A DNA stretch of 64,000 bases from Nitrospiraceae bacterium (GCA_050246315.1 JBFWWG010000003.1:256001-320000); one strand, 5' to 3'; positions 1 through 64,000 are shown, counted from the first letter of the stretch. Translations and numbers: made by a program. Notes: generated by a model not told the origin, from the letters alone.

Positions 1-1
1 G

Positions 2-235
2 CGGGACCAGGCGATCTATGCCAAGGAAGAGACCCAGAAGGCACCTGGAAAGGAAACAGGCGCCGACTATATGATGAAGGGTAGCATCTCCACGATTCTC
101 GACGAAGCCGACGGAACGAAGGCTGTCTATTACCAGGTCGACCTGGAATTGGTGAATCTGGAGAGCAACGAAAAATCCTGGATCGGCCAGCGAAAGATTA
201 AGAAGGTCGTCGAACGGAAACGGACCATCTTCTAG
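2..235 (+). CDS. C-terminal part of LpoB-family (penicillin-binding protein activator) lipoprotein, 5'-truncated by window edge
   Basis: Manual translation of frame +2: ...GKETGADYMMKGSISTILDEADGTKAVYYQVDLELVNLESNEKSWIGQRKIKK...TAG. Typical LpoB/CsgG-like C-terminus, upstream of a COG3014 gene. Confidence 0.75.
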   Translation, partial: RDQAIYAKEETQKAPGKETGADYMMKGSISTILDEADGTKAVYYQVDLELVNLESNEKSWIGQRKIKKVVERKRTIF

Positions 236-258
236 CCATCGTCTTTTCCTCCAGTCCT

Positions 259-1782
259 TTGGCTGTTTTTTTCTCTGCTGTGCCTGCCGGCGCTCCCCCC
301 GAGAGGGGTCGCGTCTTTCATCGTGTCTCCTCAACGTTTCCCGTCGTCCTCCTGCTGAGCCTCTGCCTGCTGGCGCCGGCCTGTGCCTCCGGCCCGAGCC
401 GCTATCAACTTGTCGAACAAAACCTCCTGGCTGGAAGGCCGCTTCAGGCCGATGCGGTCCTGCAACAAGCCGAGGAAGACTACGGGTCGAAAAACCTCGT
501 GTTGTACGGTATGGACCGTGGGGTGGTGCTTCAGTTGGCCGGCCGCTACCAGGACAGCAACGTGCTGCTCACTCAAGCCGAGGATGAAATCGAGCGGCTG
601 TACACGAGGAAGATCCGCAACGAAGCCCTGTCCTTTCTGCTCAACGACAACGAACTCCCGTTCGAAGGAGATCCTCACGAACAGGTCATGATCAACGTCG
701 TGAAGGCGGTGAACTACGCGCTGATGGAAGATTGGTCCGGCGCCTTGGTCGAGGCCCGGCGCATCGACCATCGCTTGAACGTGATCTCGGATCGCGAGAC
801 AGGCAAGGATGCGTACCGTGACGACGGGTTCGCTCGATATCTGACCGGCATCCTCTATGAGATCGGCGGTGACCTGAACAACGCCTTCGTCGCCTATCGC
901 CGCGCTTACGACGGCTATCAGTCCAACCGCGGCTGGTCACGCACGCCTGTCCCCCCCAGTTTGAAATCCGATCTCCTGCGGGCGGCCGACCGCCTGCATC
1001 TGACCGAGGAGGTAGAAGATTATCGGCGGGAATTTCCTGAGACCGCCTGGGAACCCGTGAGCAGTCGAGCGCACCTCGCCCAGATCATTCTGATTAGTTA
1101 TAATGGCCGCGCGCCGATCCGGGTGGATCAGTTTTTAGACATTCCACTCAGCCTCGACGCCGCCCGGCTGGTATTACTGGCCAGAGGGTACGGAGGCGGC
1201 TCTCAGCGGACACGCACCGCCGACAGTCTTCTATATGGACTCAACGGTCGGGTCGTGCGCGTGGCGATTCCCCGACTCATCCCTCAGCGCAATCAGGTGG
1301 CGGGCGGGCAATTGTCGCTCATCGGCGACTCGGGTGTGTTCACGGCTAGAACCGAGATGGTGCACGACCTGACAGCCATGGCGGAGAAAAGCCTGTCGGA
1401 TCAGCTCCCCGGCATCATGGTTCGTGCCGCCGCGCGCGCCGCTGTTAAGTACGGACTGGCCGAAGGCATCGAGCAGGGTGTGCGCTCAGCCACGCGACAG
1501 CGCAATCGGAACGGGGATCGGGCGGACTTGGAATGGGTGGCGTTCGTGGTCGGTTCCCTCCTGAAAACCATGGCGATCGCGACGGAGGAGGCGGACAAAC
1601 GCTGTTGGCAAACCCTGCCTGCCCAGATTCACGTGGCACGGCTGTGGGTGCCGGCAGGCGAGTACGACCTGCGGACTCGATCGCTGGCTCAACAGGGGGG
1701 CCTCGTCAGGCCGGAGACGGCAACGCGGGTCACCCTGCGTGCCGGAGACACCCGCTTCGTCGTGGAGCGAGTCCTGCAATGA
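259..1782 (+). CDS. COG3014-family TPR-like lipoprotein (true start probably slightly downstream)
   Basis: Lipobox-like LLAPAC; motifs PFEGDPHEQVMIN, ALVEARR, ADKRCWQTLP. Confidence 0.75.
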   Translation: MAVFFSAVPAGAPPERGRVFHRVSSTFPVVLLLSLCLLAPACASGPSRYQLVEQNLLAGRPLQADAVLQQAEEDYGSKNLVLYGMDRGVVLQLAGRYQDSNVLLTQAEDEIERLYTRKIRNEALSFLLNDNELPFEGDPHEQVMINVVKAVNYALMEDWSGALVEARRIDHRLNVISDRETGKDAYRDDGFARYLTGILYEIGGDLNNAFVAYRRAYDGYQSNRGWSRTPVPPSLKSDLLRAADRLHLTEEVEDYRREFPETAWEPVSSRAHLAQIILISYNGRAPIRVDQFLDIPLSLDAARLVLLARGYGGGSQRTRTADSLLYGLNGRVVRVAIPRLIPQRNQVAGGQLSLIGDSGVFTARTEMVHDLTAMAEKSLSDQLPGIMVRAAARAAVKYGLAEGIEQGVRSATRQRNRNGDRADLEWVAFVVGSLLKTMAIATEEADKRCWQTLPAQIHVARLWVPAGEYDLRTRSLAQQGGLVRPETATRVTLRAGDTRFVVERVLQ

Positions 1783-2939
1783 AGCGGTATCGATGGAGAA
1801 TGCACCAGGCACAGGCCACGGGTACACTCGCGCTGTTAATCGCGTCGGGTTGTACATGGTGGGACGGCTCATCCGATTCCGACTGGATGAAACGGACGAA
1901 CAAGACCTTCCCCCCCGCGCAGTATCTGGTCGGCCACGGCGAGGGGGAGTCCGGGACGGTGGCCGCCGAACGGGCCTATGCGGCGGTCGCGAAGATCTTT
2001 CGAGCCGAGATCAATTCCCAGGCGAAGGAATGGGAATCCTATCTCCTGATCGAGAACAAGGGGAGAAGTCGGGACGAACGGCAGCTCACCCTGGACCATG
2101 TCACCAGCGTGTCCACGGATAAGGTGCTGGAGAACGTCAGAGTGCTCGACGAGTGGTACGACGACGACCGGCGATTGCATCATGCGTTGGCCGGCATGAA
2201 CCGGAGCCAGACTGAAACGGCCACGCTCGAACGGATCAACGAGTTCGACGAGATTGTCGCCCATCATGTCGCAAAGTCTCGGGACAGCACCGAGCCTCTC
2301 GCGCATGCTCGTCACCTGAAGCGGGCCGTCACCGCGCTCGTCTTGCGGGAGGCTCACAACGCCGACCTGCGCGTGATCCGGCCGAACGGTCAGGGACTGG
2401 CGTCACCCTACCAAGTCGCAGCCTTGAGCGGTGAATTGGAACGGTTTCTGGCCACCGGCCTTCCGCTCGAACTGGATCTCTCCGGAGACTACACGGAGCC
2501 GATCGGACGCGCCCTGATCGAGGGGCTGGCCCGCGAGGGGCTCTCCGTGACCGAGTTCTCGACAGGAGGTGCCTCGGTCCGACCAGTGCCGTCCGATCGA
2601 CGTCCGGTCCTGCTTATCAAAGGACTCGTCCGCCTCTGGCCCATCGAAGTCCAGGACCCGGCGTTCCGTTACGTCCGCTGGTGCAGCGATTTCCTTATCG
2701 TGGAAGCGGGGACCGGCCGGGCCCTCGGCGCCCTCTCCAAGGGCGATCGTGTCGGCCATGTCTCCACGAAGGAAGCGACGGTCAAAGCGCTGAGACAGAT
2801 CCAGCAGGATCTGTCGGTACAATTGACGAGGCGACTCACAGATTATATTTATGGAGACCTGGAACCGTCCGAGGTTCCAGCTTCGGGAGGCGCCTGTCCC
2901 CGATCCGCCGCAGCAGGCGGCCTCAGACCGGCAATCTGA
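1779..2939 (+). CDS. LPP20-family lipoprotein
   Basis: ATG at 1779 overlaps upstream stop (ATGA); lipobox-like ASGC; YLVGHGEG...AYAAVAKIF motif. Confidence 0.65.
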   Translation: MKRYRWRMHQAQATGTLALLIASGCTWWDGSSDSDWMKRTNKTFPPAQYLVGHGEGESGTVAAERAYAAVAKIFRAEINSQAKEWESYLLIENKGRSRDERQLTLDHVTSVSTDKVLENVRVLDEWYDDDRRLHHALAGMNRSQTETATLERINEFDEIVAHHVAKSRDSTEPLAHARHLKRAVTALVLREAHNADLRVIRPNGQGLASPYQVAALSGELERFLATGLPLELDLSGDYTEPIGRALIEGLAREGLSVTEFSTGGASVRPVPSDRRPVLLIKGLVRLWPIEVQDPAFRYVRWCSDFLIVEAGTGRALGALSKGDRVGHVSTKEATVKALRQIQQDLSVQLTRRLTDYIYGDLEPSEVPASGGACPRSAAAGGLRPAI

Positions 2940-2960
2940 CGACCACACCAAGGAGGAGAA

Positions 2961-3254
2961 ATGGGAAAACAGACTGAGAAACTCGATTCCGGCTCCAGAG
3001 CCACCGGGAGGGGTAGTGTGCGCGACCCCAGGCCGGGCGTGATTTCGGTGACCAAGCGGCGCGGCCCCAGCCGGCTCGCCAAGGCCAATCTGCGTGACCG
3101 CATCCGTCGCGACACTGCATCCATGCTGGACGGCTCGTTTCTGGACATGCTGAAGAAGCAGGGGTATGAGGAGGTCCCGTTGGAGGAGTTGCAGGATCGG
3201 CTGTCGAAACTTCGCGATGAACTGGCACCGTTGATCGTAGCCGGGAGAGGATGA
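2961..3254 (+). CDS. putative antitoxin (small protein upstream of PIN toxin)
   Basis: Strong SD AAGGAGGAG; 97 aa; directly precedes PIN-domain gene. Confidence 0.55.
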   Translation: MGKQTEKLDSGSRATGRGSVRDPRPGVISVTKRRGPSRLAKANLRDRIRRDTASMLDGSFLDMLKKQGYEEVPLEELQDRLSKLRDELAPLIVAGRG

Positions 3255-3257
3255 CCG

Positions 3258-3704
3258 ATGCCGTATTTCTATTTCGACTCAACCGCCCTCATCAAACGCT
3301 ACAGCCGAGAACGCGGGACCCGAATCGTCAACAAGCTCCTGGTCAAACGCGGGAAAGTCATCCTGGTGCCGAGTCAGAGCTTAGTGGAACTCTATTCGAT
3401 TCTGGCCAATCAGACCAAGAAGGAGCTGCTGACCCGGGACGACTGGTATTCGGTGGTGTTTCGCTTCGAGCAGGAAATGTTACAGGGGCTCTATCACTTC
3501 GTCACGCCCACGCACGACACCTACTTATCCGTCAAAGAGCTCTCGTTGCACCATCCGCAACTCCGAGCGAGCCAACTCTTGCACTTGGCTCTGGCCATCG
3601 AACTCAAACCGCTTCGATTGACGATGGTGAGTACGGACACGGCCCTGCTTGAATGTTGCCGTCCCTACGGCATCAAACAGATTAATCCGGAGGATGATCA
3701 GTAG
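3258..3704 (+). CDS. PIN-domain VapC-family protein
   Basis: YFDSTALIKRY N-terminal PIN motif, SLVEL, VSTD; SD GGAGAGG 7 nt upstream. Confidence 0.8.
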   Translation: MPYFYFDSTALIKRYSRERGTRIVNKLLVKRGKVILVPSQSLVELYSILANQTKKELLTRDDWYSVVFRFEQEMLQGLYHFVTPTHDTYLSVKELSLHHPQLRASQLLHLALAIELKPLRLTMVSTDTALLECCRPYGIKQINPEDDQ

Positions 3705-4284
3705 ACGGGCTCGCCTCGGGACACTGAAAGTCCGCCGTCATCGACGCAAGGACGGTGGTCCAGTCGTCTGCCGAAGTCCGCAACTGTTTGATCCGCGTCG
3801 TATCGGGAGGAGATAGAGCCTGCAACGCCTGCTCGTCCAGGTTCAGGTTCACCATGGCCTTGCGTAATCCGAGGTGGGCGGATCGGAGGGTGTGGCAGAC
3901 GCCGCTCGAGGCCGGAGCCTGTCCCCCGGCCCGATGAAATAACGCAAGCGCCCGGTAGCCCTGCTCTTGCGCGCGAAAGAACGTTTCGGCTCCTCGGTAG
4001 ACGAGACCCTTCGGTTGATTACCGTATCGTTTGCCCAACTGCTGGGCCATCAGCGCCGCCCGTCCCATGCTCATCGCCGCACCTTCCGCGTCGCCATTGG
4101 CCATAGACTCCTCGGCTCGCGCCTGCAACCGGTCCAGCTCGGCCTCATCCCCGATCGTTTGCGCCGGCAGTCCGGTCGTCATCCCCGCCCAAAGCATCAG
4201 GGCAGACAGGACGATCTGCCCGCGACCCACGCGATGATCCCGTAGCGCCCCGGACGAACCACGCGTCTTAGTGCTCGATCCCAT
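3682..4284 (-). CDS. secreted alpha-helical hypothetical protein
   Basis: Hydrophobic signal-like segment IVLSALMLWAG followed by helical domain with two Cys; start uncertain. Confidence 0.6.
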   Translation of the reverse strand: MGSSTKTRGSSGALRDHRVGRGQIVLSALMLWAGMTTGLPAQTIGDEAELDRLQARAEESMANGDAEGAAMSMGRAALMAQQLGKRYGNQPKGLVYRGAETFFRAQEQGYRALALFHRAGGQAPASSGVCHTLRSAHLGLRKAMVNLNLDEQALQALSPPDTTRIKQLRTSADDWTTVLASMTADFQCPEASPSTDHPPD

Positions 4285-5371
4285 CAATCTGTTTGAGCGT
4301 GTAGTGGAGCGCGTCGTACAACTTGCCCTCCGGCGATTCACGATCAGCCACCCGCTTATCCCCCATCGAGGCCTGCAATTTCAGCAAGGGTTCGTAGGCC
4401 CGTCGGTCGGGAAGTTGCCCAAGCGCCCAGACGGCGGCCGTTTGCAGTTTGATGTCGCCGGTCTCCATGGCATGGATCAGCGGAGGAACAACCGAGGCAT
4501 CGCCATGGAGCGCCCCGACCTTGCCAAGCCCTCGGCAGGCCTCGATCTGCAACTCCGGCGGCCCGGTTTGGAGTACGTCCACCAGCATCGCGATGCCTTC
4601 CCGGTGCCCGATGTTCCCCACTGCAATGATCGCGGCTTTGGCCACCTCCATATCCGGATCCTTGAGCAGAGGCTTCAGATGCGGGACAGCGGAGCCGGCA
4701 AACAGTTCTCCGAAGGCCTGAATCAGCGCAATCTTCCTGCCCGAGGTCAGATCCGGCTTCTGAAACATCTTGAGGAGGCGAGCCTCCTGGCCCCATTCAG
4801 TGGTGAGGAACACCGGAAATTCATACTTCGCCAGCCGCTCTTGCAACCGGGTGATGGCAAACATCCCCGGATCACGTTCTCCGGCCTCGTTCGCCGCCTT
4901 GAGGGCATCTTCAAAGTCCGTCCGCACTTCTTTGGCCCATGCCATTGGCTTGCCGTCCATCAGGTACCGCAACTGACAGGCTGGCCCTCTCCAGACTCGA
5001 GACGGGGAGTCCGGGAGGTCCGCATCGCCGCCGGCTGAGACAGTTCCCTCCCACGTCTTGCGCTGTTCGCATTTGACGCGGAGCACCGCATCGCTCGGCT
5101 CGGTCGGATCCTTGACGATCTCGTACTCGAACTCTTCCATCTTCTTGGCGACGAGGTCGTGGACCGCGGTCGCATCCTCCTGTCCCTGGTCGGTCAGGAC
5201 CAACGCCTGGACTTGGATCCTCTGAATCTTCTCAAGTGCCTGCCGTTCCGTTTCCGTCAAACTGGGCCGTCGAGCCTGCGCCTCGACCGCCAGGACACTC
5301 ATGACACAGATTCCCGCAAGCACCACCCTTACAGAATGAAAATGAGTCGGCATCACGCCCCTGTTGATCAT
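4268..5371 (-). CDS. secreted HEAT-repeat protein
   Basis: SD GAAAGGAG before ATG 5371; signal peptide; HEAT/PBS-lyase repeats (AAIIAVGNIG, ACRGLGKVG, AAVWALGQL). Confidence 0.8.
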   Translation of the reverse strand: MINRGVMPTHFHSVRVVLAGICVMSVLAVEAQARRPSLTETERQALEKIQRIQVQALVLTDQGQEDATAVHDLVAKKMEEFEYEIVKDPTEPSDAVLRVKCEQRKTWEGTVSAGGDADLPDSPSRVWRGPACQLRYLMDGKPMAWAKEVRTDFEDALKAANEAGERDPGMFAITRLQERLAKYEFPVFLTTEWGQEARLLKMFQKPDLTSGRKIALIQAFGELFAGSAVPHLKPLLKDPDMEVAKAAIIAVGNIGHREGIAMLVDVLQTGPPELQIEACRGLGKVGALHGDASVVPPLIHAMETGDIKLQTAAVWALGQLPDRRAYEPLLKLQASMGDKRVADRESPEGKLYDALHYTLKQIDGIEH

Positions 5372-5457
5372 AGATGACTCCTTTCGACCGGCGGGCCTTC
5401 GTGCCACACCTCGCTGACTGCCACAGTACTGTACTGCTCCGGCCAGAACGGTGCAAG

Positions 5458-5486
5458 TTGAAGGCCCGCCGAGGCCACAGTATAAT
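5458..5486 (+). promoter_or_regulatory. sigma70 promoter of proC (leaderless)
   Basis: TTGAAG-N17-TATAAT, ATG only 8 nt downstream. Confidence 0.7.
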
Positions 5487-5494
5487 CGCGCCCA

Positions 5495-6322
5495 ATGTTT
5501 GCCGGACAGCAGATCGCGTTCATCGGCGGCGGTAATATGACTGAGGCGTTGGTGTCGGGCCTCCTCAAAACGGGGCAGGTCACCCCCGCACAGCTCATCG
5601 CGACCGATGTCCGCCCGGAACGGCTGGAGTACCTGGCGCGCGCCTTTTCGATTCGCGTGTCTTCCGACAATGTCCGCGCGATCACGGGGGCGCAGATGAC
5701 GGTCCTCTCCGTCGAACCGCAAGTCCTCGACGACGTGCTCAAGGCGTTGGCTCCTTCTCTCGATCCTGAGACACTGATCCTGTCCGTAGCGGCCGGCTAC
5801 CCCCTGTCCCGCCTCGGGCGGATTCTGGCGCGAACGGCGCGATTGATTCGTGCCATGCCCAATACGCCTGCTATTGTGGGCCGCGGCGCCACGGCGCTTG
5901 CCCTGTCGCCGGGCCTGTCGCCCCAGGATCTCGCACGCGCCACCGCGCTCTTCAAATCAGTCGGCTCGGTCACCGTCGTTGAGGAGCGTCTGATGGACGC
6001 CGTCACGGGGCTCAGCGGAAGCGGACCGGCCTATGTGTTCCTGATCATCGAAGCTCTGGCCGACGGCGGCGTCAAAGTCGGGTTGCCGCGTCCCGTGGCC
6101 GTCACGCTCGCCGCGCAAACCGTGCTGGGGGCCGCGACAATGGTCCTCGAAACCGGTCTGCATCCGGCGGAACTGAAGGACCGGGTGGCGTCGCCGGGCG
6201 GCACCACGATCGCCGGTCTGCATGCGCTTGAACGAGGCGGCTTGAGGGCCGCCCTCATCTCGGCCGTGGAAGCCGCAACCCAACGATCGGCGGATCTCGG
6301 CAGCGAACCACCCTTACACTAG
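5495..6322 (+). CDS. proC: pyrroline-5-carboxylate reductase
   Basis: FIGGGNM, RAMPNTP, GLSGSGPAY, VASPGGTTIAG motifs. Confidence 0.97.
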   Translation: MFAGQQIAFIGGGNMTEALVSGLLKTGQVTPAQLIATDVRPERLEYLARAFSIRVSSDNVRAITGAQMTVLSVEPQVLDDVLKALAPSLDPETLILSVAAGYPLSRLGRILARTARLIRAMPNTPAIVGRGATALALSPGLSPQDLARATALFKSVGSVTVVEERLMDAVTGLSGSGPAYVFLIIEALADGGVKVGLPRPVAVTLAAQTVLGAATMVLETGLHPAELKDRVASPGGTTIAGLHALERGGLRAALISAVEAATQRSADLGSEPPLH

Positions 6323-6331
6323 GAGCCTACC

Positions 6332-6526
6332 GTGCAGTATTGGGTCAAAGTCGTCTTTACGGATAATCAGGAACTGATGGTCAAGGATGCCATCCGCCAC
6401 ACGATCAGCGAGGACATGGAGGTGTTGGAAATTGACACGCCACAGGAGGTGACGATCATTCCGGTCAAGCAGATCAAGTACGTCTCCTGCGACGCAACCG
6501 TCTTCAACAAGAAACCGAAGGTGTAG
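6332..6526 (+). CDS. small hypothetical protein (64 aa)
   Basis: SD AGGAG before GTG; protein-like beta-rich composition. Confidence 0.7.
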   Translation: MQYWVKVVFTDNQELMVKDAIRHTISEDMEVLEIDTPQEVTIIPVKQIKYVSCDATVFNKKPKV

Positions 6527-6582
6527 GACGCCGCGCCCGTCGCTGAGGCGAGGCTCGTCACCGCCGCCCGGATTGAACCGCC

Positions 6583-6608
6583 CGAGGCCTTGTGACGAGG
6601 CCTTGTGA
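6583..6608. repeat. perfect 13-bp tandem repeat CGAGGCCTTGTGA x2
   Basis: Read directly at 6583-6595 and 6596-6608. Confidence 0.85.
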
Positions 6609-6670
6609 ATGGTGTCCCGCACATCGCGTGGCCGGAGCCGATCTCCGCCCTCCAGGAACCGGTGGCTCGT

Positions 6671-6699
6671 TTGACCCCCCGTCGATGGATTGTTACAAT
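6671..6699 (+). promoter_or_regulatory. sigma70 promoter of aroQ-efp-accBC operon
   Basis: TTGACC-N17-TACAAT. Confidence 0.75.
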
Positions 6700-6781
6700 A
6701 CCGCCGCCTTCAGATCGCCACACAAGGATACTCGGCGCTTAGCCCGTTAGCCCCGGCTACAACGATGGCAGTGGAGTGTGC

Positions 6782-7312
6782 ATGCTTCGAGTGCTGGTCT
6801 TGCACGGGCCGAATCTGAATCTGTTGGGTACCCGTGAACCGTCTCTCTACGGGATGGCGGATTTGGCAACCATCAACCACTCCCTTCGCCGGCTCGCGAC
6901 GCAGGAGGGGATCGGGATCGAGTGCCGGCAGTCCAACCTGGAAGGGGAGCTGGTAACCTGGATCCAGGAGGCCAGGCGGCGGTTCGACGGTCTGTTGATT
7001 AATCCCGCGGCCTACACCCATACCAGCGTCGCGATCCGCGACGCGATCGCGGCCGTGCAGATTCCGACCGTCGAGGTGCACCTGTCCAACATTCATCAGC
7101 GAGAAGAGTTCCGGCATCATTCGTATATCGCCGGGGTGGCTGTGGGCCAGATCGCCGGATTCGGGCCGGACAGCTACCTCTTGGGACTGCACGGTCTCCT
7201 CCATCACCTCAATGGAATCCATGGGCCCAATGGGGCGCAGCCGACCGGCTCTGCAACCCGTCACATCAAACGCAAACCTGCAACCAAGCGGACCCGTATC
7301 ACATCAACGTGA
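6782..7312 (+). CDS. aroQ: type II 3-dehydroquinate dehydratase
   Basis: [37 protein letters not shown]. Confidence 0.97.
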
Positions 7313-7352
7313 GCATCGAGCGCCCCGCTGAGGAGAATAAGGAGTACCCATC

Positions 7353-7913
7353 GTGATTTCGACCGCAGATTTTCGCAACGGGGTCCGGCTGGAAATCGAC
7401 GGAGAACCCTTTTATATCGTGGAATTTCAGCACGTGAAGCCCGGCAAGGGCGGCGCGTTCGTCCGAACCAAGCTCAAGAGTTACAAGACGGGGAACGTGC
7501 TCGACCGAACCTTTCGGTCGGGGGAGAAATTCGATGAGCCCGAATTGGAAGAGCGGGAAATGCAATTCCTTTACGCATCCGGCGAACAGTATACCTTCAT
7601 GGATACGGACACCTACGAGCAGTTCTCGTATGACAAGGCTCACCTCGGTGAAAACGCGGACTTGCTGAAAGAGGACATGCGGGTCAACATCCTCGTCTAT
7701 CACCATGCGCCCCTGGCCGTCGAGTTGCCGATCTTCATCGAATTGAAGGTGGTCGACGCCGACCCTGGTATCAGAGGCGATACGGCCTCCGGCGGCAGCA
7801 AACCGGCCAGGGTCGAGACCGGGGCCACGATCAAAGTACCGCTGTACCTCGAAGTCGGCGAGACCATCAAGATCGACACGCGCACCCGCGCCTACGTGGA
7901 GCGTGTGCGGTGA
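7353..7913 (+). CDS. efp: translation elongation factor P
   Basis: HVKPGKGGAFVRTKLK, PGIRGDTA motifs. Confidence 0.98.
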   Translation: MISTADFRNGVRLEIDGEPFYIVEFQHVKPGKGGAFVRTKLKSYKTGNVLDRTFRSGEKFDEPELEEREMQFLYASGEQYTFMDTDTYEQFSYDKAHLGENADLLKEDMRVNILVYHHAPLAVELPIFIELKVVDADPGIRGDTASGGSKPARVETGATIKVPLYLEVGETIKIDTRTRAYVERVR

Positions 7914-8470
7914 GCAGGAAGAAACCTTCTCCGACAGGATCGGCCTCCGGCCGCAAGGCACCGATTCTGGTCCCTGGACGGTTGCTGGAATCGGACCGAC
8001 ACCAGCCGGCCGAAGATCGAGCGAAGCTGATCCAGGATCTGGCCGATTTGCTTCGGAAGAACAACCTCAGCGAGCTGGAGTTCGAGCGTGAGGGGCTGCG
8101 GGTGCGCCTTCGACAGGAGTACACCTCGAAACCGGCCGGCCTGGTTCCTCCGGAGCCGGTGGCAGGCCAGACACCATCGCTTCCTTCATATATCGCGACG
8201 CCTCCGGCCGACACGAGGGGCTTGGTCACGATCACATCGCCGATCGTGGGAACGTTTTATCGTTCACCCTCTCCCGATGCCGATCCCTACGTCGAGGAGG
8301 GGGATACGGTCAAGAAGGGGCAGGTGCTCTGCATCGTGGAAGCCATGAAACTGATGAACGAAATCGAATCGGAAGTCGACGGCCGCGTCGTCAAAATTCT
8401 GGTGGAAAGCGCCAAGCCGGTCGAATATGGACAACCCTTGTTCCTCATCGAACCCACGCCTGCTGCCTGA
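7910..8470 (+). CDS. accB: acetyl-CoA carboxylase biotin carboxyl carrier protein
   Basis: SPIVGTFYRSP, EAMKLMN biotinylation motif. Confidence 0.96.
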   Translation: MSRKKPSPTGSASGRKAPILVPGRLLESDRHQPAEDRAKLIQDLADLLRKNNLSELEFEREGLRVRLRQEYTSKPAGLVPPEPVAGQTPSLPSYIATPPADTRGLVTITSPIVGTFYRSPSPDADPYVEEGDTVKKGQVLCIVEAMKLMNEIESEVDGRVVKILVESAKPVEYGQPLFLIEPTPAA

Positions 8471-8500
8471 CGCACCCATCCACGAATTTCGGAGGCAGCC

Positions 8501-9850
<1,350 letters not shown>

Positions 9851-9896
9851 CCCCACGGGCGACTCGGCCGGTTGAATCCCCACGAGACGATGTTCC

Positions 9897-12056
<2,160 letters not shown>

Positions 12057-12240
12057 AGCCGACCGTCTCCTTTCGTCGTGCCGGAGATTATGGGTAGCCC
12101 GCAACGGAAAGGCAACGTCCAGACTCTGGGCATCCGACATGATCCACCGTCTACTCAGCGCGCCCTCGCCTGTCAGCCGATCGCCTTGCCCGCCTGTCGG
12201 CCCCTGTGATACGGTCCCCCGATTGTCGAAAGGAATCCCT

Positions 12241-13086
12241 ATGCCTGACTCCGTTCCTCGCCTCTGGTTGTCGTGCGGTTTTGCCATTCTGATTTGGTAT
12301 ATCGGCCCGGCGTGGGCCGACCAACTGCTGACTGTTGAGGACTCGCCGGCCTATTTCCCAGACGACGTCGGCAACTATTGGTCCTATCGAGGTGAAGTCA
12401 CGGAAGGCCCCGTGCAATCGATCGAACACAAGATCTTCGTCAACGAGTCGAAGGTCCTTCGCACCGAGAAACGGAAGGGCGTCGAGTTGACGGTGTTTCA
12501 TGATTCGAATGCGGGGAACCACGGCCCATCCGACAGTTATTACCGGCGGGACGCCGTGGGCATCGTCTACCATGGTTCCGAGCCCGGCACGCCGCTCGAG
12601 CGACAGCTGGTTCCCTATCAGATCGTACAGTTTCCGCTTCGATATCCGTCGAGCTTTCAGCAGTTCGATCGGAACCAATTGGACTTCGGAAACGACCTGG
12701 ACGGCGACGGCGTCAACGAGCGGGTGGACGTCCAAGGCGTGGCATCGGTCGTGGGACGCGACAGCGTGACCGTGCCGGCCGGGAAGTTCCCTGATACGGT
12801 CCATCTCGAAGCCCGCATGATGCTGCGGATCACGCTGTCCGCCAACAAGCATGCGGTGACCGGAACAGATGTGATGAATGCCTGGTTCGCGAAGGGCGTC
12901 GGGATGGTCAAATATGTCGAGCGTCAAGAGTTGCCGCCGCTGCGGCGCGACCGAGGGCTGGTCAGCGAGATCCAGGAGGAATTGGTGGACTATCAGGTGA
13001 AGGGTCCGCTTCAGTCATTCGATCGGCGCGAATCCCCGCCGCAGGGTATTTTCGCTCACGACACGCGCGGTCATGAATTGCAGTAA
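12241..13086 (+). CDS. secreted hypothetical protein
   Basis: SD GAAAGGA; signal peptide ending AWA; DLDGDG Ca-binding-like motif; VTVPAGKF...WFAKGVGMVK motif. Confidence 0.7.
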   Translation: MPDSVPRLWLSCGFAILIWYIGPAWADQLLTVEDSPAYFPDDVGNYWSYRGEVTEGPVQSIEHKIFVNESKVLRTEKRKGVELTVFHDSNAGNHGPSDSYYRRDAVGIVYHGSEPGTPLERQLVPYQIVQFPLRYPSSFQQFDRNQLDFGNDLDGDGVNERVDVQGVASVVGRDSVTVPAGKFPDTVHLEARMMLRITLSANKHAVTGTDVMNAWFAKGVGMVKYVERQELPPLRRDRGLVSEIQEELVDYQVKGPLQSFDRRESPPQGIFAHDTRGHELQ

Positions 13087-15978
13087 GTAGTCGTCGCCTC
13101 CTGCCTTGGTCCCGACGCCGGACAGCCTGTGTCCTCCGAACGGCTGCCGACCGACCAGCGCCCCGGTAATCGGCCGGTTGATGTAGAGATTTCCTACATC
13201 GAACCGCTCCCTTGCGATCTGAAGATTCTTGGGGCTCCTCGAATAGACCCCACCGGTCAGCGCGTAGTCGGTTGCGTTGGCCATGCCCAGCGCCTGGGAA
13301 AAGTCCGGCGCCCGCATCACAGCCAACACCGGACCGAAGATCTCCTCCTGGGCCAACCGATGCTCGGGACGAATCTCGGCGATCAGGACCGGTCCCTGAA
13401 AATAGCCGGGCCCGGGCATGGCGCGGTCGATGATCAGGCGCCCCTCGTGTCGGCCGATCTCCACATAGTCTCGGACGGTCTTCAGCGCACGCTCGTCGAT
13501 CATCGGCCCCATCCGTGATCCCGGGTCTTCAGGCGGGCCGATCGTGACGGCCAGGACGGCTTCGGTTAAGCGTTGCACAAACAGGTCGTGCACGGCCTCA
13601 TGCACGATGACGCGCGAGCAGGCCGAACACTTTTGTCCCTGGTAGCCGGTGAACGAGGCGACGACGCCCGATACCGCTTCGTCGAGGTCCGCCGTCTCAT
13701 CCACGATGATTGCGTTCTTCCCACCCATCTCGGCAATCACGCGCTTGACGTGCCGTTGCCCCTTCCTCACCTGAACCGCTTGACCGAGAATCCACAGCCC
13801 CGCGTCCTTTGAACCGGTGAAGGCAATCACGCCGACGTCGGGATGTTCCACCAAGACCCTTCCAAGGGCCGGACCGCCGGGCAACACCTGCAAGACACCA
13901 GCCGGTAGACCCGCCTCGGCAAGGATACGTCCGAGCAGACATCCGACCATCGGTGCCCGCTCGGAGGGTTTAAACAGCACAACGTTGCCGGTGACCAACG
14001 CCGCGGAGACCATCCCAGTCGGGATCGCCAGCGGGAAATTCCAGGGCGCGATCACCGCCGCAATCCCCCTGGATTGATAACTCTGATGGTTGAGCTCACC
14101 CGGCTCATGTCCCAGCCGCCGAGGGGCTCCCAACTGTTCCATCCGGTGCGCATAAAACAGCAGGAAGTCGATGGCTTCCGCCACATCCGCATCCGCTTCA
14201 CGCCAGGGTTTTCCTTCCTCCAACACTTCCCAGGCCGCCAGCTCGTACCGCCTCTGCTTCATCAGGGACGCGGCCCTCCTCATGATACTCGCTCGCTCGG
14301 AAACAGGCGTGCCGCTCCATGGCGGCAGCCGCCGCTTCGCCTCCTCCATCACCGCGGACAGATCCGAAGGCAAGACCGTCGGGACGGTTCCCAAAATTTC
14401 ATCGGGCCGGCTGGGATTCCTCACCACGAGGGGTGGACCGAGAGACGGCCCGTCCGAGACCCATGGGATGGAGACCGGTCCTCCAAGGCTACGGCGCACC
14501 GATTGAATCGCCGCCGCCATCGACGCGCGGACCGGCGCCAACGAGAAATCGGAATGGGGCTCATTCCGGAAGGCGACCGCTTCCGCTGCTGGCTCACGTG
14601 TCTCCTTTGAAAGGTGAACAGGCAGGTCCGGTTTGGCCAACAGCACATCGAGCGGTTGAGATTCGACGTATTCCTTCCGTAGGAACGATTCGTTTGAGGT
14701 ATTTTCGAGCAGCCGTCTGACCAGGTACGCCATCCCCGGCAATAACTCGCCAACCGGCGTATATAGTCTGAGCCGCCGCCCCCGTTGAGTGACGGCAGCT
14801 TGAAGCGGCTCGGCCATGCCGTAAATCATTTGATATTCCCACGCATGGGCAGGAAGGTTCAGTCGGCTCGCGTAGGCCTCCGCATGGGCCAATGTACGCA
14901 GGTTGTGAGTACCGAAAGCCGGGCGAATGACTTGGTGGTGATCCAACAACATCCTGGTCAAGGATTCGTAGGCGACGTCGGTTTCGGATTTCTGGGTGAA
15001 CAGCGGGATCGGCCACCCTCGCTGTGTGTACCGAATCCAATCAGAATCCCAGTAGGCGCCCTTGACGAGCCGGACCGTAATCGGCGTCCCTCGCTTCCGG
15101 CACCACGCAATCAGATCAGCCACATCCTGGACCGTGTTCTTGTGATAGGCCTGAAGCGCAAGCCCGGCATGGGGGAAGGCACGATAGGCCGGCTCGGACA
15201 GGAGCCGCATGAAGATGAACAGGGTGAGGTCCTTGAGTTCAGCCTGTTCCATGTCGAAGATGACGCCGGCCGAAATGGATTGGGCGAGGTCCAGCAGCGG
15301 CCGCAATCGATCGGCGACCGCCGCATAGCTGCCTTCCGGATCGATGGGGTCAAGTTGCGAATAGAGCGCGGAAATCTTAATGGACAACTGGGCGCGTGGA
15401 ATGCCCCCGACATGACCCCGCTCAAGCAGGGGAGCGGCGGGCCAACCGACGGCGGTCTGGGCCAACTCACGCAACGCCGATAGGCACCGGTCTCGATAAC
15501 GATCGGCTTCCACTTCCGAGACCGTCGCTTCCCCGAGCAAATCGACCGAGCAGGCGCGGCCATCCTTCCAGAGTTGCGTCAGGATCGGAGCGGCCTGCGA
15601 CACCGTCGCACCGGCAATAAATGTTCCGGCCATCTGCTCGACCTGCTTGCGGAGCGACCGGGCGCCGAGTTTGGCCGCCACAGTCGAGCCGGCCATGAAT
15701 TTCATGCCCCATTGGAACAGCCGGCCCAGGCGCTCCTGGTCGCTGAAGTATTCGTCCACCAGACGGACGACCTGTTCGTCATGACGCAACACCGGCAGGA
15801 CATCGACAAATCGGAACAACTGGACCTTGAATTCCGGATCGTGCATGGCCCAATCCAGCAGACCTTGCGACCAGCGCTTGCGGTCGAACACCGTGGGTGC
15901 CGCTCCGGCCATACCTTGAGCCATGGCGGTTCCAATCTGATGAATCAACGGTTCGAGTGAGAGGGGATCGATCGACAT
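13015..15978 (-). CDS. putA: bifunctional proline dehydrogenase / P5C dehydrogenase
   Basis: DLLGE, RLVKGAYWD, YLVRRLLEN (PRODH); EMGGKN, GQKCSACSR, EEIFGP (P5CDH); no N-terminal RHH domain. Confidence 0.96.
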   Translation of the reverse strand: MSIDPLSLEPLIHQIGTAMAQGMAGAAPTVFDRKRWSQGLLDWAMHDPEFKVQLFRFVDVLPVLRHDEQVVRLVDEYFSDQERLGRLFQWGMKFMAGSTVAAKLGARSLRKQVEQMAGTFIAGATVSQAAPILTQLWKDGRACSVDLLGEATVSEVEADRYRDRCLSALRELAQTAVGWPAAPLLERGHVGGIPRAQLSIKISALYSQLDPIDPEGSYAAVADRLRPLLDLAQSISAGVIFDMEQAELKDLTLFIFMRLLSEPAYRAFPHAGLALQAYHKNTVQDVADLIAWCRKRGTPITVRLVKGAYWDSDWIRYTQRGWPIPLFTQKSETDVAYESLTRMLLDHHQVIRPAFGTHNLRTLAHAEAYASRLNLPAHAWEYQMIYGMAEPLQAAVTQRGRRLRLYTPVGELLPGMAYLVRRLLENTSNESFLRKEYVESQPLDVLLAKPDLPVHLSKETREPAAEAVAFRNEPHSDFSLAPVRASMAAAIQSVRRSLGGPVSIPWVSDGPSLGPPLVVRNPSRPDEILGTVPTVLPSDLSAVMEEAKRRLPPWSGTPVSERASIMRRAASLMKQRRYELAAWEVLEEGKPWREADADVAEAIDFLLFYAHRMEQLGAPRRLGHEPGELNHQSYQSRGIAAVIAPWNFPLAIPTGMVSAALVTGNVVLFKPSERAPMVGCLLGRILAEAGLPAGVLQVLPGGPALGRVLVEHPDVGVIAFTGSKDAGLWILGQAVQVRKGQRHVKRVIAEMGGKNAIIVDETADLDEAVSGVVASFTGYQGQKCSACSRVIVHEAVHDLFVQRLTEAVLAVTIGPPEDPGSRMGPMIDERALKTVRDYVEIGRHEGRLIIDRAMPGPGYFQGPVLIAEIRPEHRLAQEEIFGPVLAVMRAPDFSQALGMANATDYALTGGVYSRSPKNLQIARERFDVGNLYINRPITGALVGRQPFGGHRLSGVGTKAGGDDYLLQFMTARVVSENTLRRGFAPIE

Positions 15979-15988
15979 CACAGCCCCC

Positions 15989-16225
15989 AGGCAGGATGAG
16001 GTGTTTGAAGCCCGTCCGACATTGCCGTTCCTGACGAGGCGAAGCAGGCGCTGGCAGATGCCAGGCCACCGGCCGCGAAAAACCGGAGGTACATTCGCTG
16101 GAATCGGGACCCATTGCTCCGCAGAATGCAATGGGGGCTTCGGTGTATTCGGGGCCGAGAACGAATCAGATGGCGGTGCATCCTTCGCCGAAGTAGAAAG
16201 GGCAATGTCGAACAGACTCCTGCCT
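15989..16225 (-). ncRNA. candidate structured 5' leader of putA
   Basis: Nested long-range stems (15989-96/16218-25, 16014-26/16201-13, 16038-44/16183-89) plus internal hairpins; minus-strand TATACT just upstream. Confidence 0.45.
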
Positions 16226-16469
16226 TCAGTATACACCGACCCAACCAACGGGCCGAGCTCCGCCTTCGTATATTCTCGGGAAGAGATTGCGGGTAGAACG
16301 TCGGACCATCGGGTTTGATCGCAGAGGCGCCTGTGCCATTTCAATTCAACCGGAAGATCGCTTATGATGGGACTCGTCGCCAACGAATTCTTGATGAACC
16401 CGACCGTGCCGGTCCACCGCCGTGGCAAACGGTAGACCCACGCGGGACTATAGAGGTGGAGGAGCTTTC

Positions 16470-17357
16470 ATGTCGCAGGAACACACAGAACAGCCGTCCG
16501 GAACGGGAGACGGGCCGGCCCGATCCAGCCTGATCCCTGGGGTAAAGTATGCCCTCGCCGTCAGCAGCGGGAAGGGTGGGGTCGGCAAATCCACGGTGGC
16601 CGTCAATCTGGCGGTCGCGCTCCGTCGGTCCGGCGCGACGGTGGGTTTGCTTGACGCCGACATCTACGGACCCAACATCCCGATGATGATGGGCGTGACC
16701 AAACCGCCGGAACAACGGGATGGGAAAATCTTGCCGGCCGAAAATCATGGGGTGAAGCTCATCTCGATGGGCTTTTTCGTCCCGGAGGAAACGGCGGTCG
16801 TGTGGCGAGGTCCAATGGTACACACCGCCATCCAGCAATTTTTCCGTGATGTGCAGTGGGGAGACCTGGATTACCTTCTCATCGATCTCCCGCCTGGGAC
16901 GGGCGACGCCCAACTGACGCTGACTCAACTGGTTCCGCTCCGTGGCGCCATCACGGTGACCACCCCGCAGAATGTCGCACTGTACGACGTCCGTAAAGGC
17001 ATCATGATGTTCCAGAAAGTCAACGTGCCGCTGCTCGGGTTGGTCGAAAACATGAGCCACTTCGTCTGCGGTCACTGCGGAGAGAAGACCGAGATCTTCT
17101 CGTATGGCGGAGGAGAGCGCGCCGCCCAGGCCATGGGCATCCCATTTCTCGGCCGCATCCCGATCGATCCCGCGATCCGCACCGGAGGTGACAGTGGGTT
17201 GCCAATCGTCGTGAGCCAACCGGACTCTCCCCAGACACAGGCATTTCTGGACATCGCCGCAAAGATCCGGGAGGAAGTGGAGCAAGCGCCATCGACGACG
17301 CCTCCTCCGCTGGAAAGTTTGCTGAAAAAGATCAAGGCGCCGTTTGGCAAAAGTTGA
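16470..17357 (+). CDS. Mrp/ApbC Fe-S cluster carrier ATPase
   Basis: [34 protein letters not shown]. Confidence 0.95.
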
Positions 17358-17397
17358 CCGACATCAAGTTCACCTGGTCGATCAAGGAGAGGACAAC

Positions 17398-17703
17398 ATG
17401 GCAGAGTTCGTCAGGGTGGCGAGCACAGACGACGTCAAACCGGGCACGGGCATCGTTGTAGAAATGAACGACAAGGCCCTGGCTCTCTTTAGTATCGACG
17501 GCACCATCTATGCCATCGACAACACCTGTGTCCATCGGGGCGGCCCGCTGGGGGAGGGCGAGCTAGAAGGAGACATGGTGTCCTGTCCCTGGCATGGATG
17601 GCAGTATCACGTGAGGACCGGAGCCTGCGTGAACAATCCCTCGGCCAAGGTTGACACCTATCAGGTAAAGGTAGAGGGAACGGACATCAAAGTCCTACTG
17701 TAG
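17398..17703 (+). CDS. Rieske [2Fe-2S] ferredoxin
   Basis: CVH...CPWH Rieske motif; SD AAGGAGAGG. Confidence 0.92.
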   Translation: MAEFVRVASTDDVKPGTGIVVEMNDKALALFSIDGTIYAIDNTCVHRGGPLGEGELEGDMVSCPWHGWQYHVRTGACVNNPSAKVDTYQVKVEGTDIKVLL

Positions 17704-17764
17704 CCTTACAACCTGCACACCATGATCATCCATTTTCCTACTTAACGAGAGGATCAACACCGTC

Positions 17765-18133
17765 ATGAGTCACAATTCCCAGTCGCCCACACACATCGAC
17801 CTGACCGAAACCTTCGTTCGGCTGTATGTCTTCTTGAGCCAATACCTCGATCGCTGCCTGGACGAAGGGCTCAGGCGGAGCTATCCCGAGGAGGAGCTCC
17901 AGAAGCATCTCGCCGACACCAGGGCGCACCTCCTCGATATCATCTCGATCAATCCGGTGGTCCGTCAAAAGGTCGAGGCCGAATGCGAAGAGATCCTCCG
18001 CCTTGGCGGGGTCTGCCTCCGGGAAGGCAAAACCAAACCGAATGCCGGCGAGCAGGTTCAGGCCTCCCGGACCATGCTGAAAAACAAGGTGATCGCGCTG
18101 AGCGATTTGCTGGCGGTGTTCCGCGCCGTGTGA
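17765..18133 (+). CDS. hypothetical helical protein
   Basis: SD GAGAGGA; operon context; protein-like composition. Confidence 0.7.
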   Translation: MSHNSQSPTHIDLTETFVRLYVFLSQYLDRCLDEGLRRSYPEEELQKHLADTRAHLLDIISINPVVRQKVEAECEEILRLGGVCLREGKTKPNAGEQVQASRTMLKNKVIALSDLLAVFRAV

Positions 18134-18136
18134 TTC

Positions 18137-18493
18137 ATGCCCGAGGCGGTCGTGACCCAGTATCAGGTGGCCGGCCTGGACGAGCGAGAACGAGGCTTCA
18201 ATCGGACAGTCGAGGTCCGTCGGGACGGTGACCGGCACCGCGCGCTGCTTCGCTACGAACAGCTTCACCTCTCCACCTCCTGGCATCCGACGCATGACGA
18301 GACGCTCGGCGAGTTGCTACAATTATTACAGGACCGCGGCTATCGCCAGCTCAAGTATCGCGCAATCTTTCGCGGCGACACCTATTTGGGCAACCAGGAG
18401 ACCTGGAGCGAGCACCCGGATCCCCCGCAGCCTGCCGAACCTTCGAGTTGGTTTTCGAGGCTGATCAAACGGCTGGGTTTTCCTGGTTATTAA
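18137..18493 (+). CDS. hypothetical protein
   Basis: 3 nt after upstream stop, 8 nt before lipA. Confidence 0.65.
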   Translation: MPEAVVTQYQVAGLDERERGFNRTVEVRRDGDRHRALLRYEQLHLSTSWHPTHDETLGELLQLLQDRGYRQLKYRAIFRGDTYLGNQETWSEHPDPPQPAEPSSWFSRLIKRLGFPGY

Positions 18494-18501
18494 AAGGATG
18501 G

Positions 18502-19407
18502 ATGAGGCTGATTCCCACCACCGCATTGACGCAATCCGGCCGACGCCTCCCGGACTGGTTCAAGGTGCGTCTGACGACCGGCCCCGATTATCAGGAGGTC
18601 CGGCACATCGTGGACCGGTTAGGACTGCACACGATCTGCGAAGAGGCGCGCTGTCCGAACCGCTGGGAATGCTGGAATCACCGCACTGCCACCTTTCTTA
18701 TTTTGGGCGATATCTGCACCAGGCGATGTCACTACTGTTCAGTCGGCACCGGCAGACCGCTCCCGATCGATCGAGACGAGCCGGGCCGTGTGGCGGAGGC
18801 GGTGCACGCCATGGGACTTCGCCATGCCGTGATTACTTCGGTCAATCGTGATGAGCTCCCCGACGGAGGCGCTTCGATCTTCGCTGAGACGATCCGCTCC
18901 GTTCGGCGACTCACCCCGACCTGCGCGATCGAAGTCCTGATCCCGGACTTCGAAGGCAACGAGGCGGCACTCCAGACTGTGCTCGACGAGCGCCCGGACA
19001 TTCTCAACCACAATATCGAAACGGTCAGGCGGTTGTTTCCCTCCATTCGGCCGCAGGGCAAATACGACCGGTCTCTCAATTTACTGGATCGCGCCAGCCG
19101 GTTGGGCGCCAGAACCAAGTCCGGCGTGATTGCAGGAATGGGTGAGACCGCCGACGAAATCCGCGAGGTGATGCGCGATCTGCGCTCGGTCCGCTGCGAG
19201 ATCCTGACGATCGGACAGTATCTCCAGCCGAGCGCGCAGCATCTGCCGGTCGCTCACTTTTACCATCCTGACGACTTTGCCACCTTCAGAGACGACGCCT
19301 ATGCGATGGGCTTCACACATGTGGAATCGGGGCCGCTGGTACGTAGCTCCTATCATGCGGCGGAACAGGCAAGCCACTCCCACATCGATGCCGGCAAGGC
19401 CACCTGA
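18502..19407 (+). CDS. lipA: lipoyl synthase
   Basis: CEEARCPNRWEC, CTRRCHYC radical SAM motif, RSSYHA. Confidence 0.97.
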   Translation: MRLIPTTALTQSGRRLPDWFKVRLTTGPDYQEVRHIVDRLGLHTICEEARCPNRWECWNHRTATFLILGDICTRRCHYCSVGTGRPLPIDRDEPGRVAEAVHAMGLRHAVITSVNRDELPDGGASIFAETIRSVRRLTPTCAIEVLIPDFEGNEAALQTVLDERPDILNHNIETVRRLFPSIRPQGKYDRSLNLLDRASRLGARTKSGVIAGMGETADEIREVMRDLRSVRCEILTIGQYLQPSAQHLPVAHFYHPDDFATFRDDAYAMGFTHVESGPLVRSSYHAAEQASHSHIDAGKAT

Positions 19408-19477
19408 CCAACGCGACGATCGCCCGGCTCCCATCCCGTTCAACCTCGGTGACAGTGATTCCCGGCTTCGCGCAAAA

Positions 19478-19506
19478 TTGACTCTCCACGACACCGTCAC
19501 TATAAT
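19478..19506 (+). promoter_or_regulatory. sigma70 promoter of the GlmL-family operon
   Basis: TTGACT-N17-TATAAT. Confidence 0.8.
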
Positions 19507-19578
19507 CACCTCATCATCGTTCCTGTCGTTGTTCGATTTCGCTCCAGCGTTACGCTCCAATCGTTGCGATTGACGCCG

Positions 19579-19944
19579 ATGATCCCGCGTCCGAAAGCTC
19601 CCTTCACAGAACGGCTTCGGAAACTCCGTCCTCAGTTGGCGCATGCCTTTGCGGTTCATCCCGAGGGACGCCTGCTATCACGGGAGGATGAGGCGCTGCT
19701 CGAACGGTTGGCCTCGACCATCATCGATCGCCGCATGGCGATGCCGGCGCTGTTGTTTTTCGAGTCGATGGGCCCGATGAATTTTCTCGGCAGTCAGGTC
19801 CTTCATTTCCTCACGCCTCTCCTCAACCTTGCCTGTCATGCGGCGGAGTTCGACCACGCCGCCCGCCTGCTGGAACGCCGCGACACGATCCCCCGCTTGA
19901 TTGCGCTCATCGAGGCCAAGGCTTCGGTCGCCGCGACCCGATGA
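19579..19944 (+). CDS. small helical hypothetical protein, first gene of GlmL-family operon
   Basis: PALLFFESMGPMNFLGSQ motif; stop overlaps next ATG (ATGA). Confidence 0.75.
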   Translation: MIPRPKAPFTERLRKLRPQLAHAFAVHPEGRLLSREDEALLERLASTIIDRRMAMPALLFFESMGPMNFLGSQVLHFLTPLLNLACHAAEFDHAARLLERRDTIPRLIALIEAKASVAATR

Positions 19945-21812
19945 CGGAGCGGCCGTCCACTCACCTCGCCGCGGACCTGCCGCTGTCCGTCATCATCGCC
20001 ACGGATTGCGGCAGCACCACTACCAAAGCCATCCTCATTGAAAAAATCGGACAGGAATACCGGCAGACGTTCCGGGGCGAGGCTCCGACCACGGTAGAAG
20101 CCCCATTCGAGGATGTCACCCGAGGAGTCCTGAACGCGTTTGCCGAACTCGAGGAGCTATCCGGGAGAAGGATTCTGGACGGCGACCGCCTCATTATTCC
20201 GAGCCGGGTGGAGTCCGACGGCGCGCGAGTCGGCGTGGACATCTATGTCTCGACCAGCAGCGCGGGGGGTGGATTGCAGATGGTCGTCACCGGCGTGGTC
20301 CGCAGTATGACCGGAGAAAGCGCACAGCGTTGTGCCCTCGGAGCCGGCGCCATCGTGATCGACGTCCTGACCTCCAACGACGGCCGGCTGCCGCACGAAA
20401 AGATCGAGCGGATCCGTTCGCTCCGGCCCGACATGATTCTGATGGCCGGCGGAACCGACGGCGGCACGGTAAAGCACGTGGTCGAGATGGCCCAGTACGT
20501 CTCCGCGGCCGAGCCACGCCCCCGGTTTGGCAGCGGCTTCACGCTGCCCGTCGTCTATGCGGGGAACCAAGACGTCCGCCCACAGGTTCAGGACCTGCTC
20601 GGAACCAAGACCGCCCTCGTGCTCGCGCCGAACATCAGGCCGAGGCTCGAAGAAGAGCATCTCGCGCCCGCGCGGGACAAGATCCACGAGTTGTTCCTTG
20701 AACATGTCATGAAGGAGGCGCCGGGCTACCGCAAGTTGATCGAGATGGCCGGCGCACCCATCATGCCGACACCGGCCGCCGTCGGTCTCATCATGGAGAA
20801 AATCGCCAAGCGCCAGCAGATCAATCTGCTCGGCGTTGATATCGGAGGGGCCACGACGGACGTGTTTTCCGTCTTTGATGGCATGTTTAACCGCACGGTG
20901 AGCGCCAATTTGGGTATGTCCTACAGCGTCTCCAATGTGCTGGTCGAGGCCGGCATTTCGAACATTATGCGCTGGGTGCCTTTCACGATCGACGAGCAGA
21001 CACTGCGGAACCGGATCAAGAACAAGATGATCCGGCCGACGACCATCCCACAGACGCTGGATGAGCTCATGGTCGAGCATGCGATCGCCAGAGAGGCATT
21101 GCGGCTCGCTCTGGTCCATCACAAGTCACTCGCAACCGGCCTCAAGGGCATTCGCCAGCAACGCACGATTTCGGATATCTTCGAGCAGCGGCAGACCGGC
21201 CGTTCATTGATCGACATGCTGCGACTCGACCTGATCGTCGGGAGCGGCGGCATTCTGTCCCACGCCCCGCGTCGCGTGCAGTCCATGCTCATGATGGTGG
21301 ATGCCTACGAACCGCTGGGGTTCACGATGCTGTCCGTGGACAGCATCTTCATGATGCCGCATCTGGGCGTGCTCTCCACGGTCAACGAACAGGCGGCGAC
21401 CGACGTGTTCCTGCGCGACTGCCTCATCTATCTCGGCACGTGTGTGGCACCCATCGGACAGGGGAGAACGGGAGAGACGTGTGCCGACTATCGCATTACG
21501 TTCTCAGACGGTCGGTCACCCGAATCCGGACGTCTGGCATTCGGCGAGCTGATCCTGATCCCCTTAGCGCACGAGCACCCGGCGACCATCGCGCTGATGC
21601 CGGATCCCTTGTGCGATGTCGGGCAGGGGAAGGGACAGCCGGTCACCCGAGAGGTCCGGGGAGGGATCGTGGGGCTCTTACTCGACGGCCGGGGGCGGCC
21701 GTTGCAATTGCCCTCGGACCCATCGATCAGGCAGGCCCAGTTGGAACGATGGTCTCGCACGTTGGATCTCTATCCCGCCGCATCATGGCACACGCTTACA
21801 CTCCAGGCCTAA
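19941..21812 (+). CDS. GlmL/MutL-family (glutamate mutase L-like) ASKHA ATPase
   Basis: TDCGSTTTKA and VDIGGATTDVFS phosphate motifs, SSAGGGL, MAGGTDGG, GSGG. Confidence 0.88.
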   Translation: MTERPSTHLAADLPLSVIIATDCGSTTTKAILIEKIGQEYRQTFRGEAPTTVEAPFEDVTRGVLNAFAELEELSGRRILDGDRLIIPSRVESDGARVGVDIYVSTSSAGGGLQMVVTGVVRSMTGESAQRCALGAGAIVIDVLTSNDGRLPHEKIERIRSLRPDMILMAGGTDGGTVKHVVEMAQYVSAAEPRPRFGSGFTLPVVYAGNQDVRPQVQDLLGTKTALVLAPNIRPRLEEEHLAPARDKIHELFLEHVMKEAPGYRKLIEMAGAPIMPTPAAVGLIMEKIAKRQQINLLGVDIGGATTDVFSVFDGMFNRTVSANLGMSYSVSNVLVEAGISNIMRWVPFTIDEQTLRNRIKNKMIRPTTIPQTLDELMVEHAIAREALRLALVHHKSLATGLKGIRQQRTISDIFEQRQTGRSLIDMLRLDLIVGSGGILSHAPRRVQSMLMMVDAYEPLGFTMLSVDSIFMMPHLGVLSTVNEQAATDVFLRDCLIYLGTCVAPIGQGRTGETCADYRITFSDGRSPESGRLAFGELILIPLAHEHPATIALMPDPLCDVGQGKGQPVTREVRGGIVGLLLDGRGRPLQLPSDPSIRQAQLERWSRTLDLYPAASWHTLTLQA

Positions 21813-22915
21813 CGGTCACCGAGCAGGCGAGGGTGCGGCGGCGGCGCCTGCTGCCGCTCGCCGGGACGGTCATCGTACAGGCGGGACAACAGGTAGCCGC
21901 CAAACAGGTCGTCGCGCAGACCAGCCTCCCCGGTAAGGTGTATCCGGTCAACGTTGCCAACCAACTCGGCATCGCTCCGGATGAGATCCTGCACTATCTC
22001 ACCAAGCACGTCGGCGACCCGGTGCAAAAAGACGAGATCGTCGCCGAGAACAAGCCGCTCTTGAAATGGCTCAAGATGGAGATTCCGTCTCCGATCGGCG
22101 GAACGGTCGATTCGGCCTCGCCGATCACCGGACAGATCCTGCTGCGGGAACCTCCGCTCGTGCTCGATTTGCTGGCCTATTTGGATGGTGTCGTCGCCGA
22201 AGTCCACGGTCGTGAAGGCGTTACCATCGAAGCCGTTTGCACGCTGGTTCAGGGCATCTTCGGGGTCGGCGGAGAAACCTGGGGGCCGATCGTCATGGGT
22301 GTGTCCTCGCCCGATGAATCGCTGTCCGCCGAACGGTTGACCCCTTCGATGAAAGGCTGCGTGGTTGTCGGCGGCTCGTTTCTGTCCTACGAGACGATGA
22401 GGCGCGCGAAGGAGTTGGGGATCATCGGATTAGTGGTCGGGGGAGTGCACGACCAGGATATTCGGAGCCTCCTCGGGTACGACCTTGGCGTGGCGATCAC
22501 GGGAACTGAGCGGATCGGCTTCACGTTGATCCTCACGGAGGGATTCGGGACCATTCCAATGGCCGCCCGCACCTTCGCCCTCCTGTCCAAGTCTGAGGGT
22601 CGGCAAGCCTCCGTATCGGGCGCCACACAAATCCGCGCCGGCGTCATCCGGCCGGAAATCATCATCGCCCAAGGGTCGGACGACGGGTTCCGCAATGGAT
22701 CGGACGATCTCGGGTCGAAGGAGGGAATTCAGATCGGCGATCACGTCCGGATCATTCGAGATCCGCTGTTCGGCCGAATCGGCGAGGTCTCGGCCTTACC
22801 CTCCGAGCCCTCTAGGATTGCGACGGAAAGCCTGGTCCGGGTTCTCGGCGTCAGGTTTTCCAATGGCGAAGAGGCTTTCATTCCACGGGCCAACATCGAG
22901 GTTATTGAAGGATAA
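21785..22915 (+). CDS. conserved soluble protein (barrel-sandwich-hybrid-like repeats, C-terminal KOW-like motif)
   Basis: Starts MAHAYTPGL, overlapping GlmL end; VQAGQQVAAKQVVA / VGDPVQKDEIVA repeats; IGDHVRIIRDPLFGRIGEV. Confidence 0.75.
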   Translation: MAHAYTPGLTVTEQARVRRRRLLPLAGTVIVQAGQQVAAKQVVAQTSLPGKVYPVNVANQLGIAPDEILHYLTKHVGDPVQKDEIVAENKPLLKWLKMEIPSPIGGTVDSASPITGQILLREPPLVLDLLAYLDGVVAEVHGREGVTIEAVCTLVQGIFGVGGETWGPIVMGVSSPDESLSAERLTPSMKGCVVVGGSFLSYETMRRAKELGIIGLVVGGVHDQDIRSLLGYDLGVAITGTERIGFTLILTEGFGTIPMAARTFALLSKSEGRQASVSGATQIRAGVIRPEIIIAQGSDDGFRNGSDDLGSKEGIQIGDHVRIIRDPLFGRIGEVSALPSEPSRIATESLVRVLGVRFSNGEEAFIPRANIEVIEG

Positions 22916-22916
22916 C

Positions 22917-24182
22917 ATGAGGTTTTTCGCCAGTACGATATCGGTCCTGATCATGGTGCAGACCGCCGCGCTGTCCGCACCGATCGCACAGGGGCTTGCC
23001 GCGATGGAATCAACCCTGCCGATACCCCAACAGGTCCAGGCCTTTGACACGCCCAGCGACGGCGGCGGTCGTATCACGGTACTCTGGGCTCCCTCGCCTG
23101 GAGACGGCCCGGATCTGCACTACCAGGTGTTGCTCCAGGAGGGACCGCCGCCCGCAGACCCAGCCAAGATGAAGGTCATTGCGGAATTTCCCTCGAATAC
23201 CCACCATGTCAAAGATGCCAACCAGCCCTGGTGGACCAGCCGCGACGGAACCGGCTCTCATCTCTACCAGATCCGCAGCGGCAGAGGGGTCGAGATCAAG
23301 AACGGGATGCCCTATTCGATTGCGGTCGCATCGGTGCAGGGCGGGCAGCGAGCGTTTGCGCCGCCCGTACGGGCGATCGCATCGCCCAATTGGTTCAACT
23401 GGAATGCGTTGAATAATCTCGTCATCGCGCTCTCGTTCGGTCTGCTCGTCCTCTTTGCAATCCGGAGGGCGCACCGGAAACCGATCTTTCTCCGCTATAT
23501 CCCGGGCCTGGACGCCGTGGACGAGGCGATCGGGCGGGCCACCGAACTGGGAAAGCCGGTCATGTACCTGACCGGCGCGCATGACATGAGTGATCCGTCC
23601 ACGGTTGCGGCGGCTGTCATTCTTGGACGCGTGGCGACCCGCACCGCGGCCTACGAGACCGATCTCATGGTCCCCCATCGCAACCCGATCACGATGGCCG
23701 TCTGCCAGGAAATCACTCGACAGGCCTATTTTGAAGCTGGCAAGCCGGATCTCTTCCGCGAAGACGCCAACTTCTTCATCACTGCCGATCAGTTCAGCTA
23801 CACCGCCTCGGTGGACGGCATCATGCTTCGGACCAAGCCGGCCGCCAACTTCTTCATGGGTGCATATTTTGCCGAAGCCCTCCTGTTGACAGAAACCGGC
23901 GCCAGCACCGGTGCTATCCAGATTGCCGGCACCGATTCCGATCACCAGTTGCCGTTCTTTGTGACCACCTGCGACTACACTTTGATCGGCGAGGAACTCT
24001 ACGCCGCCAGCGCGTATCTTTCTCGGGAACCGGTACAGGTCGGCACGTTGCTGGGGCAGGATATCGGGAAACTCACGGTGCTGAGCTTGATTGCAATCGG
24101 CAGCATCGCCGCCACCCTCAAGCTGGGATTCGGCGTCGAATGGGCGCACCTCTTGCTCGATGCCCTGCGGGACGTGAAATGA
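22917..24182 (+). CDS. membrane protein with FN3-like N-domain and DUF6754-like domain
   Basis: Signal peptide; DTPSDGGGRITVLW; TM helix; IPGLDAVDEAIGRATELGKPV and YTLIGEELYAASAYLS motifs; C-terminal TM. Confidence 0.75.
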   Translation: MRFFASTISVLIMVQTAALSAPIAQGLAAMESTLPIPQQVQAFDTPSDGGGRITVLWAPSPGDGPDLHYQVLLQEGPPPADPAKMKVIAEFPSNTHHVKDANQPWWTSRDGTGSHLYQIRSGRGVEIKNGMPYSIAVASVQGGQRAFAPPVRAIASPNWFNWNALNNLVIALSFGLLVLFAIRRAHRKPIFLRYIPGLDAVDEAIGRATELGKPVMYLTGAHDMSDPSTVAAAVILGRVATRTAAYETDLMVPHRNPITMAVCQEITRQAYFEAGKPDLFREDANFFITADQFSYTASVDGIMLRTKPAANFFMGAYFAEALLLTETGASTGAIQIAGTDSDHQLPFFVTTCDYTLIGEELYAASAYLSREPVQVGTLLGQDIGKLTVLSLIAIGSIAATLKLGFGVEWAHLLLDALRDVK

Positions 24183-24829
24183 ATCTGCTCCGTCGCCAAC
24201 TGCCGCTCTTGGTCGCGATGATCACCGGCCTCCTCTTCGCCGGACAATATTACGTTCCCCATCCGGCCTCCGAGGAGATGCTCACCGCCGTCACAAAGTG
24301 GATGCAGATCATCGGCGGCTTTGCCTTGATCCTCGGCATCACCAGCCTGTTCACCGTCCATGCGACCAAGATCCGTCGCAAAGAGGCCGGCTGGGGGTAC
24401 AGCGTCATTCTCTACGCCGGGATACTGGGCACGGTGGCGATGGGGCTCTGGTCGGAAGGCAAGGAAGCGGTCGAGGGAGCGACGACGGCATTCGGATGGG
24501 TCTACAGCTACATGATGGTGCCGCTGCAGGGGACGATGTTCTCGTTGCTGGCCTTTTTCATCGCCTCGGCCGCCTACCGCTCCTTCCGAGCCCGCAGCCG
24601 CGAGGCGGCCGTGCTCCTGACCGCGGCCGTGATCGTCATGATGGGGCGGGTGCCCTTGGGCGAGTACCTGATTCCGATCAGCGGCGACCTCTCGCAATGG
24701 ATCTTGAACGTGCTGAACGCCTCGGTGCGTCGGGCCATTCTCATCGGTGTGAGCCTCGGGGCCGTTGCCCTGTCCTTCAAAATCATCTTCGGCATCGAGC
24801 GCTCATACCTGGGGGGTGGGAAGGAATGA
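24179..24829 (+). CDS. polytopic membrane protein
   Basis: ATGA coupling; about 6 hydrophobic segments; FFIASAAYRSFRAR, IFGIERSYLGG. Confidence 0.8.
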   Translation: MNLLRRQLPLLVAMITGLLFAGQYYVPHPASEEMLTAVTKWMQIIGGFALILGITSLFTVHATKIRRKEAGWGYSVILYAGILGTVAMGLWSEGKEAVEGATTAFGWVYSYMMVPLQGTMFSLLAFFIASAAYRSFRARSREAAVLLTAAVIVMMGRVPLGEYLIPISGDLSQWILNVLNASVRRAILIGVSLGAVALSFKIIFGIERSYLGGGKE

Positions 24830-24830
24830 C

Positions 24831-24900
24831 GTTCACGGTTCACCGTTGGTTGGCCCACGAAGAAGCCGACCAGTTCACGTTTCACGATTCACGAATCACG
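24831..24900. repeat. heptamer tandem repeats (NWTCACG) flanking a hairpin
   Basis: GTTCACG GTTCACC - TGGTTGGC/GCCGACCA stem - GTTCACG TTTCACG ATTCACG AATCACG. Confidence 0.8.
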
Positions 24901-24908
24901 GTCTCCTG

Positions 24909-25748
24909 ATGACATTCGCGGAACGAATGTTGGCCATCGATCGCCGGATCATTTTTGTCGTGATCGGCCTGTGCACCCTGCTGCCTCTCCTCTATCCGGT
25001 GGGGCTCCCGATCAGAATCTCCCCGGAGGTCAAGGGCATCTACGACTACATCGAAGCGATGCCGGAAGGCTCCGTGCTCCTCCTGTCGCTCGACTTCGAC
25101 CCGGCCTCGAAGCCGGAACTGTACCCGCAGGCGGTCTCCATTTTGCGTCATGCGTTCAAGAAAAACCTTCGTGTGGTGGCCATGACCCTCTGGGTGACCG
25201 GCACCGGCATGGCGGACCAGGTGGTCACACAGATCGCCAAGGAGGCAGGCAAGACGAACGGCCGGGACTACGTCTTCCTTGGCTGGAGTCCGGGTGGCAG
25301 CGCGGTCATCATCAATTTGGGACAAGATCTGTACACGACGTTCCCCACCGACTACGGCGGCCGCCCTACCGAGGGCCTGCCGGTGCTCGCCGGAGTCCGG
25401 AATCTCCGCGACATGGACTATGCCGTCTGTCTTGGTGCAGGCAATCCCGGAGTCGGCGAATGGTACGTGTTCGGCAAAGATAAGTATAAGTTCGAGCTGG
25501 GAGGAGGATCGACCGGCGTGATCGCGCCGGGCCTGTATCCCTTACTGAGGAGCGGTCAGATTAATGGGCTCATCGGTGGCCTCAGGGGAGCGGCGGAATA
25601 CGAGAGCCTGATCGGGCAGAAGGGGAGGGCCGTGGCCGGGATGGACGCGCAGTCGGCCACGCATCTTGCCATCATCGTGCTCGTGATCATCTGCAACCTG
25701 TTCTATTTTTCTCTGCAGCACAAGCGCAGGCAGAGCGATCTGCGCTGA
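24909..25748 (+). CDS. membrane-anchored alpha/beta-domain protein
   Basis: N- and C-terminal TM helices; DFDPASKPELYP, GQINGLIGGLRGAAEYE, MDAQS motifs. Confidence 0.8.
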   Translation: MTFAERMLAIDRRIIFVVIGLCTLLPLLYPVGLPIRISPEVKGIYDYIEAMPEGSVLLLSLDFDPASKPELYPQAVSILRHAFKKNLRVVAMTLWVTGTGMADQVVTQIAKEAGKTNGRDYVFLGWSPGGSAVIINLGQDLYTTFPTDYGGRPTEGLPVLAGVRNLRDMDYAVCLGAGNPGVGEWYVFGKDKYKFELGGGSTGVIAPGLYPLLRSGQINGLIGGLRGAAEYESLIGQKGRAVAGMDAQSATHLAIIVLVIICNLFYFSLQHKRRQSDLR

Positions 25749-25770
25749 TCCGTCGAAAGGAGCCTGACGC

Positions 25771-26520
25771 GTGTCGTTCGAGATGCTGTTCGGGGCCTGG
25801 GTCGCGACGGGGTTGACCCTGTTCATCATGACCTTCCTCTATCAGGATAACCCGTTGTTCAAGGCGGCTGAACATCTCTACGTCGGCGTCTCGGTGGGGT
25901 ACGAGATCGTCAAGGCGACGGATATTGTTCTGTTGCGCTTGATCATCAAGCCGATCGCGGAAAACGGCGAATGGTCGCTGTTGATCCCGGTCGGCATCGG
26001 CCTGCTGATGTTGACCCGTTACGTGCCGAAGGTCTCCTGGCTCTCTCGCTATGCCTTCGCCTTCATCGTCGGAGTGGGAGCGGGATTGGCGATCCCGCGC
26101 ACGATCTCCTCCTTCATCCTCAAGCAGATCGAGGATACCGTTCGTCCGCTGTTGACTCTCGACGCCGTGGACGGGATCAGCTTCTCTCTGAGCCTGTTGA
26201 ATCCAGCCAGCAATCTGAACGCCGTGATCATTTTGGTGGGCGTCGCCAGCGTCCTGTACTATTTTCTGTTCACCGTCGAACATGCGGGGCTGGGGCGCGC
26301 CGTAGCCCGCATAGGGATCCTATTTCTCATGATCTCCTTCGGCGCGGCCTTCGGCTACACGGTCATGGCTCGCATGTCGCTCTTGATCGGCCGGCTGACC
26401 GATCTGATCGAATTCGCTTCTCCCGCTTATCACTATGCCAGCCTCTGGCTTGCGGCCGCGACGATCGCCACACTCGCCCTGCGCGCGACCAGACGGAAGG
26501 ATGTTCCGCCTTCCCATTGA
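25771..26520 (+). CDS. polytopic membrane protein
   Basis: SD GAAGGAG; about 7 TM; FLYQDNPLFKAAEHLYVG, MISFGAAFGYTVMARMSLLIGR. Confidence 0.8.
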   Translation: MSFEMLFGAWVATGLTLFIMTFLYQDNPLFKAAEHLYVGVSVGYEIVKATDIVLLRLIIKPIAENGEWSLLIPVGIGLLMLTRYVPKVSWLSRYAFAFIVGVGAGLAIPRTISSFILKQIEDTVRPLLTLDAVDGISFSLSLLNPASNLNAVIILVGVASVLYYFLFTVEHAGLGRAVARIGILFLMISFGAAFGYTVMARMSLLIGRLTDLIEFASPAYHYASLWLAAATIATLALRATRRKDVPPSH

Positions 26521-26599
26521 GGTTCCGACTTGGTTGCGGGCCCGCGCACCCCTCGGGTAGAATGCATCCGCGGATACGTCAACAGCGAGGCTGTACGCG

Positions 26600-27850
26600 A
26601 TGGATACGTCCTCAACGACCAAACCGGACCGGGTTCAGAGCCATCCGGTGCTCCGGAACCTGCAATACTCGCCGATCAAGGAACAGGACGAACAGTACAT
26701 CGTCCTCTGGGATCCGTCCGGGGTCAGCATCGAGAGGCTCGTGCTCCCGCTGAACTACTTCTTCGTCGTCCAGCACTTTGACGGACAGCATTCGCTTGAC
26801 CAGATTGGGGCACTGTACCTGAATCGCTTCGGCGAGTTCCTGTTGCCGGAAAGGTTGCACCGGCTGGTGGTGGAGCTCGAAGCCAAGCTGTTTTTGGAGG
26901 GGCCCGCATCGGAAGCGGCCAAGGAAGCCCGCCGCAGAGCGTTCCGACAAGGTCCCGTCCGCCGCGCCGCTCATGCTGGAAAGAGCTATGAGGCGGAGGG
27001 ATTTAAACTGCGCCGGCAGATCGAAAGTTGGTATCAATCGAAGGAAGGCCCCGAGCAGAAACCTTCTCCCAACAAGGGGAAACGTATCAAGGGACTGGTG
27101 GCTCCGGCCTATGATCTGAAACAGGCCGGTCCGATTTACGCGTGGGCCTACAAGGAGCTCAATGAGGCGGAGAGCCCGGATGTCTTTGTGCTGCTGGCCC
27201 CCTGCCACGCCGGGATGGACTCCCTGTTCGCCTTCACGGACAAGGACTTCGAGACTCCGCTCGGAACGGTGCCCGTCAACAAACCAATGCTCGAACACTT
27301 ACAGCGGCACGGCGAGGAATTCTTCACCGACGACGCAGCCCATGAGCAGGAGCATGCGCTGGAATTTCAGCTTCCTCTCCTGCTGGACGCGGTCGGCAAG
27401 CAAAGGCCTTGCACGATCGTGCCGATCCTCTGCAGCTTTTCGGCCCAGGATCTGAAAGAGCCCACGGTCAGGACCGGCATCGACCGCATCGTGGACCTTC
27501 TCCGTCATGCCTCATCCGAGGCCGAGGTCGAGCCCTGCGTGATCGCCAGTGCCGACCTCGCCCACATCGGTATGCGGTACGGCGATGCGGCCCCGCCGAC
27601 GGACTTTTCATTCCACCGCTGCATGCAACAGGACCTGGCCATGTTGAAGTTCGTGGAGGATCTCAAACCGGAGGAGTTCGCGTCATTCATTCAGCAGGAA
27701 GGGGACAGTCGGCGCATCACCGGGTTCGCGCCCATCTACAGCCTGCTGCGAATGATCACGGCGGAGTCGGGACAGGTCCACCGCTACGACCGAGGGATTA
27801 CCGACCAATACAATAGCACGGTGACGTACGCCAGCATGGCCTTCTTCTGA
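26600..27850 (+). CDS. MEMO1-family (AmmeMemoRadiSam protein B) with N-terminal extension
   Basis: RRAAHAGKSY, DFETPLG, EHALEFQL, ASADLAHIG. Confidence 0.88.
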   Translation: MDTSSTTKPDRVQSHPVLRNLQYSPIKEQDEQYIVLWDPSGVSIERLVLPLNYFFVVQHFDGQHSLDQIGALYLNRFGEFLLPERLHRLVVELEAKLFLEGPASEAAKEARRRAFRQGPVRRAAHAGKSYEAEGFKLRRQIESWYQSKEGPEQKPSPNKGKRIKGLVAPAYDLKQAGPIYAWAYKELNEAESPDVFVLLAPCHAGMDSLFAFTDKDFETPLGTVPVNKPMLEHLQRHGEEFFTDDAAHEQEHALEFQLPLLLDAVGKQRPCTIVPILCSFSAQDLKEPTVRTGIDRIVDLLRHASSEAEVEPCVIASADLAHIGMRYGDAAPPTDFSFHRCMQQDLAMLKFVEDLKPEEFASFIQQEGDSRRITGFAPIYSLLRMITAESGQVHRYDRGITDQYNSTVTYASMAFF

Positions 27851-27858
27851 ATTGCCCA

Positions 27859-27938
27859 TCGTTATTCGTCATCCGTCAGCCGGCCGGAGCGGTGTTCTCA
27901 TTCCGCTCGATTGACCTATGACGAGTGACGAATGACGC
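27859..27938. repeat. inverted heptamer-repeat hairpin between convergent genes (possible bidirectional terminator)
   Basis: TCGTTAT TCGTCAT CCGTCAG ... GAGCGG/CCGCTC ... TTGACCT ATGACGA GTGACGA ATGACGC. Confidence 0.7.
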
Positions 27939-27945
27939 TTGCTCG

Positions 27946-28470
27946 CTACTCCTTTACCGTGATCGTCATCGAAATCGGTTCAAGCGGATTGTCGGCCTGA
28001 TCTCGCGCCAGCGCCACGATCTTGTCCACGACCTCCATCCCACGGAACACCTCGCCGAAGACGGTATAGGTCCGGTCCAACCCGCTGTTCTCGCCGACCG
28101 AAATGTAAAACTGCGATCCACTGTCGTTGAAATCACGCGTGCGGTTGTTTTCTCGAGGCATCTTGGCCATGGCGACGGCGCCCCGCTTGTGGGGGCGATC
28201 GTTCGGCTCGGGAGGCAGAAAATAGCCTGGGCCTCCCGTTCCATGCTTCGTACGATCCTGGCTCTTACTCAACGGATCGCCGCCTTGAATGATAAAACCC
28301 GGTACCACACGATGGAAAGTCGTTCCATTGTAGAAACCCATCTTAGCCAAATTGATGAAGTTCTCCACGTGTCGCGGGGCTTCATCCGGATAGAATCGGA
28401 TCTTGATCTCGCCGAACTTGGTTGTAATCGTCACGCGTGGATCTTTCTTCTCGAATCCAAGTGTCGCCAT
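27946..28470 (-). CDS. cyclophilin-type peptidyl-prolyl isomerase
   Basis: FYNGTTFHRVVPGFIIQGGDP, GSQFYI, YTVFGEV. Confidence 0.95.
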   Translation of the reverse strand: MATLGFEKKDPRVTITTKFGEIKIRFYPDEAPRHVENFINLAKMGFYNGTTFHRVVPGFIIQGGDPLSKSQDRTKHGTGGPGYFLPPEPNDRPHKRGAVAMAKMPRENNRTRDFNDSGSQFYISVGENSGLDRTYTVFGEVFRGMEVVDKIVALARDQADNPLEPISMTITVKE

Positions 28471-28522
28471 GGTCAGACTCTAGCGAAGTCGCAAGCCAAT
28501 CTGCAACCGGTTCTCCACAGGA

Positions 28523-29839
28523 TCATCCGGACAGTCCGTCTCCTGGTCTGATCCACCACCACAGCAGTCCTCCGAGGCAGGCGGCGCCGGCGGCGACGCC
28601 GAGCGCCACAGCCCAGCCGAACTGGTCCGCCAGCCAAGGGGTCAGGGTCGGGGAGAGGCTTCCACCCAGGTTCGCCCCCGTATTCATCAGGCCGGAGAGG
28701 GTTCCGGCGTAGGGCGGAGCCAGATGGACAGTGGAGGACCAGTAGGCTCCCACGGTGAAGTACAAGCAACCGGCCCCAAAGGAGAGCCAAAGCACGGCCG
28801 GAAGCGGATGGTCCACCCACGCGCCCAGCGCGATCGACGCACCGGATAGTCCCATTCCGCCCATGCCGGTCAAACACCGGGCCTTTGTGACGCCCAGAGG
28901 GAGGGTGAGCCGATCCGTGAGCCACCCACCGATCGGACAACCGACCAGCATCGCCAAGAACGGAGCCGTCGCAAACGCCGCGCCGCGTAACTCCCCGAAT
29001 CCACGAACGTTCACCAAATACAAATAAAACCAGCTCATGTAGACATAGGCCACATAGCCGAGACACGCATAACTGCCGACGAGCCACCAGACCGTCGGAG
29101 TCCGCAGGATCCGCCGCCAGGGTGTCGTGCCAGGTGACACGGTCGCCGGTCGGCCTTCGAGAATGACCCGGAGTTCCGCACTGTTGATCCCCGGATGATC
29201 ACGCGGATGGTCTCGCGCATACCAGTACCAGAACAGCGCGACCATGAGGCCGAGCCCGGCGGAGAGATAGAAGACGGTCTGCCACCGCCAATTCACCATA
29301 ATCCAAGCGCTGAGAGGCGGCGTGAGGGCGGCTCCGACGCCGATACCGCCGATCGCAACGCCGATCCCCAGCGCCTGCTCTTTCTGAGGCAACCAGTCGG
29401 CCACGGCACGGGTGAAATTCGGCAAGGCGGCCGATTCTCCGATGCCGAGGAGGAACCGTGCCGCCACCAACGAGAGCAGAACGCCGACACCCGAGGCGAT
29501 GCCGATCACGGGAGCGGTCGCCGTCAGAGCGGTCCAGACCGACCACCAGATGACCGCACCGGCCAGCACACGCCTCGCGCCCCAACGGTCTCCCAACCAT
29601 CCGCCGGGAACCTGACAGAGCGCATAGCCCACAACAAAGGCCGAGAACACGTACCCCATTTGCTGATCCGTCAACCCGAACGCAGGCATCATTTGCCTGG
29701 CGGTCACGGAGATGTTCACTCGATCCACGTAGGTGACCACGCTGATCGCGAAGAGCAAGGCGAGAAGGCGCCAGCGCACGTTCGTGGGGGACTCGGTAGG
29801 CGTTGACGGAGAAACCTCGGGGTTGACGGGACTCTTCAT
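28523..29839 (-). CDS. MFS transporter (anion:cation symporter-like)
   Basis: YVDRVNIS, GWLGDRWGAR, RFLLGIGES; about 12 TM. Confidence 0.92.
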   Translation of the reverse strand: MKSPVNPEVSPSTPTESPTNVRWRLLALLFAISVVTYVDRVNISVTARQMMPAFGLTDQQMGYVFSAFVVGYALCQVPGGWLGDRWGARRVLAGAVIWWSVWTALTATAPVIGIASGVGVLLSLVAARFLLGIGESAALPNFTRAVADWLPQKEQALGIGVAIGGIGVGAALTPPLSAWIMVNWRWQTVFYLSAGLGLMVALFWYWYARDHPRDHPGINSAELRVILEGRPATVSPGTTPWRRILRTPTVWWLVGSYACLGYVAYVYMSWFYLYLVNVRGFGELRGAAFATAPFLAMLVGCPIGGWLTDRLTLPLGVTKARCLTGMGGMGLSGASIALGAWVDHPLPAVLWLSFGAGCLYFTVGAYWSSTVHLAPPYAGTLSGLMNTGANLGGSLSPTLTPWLADQFGWAVALGVAAGAACLGGLLWWWIRPGDGLSG

Positions 29840-30019
29840 CGGGAATCAGGTTGAGGAGGCATTATAGTGGTCACGGCGGCGATGCTCCAGCGGAAGCTTT
29901 GAGATTCGACCAGGTCCCGCGAATGCGCGCCGCGATGGCAGCGAGAGAATTGGATTTCCCATCACCCTTTCAGTACTATGAGAAAAAGGGAGCCATACGT
30001 CCCACCTGAGCATTTGTCG

Positions 30020-33000
30020 ATGCGCCGTATTCTTCGATTCGTCGTTTTGTCGCTGGTGGCGGGTATGCTGCTCGCCATCGCGAGCCTCTTCCTGGTCCGT
30101 TCCACAACCGGACGCGACTACGTCAAAGAGTTCTTCGTCCACCAAATCGAACAGAATATCGGTCGCAGGTTGGAGGTGGGGATGGTCCGCATCGTGCTGT
30201 TCCCGGGCATCCATCTCGACCTGCGCGATGTGACCATCTATGAACCGGACGGCCGTCAGGTGTTCGTCACGGCCCAGCGAATTGACACGGTGCTTCGCCT
30301 GCTCCCGTTGCTCCGGCGCCAGGTCATCGGCAAACGTCTCGTCATTGAAAAGCCGGAGATCACGTTACGTCGCACGGCACCGAGTTCATGGAACATCGCG
30401 ACGATCGCTTCGGCTGCCGGCACCACCTCGACCGGTCACAAGCCCGGGGATTGGCTGATGTTCGTCAACGAAACCACGGTTCAACAGGGCACGCTGCGGC
30501 TGATCGATGAAGCCCGTCCGGATGGAACACGAACGATGCAGTTACAGGATGTCACCGCGTCGTTCATGGTCCGTCCGGAGTTACAACGGGCCGAAGTTGG
30601 ACTGACAGCCCGGCTACAGAGCGACCCTGGGGTCGCATCCCTGTCATTGACCGGCACTGTCGGCCAAACCTCGCCTTCCGTCGGATTCGGGTTGGACAAC
30701 CCACGTCAAACCGGCCCACTGTATCAATTCGATGGGCTCATGCAAGCCGACCACCTTCAGATTCGACAGATAGCCGACCTCTTGGGACCCAGGCCGATTC
30801 CGCAGGAACTGGCCGGTGCACTCAACGTCCAAGGTCGCCTCCGAGTTGTCCCTGGCGTGAGCGGTTATGACATGCTGTTTCATGAGGTCACGGCACGCTT
30901 GGACAAGCTCGCCCTGACCGGACGAGCCAGCCTCGCCGGAGTCCTGTCCCCCCAGCCGACGGTATCCATCACATTCAGCGCCTCTCCCGTCAAGCTTCAG
31001 GATCTCGTAACCTATGTGCCGCTGCGCTGGATCCATCCGGAGATCCAGGCCGTCCTGGCGGAACGCGAAGTCGACGGCACCGTGGAGGTCGCGAATGCCA
31101 CGGTGACCGGCTCACCCGATCCCAACCCGCAATTCGGCATCACGGGAGAGTTTCGCATCCGCGAAGGGAGAGCGCTCCTCGGAACAGACCGCGTGCTCAC
31201 GCAACATCTGACAGGCACCGTGTTCGTCGACGCCGGACGCATCCGCATTCCGGCCTTTTCCGGAGACTACGGAGCCCTGCACATCAGCCAGGGCAAGGCA
31301 TTGGTCTCATTTCTTGACGCGGGTCCTTGGCTGGAGTTGGATCTCACCGGGGACATGACAGCGGCGGATCTCGTCGGGTATCTGGCCACCTCGCTTCGCG
31401 CTCCCGGCGTTTCTCGGTTCCTGACCTCGATTCGAAATATCCAAGGCTCGGCGGTCCCGACGTTTCGTTTGGTCGGCGCCCTCAACCAGCCAGGCGGGAT
31501 CACCTTCGTCGGAGGGGAGGTGAGAGCTGACGACCTCAGCTTTGACACGCCGACAGTGCCGCAGCGCGTGCAACATGTGACCGGCCTCGTCCGATATTCG
31601 CAAAGCGGGACGGAATTCGATGCAGTCGCCGGACAAGTGGGCTCAACCACCTTCCGTGTCCATGGGACCGTGACAGCCGGAGCGACCGGCGCCTTTCAGG
31701 ATCTCTCGATCCAGACCAAAGGCGAGATAGCAGAGTTGGCACCGCTCATGCCTGGTCAGGTCGCGCAGATGACGACCAGACTCATGCAGGGCCCGGTGTC
31801 GCTGTCGATCATCCTGTCCGGTCCGGCCGAGAAGCCGCGCCTGCGCGCACAGGCTCACCTGGCAGATGCGCTGCTCCGCCTGCCCTGGATCGGTGAAAAG
31901 CCGTCCGGTATTCCTGCATCGGTGGAACTCGAAGGGGAACTCGCCCCCCGCGGTTTCACGATCACACAGCTCGACGCGGTGCTCCCTCCGACGCGGATCG
32001 GCGTCAAGGGGAAGCTGGTGTTCGGCCGTCGATTCAGCATCGATGTGTCGCTGGCGACCGGTACGGTTGCCCTCTCCGGGTTGCCGGAATGGTTGAACCG
32101 AGGCGGCCTCGAAGCGGGACAAGTGGAGGTCTCTCTCGATGTCAAAGGGGCTCAGCCTGACTGGTCCACATGGCGGACAACCGGCTGGATCGCGTTGACG
32201 AACGGCTTGATGCATCTGAAGGGTGTGGACGGTCCGATTCAAGATCTCTACGCCCGTATCAGACTGGTGCGGGATGGGGCGGAACTCAAGCAGTTAAGTT
32301 TTAAACTCATGGACAGCGACCTATCGCTCTCCGGCCTCGTGCGCAACTGGAACACCAAGCCGACCATGACGGCCAAGATCGAATCGTCGCACTTGGATCT
32401 CGATCTCATTATTCCCAAAGAAGGTCGTTCGCCGATTCGCGACCTGTTGGAATACCTGGCAGCGACAAGCCAGGTGACAGCCACCGCGTCGATTGAACGG
32501 GGTGTGTACAAACAATTTCGTGTCGGCGGGCTGTCGGGTCGCATCAACATCGATAACGGCATCCTCGACATCGATCGCGTCAACGCTCGCTCGGAGGGCG
32601 GACACCTCACGGGACGCTTGGTCGTTCACCTTCCCAAGGACGATCCGGCCGAAGCCGAAGCCTCGTTTCGGGTGGCCGGCGTCCCCTTTGAAGAAATTTC
32701 GCATCTGCTCGGGGTGCGCGACCATTTCATCACCGGAGAGATGCGGCTCACCGGCACACTCCGCGGCCATGGACGCAACCCACACGGCATGCTTCCGACT
32801 TTATCCGGAGACGCTGAGGTGCTCGTCACCGACGGACGGATCTTCAAATCACAGAAACGCGCCTTGTGGAAAATCCTGAGCATTCTCAATCTCCCCGCCG
32901 TGCTCCAGAATCAGATCGACCTTGAAAAGGACGGATTGCCGTTCGACAGGCTCACTACGTCCCTCGTCATACAGAACGGCCGCCTCGACAGCGATCGGTT

Positions 33001-33397
33001 GGTCCTGGACAGCCCCGTGGTCAAGATCAGCGGCGCCGGTCATTACGACCTTCCGACGGATCAACTCGAGATGGTGTACGCCGTCAGCCCGTTCGGCTCC
33101 TATTCCAAGTTGGTCAGAACCATTCCGCTGTTCGGGCGTCTCTTTGCCGGCGACCGGACAGGGATTGCCACTGCCTTCTTTCAGGCCAGAGGTTCCATGG
33201 ACGATCCGGAGGTCACCTATCTGCCCATGAAATCCTTCGGAGAGGGCCTCTCTAGCCTGGCGTCACTGGCCTACGATGTTCTGCGTAATACGTTCAAAAT
33301 GCCGAAAGACTTCATCATCGGATCCGGAGAGGCGGTCCCCGCCCCGTCGTCGGAGATCGACGCACCGAGCAGCGTTCCCGACGGCAACTTGTATTGA
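30020..33397 (+). CDS. AsmA-family envelope protein
   Basis: N-terminal TM anchor; long beta-rich body; C-terminal IPLFGRLFAG...FQARGSMDDPEV. Confidence 0.85.
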   Translation: MRRILRFVVLSLVAGMLLAIASLFLVRSTTGRDYVKEFFVHQIEQNIGRRLEVGMVRIVLFPGIHLDLRDVTIYEPDGRQVFVTAQRIDTVLRLLPLLRRQVIGKRLVIEKPEITLRRTAPSSWNIATIASAAGTTSTGHKPGDWLMFVNETTVQQGTLRLIDEARPDGTRTMQLQDVTASFMVRPELQRAEVGLTARLQSDPGVASLSLTGTVGQTSPSVGFGLDNPRQTGPLYQFDGLMQADHLQIRQIADLLGPRPIPQELAGALNVQGRLRVVPGVSGYDMLFHEVTARLDKLALTGRASLAGVLSPQPTVSITFSASPVKLQDLVTYVPLRWIHPEIQAVLAEREVDGTVEVANATVTGSPDPNPQFGITGEFRIREGRALLGTDRVLTQHLTGTVFVDAGRIRIPAFSGDYGALHISQGKALVSFLDAGPWLELDLTGDMTAADLVGYLATSLRAPGVSRFLTSIRNIQGSAVPTFRLVGALNQPGGITFVGGEVRADDLSFDTPTVPQRVQHVTGLVRYSQSGTEFDAVAGQVGSTTFRVHGTVTAGATGAFQDLSIQTKGEIAELAPLMPGQVAQMTTRLMQGPVSLSIILSGPAEKPRLRAQAHLADALLRLPWIGEKPSGIPASVELEGELAPRGFTITQLDAVLPPTRIGVKGKLVFGRRFSIDVSLATGTVALSGLPEWLNRGGLEAGQVEVSLDVKGAQPDWSTWRTTGWIALTNGLMHLKGVDGPIQDLYARIRLVRDGAELKQLSFKLMDSDLSLSGLVRNWNTKPTMTAKIESSHLDLDLIIPKEGRSPIRDLLEYLAATSQVTATASIERGVYKQFRVGGLSGRINIDNGILDIDRVNARSEGGHLTGRLVVHLPKDDPAEAEASFRVAGVPFEEISHLLGVRDHFITGEMRLTGTLRGHGRNPHGMLPTLSGDAEVLVTDGRIFKSQKRALWKILSILNLPAVLQNQIDLEKDGLPFDRLTTSLVIQNGRLDSDRLVLDSPVVKISGAGHYDLPTDQLEMVYAVSPFGSYSKLVRTIPLFGRLFAGDRTGIATAFFQARGSMDDPEVTYLPMKSFGEGLSSLASLAYDVLRNTFKMPKDFIIGSGEAVPAPSSEIDAPSSVPDGNLY

Positions 33398-33450
33398 CCC
33401 CCCCTGCGTGCTAGCATCCACCTGGTTCTGATTTTCAAAGACGCGTACAC

Positions 33451-34602
33451 ATGTCTCACGAACGGACACCCTCCATGAACGCCGGTGCAACGCTGTTCTA
33501 CGCCGCCAGCGAAACCGATTCGAACCTCTACTATGCGACCCGATTCATCGCCCCGGATCCGTTCCTCTATGTCGATGTCAAAGGTGAACGCCTGCTCGTC
33601 ATGAGCGATCTGGAAATGGATCGAGCGCGACACCAGGCCAAGGTGGACCAAGTTCTTTCCTACTCAGAACTCGAGCGACGCGCCCGCACGGAGCCCGCCC
33701 AGCAGCCAGGACCGATGGACGTTGCCCATGTGCTGCTCCGTGAGCGGGGAGTGGACCAAATTCTCGTGCCGTCAAATTTTCCATTCGGTCACGCTCTCCG
33801 GCTACAGGAATTGGGGTACCGTGTGCAGACCAAGAAGGATCCCTTTTTCGAACAACGGGTGATCAAGTCAGCCGAGGAAGTCGCGCACATCGAAGCCTCC
33901 CAGCGCGCTACGGAAAAGGCGGTGACCGCTGCTCACGATCTGCTCCGCCGGTCAACCGTACTGGACGGGATGCTCTGGTTCGAGGGTGAACCGCTCACGT
34001 CCGAACGGGTAAAAAAACTGATCAACGTGAGGCTCATGGAAGACGACTGCGTCGCGCAACATACCATCGTGGCGGGCGGCGAGCAGGCCTGCGATCCACA
34101 CGACGAAGGCAGCGGCCCGCTGCCGGCGGACCGGAGCATCATCTTCGACGTGTTCCCGCGATCCGCAGCCTCCCGCTATTTCGCCGATATGTCGCGAACC
34201 GTCGTGCGGGGAACCGCGTCGCCGGTGCTGCAGCGGTTGTACCAAACCGTCCTCGATGCACAAGAAGAAGCGATCGACTCTATCCGCGATGGAGCCGACG
34301 GGGCGAAGATCCACCAGCGAATTTGCGAACGCTTCGACGCGGCGGGGTATCGCACCGGCCTCGTTCACGGGCGCATGCAGGGATACTTTCACGGCACGGG
34401 CCATGGGGTCGGATTGGACATCCATGAAGCGCCAAGGATCAGCCGCAATGGGTCGACGCTCCAGGAAGGCCATGTGGTCACGGTGGAGCCGGGACTCTAC
34501 TATCCCGGCCTCGGCGCCGTACGGATCGAAGACATGGTCCTTGTGACCTCCGACGGCTGCCGCAACCTCACGCACTATCCCAAGGTGTTGCAGCTCGACT
34601 AA
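33451..34602 (+). CDS. M24-family Xaa-Pro aminopeptidase
   Basis: IIFDVFP, FADMSRT, HGTGHGVGLDIHE, TVEPGLY, VRIED. Confidence 0.93.
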   Translation: MSHERTPSMNAGATLFYAASETDSNLYYATRFIAPDPFLYVDVKGERLLVMSDLEMDRARHQAKVDQVLSYSELERRARTEPAQQPGPMDVAHVLLRERGVDQILVPSNFPFGHALRLQELGYRVQTKKDPFFEQRVIKSAEEVAHIEASQRATEKAVTAAHDLLRRSTVLDGMLWFEGEPLTSERVKKLINVRLMEDDCVAQHTIVAGGEQACDPHDEGSGPLPADRSIIFDVFPRSAASRYFADMSRTVVRGTASPVLQRLYQTVLDAQEEAIDSIRDGADGAKIHQRICERFDAAGYRTGLVHGRMQGYFHGTGHGVGLDIHEAPRISRNGSTLQEGHVVTVEPGLYYPGLGAVRIEDMVLVTSDGCRNLTHYPKVLQLD

Positions 34603-34708
34603 TGTCCTGAGTCTGAAATGCGTGGAGTAAGTCCAGGGCATAAAGTCGCTATCAACCAAGCAGTTGGCTGCTAGAATTATCATGCGAACTTCAGACTCAG
34701 GACACTAG
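34599..34708. mobile_element. MITE-like element with 19-bp terminal inverted repeats
   Basis: CTAATGTCCTGAGTCTGAA ... TTCAGACTCAGGACACTAG (18/19 match); AT-richer interior; no ORF. Confidence 0.7.
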
Positions 34709-34716
34709 ATTCGGCT

Positions 34717-35700
34717 ATGCGCCTGACCTTTCGTCTGCTCCGGTTCAATCCCGAAACCGGCGACCCCGCTTCCAGCCAGGACTTTCGTCTCGACATCCAC
34801 CGCGGTATGACCGTGTTGGAAGCCTTGATCCGCATCAAGAACGAGCTCGACGGCACGTTGAGCCTTCGCTATTCCTGTCGGTCGGCCATCTGCGGTTCCT
34901 GCGCCATGGATATCAACGGGTCCGAGAAGCTCGCCTGCCGCACGTCCGTGCGTCACGAATTCGAGCGCCATGGGCAGGTGGCGGTCGGACCGCTCCGCAA
35001 TATGCCCGTCATCAAGGACCTGGTCGTGGACATGGCGCCATTCTGGAACAAGATTCGCTCTGTCGCACCGTGGCTATCTTCGAAGAGCGCCATACCGGCT
35101 CAGCCAGCCGAGCAGATGATCATCTTCCCCAGCCAGGCTCAGTTCCACAATGTCGAGGCCTGTATCATGTGCGGGGCCTGTGTGGCCGCCTGCTCGACCC
35201 ACGAGGTCTCCCGTGGCTTTCTGGGTCCGGCTGCCCTGGCGAAGGCGGACCGGTTCCTTGCGGATCCTCGCGAGCCACCACACGTCAAACAGTTCCGTCT
35301 CGAACAGCTTCAAAACAGCGACGGCATCTGGGATTGCACCCGATGCAATTTCTGCGTACAGGTCTGTCCGAAGGACGTGAAACCGATGGAGGCGATCATC
35401 CGGCTTCGCCGCGCCTCGTTACAGCAGGGCGCCACGCAGACCGGCGGCGCGAGACATATCATCGGGTTCCGGCAGCTGATCGAACGAGCCGGTCGGCTTA
35501 ATGAAGCACTGATGCCGTTGAAGGTCGTTGGCTTCGACATCGATCGAATGGTCCAGGTCGGACCGTTGGGTTTGCGGATGCTCGTGCGAGGGAAGGTACC
35601 CAGCCCGTTCGGACATGCCATTCCAGGCATTGAACAGGTGCGGGCCATCTTTCGAGCGGTTGGACAACGGCGACGGGTTGCGCAGCCGACACGGCTCTAA
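34717..35700 (+). CDS. sdhB: succinate dehydrogenase/fumarate reductase Fe-S subunit
   Basis: SCRSAICGSC..C, CIMCGACVAAC, CTRCNFCVQVCP. Confidence 0.92.
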   Translation: MRLTFRLLRFNPETGDPASSQDFRLDIHRGMTVLEALIRIKNELDGTLSLRYSCRSAICGSCAMDINGSEKLACRTSVRHEFERHGQVAVGPLRNMPVIKDLVVDMAPFWNKIRSVAPWLSSKSAIPAQPAEQMIIFPSQAQFHNVEACIMCGACVAACSTHEVSRGFLGPAALAKADRFLADPREPPHVKQFRLEQLQNSDGIWDCTRCNFCVQVCPKDVKPMEAIIRLRRASLQQGATQTGGARHIIGFRQLIERAGRLNEALMPLKVVGFDIDRMVQVGPLGLRMLVRGKVPSPFGHAIPGIEQVRAIFRAVGQRRRVAQPTRL

Positions 35701-35732
35701 TCCTCGCGCGGCCGCGACAATCGCAATCAGCG

Positions 35733-37163
35733 TTACCCCTTGATGCAGACCATCGGTTCAAGACGCGCCACCACGCCTGCCAGATTCGCCTCATCGGTGA
35801 CCTGTACGACTGCGCTCACATCCTTATAAGCGCCTGGCGCTTCCTCAGCGACTCCCCGAAGTGATGGACTCCGGATCACGATTCCGCGTCGCCCTAGTTC
35901 GCTGACAACGTCGCGACCCTGCCATTGGCGAACGGCCTGATGCCGGCTCATACTGCGGCCTGCCCCGTGACAGGCGGAGCCGAAAGCCAGGGCCATGCCT
36001 TCCCGCGTCCCTACGAGAATATACGATGATGTTCCCATGGTTCCACCGATCAGCACCGGCTGTCCGACATCCCTGAACCCCGGCGGCAAGTCTGGATGGC
36101 CCGGGCCAAATGCTCTCGTGGCGCCCTTCCGATGCACGAACAACCGCTTGAGCTTCTCATCAACGACATGGTCCTCGATCTTACAGGTATTGTGCGAGAC
36201 GTCATACAAAACGCCCAGATCGGCTTGCGGTAGGACTTCCGCGAACGCCTTTCTGACCAGATGGGTGATGATTTGTCGATTGGCCATAGCACAATTCATG
36301 GCCGCGCGCATCGCCCCCAGGTAATCCTGCCCGACATCCGAATGGATCGGCGCGCAGGCCAGTTCTCGGTCCGGCAGGTGAATCTTGTATCGGGCGGTGT
36401 TGACCGCCATGGTCTTGAGAAATTCCGTTCCGATTTGATGGCCGAGTCCACGGGAGCCGCAATGAATGCTGATCACCACATCGCCCTCCTGGAGACCGAA
36501 AGCACTGGCGATTTCAGGGTTGAACACCCGTACGACGCGCTGAACTTCTAAGTAGTGGTTGCCAGATCCCAGAGTGCCCATTTCGTCGCGTTGTCGTGTC
36601 TTGGCGCGATCGGATACGACTGACGGCACAGCTCCCGCAATACATCCTTGCTCTTCCGTGTGTGCCAGGTCGGCAGTCAGCCCATAGCCCTGTCCGACCG
36701 CCCATCGCGCGCCGCCCGCCAACATGGCGTCCATGGGCTCCGCCTTCAGATGCAGGCGGCCGGTGCTGCCGACACCGGCCGGCACGTGTTGAAAAAGTCT
36801 GTCCGCCAACCGCTCCTTGAGCGGCTCGACATCCTCGGTTGTGAGCCCCGTCGTGAGTGTACGGACCCCGCACGAGATATCAAACCCAACCCCGCCGGCG
36901 GAAATGATCCCTCCCTGATCCGGATCAAATGCGGCGACACCTCCGATGGGAAATCCGTATCCCCAATGGGCATCCGGCATGGCATGGGAAGCCTTGACGA
37001 TGCCGGGGAGCGTCGCAACATTCGTCACCTGTTCATAGACCTTGTCGTCCATTTCCCGCACCAGCGCCTCGGTTCCGTAAATGATGCCTGGTACCCGCAT
37101 CGCTCCGAATGGACGAATGTGCCACTCGCACACTGATCGGCGCGTCAGCAGCTCAAGATTCAT
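35733..37163 (-). CDS. rtcB: RNA-splicing ligase RtcB
   Basis: MPDAHWGYGFPIG, DISCG, GSGNHYLE, HRKGATRA, CHGAGR. Confidence 0.97.
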   Translation of the reverse strand: MNLELLTRRSVCEWHIRPFGAMRVPGIIYGTEALVREMDDKVYEQVTNVATLPGIVKASHAMPDAHWGYGFPIGGVAAFDPDQGGIISAGGVGFDISCGVRTLTTGLTTEDVEPLKERLADRLFQHVPAGVGSTGRLHLKAEPMDAMLAGGARWAVGQGYGLTADLAHTEEQGCIAGAVPSVVSDRAKTRQRDEMGTLGSGNHYLEVQRVVRVFNPEIASAFGLQEGDVVISIHCGSRGLGHQIGTEFLKTMAVNTARYKIHLPDRELACAPIHSDVGQDYLGAMRAAMNCAMANRQIITHLVRKAFAEVLPQADLGVLYDVSHNTCKIEDHVVDEKLKRLFVHRKGATRAFGPGHPDLPPGFRDVGQPVLIGGTMGTSSYILVGTREGMALAFGSACHGAGRSMSRHQAVRQWQGRDVVSELGRRGIVIRSPSLRGVAEEAPGAYKDVSAVVQVTDEANLAGVVARLEPMVCIKG

Positions 37164-37187
37164 CTTCTCCTCGCAGAGTCCCAGCAG

Positions 37188-37655
37188 TCAGACATCTACC
37201 ACACATTGCGCTGTCCACAACCCCTGGCAATCGTGGGTGACGGCGAGACTCGTATAGGTCGCGCCCTTCACCTCGACGGCCGGGTTGTGTCTTTCCGGGT
37301 CGACCGGCTCTCCCCACATGGTCGCCTCCAACCGATGATCCGACAGACGGACTTCGAAGCGGCTAAAGAGCATCTTGCGCGTCGCCATTTCGTATACCAG
37401 CGCATTCAGCCAATCCACCAGCAGCAACTCGTCGTCGGGTGCCTCACACCGAACTGTGCAGGGCTCTGCGGGGCTGACACCCCGGGGGTCTGTCGTGACG
37501 GCGGTGAGGGCCATCGCCGCGCCCACAAATGCCAATTCCTTGGTCGGACCGATTCCGCGCACACCCATATCGGCTTGATGTGGGAAATGTTCCCACGACA
37601 GCTTCGTACGGATGGTTTCCGCCGCAGCAGAAGCCACGGACTTTGGAACGGTCAT
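37188..37655 (-). CDS. archease
   Basis: [23 protein letters not shown]; directly upstream of rtcB. Confidence 0.93.
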
Positions 37656-37848
37656 ACTCGCTACGCTGATTGATCGAACCGGCAGACAGGTCTATCGGAC
37701 AGGCTACGCCAGCCAGCCGCCGATGTCGAGGCTGGCGCTTCACAGACAGGCATCGTTCGACGGGACAGCACGAATCACAAAAAAGATTGGAGAATGGGCG
37801 TTGTCTCGTCAGAATGAACAGTGGAAAATCTGTGCTTGCCGATCCCCC

Positions 37849-38229
37849 ATGCACGAGGCCAGAACAGTTCCCCGCTTTCCCGTTCAATTCAGAAGTTCGT
37901 TTACTTCGACCAATGTCACGGGAGGAGAAGGCAGTGTGGTCGATCTTTCAGTGCGCGGATGCCGGATCGAATCCTCCACGCATATCCTCACGGGAACGGT
38001 GCTGGAACTCCGTATCTTCGCCTCCGATGAGGAAGCACCTCTTGGCATTGACCAGGTGATTGTTCGTTGGACCAGAGGAAGGGTCTTCGGGGTAGAGTTT
38101 GTCTCCATCCAACCGGAGGAATGGGTTCGACTCCAACAGGCTGTGAAACGTTTGGACCAGGGCGCGTCCGCCAGATCCATTGCTCCGGCGGATGACAGTA
38201 GATCAACCTTCAAAAGGGAAGTGAGGTAG
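37849..38229 (+). CDS. PilZ-domain protein
   Basis: RTVPR (RxxxR) and DLSVRG (DxSxxG) motifs. Confidence 0.85.
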   Translation: MHEARTVPRFPVQFRSSFTSTNVTGGEGSVVDLSVRGCRIESSTHILTGTVLELRIFASDEEAPLGIDQVIVRWTRGRVFGVEFVSIQPEEWVRLQQAVKRLDQGASARSIAPADDSRSTFKREVR

Positions 38230-38244
38230 GAACGATCACAGTCC

Positions 38245-38436
38245 TCAACCTGCTTTCGTCACGGCGCCCGATCGCAAACAACGGGTGCAGACACGGAGGT
38301 GCGTGGGAGATCCCTCTACGACCGCATGAACCCGCTGCAAATTGGGGTTAAATACCCGTCTTGTCTTGTTGTTGGCATGGCTGACATTGTTGCCGGTCCG
38401 ATGCCCCTTCCCGCAGACGTCACAACGATAAGCCAC
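38245..38436 (-). CDS. rpmB: 50S ribosomal protein L28 (zinc-ribbon form)
   Basis: GTG start after [38 protein letters not shown]. Confidence 0.97.
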
Positions 38437-38576
38437 GATAAACTCCTTGGTTTCACCGATTCTGTGAAGGCGCCATTCTATCACAGGACTCCGCCGTGGA
38501 ACAAGATCCACCGATTCTCACCTATTGTGTCTGGGATGCGGTAGAAAGCTTTCGCCTTCGACGGCGCGACGCGGAC

Positions 38577-40004
38577 TCAGCCATGTCGTGCGCGATGAGG
38601 ACGATCGCGTTCCGTAGCGACGCCAGGTCGCCCTGGTTCGGGAAGCGAAGGCGTCACGATATCGAAGGTGGTGTCTCCGTCATCGTCGAGTCCGTCTTTT
38701 CCGACGCTGTAGAGACGGCGATGGGACTGACTCCACAGCATCGGGAGCCCCGAGAAGGGATCAAAGTACTCCGGTCCAGCCTGGCTGATCCGTTCGGCGA
38801 TCTTCTCCGTGTCACGTGCGCCTCGTATGATGACTTGAAGCGCGATCAGCCTCAACTTCGCATCTGTCGCCAACAATCGTTGGGTGAAGGACTCCCAAGA
38901 GGGATCAAACCCAATCGGGTTGAGCAGTTGCTCGAACAACGTACGATGCGACTCCTCGGTCACTTCATGCAAATGGGGGAGGGGACTGTGTAGAACCGCC
39001 GAGGACGTGATGAGTGCGTCATAATAGGTCGCATAGGCGTCCCAGGTACCTTGTGTCTCCAATGTCATGCCGAACACCGTTTGGGCAGCAGGATGCTGGA
39101 CTTTCGTGAACGCGTCGGAATGCAGACCGGCCGCGTGCGCCAGCCACTGCCGATTCAGATCGGCCTCGTCGGCGCCAACAAAATTCTCGACCGACAGCAG
39201 TTCCTTCCGACGAGCCAGTCCCAGCGCGAATTCATTTTGGATCGGCCATCGCATCGCGCTTTCCTCATGGGTCAGCGCATGACCGATCTGTCGGGCCGTG
39301 GTCACGACTACAGGATCGGGGTCCGGTGTGATGAGCGCCTTGGAGAGCAGGCTCAGGTTGTCGTCCAGCATGGTCACCGCCATTATTTTCATGGGAATGG
39401 TCTTCGCGTCGGCCAGCACTCGCCGCCATGCGATTGTGTCCTGTTGCAGGCGGGAAGCTCCGATCGTCACGCTCTGCGCAAATCCCTCACCGATGAAAAG
39501 CCGGTGGACCGCCAGGATTTCCGTAAACCGTGGGCTGGCCGGATGGCCGAATCCCCAATCTTCAAATGACATGGTCAGCCATCGCCGGTATCGGCCGAGC
39601 AACACCGCATACCGTGTCATCGACGTGCGCATCGTCACGCCCTGTTCCTGAAACGACCGAACCGGATCGGTTACGGACCATTCTGGCACGACCACATCCG
39701 GGCTGATTGTGATGCGAAGAGAGGCCCGCTCCCCTTTCACCAGATCGAAATGTCGATTGCCGCGATGAGCCTCGGCCTCCAACCAGATCTCATAGCCGAC
39801 CTGAACCGGATCTGCGGCCGAATCTGTTGTAAGACCGAGTAACAGAAAATATCCGTTCTGGAGGGGGCTTTCTAAACGCACTGCCGGTGTTTGGCCAAGC
39901 CGGCGAAAGACCTCACTCGGTCCCTCGCGTTTCGCTGAAAAGATCAGGCCGGACACCTCCAAGAACACGGCCAGGAGGCACATCGTAATGAGCAGGTTTC
40001 TCAT
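38577..40004 (-). CDS. membrane-anchored hypothetical protein with pseudopilin-G-like C-terminal motif
   Basis: N-terminal TM (LLITMCLLAVFLEVSGLIF); C-terminal DPFSG...LYSVGKDGLDDDG. Confidence 0.7.
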   Translation of the reverse strand: MRNLLITMCLLAVFLEVSGLIFSAKREGPSEVFRRLGQTPAVRLESPLQNGYFLLLGLTTDSAADPVQVGYEIWLEAEAHRGNRHFDLVKGERASLRITISPDVVVPEWSVTDPVRSFQEQGVTMRTSMTRYAVLLGRYRRWLTMSFEDWGFGHPASPRFTEILAVHRLFIGEGFAQSVTIGASRLQQDTIAWRRVLADAKTIPMKIMAVTMLDDNLSLLSKALITPDPDPVVVTTARQIGHALTHEESAMRWPIQNEFALGLARRKELLSVENFVGADEADLNRQWLAHAAGLHSDAFTKVQHPAAQTVFGMTLETQGTWDAYATYYDALITSSAVLHSPLPHLHEVTEESHRTLFEQLLNPIGFDPSWESFTQRLLATDAKLRLIALQVIIRGARDTEKIAERISQAGPEYFDPFSGLPMLWSQSHRRLYSVGKDGLDDDGDTTFDIVTPSLPEPGRPGVATERDRPHRARHG

Positions 40005-40113
40005 CGAGTTGGAACCCGTTTCCCGGCACCTTGGCGGCGGTCTGATGCCATATTGGACAATCTCTGGTCTGATTGATCGCGCTGGCGCACACAATGCCGG
40101 TCGGAGGATAGGA

Positions 40114-40128
40114 GCAAGCGATGTGCCA
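40114..40128 (-). promoter_or_regulatory. sigma54 (-24/-12) promoter
   Basis: Minus strand TGGCAC-ATCGC-TTGC, matching the consensus, about 110 nt upstream of ATG 40004. Confidence 0.75.
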
Positions 40129-40267
40129 TTCATCACCAGGTAGACCAGCGTGTCCCGCAATGGGAAACACATTAATGGGTGCCGACTTGACCAGAATCGG
40201 CTCAAGATGCCGCTTTGCGCCGTTGACACAATTGGCCGACGCCGAAACAAGCAGAACAAAATTGACC

Positions 40268-40297
40268 TTGACATCATTTCGAACGGTCTCCTAGAGT
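40268..40297 (+). promoter_or_regulatory. sigma70 promoter of btuF-like gene
   Basis: TTGACA-N18-TAGAGT. Confidence 0.6.
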
Positions 40298-40309
40298 GCG
40301 AGCCACAAC

Positions 40310-40475
40310 GACGACTGCCTGGGTGTGGGTGAAGGACCAAGGTGAGAATTCTCGTGGTCTTGCCGCGGTAACGGGAACCGGACTCCGAACCGACCTTGCC
40401 TCTCGGTGGGAGAGACAGTCCAGAGGCCAAAAGCCCCGCCGACGAGACCAAGCATTGTGCCCTCGCGCGGTGGAG
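40310..40475 (+). promoter_or_regulatory. degenerate cobalamin riboswitch candidate
   Basis: GGTGAGAATTCT and GCCGCGGTAACGGGAAC resemble core elements; TGCCTGG/CCAAGCA closing stem; upstream of btuF-cobQ-pduO and followed by a terminator. Confidence 0.5.
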
Positions 40476-40501
40476 GACCGTGAGGACAAGAACGCGGGTG
40501 C

Positions 40502-40541
40502 AATCCTCAGGGTCGGAATTGGCCTTGGGGATTTTTTATTT
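40502..40541 (+). terminator. intrinsic terminator/attenuator in btuF leader
   Basis: AATCCTCAGGGTC-loop-GGCCTTGGGGATT followed by TTTTATTT. Confidence 0.7.
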
Positions 40542-40649
40542 GTACGACGATCCCGAAGACAGACTTTCCTCACGATGGCAATCGTCCAACGGCTTGTCGT
40601 CGCATCTGTTCGGCCTCCTGCGTGCGCAGAATCTCTCGGAGCATTCGAT

Positions 40650-41564
40650 ATGAAACGCCGCCAACCGGGCATTCTGACGGGCATGCCTTTCATGGCCAAC
40701 ATCAGCGCAAGGACCTTCGTGGATGACACAGGGCGGAAGGTCTTTCTTGCCAACCCGCCGCAGCGTATCGTTTCGCTTGCGCCCAACATCACCGAAATGT
40801 TGTTTGCGTTGGACTCCGGCGGTCGCGTGGTCGGAATAACCTCGTCTTGCAATTTTCCGAGGGAGGCGGCGGCTCTACCAAAAGTCGGGGGGGCAACCCC
40901 AAGCGTCGAGTGCATAATCCGGCTCAATCCGGACCTCGTGCTGACTCCACGAGGATATCTGAACGACGATGCCGTTCGACGAATGTCTCAACTGAAGATT
41001 CCTCTCTTTTCCTTCGAAACTCAGACACTCGATGATGTACTCCGACACCTTTCAACACTGGGCCGACTGCTCGATCGCGGCAAGACGGCAGATGCGCTGG
41101 TGGGGGGATTGCGCCAACGGATCAAACAGATCGGTACGCCCTCGGCCGACCGCCCCCGCCCAAAGGTGCTCTATGTATTCAGCTGCGATCCCTTGACCAC
41201 CGTCGGACCGGGCAACTTTGTTCATTACCTCATCGAGATGGCAGGCGGCACCAATATCGCCGCGGACACAACGACCGCGTTTCCACGGCTTTCCATAGAA
41301 TCCGCACTCAAGAGTAATCCGGACATTCTGCTCCTTCCGGCAGGTGGGTCGGTCTCGGCTTTCGATTCGTGGTTGTCCGAGTGGCGGATGCGGTCAGCCC
41401 TATCGGCCATCAGACATACCCGGCTCGTATTGGTGGACAGCGACCTCTTAGATCGCCCCGGTCCACGCATTGTCGAAGGATTGGAACACCTGACTCAGGC
41501 ATTCCGCTCCGATCCCTCAACCTCCGATTCTGTTCAGCCTGATCCTCCAGATCCCGGGCTATGA
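40650..41564 (+). CDS. BtuF-like cobalamin ABC substrate-binding protein (start uncertain)
   Basis: PQRIVSLAPNITEMLFAL, NPDLVL, DRPGPRIVEG. Confidence 0.8.
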   Translation: MKRRQPGILTGMPFMANISARTFVDDTGRKVFLANPPQRIVSLAPNITEMLFALDSGGRVVGITSSCNFPREAAALPKVGGATPSVECIIRLNPDLVLTPRGYLNDDAVRRMSQLKIPLFSFETQTLDDVLRHLSTLGRLLDRGKTADALVGGLRQRIKQIGTPSADRPRPKVLYVFSCDPLTTVGPGNFVHYLIEMAGGTNIAADTTTAFPRLSIESALKSNPDILLLPAGGSVSAFDSWLSEWRMRSALSAIRHTRLVLVDSDLLDRPGPRIVEGLEHLTQAFRSDPSTSDSVQPDPPDPGL

Positions 41565-41801
41565 TCAGGGTCATCAGACCAGTCGGTCACGCCGCAGGAA
41601 GGCTCACTGAGTCGCCGTTCAAGAAGCGCGGCCTCACCTGCTCCGGCCGGTGTCCCGGTGTCTCCTTCCGGTTGCGCGCCCGGTTGCCATCGCGGAAGGA
41701 CGGTTACCCCATTGTGGCGGCGTTCCGGTCCGGTCTTCTGAAACATCATGATGCCCTATGCATCCCTAAACCCGCTGGTGCACAGTCGTGAGTACGACAC
41801 C

Positions 41802-43391
41802 ATGAATCTCGCACAACCCCGTGCCCGCGCTCTCGCGGTGTTGGGAACGGCATCCGATGTTGGAAAGACCGCCGTCGCGGCAGGATTATGCCGTCTCCTG
41901 TCTCGCCAAGGCATCAGCGTCGCTCCGTTTAAGGCACAAAATATGGCGCTGAATTCGTTCGTGACGCCGGAGGGTGGGGAGATCGGACGGGCACAGGCGC
42001 TCCAGGCGCGAGCCTGTGGACTGGAACCGCATGTCGATATGAATCCGATTTTATTGAAGCCGGAATCCGACCGGCGCTCCCAAGTCATCATTCGAGGTCA
42101 GACGCTCCATTCACTGGAGGCACAGGCCTACTTCGACCGTCGAGACGACCTCTGGACGATCGTGCATGAAAGCTACGATCGGCTCGCCGAGAGCTACGAG
42201 GCGATCGTTATCGAAGGAGCCGGGAGCGCCGCGGAGGTGAACCTCCGCGAGCATGATTTGGTTAACTGGCGGATGGCCCACTGGGCCGACGCCCAAGTTT
42301 TCCTTGTGGCAGACATCGATCGCGGAGGCGTATTCGCGCAAGTCCTTGGCACGCTTGACCTGCTGACGCCGGACGAACGCCGTCGCGTGGTCGGTCTCCT
42401 CATCAACAAGTTTCGTGGAGACCCTCACCTGTTTTCCGATGGCGTAGAATACCTTGAATCCCGGACCGGGCTGCCCGTTTGGCTTATTCCGTTTCTCCGT
42501 GATGCCTATCTCGATCAGGAAGACAGTCTGGACTTGACGTCGACTCCGCAACGGACGTTTTCGGACTCCGCCGTCAATGTCGCCGTGGTCCTAGTCCCTC
42601 GCTTGAGTAACTTCACCGACTTCAATGCCCTCGCGCGCGAGGAAGATGTGCGGCTGCAATATGTCAGAACTCCCGAGGAGTTGGCCGCCGCCGACGTGGT
42701 CATCCTTCCAGGCACAAAAAATACCATTGCCGACCTCCAGTATCTGGCTAAGCGCGGGTTCGGACCCGTCTTGAAGACCTACGTGGACCGTGGAGGGGAG
42801 TTAATCGGCATTTGTGGCGGATACCAGATGATGAGTCGTGACATTCGTGATCCGGAGGGCCTCGAAGGCGGCGGCTCCTCCCAGGGCCTGAATTTCTTGA
42901 ATATCCGAGTCGAGTTGAGATCGCCGAAGATCTGCAGGCGCATCCGTGGACGAGTCTCAGCACTCGAAGGCCTGCGCGGCTGTGCAATCGAAGGGTACGA
43001 AATCCACATGGGACGGATCATCGGAGAGGCGAGGCCGCCCTGTTTTTCGCTCCACCGACCTGGGACTCAAGATGGGTCCGATGCCCTCGCTCCAGGCTCG
43101 GATGAGGACGAGGGGACATGGGCATTCGGAGGACGGGTATGGGGCACGAGTATCCATGGTCTGTTCGACCATCCATCGTTTCGTCGGGAATGGGTTAACC
43201 GTGCGAGGACCAGAAAGGGACTCCCGGCAGTGTCGCATCCTCCATACCCATCTCCATCCGCTGTTCTCGACAGCGCATTAGATCGATGGGCCGACCACCT
43301 TGAGCGCCACATGAACCTCGTGGCCATCATCAAAGACCTCGGGCGATCCGTCCAGAGCCGCACAGACCAGCCCAGGAAGGGGCAACGATGA
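41802..43391 (+). CDS. cobQ: cobyric acid synthase
   Basis: GTASDVGKT, PFKAQNMALNS, EGAGS, GICGGYQ, GYEIH, HGLF. Confidence 0.96.
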   Translation: MNLAQPRARALAVLGTASDVGKTAVAAGLCRLLSRQGISVAPFKAQNMALNSFVTPEGGEIGRAQALQARACGLEPHVDMNPILLKPESDRRSQVIIRGQTLHSLEAQAYFDRRDDLWTIVHESYDRLAESYEAIVIEGAGSAAEVNLREHDLVNWRMAHWADAQVFLVADIDRGGVFAQVLGTLDLLTPDERRRVVGLLINKFRGDPHLFSDGVEYLESRTGLPVWLIPFLRDAYLDQEDSLDLTSTPQRTFSDSAVNVAVVLVPRLSNFTDFNALAREEDVRLQYVRTPEELAAADVVILPGTKNTIADLQYLAKRGFGPVLKTYVDRGGELIGICGGYQMMSRDIRDPEGLEGGGSSQGLNFLNIRVELRSPKICRRIRGRVSALEGLRGCAIEGYEIHMGRIIGEARPPCFSLHRPGTQDGSDALAPGSDEDEGTWAFGGRVWGTSIHGLFDHPSFRREWVNRARTRKGLPAVSHPPYPSPSAVLDSALDRWADHLERHMNLVAIIKDLGRSVQSRTDQPRKGQR

Positions 43392-44005
43392 AGACGAAGA
43401 AGCAGGGCATGCGGATCACCAAAGTCTACACGCGCACCGGCGATAGAGGACAAACCAGACTGGCAGGAGGCCAACGGGTGTGGAAGGACAGCGCGAGGGT
43501 GGAAGCCTACGGGACAGTGGATGAGCTCAATTCGGTCATCGGGGTCGTCCGCGCCTGCACCCCTCTCAGTCAGGGGACTGATCCTGTATTGATAGTGGTG
43601 GACAGGGAGCTGGGATGGATTCAAAATAAATTGTTTGACCTCGGCGCGGTGCTGGCAACGGTGCCTGGGCAAACCTTCCCGAACATGCCCCGGATCTCTC
43701 AAGAGGATGTTGCCCGTCTGGAGCGACTCATCGACACCTGCCAGAAGGACTTGCCGCCGCTGAAAGAATTCGTGCTTCCAGGCGGCAGTCTCGTACCGAG
43801 TCTGCTCCATCTGGCTCGTACGATCTGCCGACGCGCCGAACGTCACGGTGTTCGTCTCTCCCGCAAAGAATCGGCCGAGAGCATGGCAATCACCTATCTC
43901 AATCGTCTGAGCGATGCCCTATTTGTCCTGGCCCGGTGGGTCACCCACTCCCGGGACGAATGCGAAGTCCTCTGGGATCGAAATCCGTCCTCCGGGACAC
44001 CGTAG
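43388..44005 (+). CDS. PduO-type ATP:cob(I)alamin adenosyltransferase
   Basis: KVYTRTGDRGQT, AYGTVDELNS, ARTICRRAER, YLNRLSD. Confidence 0.95.
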   Translation: MKTKKQGMRITKVYTRTGDRGQTRLAGGQRVWKDSARVEAYGTVDELNSVIGVVRACTPLSQGTDPVLIVVDRELGWIQNKLFDLGAVLATVPGQTFPNMPRISQEDVARLERLIDTCQKDLPPLKEFVLPGGSLVPSLLHLARTICRRAERHGVRLSRKESAESMAITYLNRLSDALFVLARWVTHSRDECEVLWDRNPSSGTP

Positions 44006-44433
44006 TTTCCCAGTCGAACCGTGGTCCGCTGTTTGCCTGGTCCCCTCGACTTCTGTCACCAGCACGAGGGGGTGCCAATCGCCGAGTCTTCCCTTCCAAT
44101 CACGCCCCTCATACACTCTCGCGGAACACCTTGAAGGGGATAAGGTGCAACTGAAGCGAGTGGTTCGGACGGAACTCCCCTGCGCGTCAGTTCAGCCCGG
44201 TCTTTGATCGCCTCTCCGCCATTTCCTCCGTCTCCGCCCAGATCTCATCTGATCGATGATCGGATCACCAAACGAACCTTTGCGCCATGATCCAATACTC
44301 GCATGTATTTGACAGATACGGATTATCTGATAATCAAGTCTAGGGACGTCGCTGTGCGTTGAACCCCATTACCACCGCTCCTTACCGCCTTGGCGCATGT
44401 CGTTGTCACCGTCGCTCTGTGAAGGAGGATGCC

Positions 44434-45168
44434 ATGATCACCCCCCGCTCAATGTTGTGTGCCTGTCTTATGGTCTGGGTCGCTGTCTTTGGGGCAGGCT
44501 CACAGTCGTGGGCAACTGACGAAGCCGAAACGAGCGAGTTGCTCATCAGGATGGTCAAGGCCGGGCGAGCGACCGTCTCCGAACACCAGGAACTCATCAA
44601 CAATGCCTCCAAGGGCAACAAGGGCTTTACCGGAGATTTCCTGGCGGAGCAGGTCATCATCCGATTCCGGAACCAAACCAAGATCGACCTGACGCGCCCC
44701 ACCAATCTACCGCAAGCCAATATCCTGTTGAGCCTCCTCGATGCCGAACGGGAGGTCGTTGACGAAGCACAGATCGTCCTGAACAAGCAGGGCGTCGGAT
44801 TCAAGGGTTTTGTTCCCGCTGTCTTTGCGCGTAAGACCGGGGAACGGTTCTATCGAAAGACCGGCATCCGCATCAAATTGACCGGTTTCGACTATCGCAA
44901 CCCGAATAATCGTCCGGATGAATTCGAGTCGGAGGTGCTTAAGTTGTTCTCCGACACCCGACATCCGAAAGGACAACCCTATGCCAAGGCGACGATGATG
45001 AACGGCAAGCCGGTTTACCGACTGATGGACCCGGAATACGCCGGCCCATCGTGTCTGTCCTGCCACGGGAATCCAAAAGGCGAGCGGGACATCACCGGTA
45101 TGCGCAAGGAAGGATGGAAGGAAGGAGAACTCGCAGGCGCACTGAGCATCGTCTATCCCATGAGATAG
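44434..45168 (+). CDS. periplasmic DUF3365/Tll0287-like c-type heme protein
   Basis: SD AAGGAGG; signal peptide; YRNPNNRPDEFE; CLSCH; GWKEGELAGALS. Confidence 0.85.
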   Translation: MITPRSMLCACLMVWVAVFGAGSQSWATDEAETSELLIRMVKAGRATVSEHQELINNASKGNKGFTGDFLAEQVIIRFRNQTKIDLTRPTNLPQANILLSLLDAEREVVDEAQIVLNKQGVGFKGFVPAVFARKTGERFYRKTGIRIKLTGFDYRNPNNRPDEFESEVLKLFSDTRHPKGQPYAKATMMNGKPVYRLMDPEYAGPSCLSCHGNPKGERDITGMRKEGWKEGELAGALSIVYPMR

Positions 45169-45237
45169 ACGAGCCCCCCGGCTGACATCCGCTGGGCACC
45201 TCATGCTCTAACCCCATGTTTCACGAAGGAGGCATTC

Positions 45238-45600
45238 ATGAGCAAGATCGTAGTCTGTGACGACTCCTATTCCGAATTACAAATCATTGAAGGGTATCTG
45301 AAGGCAGCGAATCACACCGTGGTTACGTATCCCAATTCGGATAAGCTGGAGGATAAGCTCGTAACGGAGAAACCGGATCTGGTGATCCTCGATGTGGTCA
45401 TGCCTGGCCGGAACGGCTTCCAGGCCTGCCGCGACTTGAAGAGCGACGACCGGTTCAAACACATTCCTGTCGTGCTCTGCACCTCCAAAGGGCAGGACAG
45501 CGATAAGTTTTGGGGCGAACAACAGGGCGCCAACGGGTATGTCGTGAAGCCCTTCAAAGCGGAAGAACTCCTGGCCGCCGTGAAACGGGCAATACATTGA
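45238..45600 (+). CDS. single-domain response regulator (PilH-like)
   Basis: CDD, LDVVMP, SDKFWG, KPF. Confidence 0.9.
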   Translation: MSKIVVCDDSYSELQIIEGYLKAANHTVVTYPNSDKLEDKLVTEKPDLVILDVVMPGRNGFQACRDLKSDDRFKHIPVVLCTSKGQDSDKFWGEQQGANGYVVKPFKAEELLAAVKRAIH

Positions 45601-45656
45601 CCGTTGACGACAGAGCCCGCCGCCCCGCGACAACACATGATCGGCCTTGACCAACC

Positions 45657-46139
45657 ATGATACAGCTAGCCGTCCCCGTTCTGTCTCCGACGACCGCCGC
45701 CGCGTCCACGCACACCTTCCGCGCCTGTCTCTTCGCAATCGCGGGTGAGTTGCTCGCTATCGATTTGCGATATGTGAGGGAGGTGTTTCCTATCGAGTCG
45801 GTAACTCCCGTCCCGAAGATGCCGTCTGTTCTAGTCGGTGTGGCGAACCTGCGGGGCACCGTCATGCCGCTGGTCGACATACGACCGGCGCTAGGACTGC
45901 TACCTCCTTCCATTCCCCAGAAACTGGCCGTGGTGATCAGGCATGGTCCTCAACAAGCCGGGCTCTTGATCGACCATGTGCCGGAGATTCGCACCGTGTC
46001 GGCAGACGCACTGCTCACGCCACCGGCACAACCCGACCGAATCGCACAGCCGTTCATTGCCGCGCTGCTCCCGATTGACGGCAAGATGGGTGGACTCATT
46101 GAAGTCCCCACGCTGCTCTCGATCATCGAGCGAGGTTAG
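45657..46139 (+). CDS. CheW (PilI-like)
   Basis: VTPVP...GVANLRGTVMPLVD. Confidence 0.9.
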   Translation: MIQLAVPVLSPTTAAASTHTFRACLFAIAGELLAIDLRYVREVFPIESVTPVPKMPSVLVGVANLRGTVMPLVDIRPALGLLPPSIPQKLAVVIRHGPQQAGLLIDHVPEIRTVSADALLTPPAQPDRIAQPFIAALLPIDGKMGGLIEVPTLLSIIERG

Positions 46140-46238
46140 GTCGTTACCTATGCCCATGGGCATCACATTCATCCCCTCCGTTGAGCTCCAAAACCAAGTT
46201 TTTCAATACAAGCCGTGTCGTCGCAAGAGGAGGCAGTC

Positions 46239-48125
46239 ATGAAAAGGAGCAAGGGCGTCGGTCTGGACTCCATGAGCTGGTTTCGCGACCTGCGCACGGA
46301 AGCGAAACTGATCGTGGGATTCGGCTTGGTCAGTTTCATCATCTTGTTCGTCGCGGGGTTGGGATTCTTCAAACTCCGCCAATTGGCCGGTCAATCACAG
46401 GTGACCTATGTCGATTACGTCGTACCGCTCGCGGACTTCTCGGAAATGGGAACCTCGCTGACCGACCACCATCAGATTCTGCTTCAGATGGCTTCGGCAG
46501 CACGCAAAAGCGATGTGGAAGCGGACGCGACTAAACTCGCGAAACATGAAGACATCGTGATGAGGGTGCTACACGAATACGAATCGACGACCTTGCGCGT
46601 TTCGCGCTCCGGACGGGATGAGGCGGCCAATCTCGCGCAGCTCAAGCCAGCTCTCACACGCTACTTCACGGAGGCCAAAAACTCTACACAGGCCTATGTG
46701 GATAGTTTCGATCGGACCCTCTCGTCCGAACAGACTCAACAGCTGCGTGACCTCGGTATCTTAGCGTTGACCGTGAACCTGACGCCCATCTTCGATCAGG
46801 CAGTCCTTCGCCACAGCGAGCAGGTCACGACCATGAAGGACATCGCCAAGGACCTCAACGAGGAGGCCAACGCTATCGCCAAGAATGGGGAACAGTTGCT
46901 CCTCATCGGTGGTGCGCTGGCCGTCGCCCTCGGCTTGTGGTTCGGCTACCGCTTGGCTCGCTTCTTTTCCCGGAACGTGATTCACATCGCGGAGGTCGCC
47001 ACTCAGGCCGCCGGCGGAAACTTCCAGGCGCGGGCCAAGGTCGAGAGTCACGACGAGTTCGGTCAGATGGCAAAGGCCTTTAACGCCATGTTGGACCGGT
47101 TGACTACTCTGCTGCAAACGGAAGAAGAGCGCGACACCATGCAAAAACGGCTCATGGCCTTCCTTGTCATGGTCTCCGAAATCGGGAAAGGCGACCTGAC
47201 CAAACGAGGCGAAGTCACGGCCGACATGTTCGGGAACCTCGCCGACGGGTTGAATTTGATGCTGGCTCGGTTCGGCAAATTGCTCGGCCAGGTGCGGGAA
47301 GCGGCCGAACGAGTCAATCGCTCCGCCGGGTCTTTACGCGATACGGCCTCCCAAATGTCCGGAACCGCCAAGCACCAAGCCGAGGAGTCCGTGCGCACCC
47401 TGGGCGCGGTGGAGATGCTGACATCCTCAATGCGCCAGGTGGCGGATACGGCGTCTGCCTCCTCGGAGAGCGCCAAACAGGTGTTGTCCGCCACCGAGAA
47501 AGGTCGGCAAGCCGTACAGGAAACAGTACAAGATATGCAAAACATCCGCGCCGCCGTGCAGCGAATGTCCAAGCAAGTTAAGGCGCTAGGGGACCGCTCA
47601 TTGGAGATTTCGCAGATCGTGTCCACCATTCGAGACATCGCGTCACAGACGAACCTGCTCGCCTTGAATGCCGCGATCGAGGCGGCCGGTGCGGGCGAAG
47701 CGGGCGCCCGTTTTGCGGTCGTCGCCGACCAGGTCCGCAAGCTGGCAGAAAGCTCCACACAAGCCACACGTGAAATCACGGAGTTAGTCAAGGGCATCCA
47801 GTCTGAAACGCAGGACGCCGTGGTGTCCATGGAACACGAAACCCAGGCTGTGGAAGCCGGCTCGCAATCAGCGTTGAAAACGGGTGAGGTGTTCTCGGAA
47901 ATTTCGGACATCGCCAAGCGATCGGCCGAGTTGGCCGTTGCGATCGCGACATCCGCCACCGAGCAGACCAGTTCCACCGAACGCGTGGGGCGTTCGCTCA
48001 AAGACTTCACGGGCGGCGCCGTGGCAACGCAAAAAGCGACGGATACGACCCGGCAAACCATCGAAGAAATGGCCAAACTCGCTGAAGGTCTGACTGCGCA
48101 AGTCAGCCAGTTCAAGCTCGCGTAG
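46239..48125 (+). CDS. methyl-accepting chemotaxis protein (PilJ-like)
   Basis: 2 TM, four-helix-bundle-like sensor, [24 protein letters not shown]. Confidence 0.95.
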
Positions 48126-48176
48126 CAGGACTGGCGTGAGCCGGTATTCGACCACGAATCAGGAGACTGTGCTCTT

Positions 48177-51100
48177 ATGAGCAGCGAGTTCGATAAGAAT
48201 CAACTCGTCGACATCTTTGTCGCTGAATCCAGCGATGCCGTGTCCAGCATGCAGGCAGCGCTGAATCCAGCCGATCAGTCCCTGCCAAGCCCCCAGGCGG
48301 CCCACGAACAGAAGACCCTGGCTCACCGGACAAAAGGGGCGGCGCTGCTCTATGAGTTTCCCACGCTCGGCAAGCTCTGCGACATGCTGGAGCATATCCT
48401 CGAACGGACCACCGATTTCTCAAGTTCGGACTGGCCGCGTATTGTGAGAACGCTCCGTGCGCTGGTGGACGCGGCACATGTGCAGATCAACAGTATCGCC
48501 CATAGCCACCAGGAATTGCCTGATTCGTTGACGGCAATCGAGACCGAGTATGCCGAGGTCTTGATGCTGCTAAAGGCGACGGAGCAGCCCTCTCAGGCCG
48601 ACCCCCTTGATGCATCGTACCTCATGCCGACCATAGACAACGAAGTCATGTCCTACTTCCTTCCGGAGATGGAAGAGCACTTGGCTCGAATTCAGAGTCA
48701 TTTGGAGCATCTCTCCGCCAACCCTGACGACCCGGATCGTGTCCATCAGTTGTTCCGCTCCATCCACACGGTCAAAGGGTCTTCCCATACCGTCGGGTTT
48801 ACGGTCATCGGCGATGTCGTCCTTCCCATCGAGGAGCGGTTGGGCAAAACCCGGGATGATCGCAGCGCCATTTCTGCACACTTGCTGGAGTTGACGGCGG
48901 AGACCGTGCGCGTGGTTCGGCAACTGCTTGCCAGGGAGCCTCTCCAGCTTGATTCGCTCCAATGCTCCGTGCCGGCCCTCATGTCGAGGCTCCAGGCACC
49001 GGGACCGGCCAGCATGCTAGAGTCCGGCCTCACGCGGCAGACCGAATCTCAAACATCCATGACGTCATGCGGTACTGTCGTTACTGCTCAGAACGCCGCC
49101 TCTGTTGTCGAATCGACTCATCACCCTGAGGAACTGACCCTCGGGTATTTGTTTCCCAGACTCGACCCGGAGGTGCTCTCCTATTTTGTCCCTGAGGCTC
49201 AGGAACATCTCGATACACTTGAGGCCCTGCTGCTGAAACTGGAGAAGACACCAGACAACAGGGAATTGATCCATCAGTTGTTCCGAAGCGCCCACACGCT
49301 CAAAGGCTCCGCCCTGACAGTGGGCTTCACCTCCATCGGCGACCTTGTCCATTATGTGGAAGACCTCATGGGCGCGTTACGGGAGGGGCGAGGGAGGCTC
49401 CTTGCCGGGATAACAGACCTCATTTTGCGATCCATCGACGTCGTCCGCCTTCTCATGCGTCGCGACCCTTCAGCTTTGCCACAGGTCCGCGAACGGTTCC
49501 GCACCGTCGCCAAGGAACTCCAAGGCGTCGCTACGTCCGGCTCCGCTTCGGGAACAGTGGCGTCGGCGCAGGCGACATCGCCGGCTGAGCAAACCGCACC
49601 GCTCACGCCAGATGGGCGGGAGGTGCCGCAGTCTGAGGAGGCCACTGGATCACAGGGACACGACGTCATCCGTGTCAATCGGGAACGATTGGAGCGTTTA
49701 CTGAACTTGGTGGGCGAGCTGGTGATTGGAAGAGGACGCCTTGAACAGCGGTTGCTCGTCTTAGAGCATCTGTCAAACCAGGTCCAATCCTTCAAAGGCA
49801 AGATGTTAGACACGGTCAGGAGTTTCGAGGAAAAGCATTCGTTCACCCTTCCAGCCACAACCCCCTCCGCCGATGCTCCGTCAAGCGCGGCTCACGTTCC
49901 AGGTTTGCAGGACTTTGGCGCATTGGAGTTCGATAAGTATGACGACTTCAATATCCTTGCGCGGCGCATTTCGGAAGTGACCGCCGATGTCACGGAAGCA
50001 ATGGCGCAACTCTCCGGGTCCATCCGTCACGCGCGCGAGGACATGAGCCAACTCCAACACCTCACGCTCGGTATGAGAGACGAAATCGCCCGGGCCCGAA
50101 TGGTAGCCATCGGAACCCCGTTCACACGCTTCCGCCGAGCCGTTCGAGAGATGGCTCGTGCCACCGGAAAGGAGGTGACCTTGGTCACGTCCGGCGAGCA
50201 TACTGAGGTGGACACCGGGATCGTCGAACGTTTGGTCGAGCCGCTCGTCCACCTGGTTCGCAACGCGGTGTATCATGGCATCGAGCCGACCGGCGTCCGG
50301 GTCACGCAATGTAAGCCTGCTGTCGGGACCGTCTACTTGCATGCTGCCCATCGAGGCAACGCCGTGATCATCGAAGTTGAGGACGACGGAGCGGGGATTG
50401 ATACGGAGAAGGTCAAAGCGAAAGCCGTCGCCAAAGGACTCGTCTCCGCGTCGTTGGCGAAAACCATGCCCGAATCGGAGGCCATGAAGCTGATTTTTGT
50501 GCCCGGTTTCTCAACGGCTGACGAGGTGGGAGACCAAGCCGGACGTGGCGTCGGACTGGATGCCGTCAAGAAGGTGATCGAAAGCATGAACGGATTCGTC
50601 GATATCGAAACGGCAAGGGGAGTCGGCACGAAATTCACATTGAGTCTTCCGCTGACACTCCTGATCGCCACCGCATTGATCGTGCGCGCCGGCGCTCAAC
50701 GCTATGCCATCCCGTTGCCGAGTGTCCGCGAGGTCACAATTCCCACACGAGACTCGTTGCAACGAGTTGCATCGGACTTGGTTCTGCAGGTCGGGAGAGA
50801 GGCCATTCCCGTGCGATCGCTCACGCATGCCCTGAGCGGAGTCTCCACCGAGGTTCCGGAGCTGTCGCCCATTGTCATCGTCCGGGCGCCCAACGGCTCG
50901 TTGGGCCTCGCCGTTGATGAATTGTTGGGCCGCCAGGAAATCGTCGTCAAGTCGCTCGGCTCCCTCAAAGTGCTCGAACGATCCGCCTTCGGTGGTGCCT
51001 CGATCGATCCAGAAGGACGCGTGATCTTGGTCGTGGACATCACCAAAATTGGGCAAACGGACCGAGCCACCGCGCTTGCAACGGTGGACCCAGCCGAACC

Positions 51101-51545
51101 GCTCCACCTAAGCGACCAGCCCTCGTCATCCGGCGCAACCGTCCAGGATGAGCCCTCTACCGGCCCATCCATTCTCTTGATCGACGATTCGCTCAGCATC
51201 CGAAAGTTCGTCGCACGGATGCTGGAAAGCGCCGGCTATGCGGTCGAGACTGCGGTAGACGGGGAGGACGGTCTTCGCAAGGCCGCCGCCAATCGTTATC
51301 GCCTCGTCATCACCGATCTGGAGATGCCCAAACTCAACGGATACGAAGTAATTCAAGCGCTGAGGAGTCGGGCTCAAACCCAGACGCTCCCCATCGTGGT
51401 GATGACCACGAGAGCCGGAGACAAACATCGCCAACTGGCATTGAACATCGGAGCCAGCGGGTACATCGCCAAGCCAGTCGAAGAGCGGGCGCTGATTGCT
51501 GAGGTCGAACGCTGGGTGCAACTGCCTAGCTCGACACGGACGTAA
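48177..51545 (+). CDS. hybrid CheA (ChpA-like) with three Hpt domains and C-terminal receiver
   Basis: AHRTKGA, IHTVKGS, AHTLKGS; HLVRNAVYHGIE, DDGAG, GRGVGLD; CheW domain; TDLEMP. Confidence 0.95.
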   Translation: MSSEFDKNQLVDIFVAESSDAVSSMQAALNPADQSLPSPQAAHEQKTLAHRTKGAALLYEFPTLGKLCDMLEHILERTTDFSSSDWPRIVRTLRALVDAAHVQINSIAHSHQELPDSLTAIETEYAEVLMLLKATEQPSQADPLDASYLMPTIDNEVMSYFLPEMEEHLARIQSHLEHLSANPDDPDRVHQLFRSIHTVKGSSHTVGFTVIGDVVLPIEERLGKTRDDRSAISAHLLELTAETVRVVRQLLAREPLQLDSLQCSVPALMSRLQAPGPASMLESGLTRQTESQTSMTSCGTVVTAQNAASVVESTHHPEELTLGYLFPRLDPEVLSYFVPEAQEHLDTLEALLLKLEKTPDNRELIHQLFRSAHTLKGSALTVGFTSIGDLVHYVEDLMGALREGRGRLLAGITDLILRSIDVVRLLMRRDPSALPQVRERFRTVAKELQGVATSGSASGTVASAQATSPAEQTAPLTPDGREVPQSEEATGSQGHDVIRVNRERLERLLNLVGELVIGRGRLEQRLLVLEHLSNQVQSFKGKMLDTVRSFEEKHSFTLPATTPSADAPSSAAHVPGLQDFGALEFDKYDDFNILARRISEVTADVTEAMAQLSGSIRHAREDMSQLQHLTLGMRDEIARARMVAIGTPFTRFRRAVREMARATGKEVTLVTSGEHTEVDTGIVERLVEPLVHLVRNAVYHGIEPTGVRVTQCKPAVGTVYLHAAHRGNAVIIEVEDDGAGIDTEKVKAKAVAKGLVSASLAKTMPESEAMKLIFVPGFSTADEVGDQAGRGVGLDAVKKVIESMNGFVDIETARGVGTKFTLSLPLTLLIATALIVRAGAQRYAIPLPSVREVTIPTRDSLQRVASDLVLQVGREAIPVRSLTHALSGVSTEVPELSPIVIVRAPNGSLGLAVDELLGRQEIVVKSLGSLKVLERSAFGGASIDPEGRVILVVDITKIGQTDRATALATVDPAEPLHLSDQPSSSGATVQDEPSTGPSILLIDDSLSIRKFVARMLESAGYAVETAVDGEDGLRKAAANRYRLVITDLEMPKLNGYEVIQALRSRAQTQTLPIVVMTTRAGDKHRQLALNIGASGYIAKPVEERALIAEVERWVQLPSSTRT

Positions 51546-51578
51546 GGGAGACGGGCGCCCGTCGCGCTCGCAAACGAC

Positions 51579-52055
51579 ATGGCGTTTCGTCAACGTGTGG
51601 TCGCCGCCACGGTCGATTCCCAAAACGCACGCTTCCTGCTCGTTCGTCTTCACCGCACGTATCTGGCTATTTGGGCGGAATGCGTGCGCGGGGTCTTCAC
51701 CGAGCGGGAGTTTGACGCGAGACTGGAGATCGTATTGCTCGGAGAGCGATACACACCAATGAATCTGGCCGCGCGATTCCGGTTGCCGGACCCTGGTCGA
51801 ACCTCGGATACTCGCACGGTGCTGTACAGTCGGGATCGATGGGGTTGCGCCAGCTCCGTGGATCAGGTCATCGGATTGATCGATATTCGTCGCGAACACA
51901 TTCTGCCACTACCGCGAGTGTTCAGCGGCGAAGAACGAGTCTGGTTCCGGGGACTGTTTCTGTTCCAGGATTCGGTCGCTCTCCTGGTTAACCCGGATTG
52001 GCTCGTTCAAGAGGATCAATCCGGCCGGCGATTGGTCAATGCGATCGGCTCCTAA
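51579..52055 (+). CDS. divergent CheW-like protein
   Basis: SVDQVIGL..ILPLP..FRGLF..LLVNPD; operon context. Confidence 0.7.
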   Translation: MAFRQRVVAATVDSQNARFLLVRLHRTYLAIWAECVRGVFTEREFDARLEIVLLGERYTPMNLAARFRLPDPGRTSDTRTVLYSRDRWGCASSVDQVIGLIDIRREHILPLPRVFSGEERVWFRGLFLFQDSVALLVNPDWLVQEDQSGRRLVNAIGS

Positions 52056-52235
52056 GACGCCACACGTTGGACCCATTGCATGGCGAAAGGCAACGGCTCG
52101 CATGACGGTGGCAGTAGGAGCGGACGTGAATAATGTGTGCTAGAGGCACGGTCTCCTTCGGCAGTATGAACCGGACGGTGAATGCTCGGGCGCTCCTCCG
52201 CCGACTCTCTTCACGATCTATGAGATGGACCCGAT

Positions 52236-52691
52236 ATGCTCAGACACGTCAATCAGGCGAGTAGACCAGCCTCGGTAGCCCCCACCTTCCAACTCCTGGT
52301 ATTCCGTATCGGGGGGCAAACCTTTGGCGCGCGAGCGGAGGAGGTCAACGGGGTTCAGGCCTGGCCGGCGACCATGCCGGTCCCCAGCTCCACGCGGTTC
52401 ATTACCGCCGTGGCCCGCCAGCACGACGATGTCTTGCCCGTGTACGACCTGGCCGCGCAGCTTTCCCTCTCAATTCGGGATTCGGCTCCACTGGCCTTGT
52501 TGGTAAAGCATGCGCAGGGACCGCTGATCGTCCGGATTGATTCTGAAATTCCTTCGCTGGAAACGGTCGGGACTGATATGATTCGACCTGCGTCCGGCCT
52601 CTATCCCGGGGTATGGCAGGTCTGTCAGGTAGCTCATCTTGAGGTGCCGATGCTGTCACTCAGGACACTTGGTACAACACAGGGAGTGTGA
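52236..52691 (+). CDS. divergent CheW-like protein
   Basis: LLVFRIGGQTFG..EEV..PVP..VLPVYDL. Confidence 0.75.
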   Translation: MLRHVNQASRPASVAPTFQLLVFRIGGQTFGARAEEVNGVQAWPATMPVPSSTRFITAVARQHDDVLPVYDLAAQLSLSIRDSAPLALLVKHAQGPLIVRIDSEIPSLETVGTDMIRPASGLYPGVWQVCQVAHLEVPMLSLRTLGTTQGV

Positions 52692-52727
52692 CCGCATGAG
52701 CGTCTGCTCTAGACCAGGGAGAGCCCT

Positions 52728-54212
52728 ATGCCGCGAGTTCTAGTTGCCGATGACAGCATTGCGGTACGAAAGGTGGCGGAACGCCTGCTGAAGGAAGCGG
52801 GGCTGAATGTCACGCTGGCCGCCAACGCCGAAGAGGCGATTACACTGCTAGAACACGACCCGCCGGACATTGTGGTCTCTGATGTCATCATGCCGGACAA
52901 GAGTGGCTATGAAGTCTGCGGGTATGTCCGTTCGCACGCAAAGTTTTCAGCCATCCCCGTCCTGCTGATTTCCGGCATTGTCAATGACGATGTCACAAAA
53001 CAGGCGGAATCCTGTCGCGCGGACGGCGTGCTGAAGAAACCGTTTCAAGGAACCTCGCTGCAGGACCGCGTCTCCGCTCTCCTGCGGAAGCGACAGCCGG
53101 TCGAACCCTCACCGGCTCAGGCTCCGACGCTCGCCCCACCTGCTGCGCTTAAGCTCGCTGATTCGGCACGAGTCGCTCCTCCGGCATCGGCCCAGCAGGC
53201 AGCGGACCATGAACTGGATTCGTATCGCCTAGCGGCTAGCCGCCTGAAGGAAATCGAACACGACCTTGCCGAGGAACGCGAGCGTTCCGCCAAATTGCTT
53301 CACGAATTGGAGGAGGCCAACCGTCGACAGACGCACGCCGATTCTCTGGAAGATCAGTTGCGGACCGAGCGGGAGCACGTCGCACAACTGACGCAACGCG
53401 CCTCTGATCTGGAATTGGAAGCGAAGCGAGGACAGGAAGCCGAGGTGGCGCTATCGGCCGAACGGGAGCGACACGCCCACCTGACCACCGCATTGTCGGA
53501 GGCGCAAACTGCGGCTCAATCCGAAGCGCAGCACGCGCGGGAGATCACACAGACACTGGAAGCACAGCGGGCCCGCGTGGCGGAGTTGGTCCAGGAGTTA
53601 GCCGGAGCCCAAGAGACCGCAGAAAAAGTCCAGGAACTTCAAGCGACGTTGGTGGCGGAACGAGCGGCACAAACGGAGCTGGTCAAGCAAATGACCGATC
53701 TCGAACAGAAAGCCGTGCGGTTGGTTGAAGCGGAGTCCGATTTGCAGGAAGCTCATGCCGAACGTGAGGTTCTGCTCCAGCTGCGCGCGGCGATCGAAGC
53801 CGATCTCGGTACGCGGACGAACGAAGCGACAGCGCTCGGAGACCAACTGTGCGCGGCGCACGCCGCCCTGGGTGACGCGCGTCAACATATCGAGCAGATG
53901 AATGCAGATCTCGCTCACGCAAGACCCTTGGCCGCGCGGGTGCCTGAATTAGAGCAGGCGGTTGCAGCCGCCCGGGAACGCGCGGAGCAATTGGCAGAGG
54001 AACTCGCCGAACTCAAGCCCAAGGCGGATCGCATTCCCGATCTCGAGCACACGCTCGCATCGGAGCGGGAACGCATCGAGACCCTCACCCGGCGGCTGGG
54101 CGAAGCGGAGCATGCCGCTGAGCAATCCAACAAACGCCTGGAAGACATGGCTCGGAAGCTTGGAGAAATCGCCGGGCTCGCGTCAAAACTGGGGAGCCAC
54201 TCCGGTCGGTAA
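52728..54212 (+). CDS. receiver domain plus long coiled-coil protein (FrzS/AglZ-like architecture)
   Basis: ADD, SDVIMP, KPF, then more than 300 aa of E/A/L/Q-rich heptads. Confidence 0.85.
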   Translation: MPRVLVADDSIAVRKVAERLLKEAGLNVTLAANAEEAITLLEHDPPDIVVSDVIMPDKSGYEVCGYVRSHAKFSAIPVLLISGIVNDDVTKQAESCRADGVLKKPFQGTSLQDRVSALLRKRQPVEPSPAQAPTLAPPAALKLADSARVAPPASAQQAADHELDSYRLAASRLKEIEHDLAEERERSAKLLHELEEANRRQTHADSLEDQLRTEREHVAQLTQRASDLELEAKRGQEAEVALSAERERHAHLTTALSEAQTAAQSEAQHAREITQTLEAQRARVAELVQELAGAQETAEKVQELQATLVAERAAQTELVKQMTDLEQKAVRLVEAESDLQEAHAEREVLLQLRAAIEADLGTRTNEATALGDQLCAAHAALGDARQHIEQMNADLAHARPLAARVPELEQAVAAARERAEQLAEELAELKPKADRIPDLEHTLASERERIETLTRRLGEAEHAAEQSNKRLEDMARKLGEIAGLASKLGSHSGR

Positions 54213-54261
54213 CAAGACAATCCCAACGCCCGACGACCCTTTAGTCTCTCTTCACAAAACC

Positions 54262-55200
54262 ATGACAGAACCGGCGGCCGCAGGCGATGAGTTTCAGCGT
54301 GAACTACTTGAACTCTTCGCCGCCGAGGCCTACGAGTGGCTTGCTCAGATTCAGAAGGCGCTCGTCCGCTTCCACACTTCTCTGGATCCCTCGGGGAGGT
54401 TCGACGCACTGGGCGTCATCGCCCGCGGCATCACCAGTCTAGGCGGGTCTGCGGCAACAATCGATCTGCCGGCCATCCAGGAACAAGTGTTTGGTCTCCT
54501 CCCCGTGCTGGAGCACCTCCGCGGCGTGGACTCGGTGGCCGCCGTCGACGCGCTTGCCAACCTCCGCGTCGCACTCGGAAACATCACCACGCTGGTCGCG
54601 TCCAGCACCGGCATCCCCGCAACCGTCACCTTCGAGGCCCACAAACCAGGCCTTCGTCATGCCAAGGAACTGTTGCACGCACTCCACGTACTGCGCCGGA
54701 CACAGATGCGCACCACGCCGGTCGCCCGATCCGTCACCGACAGCGTGATCCGGCGCGTCCAGCAAGATCTGGAGGGAGGAGTCTCCCAAGTGGACATGCC
54801 GACGATTCTCGCACAGATGGACGAGGTCTGTCGGGATCACGACGAGTTCGTGAGCCGAGTGCAGGCCACCCTTCCAGCCCTGAGCACGGCGATCACGGCC
54901 CTAGAATCCATATCACGCGGGCCAACCGGGAGCCGTTTTTCTGATCAGACTCGAGAATGGCTTCAAGCAGTAGATCAGCTTGTCGATCAAGCACGGCAGC
55001 GCGAGGCCGTGCTGCTGTTGCAATTCTTTCAGGGGTTGTCCTCCTTCATGAAGATTGTGACCGAGCGCCGGCTGACGATATCCGCTCAGCGGTTCGGAGC
55101 GGTGGAAATTCGACTGGGCGAAATGGCGTCGGTCGCCCAGAGCTGGCTCGAAGCCGAGCGGGCGGAACGAGCGGCAATCGTTCAACTGCTGGCGGCCTAG
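54262..55200 (+). CDS. pseudo-Hpt domain protein
   Basis: ELLELFAAEAYEWL...ARGITSLGGSA (Hpt-like sequence, His absent). Confidence 0.7.
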   Translation: MTEPAAAGDEFQRELLELFAAEAYEWLAQIQKALVRFHTSLDPSGRFDALGVIARGITSLGGSAATIDLPAIQEQVFGLLPVLEHLRGVDSVAAVDALANLRVALGNITTLVASSTGIPATVTFEAHKPGLRHAKELLHALHVLRRTQMRTTPVARSVTDSVIRRVQQDLEGGVSQVDMPTILAQMDEVCRDHDEFVSRVQATLPALSTAITALESISRGPTGSRFSDQTREWLQAVDQLVDQARQREAVLLLQFFQGLSSFMKIVTERRLTISAQRFGAVEIRLGEMASVAQSWLEAERAERAAIVQLLAA

Positions 55201-55307
55201 GCCCCCGGACGTTCGATGCCAGGACCCCCACAATCTCCCGTCCTACCGGGCCGCCTGGTGCCGCACGGGCAAGACCAGCGGCAATCGTCAGGCATTGAGG
55301 CAACCCG

Positions 55308-56102
55308 ATGGTCTATGATGAATTCTGGGGCTTACAGGCTCGACCGTTCGACAATGTTCCCGATCCACGCTTTTACTTTCCGTCGGCGAAGCACGAGACC
55401 ATCCGCCAGCGAATGCACTACGGAATCGAGGCTCGAAAGGGAGCACTCTTGCTGACGGGAGCGATCGGTTCCGGCAAGACGTTGCTCAGCCGGGCGCTCG
55501 TGCTTGCCCTCCATCGATCCCGTTATGACATCGCGCTCGTGACCAATCCGGCGCTGTCTCTGGTGGAGTTTCTAGCCGAAATTGTGTATCAGTTTGGCCT
55601 GAATCCGGAGGGGAGTAAGCTGGAGCTGATGCACCGCCTGCACGACCGGTGCCTCCAGAATCATCACCAAGGTTTGGCCACAGTGTTGATCATCGACGAA
55701 GCTCAGAGTATCGGAGAAGACCGGATTTTCGATGAACTGCGGCTCCTGCTGAATTTTCAGTTGAACCATCAGTTTCTCCTGACGCTCTTGCTGATGGGAC
55801 ACCCGGAACTTGCGGACCGGGTGCGCGGCATCCTCCAACTCAACCAACGCATCGCACTGCATTGCCACCTTTTGCCGTTCGACGAGGAGGAGACACGGGC
55901 CTATATCGCCGCCAGACTCCGATCCGCGGGGGCGACCCGCGATATATTCTCGAAGGAGGCCCAGTCCGAGATTCATCGGCATTCCGGCGGTGTGGCTCGT
56001 GTCATCAACTCCATCTGCGACCTCTGTTTGCTGCTCGGGTCGCTGGACGCAGTTGATTGCATCGGACCGCCTCTCGTTGCACAGGCACTGAAAGTATTGT
56101 AA
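55308..56102 (+). CDS. ExeA/GspA-family AAA ATPase
   Basis: YDEFWGL..PF..PDP, GAIGSGKT, IIDEAQ, GHPEL, QRI, GVARVINSICD. Confidence 0.92.
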   Translation: MVYDEFWGLQARPFDNVPDPRFYFPSAKHETIRQRMHYGIEARKGALLLTGAIGSGKTLLSRALVLALHRSRYDIALVTNPALSLVEFLAEIVYQFGLNPEGSKLELMHRLHDRCLQNHHQGLATVLIIDEAQSIGEDRIFDELRLLLNFQLNHQFLLTLLLMGHPELADRVRGILQLNQRIALHCHLLPFDEEETRAYIAARLRSAGATRDIFSKEAQSEIHRHSGGVARVINSICDLCLLLGSLDAVDCIGPPLVAQALKVL

Positions 56103-56112
56103 CGGGAGGACC

Positions 56113-57195
56113 GTGATGGATCAGGCGGCAATGACCGACCCACAGGACGACGCAACAGACTGGTACCAGGCGGCGACGCGGGAACTGTCCCACCTCAGTC
56201 GGACGGTCCAGTCTGAGGACCCGCTCGATCTCACCGAGCTGACGGACATCGCCAAAGGCATGACTGTATCGCTCCAACGCTCGGAGACCCTCGTGGTCCA
56301 GGCCCTGTCGGCCCCGCTGGGAGACAGGCTGATTGCCAATCTCGTGCACGTGGGAATCCTGTCTGCGAAGATCGGCCTGGGGCTTGACTACCGCAATGAC
56401 CGATTGGAGCACCTCACCCTTGCTGGGCTCCTGCACGATATCGGCATCTTCTCGGTGCCGCCGTCGTTGATTCAAAAACCCGGCAAACTGACCCCACCGG
56501 AGCGAGCCGTTCTGGAACAACACCCCGAGGCGGGTTTCAGGGCGATCAAACAACTCGGACCGAACTATGAATGGTTGGCAACGGTGGTGCGCCAAGCGCA
56601 CGAGCGATGGTCGGGCCAGGGGTATCCGCTACGGCTTAAGGGAAGTCAGATCCATCCCTTCGCACAGGTGATCGGATTGGCAGACGTGTTTGAAGCATTG
56701 ATCAGCCCACGGCCATATCGCCGACGCATGCTGCCGCATGAAGCCGTGCGGGAACTGCTGCGGCATGAGCAGGGCGCCTTTTCTCGGACGGTGATCAAGG
56801 CCCTCGTCGAACAACTGTCCGTCTTTCCCTTGGGGACAAAGGTCCGTCTGAGTTCAGGGGATGAAGGCGTGGTCGTGCGTCTCCACCCACGATTTCCAAT
56901 GAGACCCGTCGTTCGAGTGGGCGACGAAGATTCCGGAAGCGAGATCACAGCCGTCATCGACCTCAGCTCCACGCCCGATCTGTGTATCCTGGATGCCGTC
57001 GCTCCGCCGGAATCTCACCATCTGTCACAGACGCCGGACAAATCTGCCCCGATACCACACGCTGAAGGGTCCCAATCGTTTTCCGACCGATTCTCAGCCC
57101 TGTTGGAAGGGCTGGATGAGATTGCCACCACCATCCAAGAGGTGGTGGAATCTCACGGGGAATCCATGGAATCTGGCCCGCCGTCGGTCTCATAG
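56113..57195 (+). CDS. HD-GYP domain protein (partly degenerate)
   Basis: LLHDIG, HERWSGQGYP, ADVFEAL..RPYR. Confidence 0.9.
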   Translation: MMDQAAMTDPQDDATDWYQAATRELSHLSRTVQSEDPLDLTELTDIAKGMTVSLQRSETLVVQALSAPLGDRLIANLVHVGILSAKIGLGLDYRNDRLEHLTLAGLLHDIGIFSVPPSLIQKPGKLTPPERAVLEQHPEAGFRAIKQLGPNYEWLATVVRQAHERWSGQGYPLRLKGSQIHPFAQVIGLADVFEALISPRPYRRRMLPHEAVRELLRHEQGAFSRTVIKALVEQLSVFPLGTKVRLSSGDEGVVVRLHPRFPMRPVVRVGDEDSGSEITAVIDLSSTPDLCILDAVAPPESHHLSQTPDKSAPIPHAEGSQSFSDRFSALLEGLDEIATTIQEVVESHGESMESGPPSVS

Positions 57196-57627
57196 GGATT
57201 GCCCGCTTCCGACGCGACGCCTCACGCCTCACCTCTGCCAATGATCCTGCGGCTGAGTGCCCGTCTCGATTCAGTCACTGCCAGATTGAATCTCATCGAT
57301 CGATGTCCTTGAAATCCTGAAACGCTCAACGCCCAAATCTTGGGCAGTTTGCACGAAGAGGCCGCACCGGCTGATGCTCGGAAGCATCTCCACATGGTTA
57401 CCCACAGGCCTTACACATTTTCTGTGGAAACCGCTTGCATCTGTGGTCGCTTGAGCATCGTTATTCGAGAGGCGGAGGTCTCCTAGCGATCTCCTGGGCG
57501 ACACAAACCAGCCTCCGTGATTCCCAAGCGAGATCTTCGTATAATCGCCCGAGCCCGGCAGCAGCGCACCTCGTGGAAGGGGGCTGACCTTCGGCTCTCA
57601 TCCGATTTCTTCAAGAGTACCTAGACA

Positions 57628-58167
57628 ATGGCCAAACTCATCACACCACGGCGAGAAGAAAACCTGGTGGAACGGGCACAAGAATACATTCGCGTGCACC
57701 TTCTGTTCCCATCGGCTCTGCTCGGCCTCATTCTGCTGATCGCGAGTACCATGGCGCTCGGTTACCAGTACCTCGCCGATATCTATGATGGCGGCACGTT
57801 TATCAACAGTACGGCGCTGTTCCTGCTGGGCGCGCTCGCGGGATGGGGGCAGTCGCGCTATCATCGCTTTCTGCTCAGGGAGACACCGGATTATTTCGCG
57901 GGGCGACTCCGGGCATTCGCGAGTCATGACCGGCGCTTCAAGCGGAAGGAGCCTGTGATAGCGACCGTCGACCATCCGGGGAGAAAATGGGTGCCGCTAT
58001 GGTATGGGCTAGCGACCACCGTCCTCGTGGGGGCTTCGTCCCTTGCCACCGCCAGGGGGCATGTGTATGCCGTTGCCGCCTATCTGCTGCCCTGGTCGGG
58101 ATTTTTTTGTTCGCGGATTTACGCCTGGAAGGAACTCTGGGGACCGGCGAGGGCGGCGCTACGATAA
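57628..58167 (+). CDS. 4-TM hypothetical membrane protein
   Basis: Hydrophobic segments; TATAAT at 57540-57545 upstream. Confidence 0.7.
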   Translation: MAKLITPRREENLVERAQEYIRVHLLFPSALLGLILLIASTMALGYQYLADIYDGGTFINSTALFLLGALAGWGQSRYHRFLLRETPDYFAGRLRAFASHDRRFKRKEPVIATVDHPGRKWVPLWYGLATTVLVGASSLATARGHVYAVAAYLLPWSGFFCSRIYAWKELWGPARAALR

Positions 58168-58185
58168 GGCAAAGCAATTCGACGG

Positions 58186-59262
58186 TCAGCGCGTTTTTTT
58201 GGGGCGCACGCGGCGGCCCGCTCCCGTCTGCTCGAGAGCCTCAACTCGCTTGTGAAGTTGCCGCAACTGCTGACGCAATTCCGGCAGATGGGGAATCAGC
58301 GCCTGCGCCTTGAGGGCCTGCTCATGCGGCATCGCCGGAGCTCCCGACACAATCTGGTCTGAGGCAAGATTCCGGTTCACGCCGGATCGGGCCGCAATCA
58401 ACACCCGATCCTCAATGTGCAGATGGTCGGCTAATCCAGCCTGGCCGCCGATCATGACATGGCTACCCACACGAGTGCTGCCGGCGATCCCGACTTGCGC
58501 CACGACGATCGTATCCTCGCCGATCTCGACGTTGTGCGCGATCTGCACCAGGTTGTCCACCTTGCTGCCGCGGCGGATGCGCGTCACGCCGAACGTCGCC
58601 CGATCGATCGTGACGTTGGCACCGAGTTCGACATCATCTTCCAGAACGACTCCGCCGATTTGTGGAACCTTGTGGTGGCGTCCTTCGTGCTGCACATACC
58701 CGAACCCGTCACTGCCGATCACGGTGCCGCTGTGGATCACCACCCGTCGCCCGATCGTACACCGCTCGCGCACCACGACGTTTGGATAGAGAACGGAGTC
58801 GTCGCCGATCTTGCTCTCATCGCCAATGAACACGCCGGGGTAGAGCGTCACTCTGGCCCCGATCGTCACCCCATCGCCTAACGTCACCGATGGCCAGATC
58901 GAGGCCTCGGCGCCGATGCGAACGCCTGCGCCCTGGACCAAATCTGGTGCGACGCCTCGCGCCTGGTAGGAGGGCACGAACCAATGCTGCACGACGCGGG
59001 CAAAGGCGTAGGCGGGATTCGACACAAGGATCTGCGGCTGCGGAACCTCGGCAAACCGATGGGCCACGATGAACGCCGCCGCGCGACTCTCGCGCGCCTG
59101 AGAGAGGAACCGATCCTGCGCAATATAGCTGAGATCGGCCGGTTCGGCCTCCTGTAGATTCGACACGCCGTGAACCACCACGGCCGGATCGCCTTCGACG
59201 CGACCCTGGACAAATTCGGCAATATCCGTGAGTGAAATAGCAGGAGGGGGCGGAGTCGCCAC
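58186..59262 (-). CDS. lpxD: UDP-3-O-acyl-glucosamine N-acyltransferase
   Basis: Hexapeptide repeats; GSDGFGY, KVDNLVQIAHN. Confidence 0.96.
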   Translation of the reverse strand: MATPPPPAISLTDIAEFVQGRVEGDPAVVVHGVSNLQEAEPADLSYIAQDRFLSQARESRAAAFIVAHRFAEVPQPQILVSNPAYAFARVVQHWFVPSYQARGVAPDLVQGAGVRIGAEASIWPSVTLGDGVTIGARVTLYPGVFIGDESKIGDDSVLYPNVVVRERCTIGRRVVIHSGTVIGSDGFGYVQHEGRHHKVPQIGGVVLEDDVELGANVTIDRATFGVTRIRRGSKVDNLVQIAHNVEIGEDTIVVAQVGIAGSTRVGSHVMIGGQAGLADHLHIEDRVLIAARSGVNRNLASDQIVSGAPAMPHEQALKAQALIPHLPELRQQLRQLHKRVEALEQTGAGRRVRPKKTR

Positions 59263-59268
59263 GACGCC

Positions 59269-59601
59269 TTATCCTCGTTTCTTCTTGGTGGCGACGCGGG
59301 CCGGCCTGGATTTGGGCTTCGGCTTGGATGCAGCGGGGCGGGACGCAACCGACTCCGGTGGGGTGATCCTCCGTTCGACATAGGCGACAACGTCCGCCAC
59401 CGTCGCGAGTCCTTGAAGATCCTGATCGGGAATTTGGAGATCGAACGCTTCTTCCACCCGATAGAGCAACTCGATCGTGGCCATGGAATCCAATCCTAAA
59501 TCGTCGCGAAGATGCGCATCAGACGGAATCCCGCTGGGATCGCGCTTCAGATAGGCTCCCAACGCTTGCAGGATGCGAGTCTGAACGGATGTGTCGATCA
59601 T
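59269..59601 (-). CDS. acyl carrier protein with basic C-terminal tail
   Basis: DLGLDSMATIEL phosphopantetheine site. Confidence 0.9.
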   Translation of the reverse strand: MIDTSVQTRILQALGAYLKRDPSGIPSDAHLRDDLGLDSMATIELLYRVEEAFDLQIPDQDLQGLATVADVVAYVERRITPPESVASRPAASKPKPKSRPARVATKKKRG

Positions 59602-59616
59602 GCGGGGTGCTCTCCG

Positions 59617-60873
59617 TTAGGCAGCGAACTTCTTGAAGACGACTGCGGCATTGTTGCTGCCGAAGCCAAAGGCGTTCATCATCGCCACCCGCACTCGTCG
59701 CCGCTGGACCTGGGTGGAAATGCCGGCCAACGCGCAGGCCGGATCAGGATCGTCATAATTGCGCGTCGGATGCACCATTCCGGTTTCGATCGCGAGGGCA
59801 CAGGCCACGGAGCCAATGGCGCCGGCCGCACCGAGCGTATGGCCGACCAGCGATTTGGTGGCGTTCACCGCCAATCGATCGGCCCTGGACTTGAAGACTT
59901 GCCGAATCGCCTTCACCTCCACGGCGTCGCCCACGGCGGTTGACGTCGCATGGGCGTTGATGTAGTCCACCTGAGCCGGCGTAACTCCGGCATCATCCAA
60001 CGCCAACTTCATGGTGGTTGCGACTTCGACGCCGTCCTCGCGGGGGATGACCATATGATAGGCCTCGCTGGTTGCAGCATAGCCGGCGACTTCCGCATAG
60101 ATCCTGGCCTTCCGCTTTTTCGCATGCGGGAGCGATTCTAGGATGAGGGCCGCCGCGCCTTCACCCATCACAAACCCGTCCCGTTGCCGTTCGAACGGAC
60201 GCGAGGCGGCGTCGGGTCGATCGTTAAAACCGGTCGAGAGCGCCCGAAGCGAACAAAATCCAGCAAAAACCAACGGCGTAATGCTGGCATCGGCTCCGGC
60301 TGTAATCACCACGTCAGCCTGGCCCGTGCGAATCGCATTCAACGCTTGCCCCACCGCGTGCGCGCTCGATGAACAGGCCGTCGAAATCGTGAGGTTCGGC
60401 CCCTTGGCCCCATAGACCATGGCCACGATTCCTGAGGCGGAATTGAGGGTAATGGTGGGAATAAAATTGGGATGCACCCGATTGGGTCGCTGCGACTGGT
60501 ACAACTGGGTGATTTCCCGCTCGCCCATCACCATCCCGCCCATGCCCGCGCCCATGATGACACCGACTCGGTGGGGGCGAACCTGGTCCATGCGCAACCC
60601 GGCATCCGCCAGCGCTTCCTTCGCCGCCACCAGTGCAAACTGAGCATAGCGGTCCACCCGTTCGACCATCGGCCCATCCAAATACTGGATGGGACTGAAG
60701 CCACGGACCTGACCGGCCACCCGACAGCGGTAGAGGTCCATCGGAAACGGATCGAAGGATTCGATCGCCGTCACTCCAGATCGCCCCTCCAGGGCGGCCT
60801 TCCAGAACTCAGCCACCCCGATGCCGATCGGAGAAACCATTCCAAGACCGGTGACGACCACGCGCGATGTCAT
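59617..60873 (-). CDS. fabF: beta-ketoacyl-ACP synthase II
   Basis: RVVVTGLG, TACSS, HATST, GHTLGAAG, FGFG. Confidence 0.92.
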   Translation of the reverse strand: MTSRVVVTGLGMVSPIGIGVAEFWKAALEGRSGVTAIESFDPFPMDLYRCRVAGQVRGFSPIQYLDGPMVERVDRYAQFALVAAKEALADAGLRMDQVRPHRVGVIMGAGMGGMVMGEREITQLYQSQRPNRVHPNFIPTITLNSASGIVAMVYGAKGPNLTISTACSSSAHAVGQALNAIRTGQADVVITAGADASITPLVFAGFCSLRALSTGFNDRPDAASRPFERQRDGFVMGEGAAALILESLPHAKKRKARIYAEVAGYAATSEAYHMVIPREDGVEVATTMKLALDDAGVTPAQVDYINAHATSTAVGDAVEVKAIRQVFKSRADRLAVNATKSLVGHTLGAAGAIGSVACALAIETGMVHPTRNYDDPDPACALAGISTQVQRRRVRVAMMNAFGFGSNNAAVVFKKFAA

Positions 60874-60984
60874 GGGTTCATCATTATACCGAATACCGAC
60901 ATGAAATCGTTTGCTTGTACCTGAAGGGTGGGAAGCAGTCAACGCTTTTGACAGAGCCGGGCCCTGAGACATTGACTCTCGAAC

Positions 60985-62076
60985 CTAATACCGGACTCGA
61001 AGCAACAGATAGAGTGCCAGACTCAGGAACACGATGTTCGCCATCCAGGCGGCCAGCACAGGGAGCAGGACGCCGCTTCGCCCCAGGGCGATTGAGACCG
61101 AATGGGTCATCCAGTAAAAAAAGCCGACGACCATGGCCTGACCGATTCCCATCGCAAGCCCCGTGCCCCTCGTACCCATTTTGCGAAGGCTGAGGGCAAT
61201 GCCGACCAGAACCATGATCACACTCACGAACGGAAAGGCCATTCGCCCGTGGTAATCCGTGAGGACTCGGGAAAAATTGTAGCCATCGAGGCTCAGCCGA
61301 TCGATATAGGCCTTCAACTCCCGCAAGGTCAGCGATTCCGACTCGGCAGCCAACCAGGAGTCGAAATCCTTCGGTGCTTGGGAGAGCGGCAGGGGCTTCT
61401 CCGTGAACGGCTCGATCGTCACATTGCCGTTGGGGAGAAACCGACGATCAATACCGTCCTGAAGCATCCACCCTTGGGGCGTATGAACGGCCCGTGTGGC
61501 TTCCGTCAGGAGGGTGAGACGAAACTCCGTTCCCAGCTGGTAGACCCGCACCCCCTGCAACACCCGGCCGCCTGGTTCCACCAGCTCCACATTCAGCAGG
61601 GCGGGCCCGCGAATCTGAAGCCAGGGCCTTGCGGCCTTGACGGCCAGGTTCTGAGTTTTCTTTTCGATAGAGGTATTCCTGACATATTCCGCCCGGGCGG
61701 TGGCCGTGGGAATGATGACCGAGGTCATGCCGAGCAGCAGGAGCGAAATCACTGCGCCGATCACCAGGAACGGGGCGGCCAGTCGGCCCAAGCTGACGCC
61801 GCAACTTCGCATGGCCGTGATCTCATGGTTGCGGGACAAGAGCCCCAGCGACAGCAATGTCGCCATGAGAATCGCCAACGGCGCGATCTGGAAGGTGATG
61901 CCAGGAGTTCTGAGAATGAAAAATGTAAGAATATCTGACATCTGGGCATCAAACTTCAAAAATCTCCTCAACTTTTCAAAAAAATCGATGACAAGGTAGA
62001 TCGTCATCAATCCCGAGAAGCACATCAAGAATAGTTTCGCGAATTCGAGCCCGATGTAGCGGAAGAGAATCGTCAT
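60985..62076 (-). CDS. lptG: LPS export ABC permease LptG
   Basis: ILFRYI, LSRNHEITAMRSCGVS, LAAWMAN. Confidence 0.9.
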   Translation of the reverse strand: MTILFRYIGLEFAKLFLMCFSGLMTIYLVIDFFEKLRRFLKFDAQMSDILTFFILRTPGITFQIAPLAILMATLLSLGLLSRNHEITAMRSCGVSLGRLAAPFLVIGAVISLLLLGMTSVIIPTATARAEYVRNTSIEKKTQNLAVKAARPWLQIRGPALLNVELVEPGGRVLQGVRVYQLGTEFRLTLLTEATRAVHTPQGWMLQDGIDRRFLPNGNVTIEPFTEKPLPLSQAPKDFDSWLAAESESLTLRELKAYIDRLSLDGYNFSRVLTDYHGRMAFPFVSVIMVLVGIALSLRKMGTRGTGLAMGIGQAMVVGFFYWMTHSVSIALGRSGVLLPVLAAWMANIVFLSLALYLLLRVRY

Positions 62077-62081
62077 GCTGG

Positions 62082-63170
62082 TCACTGCCGGCTGACTCGA
62101 TAGAACGCCCCGATGGTTACAAAGACGAAGATCACGTTGGGAAGCCAGGCGCCGGCCATTGGCGGAATCACCAACGTCGTCACGAGAAATTCGCAGAGCA
62201 TGTTCAACATGTAATAGGCCACAACGATGACCACTCCCACCGCAAAGCCACCCATCCGTCCCGAGCGCTTGGAGACAATGCCAGTTGGAACGCCCAGCAG
62301 ACAAAACACCAGTGTCGCCGTGGGGAAGGCCAGGTCCTTGTAGTACTCCATCAACCGGCGGAGGGCGATCGGATCGCGCCACTGCGATTCATCCAAGACC
62401 TTCAGCAGTTCCTGATACGAGGGACGATCGTCCGCGAGCGCGGCTCCCTGGTTAAGATTCATGCGGATGTCGTACGTCTCGAACGATACCTGTTGGTACC
62501 GTTCCGCCTGTTCAGGACGGCTATGCACGACACCGTGCTGAAGCCGCAGAGATACCTGTTGGGTTGCCGTATCCGTAAAGACCGTATAGCCGCCGGCGAC
62601 GATAATTCGCGGGTCGTCGGGGTTCCGTTCATCCGAGACAAAGATGCCCGGCGCAGCTTCCCCATTCGAACCGACCGGCACATAGACGATCATCTTCGGA
62701 AGCGGCTCGTTGAACACCCCTCGGTCCAGCGCCAAGACCAGTTGATCGCGCAGGAGGCTGAGCGCCACCTTCTTCAAGTTGAAATTCGACCACGGCTGTC
62801 CCCACTGCGCGAGCACGAGCGTCAATCCGAACACCAGACAGGCAAACAACAGGACCGGCTGGGCCAACCGCAAGAGACTCAATCCGGCCGCGCGCATCGC
62901 CACGAGTTCCTTGTCGAACGACAGTCGGCCGAAAGCGGTAATCGAAGCGATGATCGCGGCAATCGGCAGGGTCAAGACAAGAAACGAGGGCAACAGATGC
63001 AGAAAGACTTTGATGACCGCAAACAGCCCGACGCCTTTTGAAACCAACAGTTCGACCAACCGCAACAGCTCGCGGGTCACCATGACAAAACAGAGAGCCG
63101 CCAGGCTGACGGAAAAGGGAGACAGCAGCTCGGCGAAGATATAGCGATCGAGTAGAGTTCTTAACAACAC
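62082..63170 (-). CDS. lptF: LPS export ABC permease LptF
   Basis: LDRYI, RLSFDKELVAMRAAGLS, AWLPN. Confidence 0.9.
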   Translation of the reverse strand: MLLRTLLDRYIFAELLSPFSVSLAALCFVMVTRELLRLVELLVSKGVGLFAVIKVFLHLLPSFLVLTLPIAAIIASITAFGRLSFDKELVAMRAAGLSLLRLAQPVLLFACLVFGLTLVLAQWGQPWSNFNLKKVALSLLRDQLVLALDRGVFNEPLPKMIVYVPVGSNGEAAPGIFVSDERNPDDPRIIVAGGYTVFTDTATQQVSLRLQHGVVHSRPEQAERYQQVSFETYDIRMNLNQGAALADDRPSYQELLKVLDESQWRDPIALRRLMEYYKDLAFPTATLVFCLLGVPTGIVSKRSGRMGGFAVGVVIVVAYYMLNMLCEFLVTTLVIPPMAGAWLPNVIFVFVTIGAFYRVSRQ

Positions 63171-63323
63171 GTGTGGGAACTCATGCGCAGCGGCAGATCA
63201 ATACTAATCGACTCTCCTCGGGATGTAAACCGGAGGCGTGATCCTCATCCGACTCCACCCACGGCTTCCATCCGGAAGCGTTCCTTCCCCGTGGCTGTCG
63301 GCAAACATTGGTAGCAGACCTGC

Positions 63324-63352
63324 TTGACAACCTCCGGAGCCGTAGGTAACAT
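63324..63352 (+). promoter_or_regulatory. sigma70 promoter of cold-shock gene (long ~170-nt 5' UTR)
   Basis: TTGACA-N17-TAACAT. Confidence 0.7.
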
Positions 63353-63526
63353 GCCCGCGGATTTTTTTGGCTTCTAGATGAACGCCTCTCACTTCACCTC
63401 GGCGCCGTCCTTCCGCTTCTTCGTGATTGATCATTCTCAACGCCGTTTGTCGGCAGTCCTGAACCGTCGGTTGTCATCGGCCCAGGCAGCACCCTGTCGC
63501 GTGGCTACACAGGAAAGGAGGGCTGT

Positions 63527-63742
63527 GTGAAAAGTAAGGGGACAGTCAAATGGTTCAATGATCGAAAGGGGTTCGGGTTCATCCGGTTGGACAATGGAGA
63601 TGATGTCTTTGTCCACTATTCGGCTCTGCTCGGCGAAGGATTCAAGACCCTCAAAGAGGGCGAGAGCGTCGAGTTTGACATCGTCCAGGGAGCCAAAGGG
63701 CCGCAAGCTGCCAATGTCTTGAAAACCGCACTGAACGCATAA
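63527..63742 (+). CDS. cold-shock protein (CspA family)
   Basis: GTVKWFN..KGFGFI..DVFVHYS; SD GAAAGGAGG. Confidence 0.97.
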
Positions 63743-63768
63743 CGCAACCAGACCAGACCGTTGTTGAT

Positions 63769-63807
63769 GAAGAGCCTCCCGGCTGACTGGGAGGCTCTTC
63801 GTGTTTC
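63769..63807 (+). terminator. intrinsic terminator after cold-shock gene
   Basis: 12-bp stem GAAGAGCCTCCC/GGGAGGCTCTTC, then GTGTTT. Confidence 0.75.
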
Positions 63808-64000
63808 CTGCGACCGCCTCTGCCATCGTTGACGGGGAGAACCCCCTGCGGCCCATGACCGTGCTCGGGCAGGAATAGCGCCATTCATTGACAAATGGCG
63901 ACGCCGCCGATAGGGTGATCCGGTCATGTATCCCGGAGCCTGATCTTGGCTGCCGACCGTACGTCCACGCTTCACAACGCCCAGCTCTACGCCTCCAAGG

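Follow-up and report, generated by a model that had tools for sequence, protein, structure and literature searches.

The window analysed here, a 64,000-nucleotide stretch of DNA from a Nitrospiraceae bacterium, contains a run of seven genes on one strand, G1 to G7, behind a sigma-70-type promoter (Table 1). A preliminary description had proposed this layout, and all seven reading frames were located. The junctions that it gave were confirmed as well: genes overlap by ATGA at 19941 and 24179 and by 28 nt at 21785, with a single nucleotide between genes at 22916. The promoter that it had named is also present, with an 11/12 consensus match that makes it the top-scoring promoter within 17 to 29 kb. 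Of 73 related loci, 68 include 250 nt of DNA ahead of G1 and the other 5 do not; in 62 of those 68 the same hexamers recur, again at 11/12 and with a spacer of 17 or 18 nt, 72 to 97 nt before the G1 match, against 1 of 1,360 shuffled controls; we consider the promoter genuine because it is conserved among related loci. Each of the seven genes is single-copy in the source genome, which is 100% complete. A Memo/AmmeMemoSam_B gene comes after G7 in loci of Nitrospira but did not turn up in those of the other lineages, and its product is therefore probably a passenger. Upstream of the operon lies lipA.

Table 1. Features of the operon and of the gene that follows it
Feature	Position	Strand	Description
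Promoter	19478..19506	+	Sigma-70-type, TTGACT-17-TATAAT; kept across the family
G1	19579 (or TTG start 19564)..19944	+	Small soluble protein; no Pfam/NCBIfam match
G2	19941..21812	+	623 aa; long-form GlmL-family ASKHA (actin/Hsp70-fold) ATPase
G3	21785..22915	+	Soluble G2 partner; barrel-sandwich-hybrid-like repeats, central alpha/beta domain, KOW/SH3-like tail
G4	22917..24182	+	Variable ectodomain, TM helix, DUF6754 domain, second TM helix
G5	24179..24829	+	Polytopic membrane protein; no family or PDB match
G6	24909..25748	+	TM helix, alpha/beta domain, TM helix; no family or PDB match
G7	25771..26520	+	Polytopic membrane protein; no family or PDB match
Memo/AmmeMemoSam_B protein	26600..27850	+	Family match; after G7 in Nitrospira loci

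G2 falls within an ASKHA-superfamily family, matching PF13941 at 6e-126 (421 bits against a cut-off of 27), and the DCGSTTTK and DIGGATTD motifs reported earlier were both found. D22, G24, T28, D300, and G436 are invariant in an alignment of 51 sequences; with its motifs, which we take to be phosphate-1, phosphate-2, and adenosine, intact, the protein would be expected to hydrolyze ATP. Its scores nevertheless lie below all three NCBIfam GlmL cut-offs (225 of 475 bits for NF040745, 199 of 600 for NF040744, and 158 of 204 for TIGR01319), it carries a C-terminal extension of approximately 120 aa that is absent from GlmL, and a quick, unrooted tree of 71 proteins, which raised a long-branch warning, split 56 long forms from 15 short GlmL/Or-4 forms with an SH-aLRT value of 100. 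G2 is a member of the ASKHA superfamily that stands outside GlmL and Or-4.

GlmL is described as a reactivating factor of glutamate mutase, and on the strength of its Pfam family, PF13941, G2 could be read as a conventional accessory protein for a B12-dependent mutase, with the membrane genes as bystanders. The preliminary description had seen no mutase or B12-binding subunit in the window, and this absence extends to the whole source genome for GlmE and for the KamD/OraE family (PF09043), although one methylmalonyl-CoA mutase is encoded on a different contig. GlmE did not exceed the cut-off in any of 201 Nitrospirota genomes, and hence in none of the 33 that carry the system, and it found no match in 225 loci, one of which (L149) has a GlmS-like domain 5.5 kb from G2 on the opposite strand. 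In a second phylum (Xenobia/Eremiobacteraeota), PF09043 was present in 6 of 40 genomes with DUF6754, the domain family of G4, compared with 31 of 41 other genomes, which also shows that the PF09043 search works. The short PF13941 genes served as a positive control: among 11 that were retrieved, 9 of which could be placed, 6 sit between glmS and glmE and another 2 immediately follow an OraE-like gene, and mutase-bearing genomes have their own short GlmL or Or-4 adjoining the mutase. One genome, G257, is an exception in that Or-4 and a racemase-like gene directly follow G1, an arrangement that could stem from a genomic rearrangement or from a join made during assembly, but it still holds a long G2-G3 pair on another contig. 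G2 therefore does not track B12 mutases; it follows DUF6754, not GlmE or PF09043. As far as gene content can speak, these distributions show the long-form ATPase system to be independent of B12-dependent mutases, and with the long forms also on a separate branch, the accessory-factor reading is largely refuted and strikes us as very improbable. Many database entries carry the name "glutamate mutase L" or "methylaspartate mutase" in error.

The genes recur as a block, in keeping with the operon unit originally claimed. The genome collection yielded 80 loci, of which 78 were from Nitrospirota, and in 51 of these G1 to G7 are present in the same order; 26 stop at contig edges, and the remaining locus (L091) extends 1 kb past G3 without a G4 match. 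Full-length PF13941 and PF20539 (DUF6754) matches occur in an identical set of 33 of the 201 Nitrospirota genomes, these being the source genome and 32 of 33 other genomes of the Nitrospiraceae; in one more Nitrospirota genome, a contig ends in a fragment of G2. In the second phylum, DUF6754 exceeded the cut-off in 40 of 81 genomes and the long ATPase was present in 39, some long forms being recognized from frame length and match span rather than from an alignment; both were found in 38, DUF6754 alone in 2, and the ATPase alone in 1. Related genomes are not independent, so these co-occurrence counts are given without a p-value. The order in that phylum is G4-G5-G6-G7-(small membrane gene)-G1-G2-G3, and in two genomes (G201 and G202) the parts of the system are dispersed. 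Going by names only, G2 also occurs in Planctomycetota, Bacillota, and Ca. Zophobacter, and G6 in Fidelibacterota, WOR-3, and Zixibacteria. All four membrane genes were present in 21 of 79 metagenome loci; where the flanks were long, they were present in 11 of 21 (5 of those 11 being Nitrospira-like), and the other 10 had no adjoining membrane genes. None of five fusion loci showed the four membrane genes, and G4 occurs alone, without G5 to G7, in L137 and L146. Metagenome loci without membrane genes, the fusion loci, and lone G4 count against one obligate machine. The seven genes are a real, conserved ATPase-membrane system, a description of which was not found in the literature searched. Because it is single-copy, near-universal in the sampled Nitrospiraceae, and kept behind a consensus promoter, it probably belongs to the core physiology of a major lineage of nitrifiers.

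Of 79 metagenome loci, 49 contain G1, and one protein (P0031) joins G1 and G2 in a single chain; a G2-G3 fusion occurs in 42 of 150 representatives, the fusion clade being of Cloacimonadota type. The barrel-sandwich repeats and KOW-like tail ascribed to G3 gave weak matches in the present copy (E ~0.008), but fused homologues match more firmly (NQRA_N, 1e-5; RnfC_N, 1e-4); the central alpha/beta domain carries a sequence hint of RraA (E 0.11), and the structure model of G3 has a pLDDT of 86. These repeats bear on an alternative in which uptake is coupled to chemistry, with G2 resembling its hydantoinase/oxoprolinase ATPase relatives in that it activates or hydrolyzes an amide or amino-acid derivative as it enters, and with G3 acting as a swinging carrier. 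Such a scheme would accommodate a weak match of G2 to Hydantoinase_A (6e-6), the biotin/lipoyl-like character of the G3 repeats, within which K97 is present in 33 of 35 sequences, and the position of lipA in the source locus and of gcvP upstream in six other loci. We nonetheless consider it improbable: K97 lies two residues off the register of the lipoyl motif and is not kept in the consensus of the fusion clade; no His or Cys is conserved in the G3 alignment; and no hydantoinase B-type subunit turned up in the neighbour scan, which covered 124 of the 176 ORFs lying no more than 1.5 kb from core genes in metagenome loci outside Nitrospira (52 near-duplicate or short ORFs having been left out by hand).

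The membrane protein G4 runs from a hydrophobic N-terminus through a variable ectodomain and a TM helix to the DUF6754 domain and a second TM helix. The DUF6754 part of its earlier designation as an FN3+DUF6754-like protein stands, residues 156 to 403 matching PF20539 at 3e-111 (371 bits against a cut-off of 27), but the FN3 part is unconfirmed: the N-terminus has no Pfam match, and only a single paralogue has a weak fn3 match (E 3e-4), below the cut-off. The role given to this domain was overstated: some homologues have a beta-propeller or a Ser/Thr/Pro-rich linker in its place, and others have nothing there. The FN3-like ectodomain is, on comparison of sequences, dispensable. Invariant or conserved positions were also evident in G5 (R6, R134, and R185, invariant) and G7 (D26-N27, E34, R93, E170-H171, R201, and R208, conserved). 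The alpha/beta domain between the TM helices of G6 is predicted to lie outside the inner membrane, and G6 homologues sit in unnamed Atlas clusters. Beyond DUF6754, no sequence match of G4 to G7 to a solved structure or named family was found, a characterized transporter included.

The DUF6754 domain of G4 is likely a cytoplasmic, six-stranded Rossmann-like fold, and it contains a motif, G206-R207-x-T209-E210-x-G212 (GRxTExG), that is invariant in 58 sequences. Structural matches to DHS-like domains cover 135 to 150 residues and those to RCK domains cover 116 to 129, and both are generic, level with Sir2, PGK, and GT-B folds. Two further explanations involve this domain. In one, G4 to G7 make up an enzyme or a cofactor-binding complex in the membrane, and G2-G3, at the expense of ATP, loads, releases, or resets a ligand on the Rossmann domain, much as GlmL is described to act with glutamate mutase; we think this unlikely, as the fold match does not rise above other Rossmann folds and a recurrent cofactor or enzyme gene is absent among the neighbours. 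In the other, the system is a gated channel or transmembrane signalling complex in which the G4 domain acts as an RCK/TrkA-N gate and G2 is a nucleotide-state switch, not a motor. Here the RCK matches span fewer residues than the DHS-like ones, and recurrent kinases, cyclases, or regulators are absent beside the core genes, and this proposal is, in our judgment, about as unlikely.

Modelling points to contact between the ATPase and this domain. Three runs that paired G2 residues 14 to 613 with the G4 core gave scores of 0.70, 0.70, and 0.71, compared with 0.00 for all three controls, with a contact agreement of 97% and a partner pLDDT of at least 74; 116 of 157 solved pairs reach the mark for docking, as do 2 of 215 mismatched ones, these figures being only approximate for the alignments used here. 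The modelled interface places G2 residues 119 to 124, 145 to 148, 170 to 179, and 402 to 406, including the alpha/beta insert as the predicted docking surface, against the GRxTExG helix of G4 (202 to 213) and maps to invariant columns in both proteins; no comparable complex was found in the PDB by sequence. The model supports direct binding of G2 to the DUF6754 domain of G4. Together with block conservation and independence from mutases, the predicted contact lends support to the original proposal that the ATPase is the motor or regulator of a multisubunit membrane complex. Of the three outcomes that the preliminary description had named as refuting it, none was borne out.

Several loci hold more than one copy of the membrane genes. 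In L184 and L222, three G4-G7 modules each (the third cut by the locus end) are divergent from a single G2-G3 pair; L160 has two modules and a third G4 beside one pair, and L196 has one module and a second G4. The copies form three classes common to different genomes. Identity of the G4 core is 65 to 77% within a class and 50 to 65% between classes of one genome, whereas that of G6, the most divergent subunit, is 52 to 63% and 30 to 41%, respectively. Since the G4 core stays alike and G6 diverges most, we infer that the modules share a docking site and differ in class-specific outer recognition.

The explanation that we tentatively prefer, as the leading candidate and not as an established function, is an ATP-driven solute transporter with a shared G2-G3 energiser and a membrane unit of G4 to G7. 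In the predicted arrangement, G2 with its fixed partner G3 docks on the Rossmann-like, likely cytoplasmic domain of G4, the G2 insert (119 to 124, 145 to 148, and 170 to 179) gripping the invariant helix (202 to 213). Nucleotide-dependent closure of the ASKHA cleft would then shift the insert and, via G4, the G5/G7 membrane core; G4 to G7 likely form the unit through which ATP drives solute transport. Specificity would be set by the outer domain of G6 and the variable ectodomain of G4, and one G2-G3 pair may serve several membrane modules, by analogy with group II ECF transporters. It is possible, and we advance it more cautiously still, that the system represents a new class of primary active transporter, powered by an actin/Hsp70-fold ATPase and not by an ABC, P-type, or AAA+ enzyme, in which the shared G2-G3 docks interchangeable four-subunit modules via GRxTExG and which is core to nitrifiers of the Nitrospira family and widespread in uncultured phyla. 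We know of no solute transporter for which an ASKHA-fold ATPase has been established as motor, and the transporter reading, if true, would extend the known range of coupling mechanisms by one; the predicted G2-G4 interface names specific residues on both sides.

The neighbourhood offers leads to a substrate for the putative transporter. In L215 and L224 the system is enclosed by Opp-type operons, and in L177 it comes after two such permeases, all three loci being flanked by Opp-type permease, ATPase, or binding-protein genes. Peptidases adjoin it in L161 and L213 (M20), L207 (S58), L195 (S49), and L205 (M48), and in one protein (P0008) an M1 peptidase and a TM helix are fused to G2; ExbB lies close by in three loci. 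Peptides or amino-acid derivatives are thus the best lead, through weak links, and are offered as a lead only, because the counts of peptide genes were taken without a background rate and the neighbours are mostly housekeeping genes.

The closest known systems each differ from the long-form ATPase system. GlmL/MutL (glutamate/methylaspartate mutase) and Or-4 (ornithine degradation), defined by PF13941, NF040745, NF040744, and TIGR01319, have the ASKHA motifs and alpha/beta insert in common with G2, at 26 to 31% identity over approximately 480 aa. G2 differs from them in its sub-cut-off scores, its extension of about 120 aa, its own branch, and its G3 partner, and it is tied to membrane genes with no mutase. 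The N-terminal barrel-sandwich hybrid domain of NqrA/RnfC and RraA give weak-to-moderate profile matches to portions of G3 or its fused homologues. Unlike Nqr and Rnf, which are marked by Fe-S cysteines, the system has no conserved Cys in G3, G5, G6, or G7, no conserved His in G3, and no matches to those families, and Nqr/Rnf subunits are absent among the recurrent neighbours. Transhydrogenase PntB domain III and the RCK/TrkA-N gating domains likewise belong to membrane proteins with a cytoplasmic Rossmann domain, as is predicted for G4, but the G4 domain shares no sequence signal with them and is placed between two TM helices. A parallel in organization exists with the group II ECF transporters, in which a single ATPase pair is shared by several S-components. 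There, too, one cytoplasmic ATPase module is combined with several diverged membrane modules, a likeness of analogy and not of homology: ABC-type ATPase, EcfT, and permease domains are absent from the seven proteins in Pfam and NCBIfam, as are EcfT/S-component sequence matches in Pfam, NCBIfam, and the PDB, and in place of an ABC ATPase the present system has an ASKHA ATPase and four membrane subunits.

Immediately 5' of G1, which encodes the small soluble protein, many non-Nitrospira loci carry a gene for a small protein with two transmembrane segments and a soluble tail (clusters of 14 and 8 loci), and no significant match to it was found in the present Nitrospiraceae genome; this protein is likely an eighth subunit that is missing from Nitrospira. 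In one lineage a protein of about 250 to 290 aa is encoded between G2, the long-form GlmL-family ATPase, and its soluble partner G3, and exbB(D) lies 3' of G3 in L184, L220 and L222. A Memo/AmmeMemoSam_B gene follows the membrane protein gene G7 in Nitrospira loci of sufficient length, and none was seen in loci of other lineages.

Coordinates of flanking, additional and rearranged features; names marked "presumed" follow from resemblance in sequence rather than a family call
Feature	Locus	Coordinates
PutA-type dehydrogenase (presumed)	window	13015-16428
Mrp/ApbC protein (presumed)	window	16422-17357
G3 K97 codon	window	22073-22075
27-codon ORF across G5-G6 gap	window	24826-24909
Memo/AmmeMemoSam_B	window	26600-27850
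Cyclophilin (presumed)	window	27946-28470
MFS transporter (presumed)	window	28523-29839
Two-TM protein	L160	681-1244
	L143	12760-13233
	L133	4539-5141
G2-G3 insert protein	L184	11824-12582
	L216	6271-7020
	L220	2914-3723
Short GlmL + racemase-like gene	L241 (G257:C116)	3776-6254
Second G6 copy (G201 and G202)	L128	12405-13280
	L127	12384-13631

Three loci (L161, L207 and L213) contain a tandem duplication, G2-G3-G1-G2-G3, in which the two G2 copies fall on separate branches and upstream of which lies an M20 or S58 peptidase gene. In genome G257 the slot after G1 is occupied by a short GlmL of the Or-4 type, a mutase accessory protein, and a racemase-like gene, and the long G2-G3 pair is on a different contig. 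Genomes G201 and G202 have a second copy of the membrane protein gene G6 after G7; in G201 this extra G6 is broken over two frames. In some G2 homologues (P0003, P0008, P0050, P0096 and P0081) the ATPase is fused to GntR, to HTH, to a zinc ribbon or to large N-terminal domains of extracellular appearance (M1 peptidase).

The 27-codon ORF takes up the whole gap between the membrane protein genes G5 and G6 and shares bases with the stop codon of G5 and the start codon of G6. Several repeats resembling TTCACG occur in this stretch, which could be a relay of translational coupling or an intergenic repeat. In G3, K97, located in the hairpin of the barrel-sandwich repeat, is kept in 33 of 35 sequences and lies two residues out from the position of the lipoyl motif; the upstream neighbour in the window is lipA.
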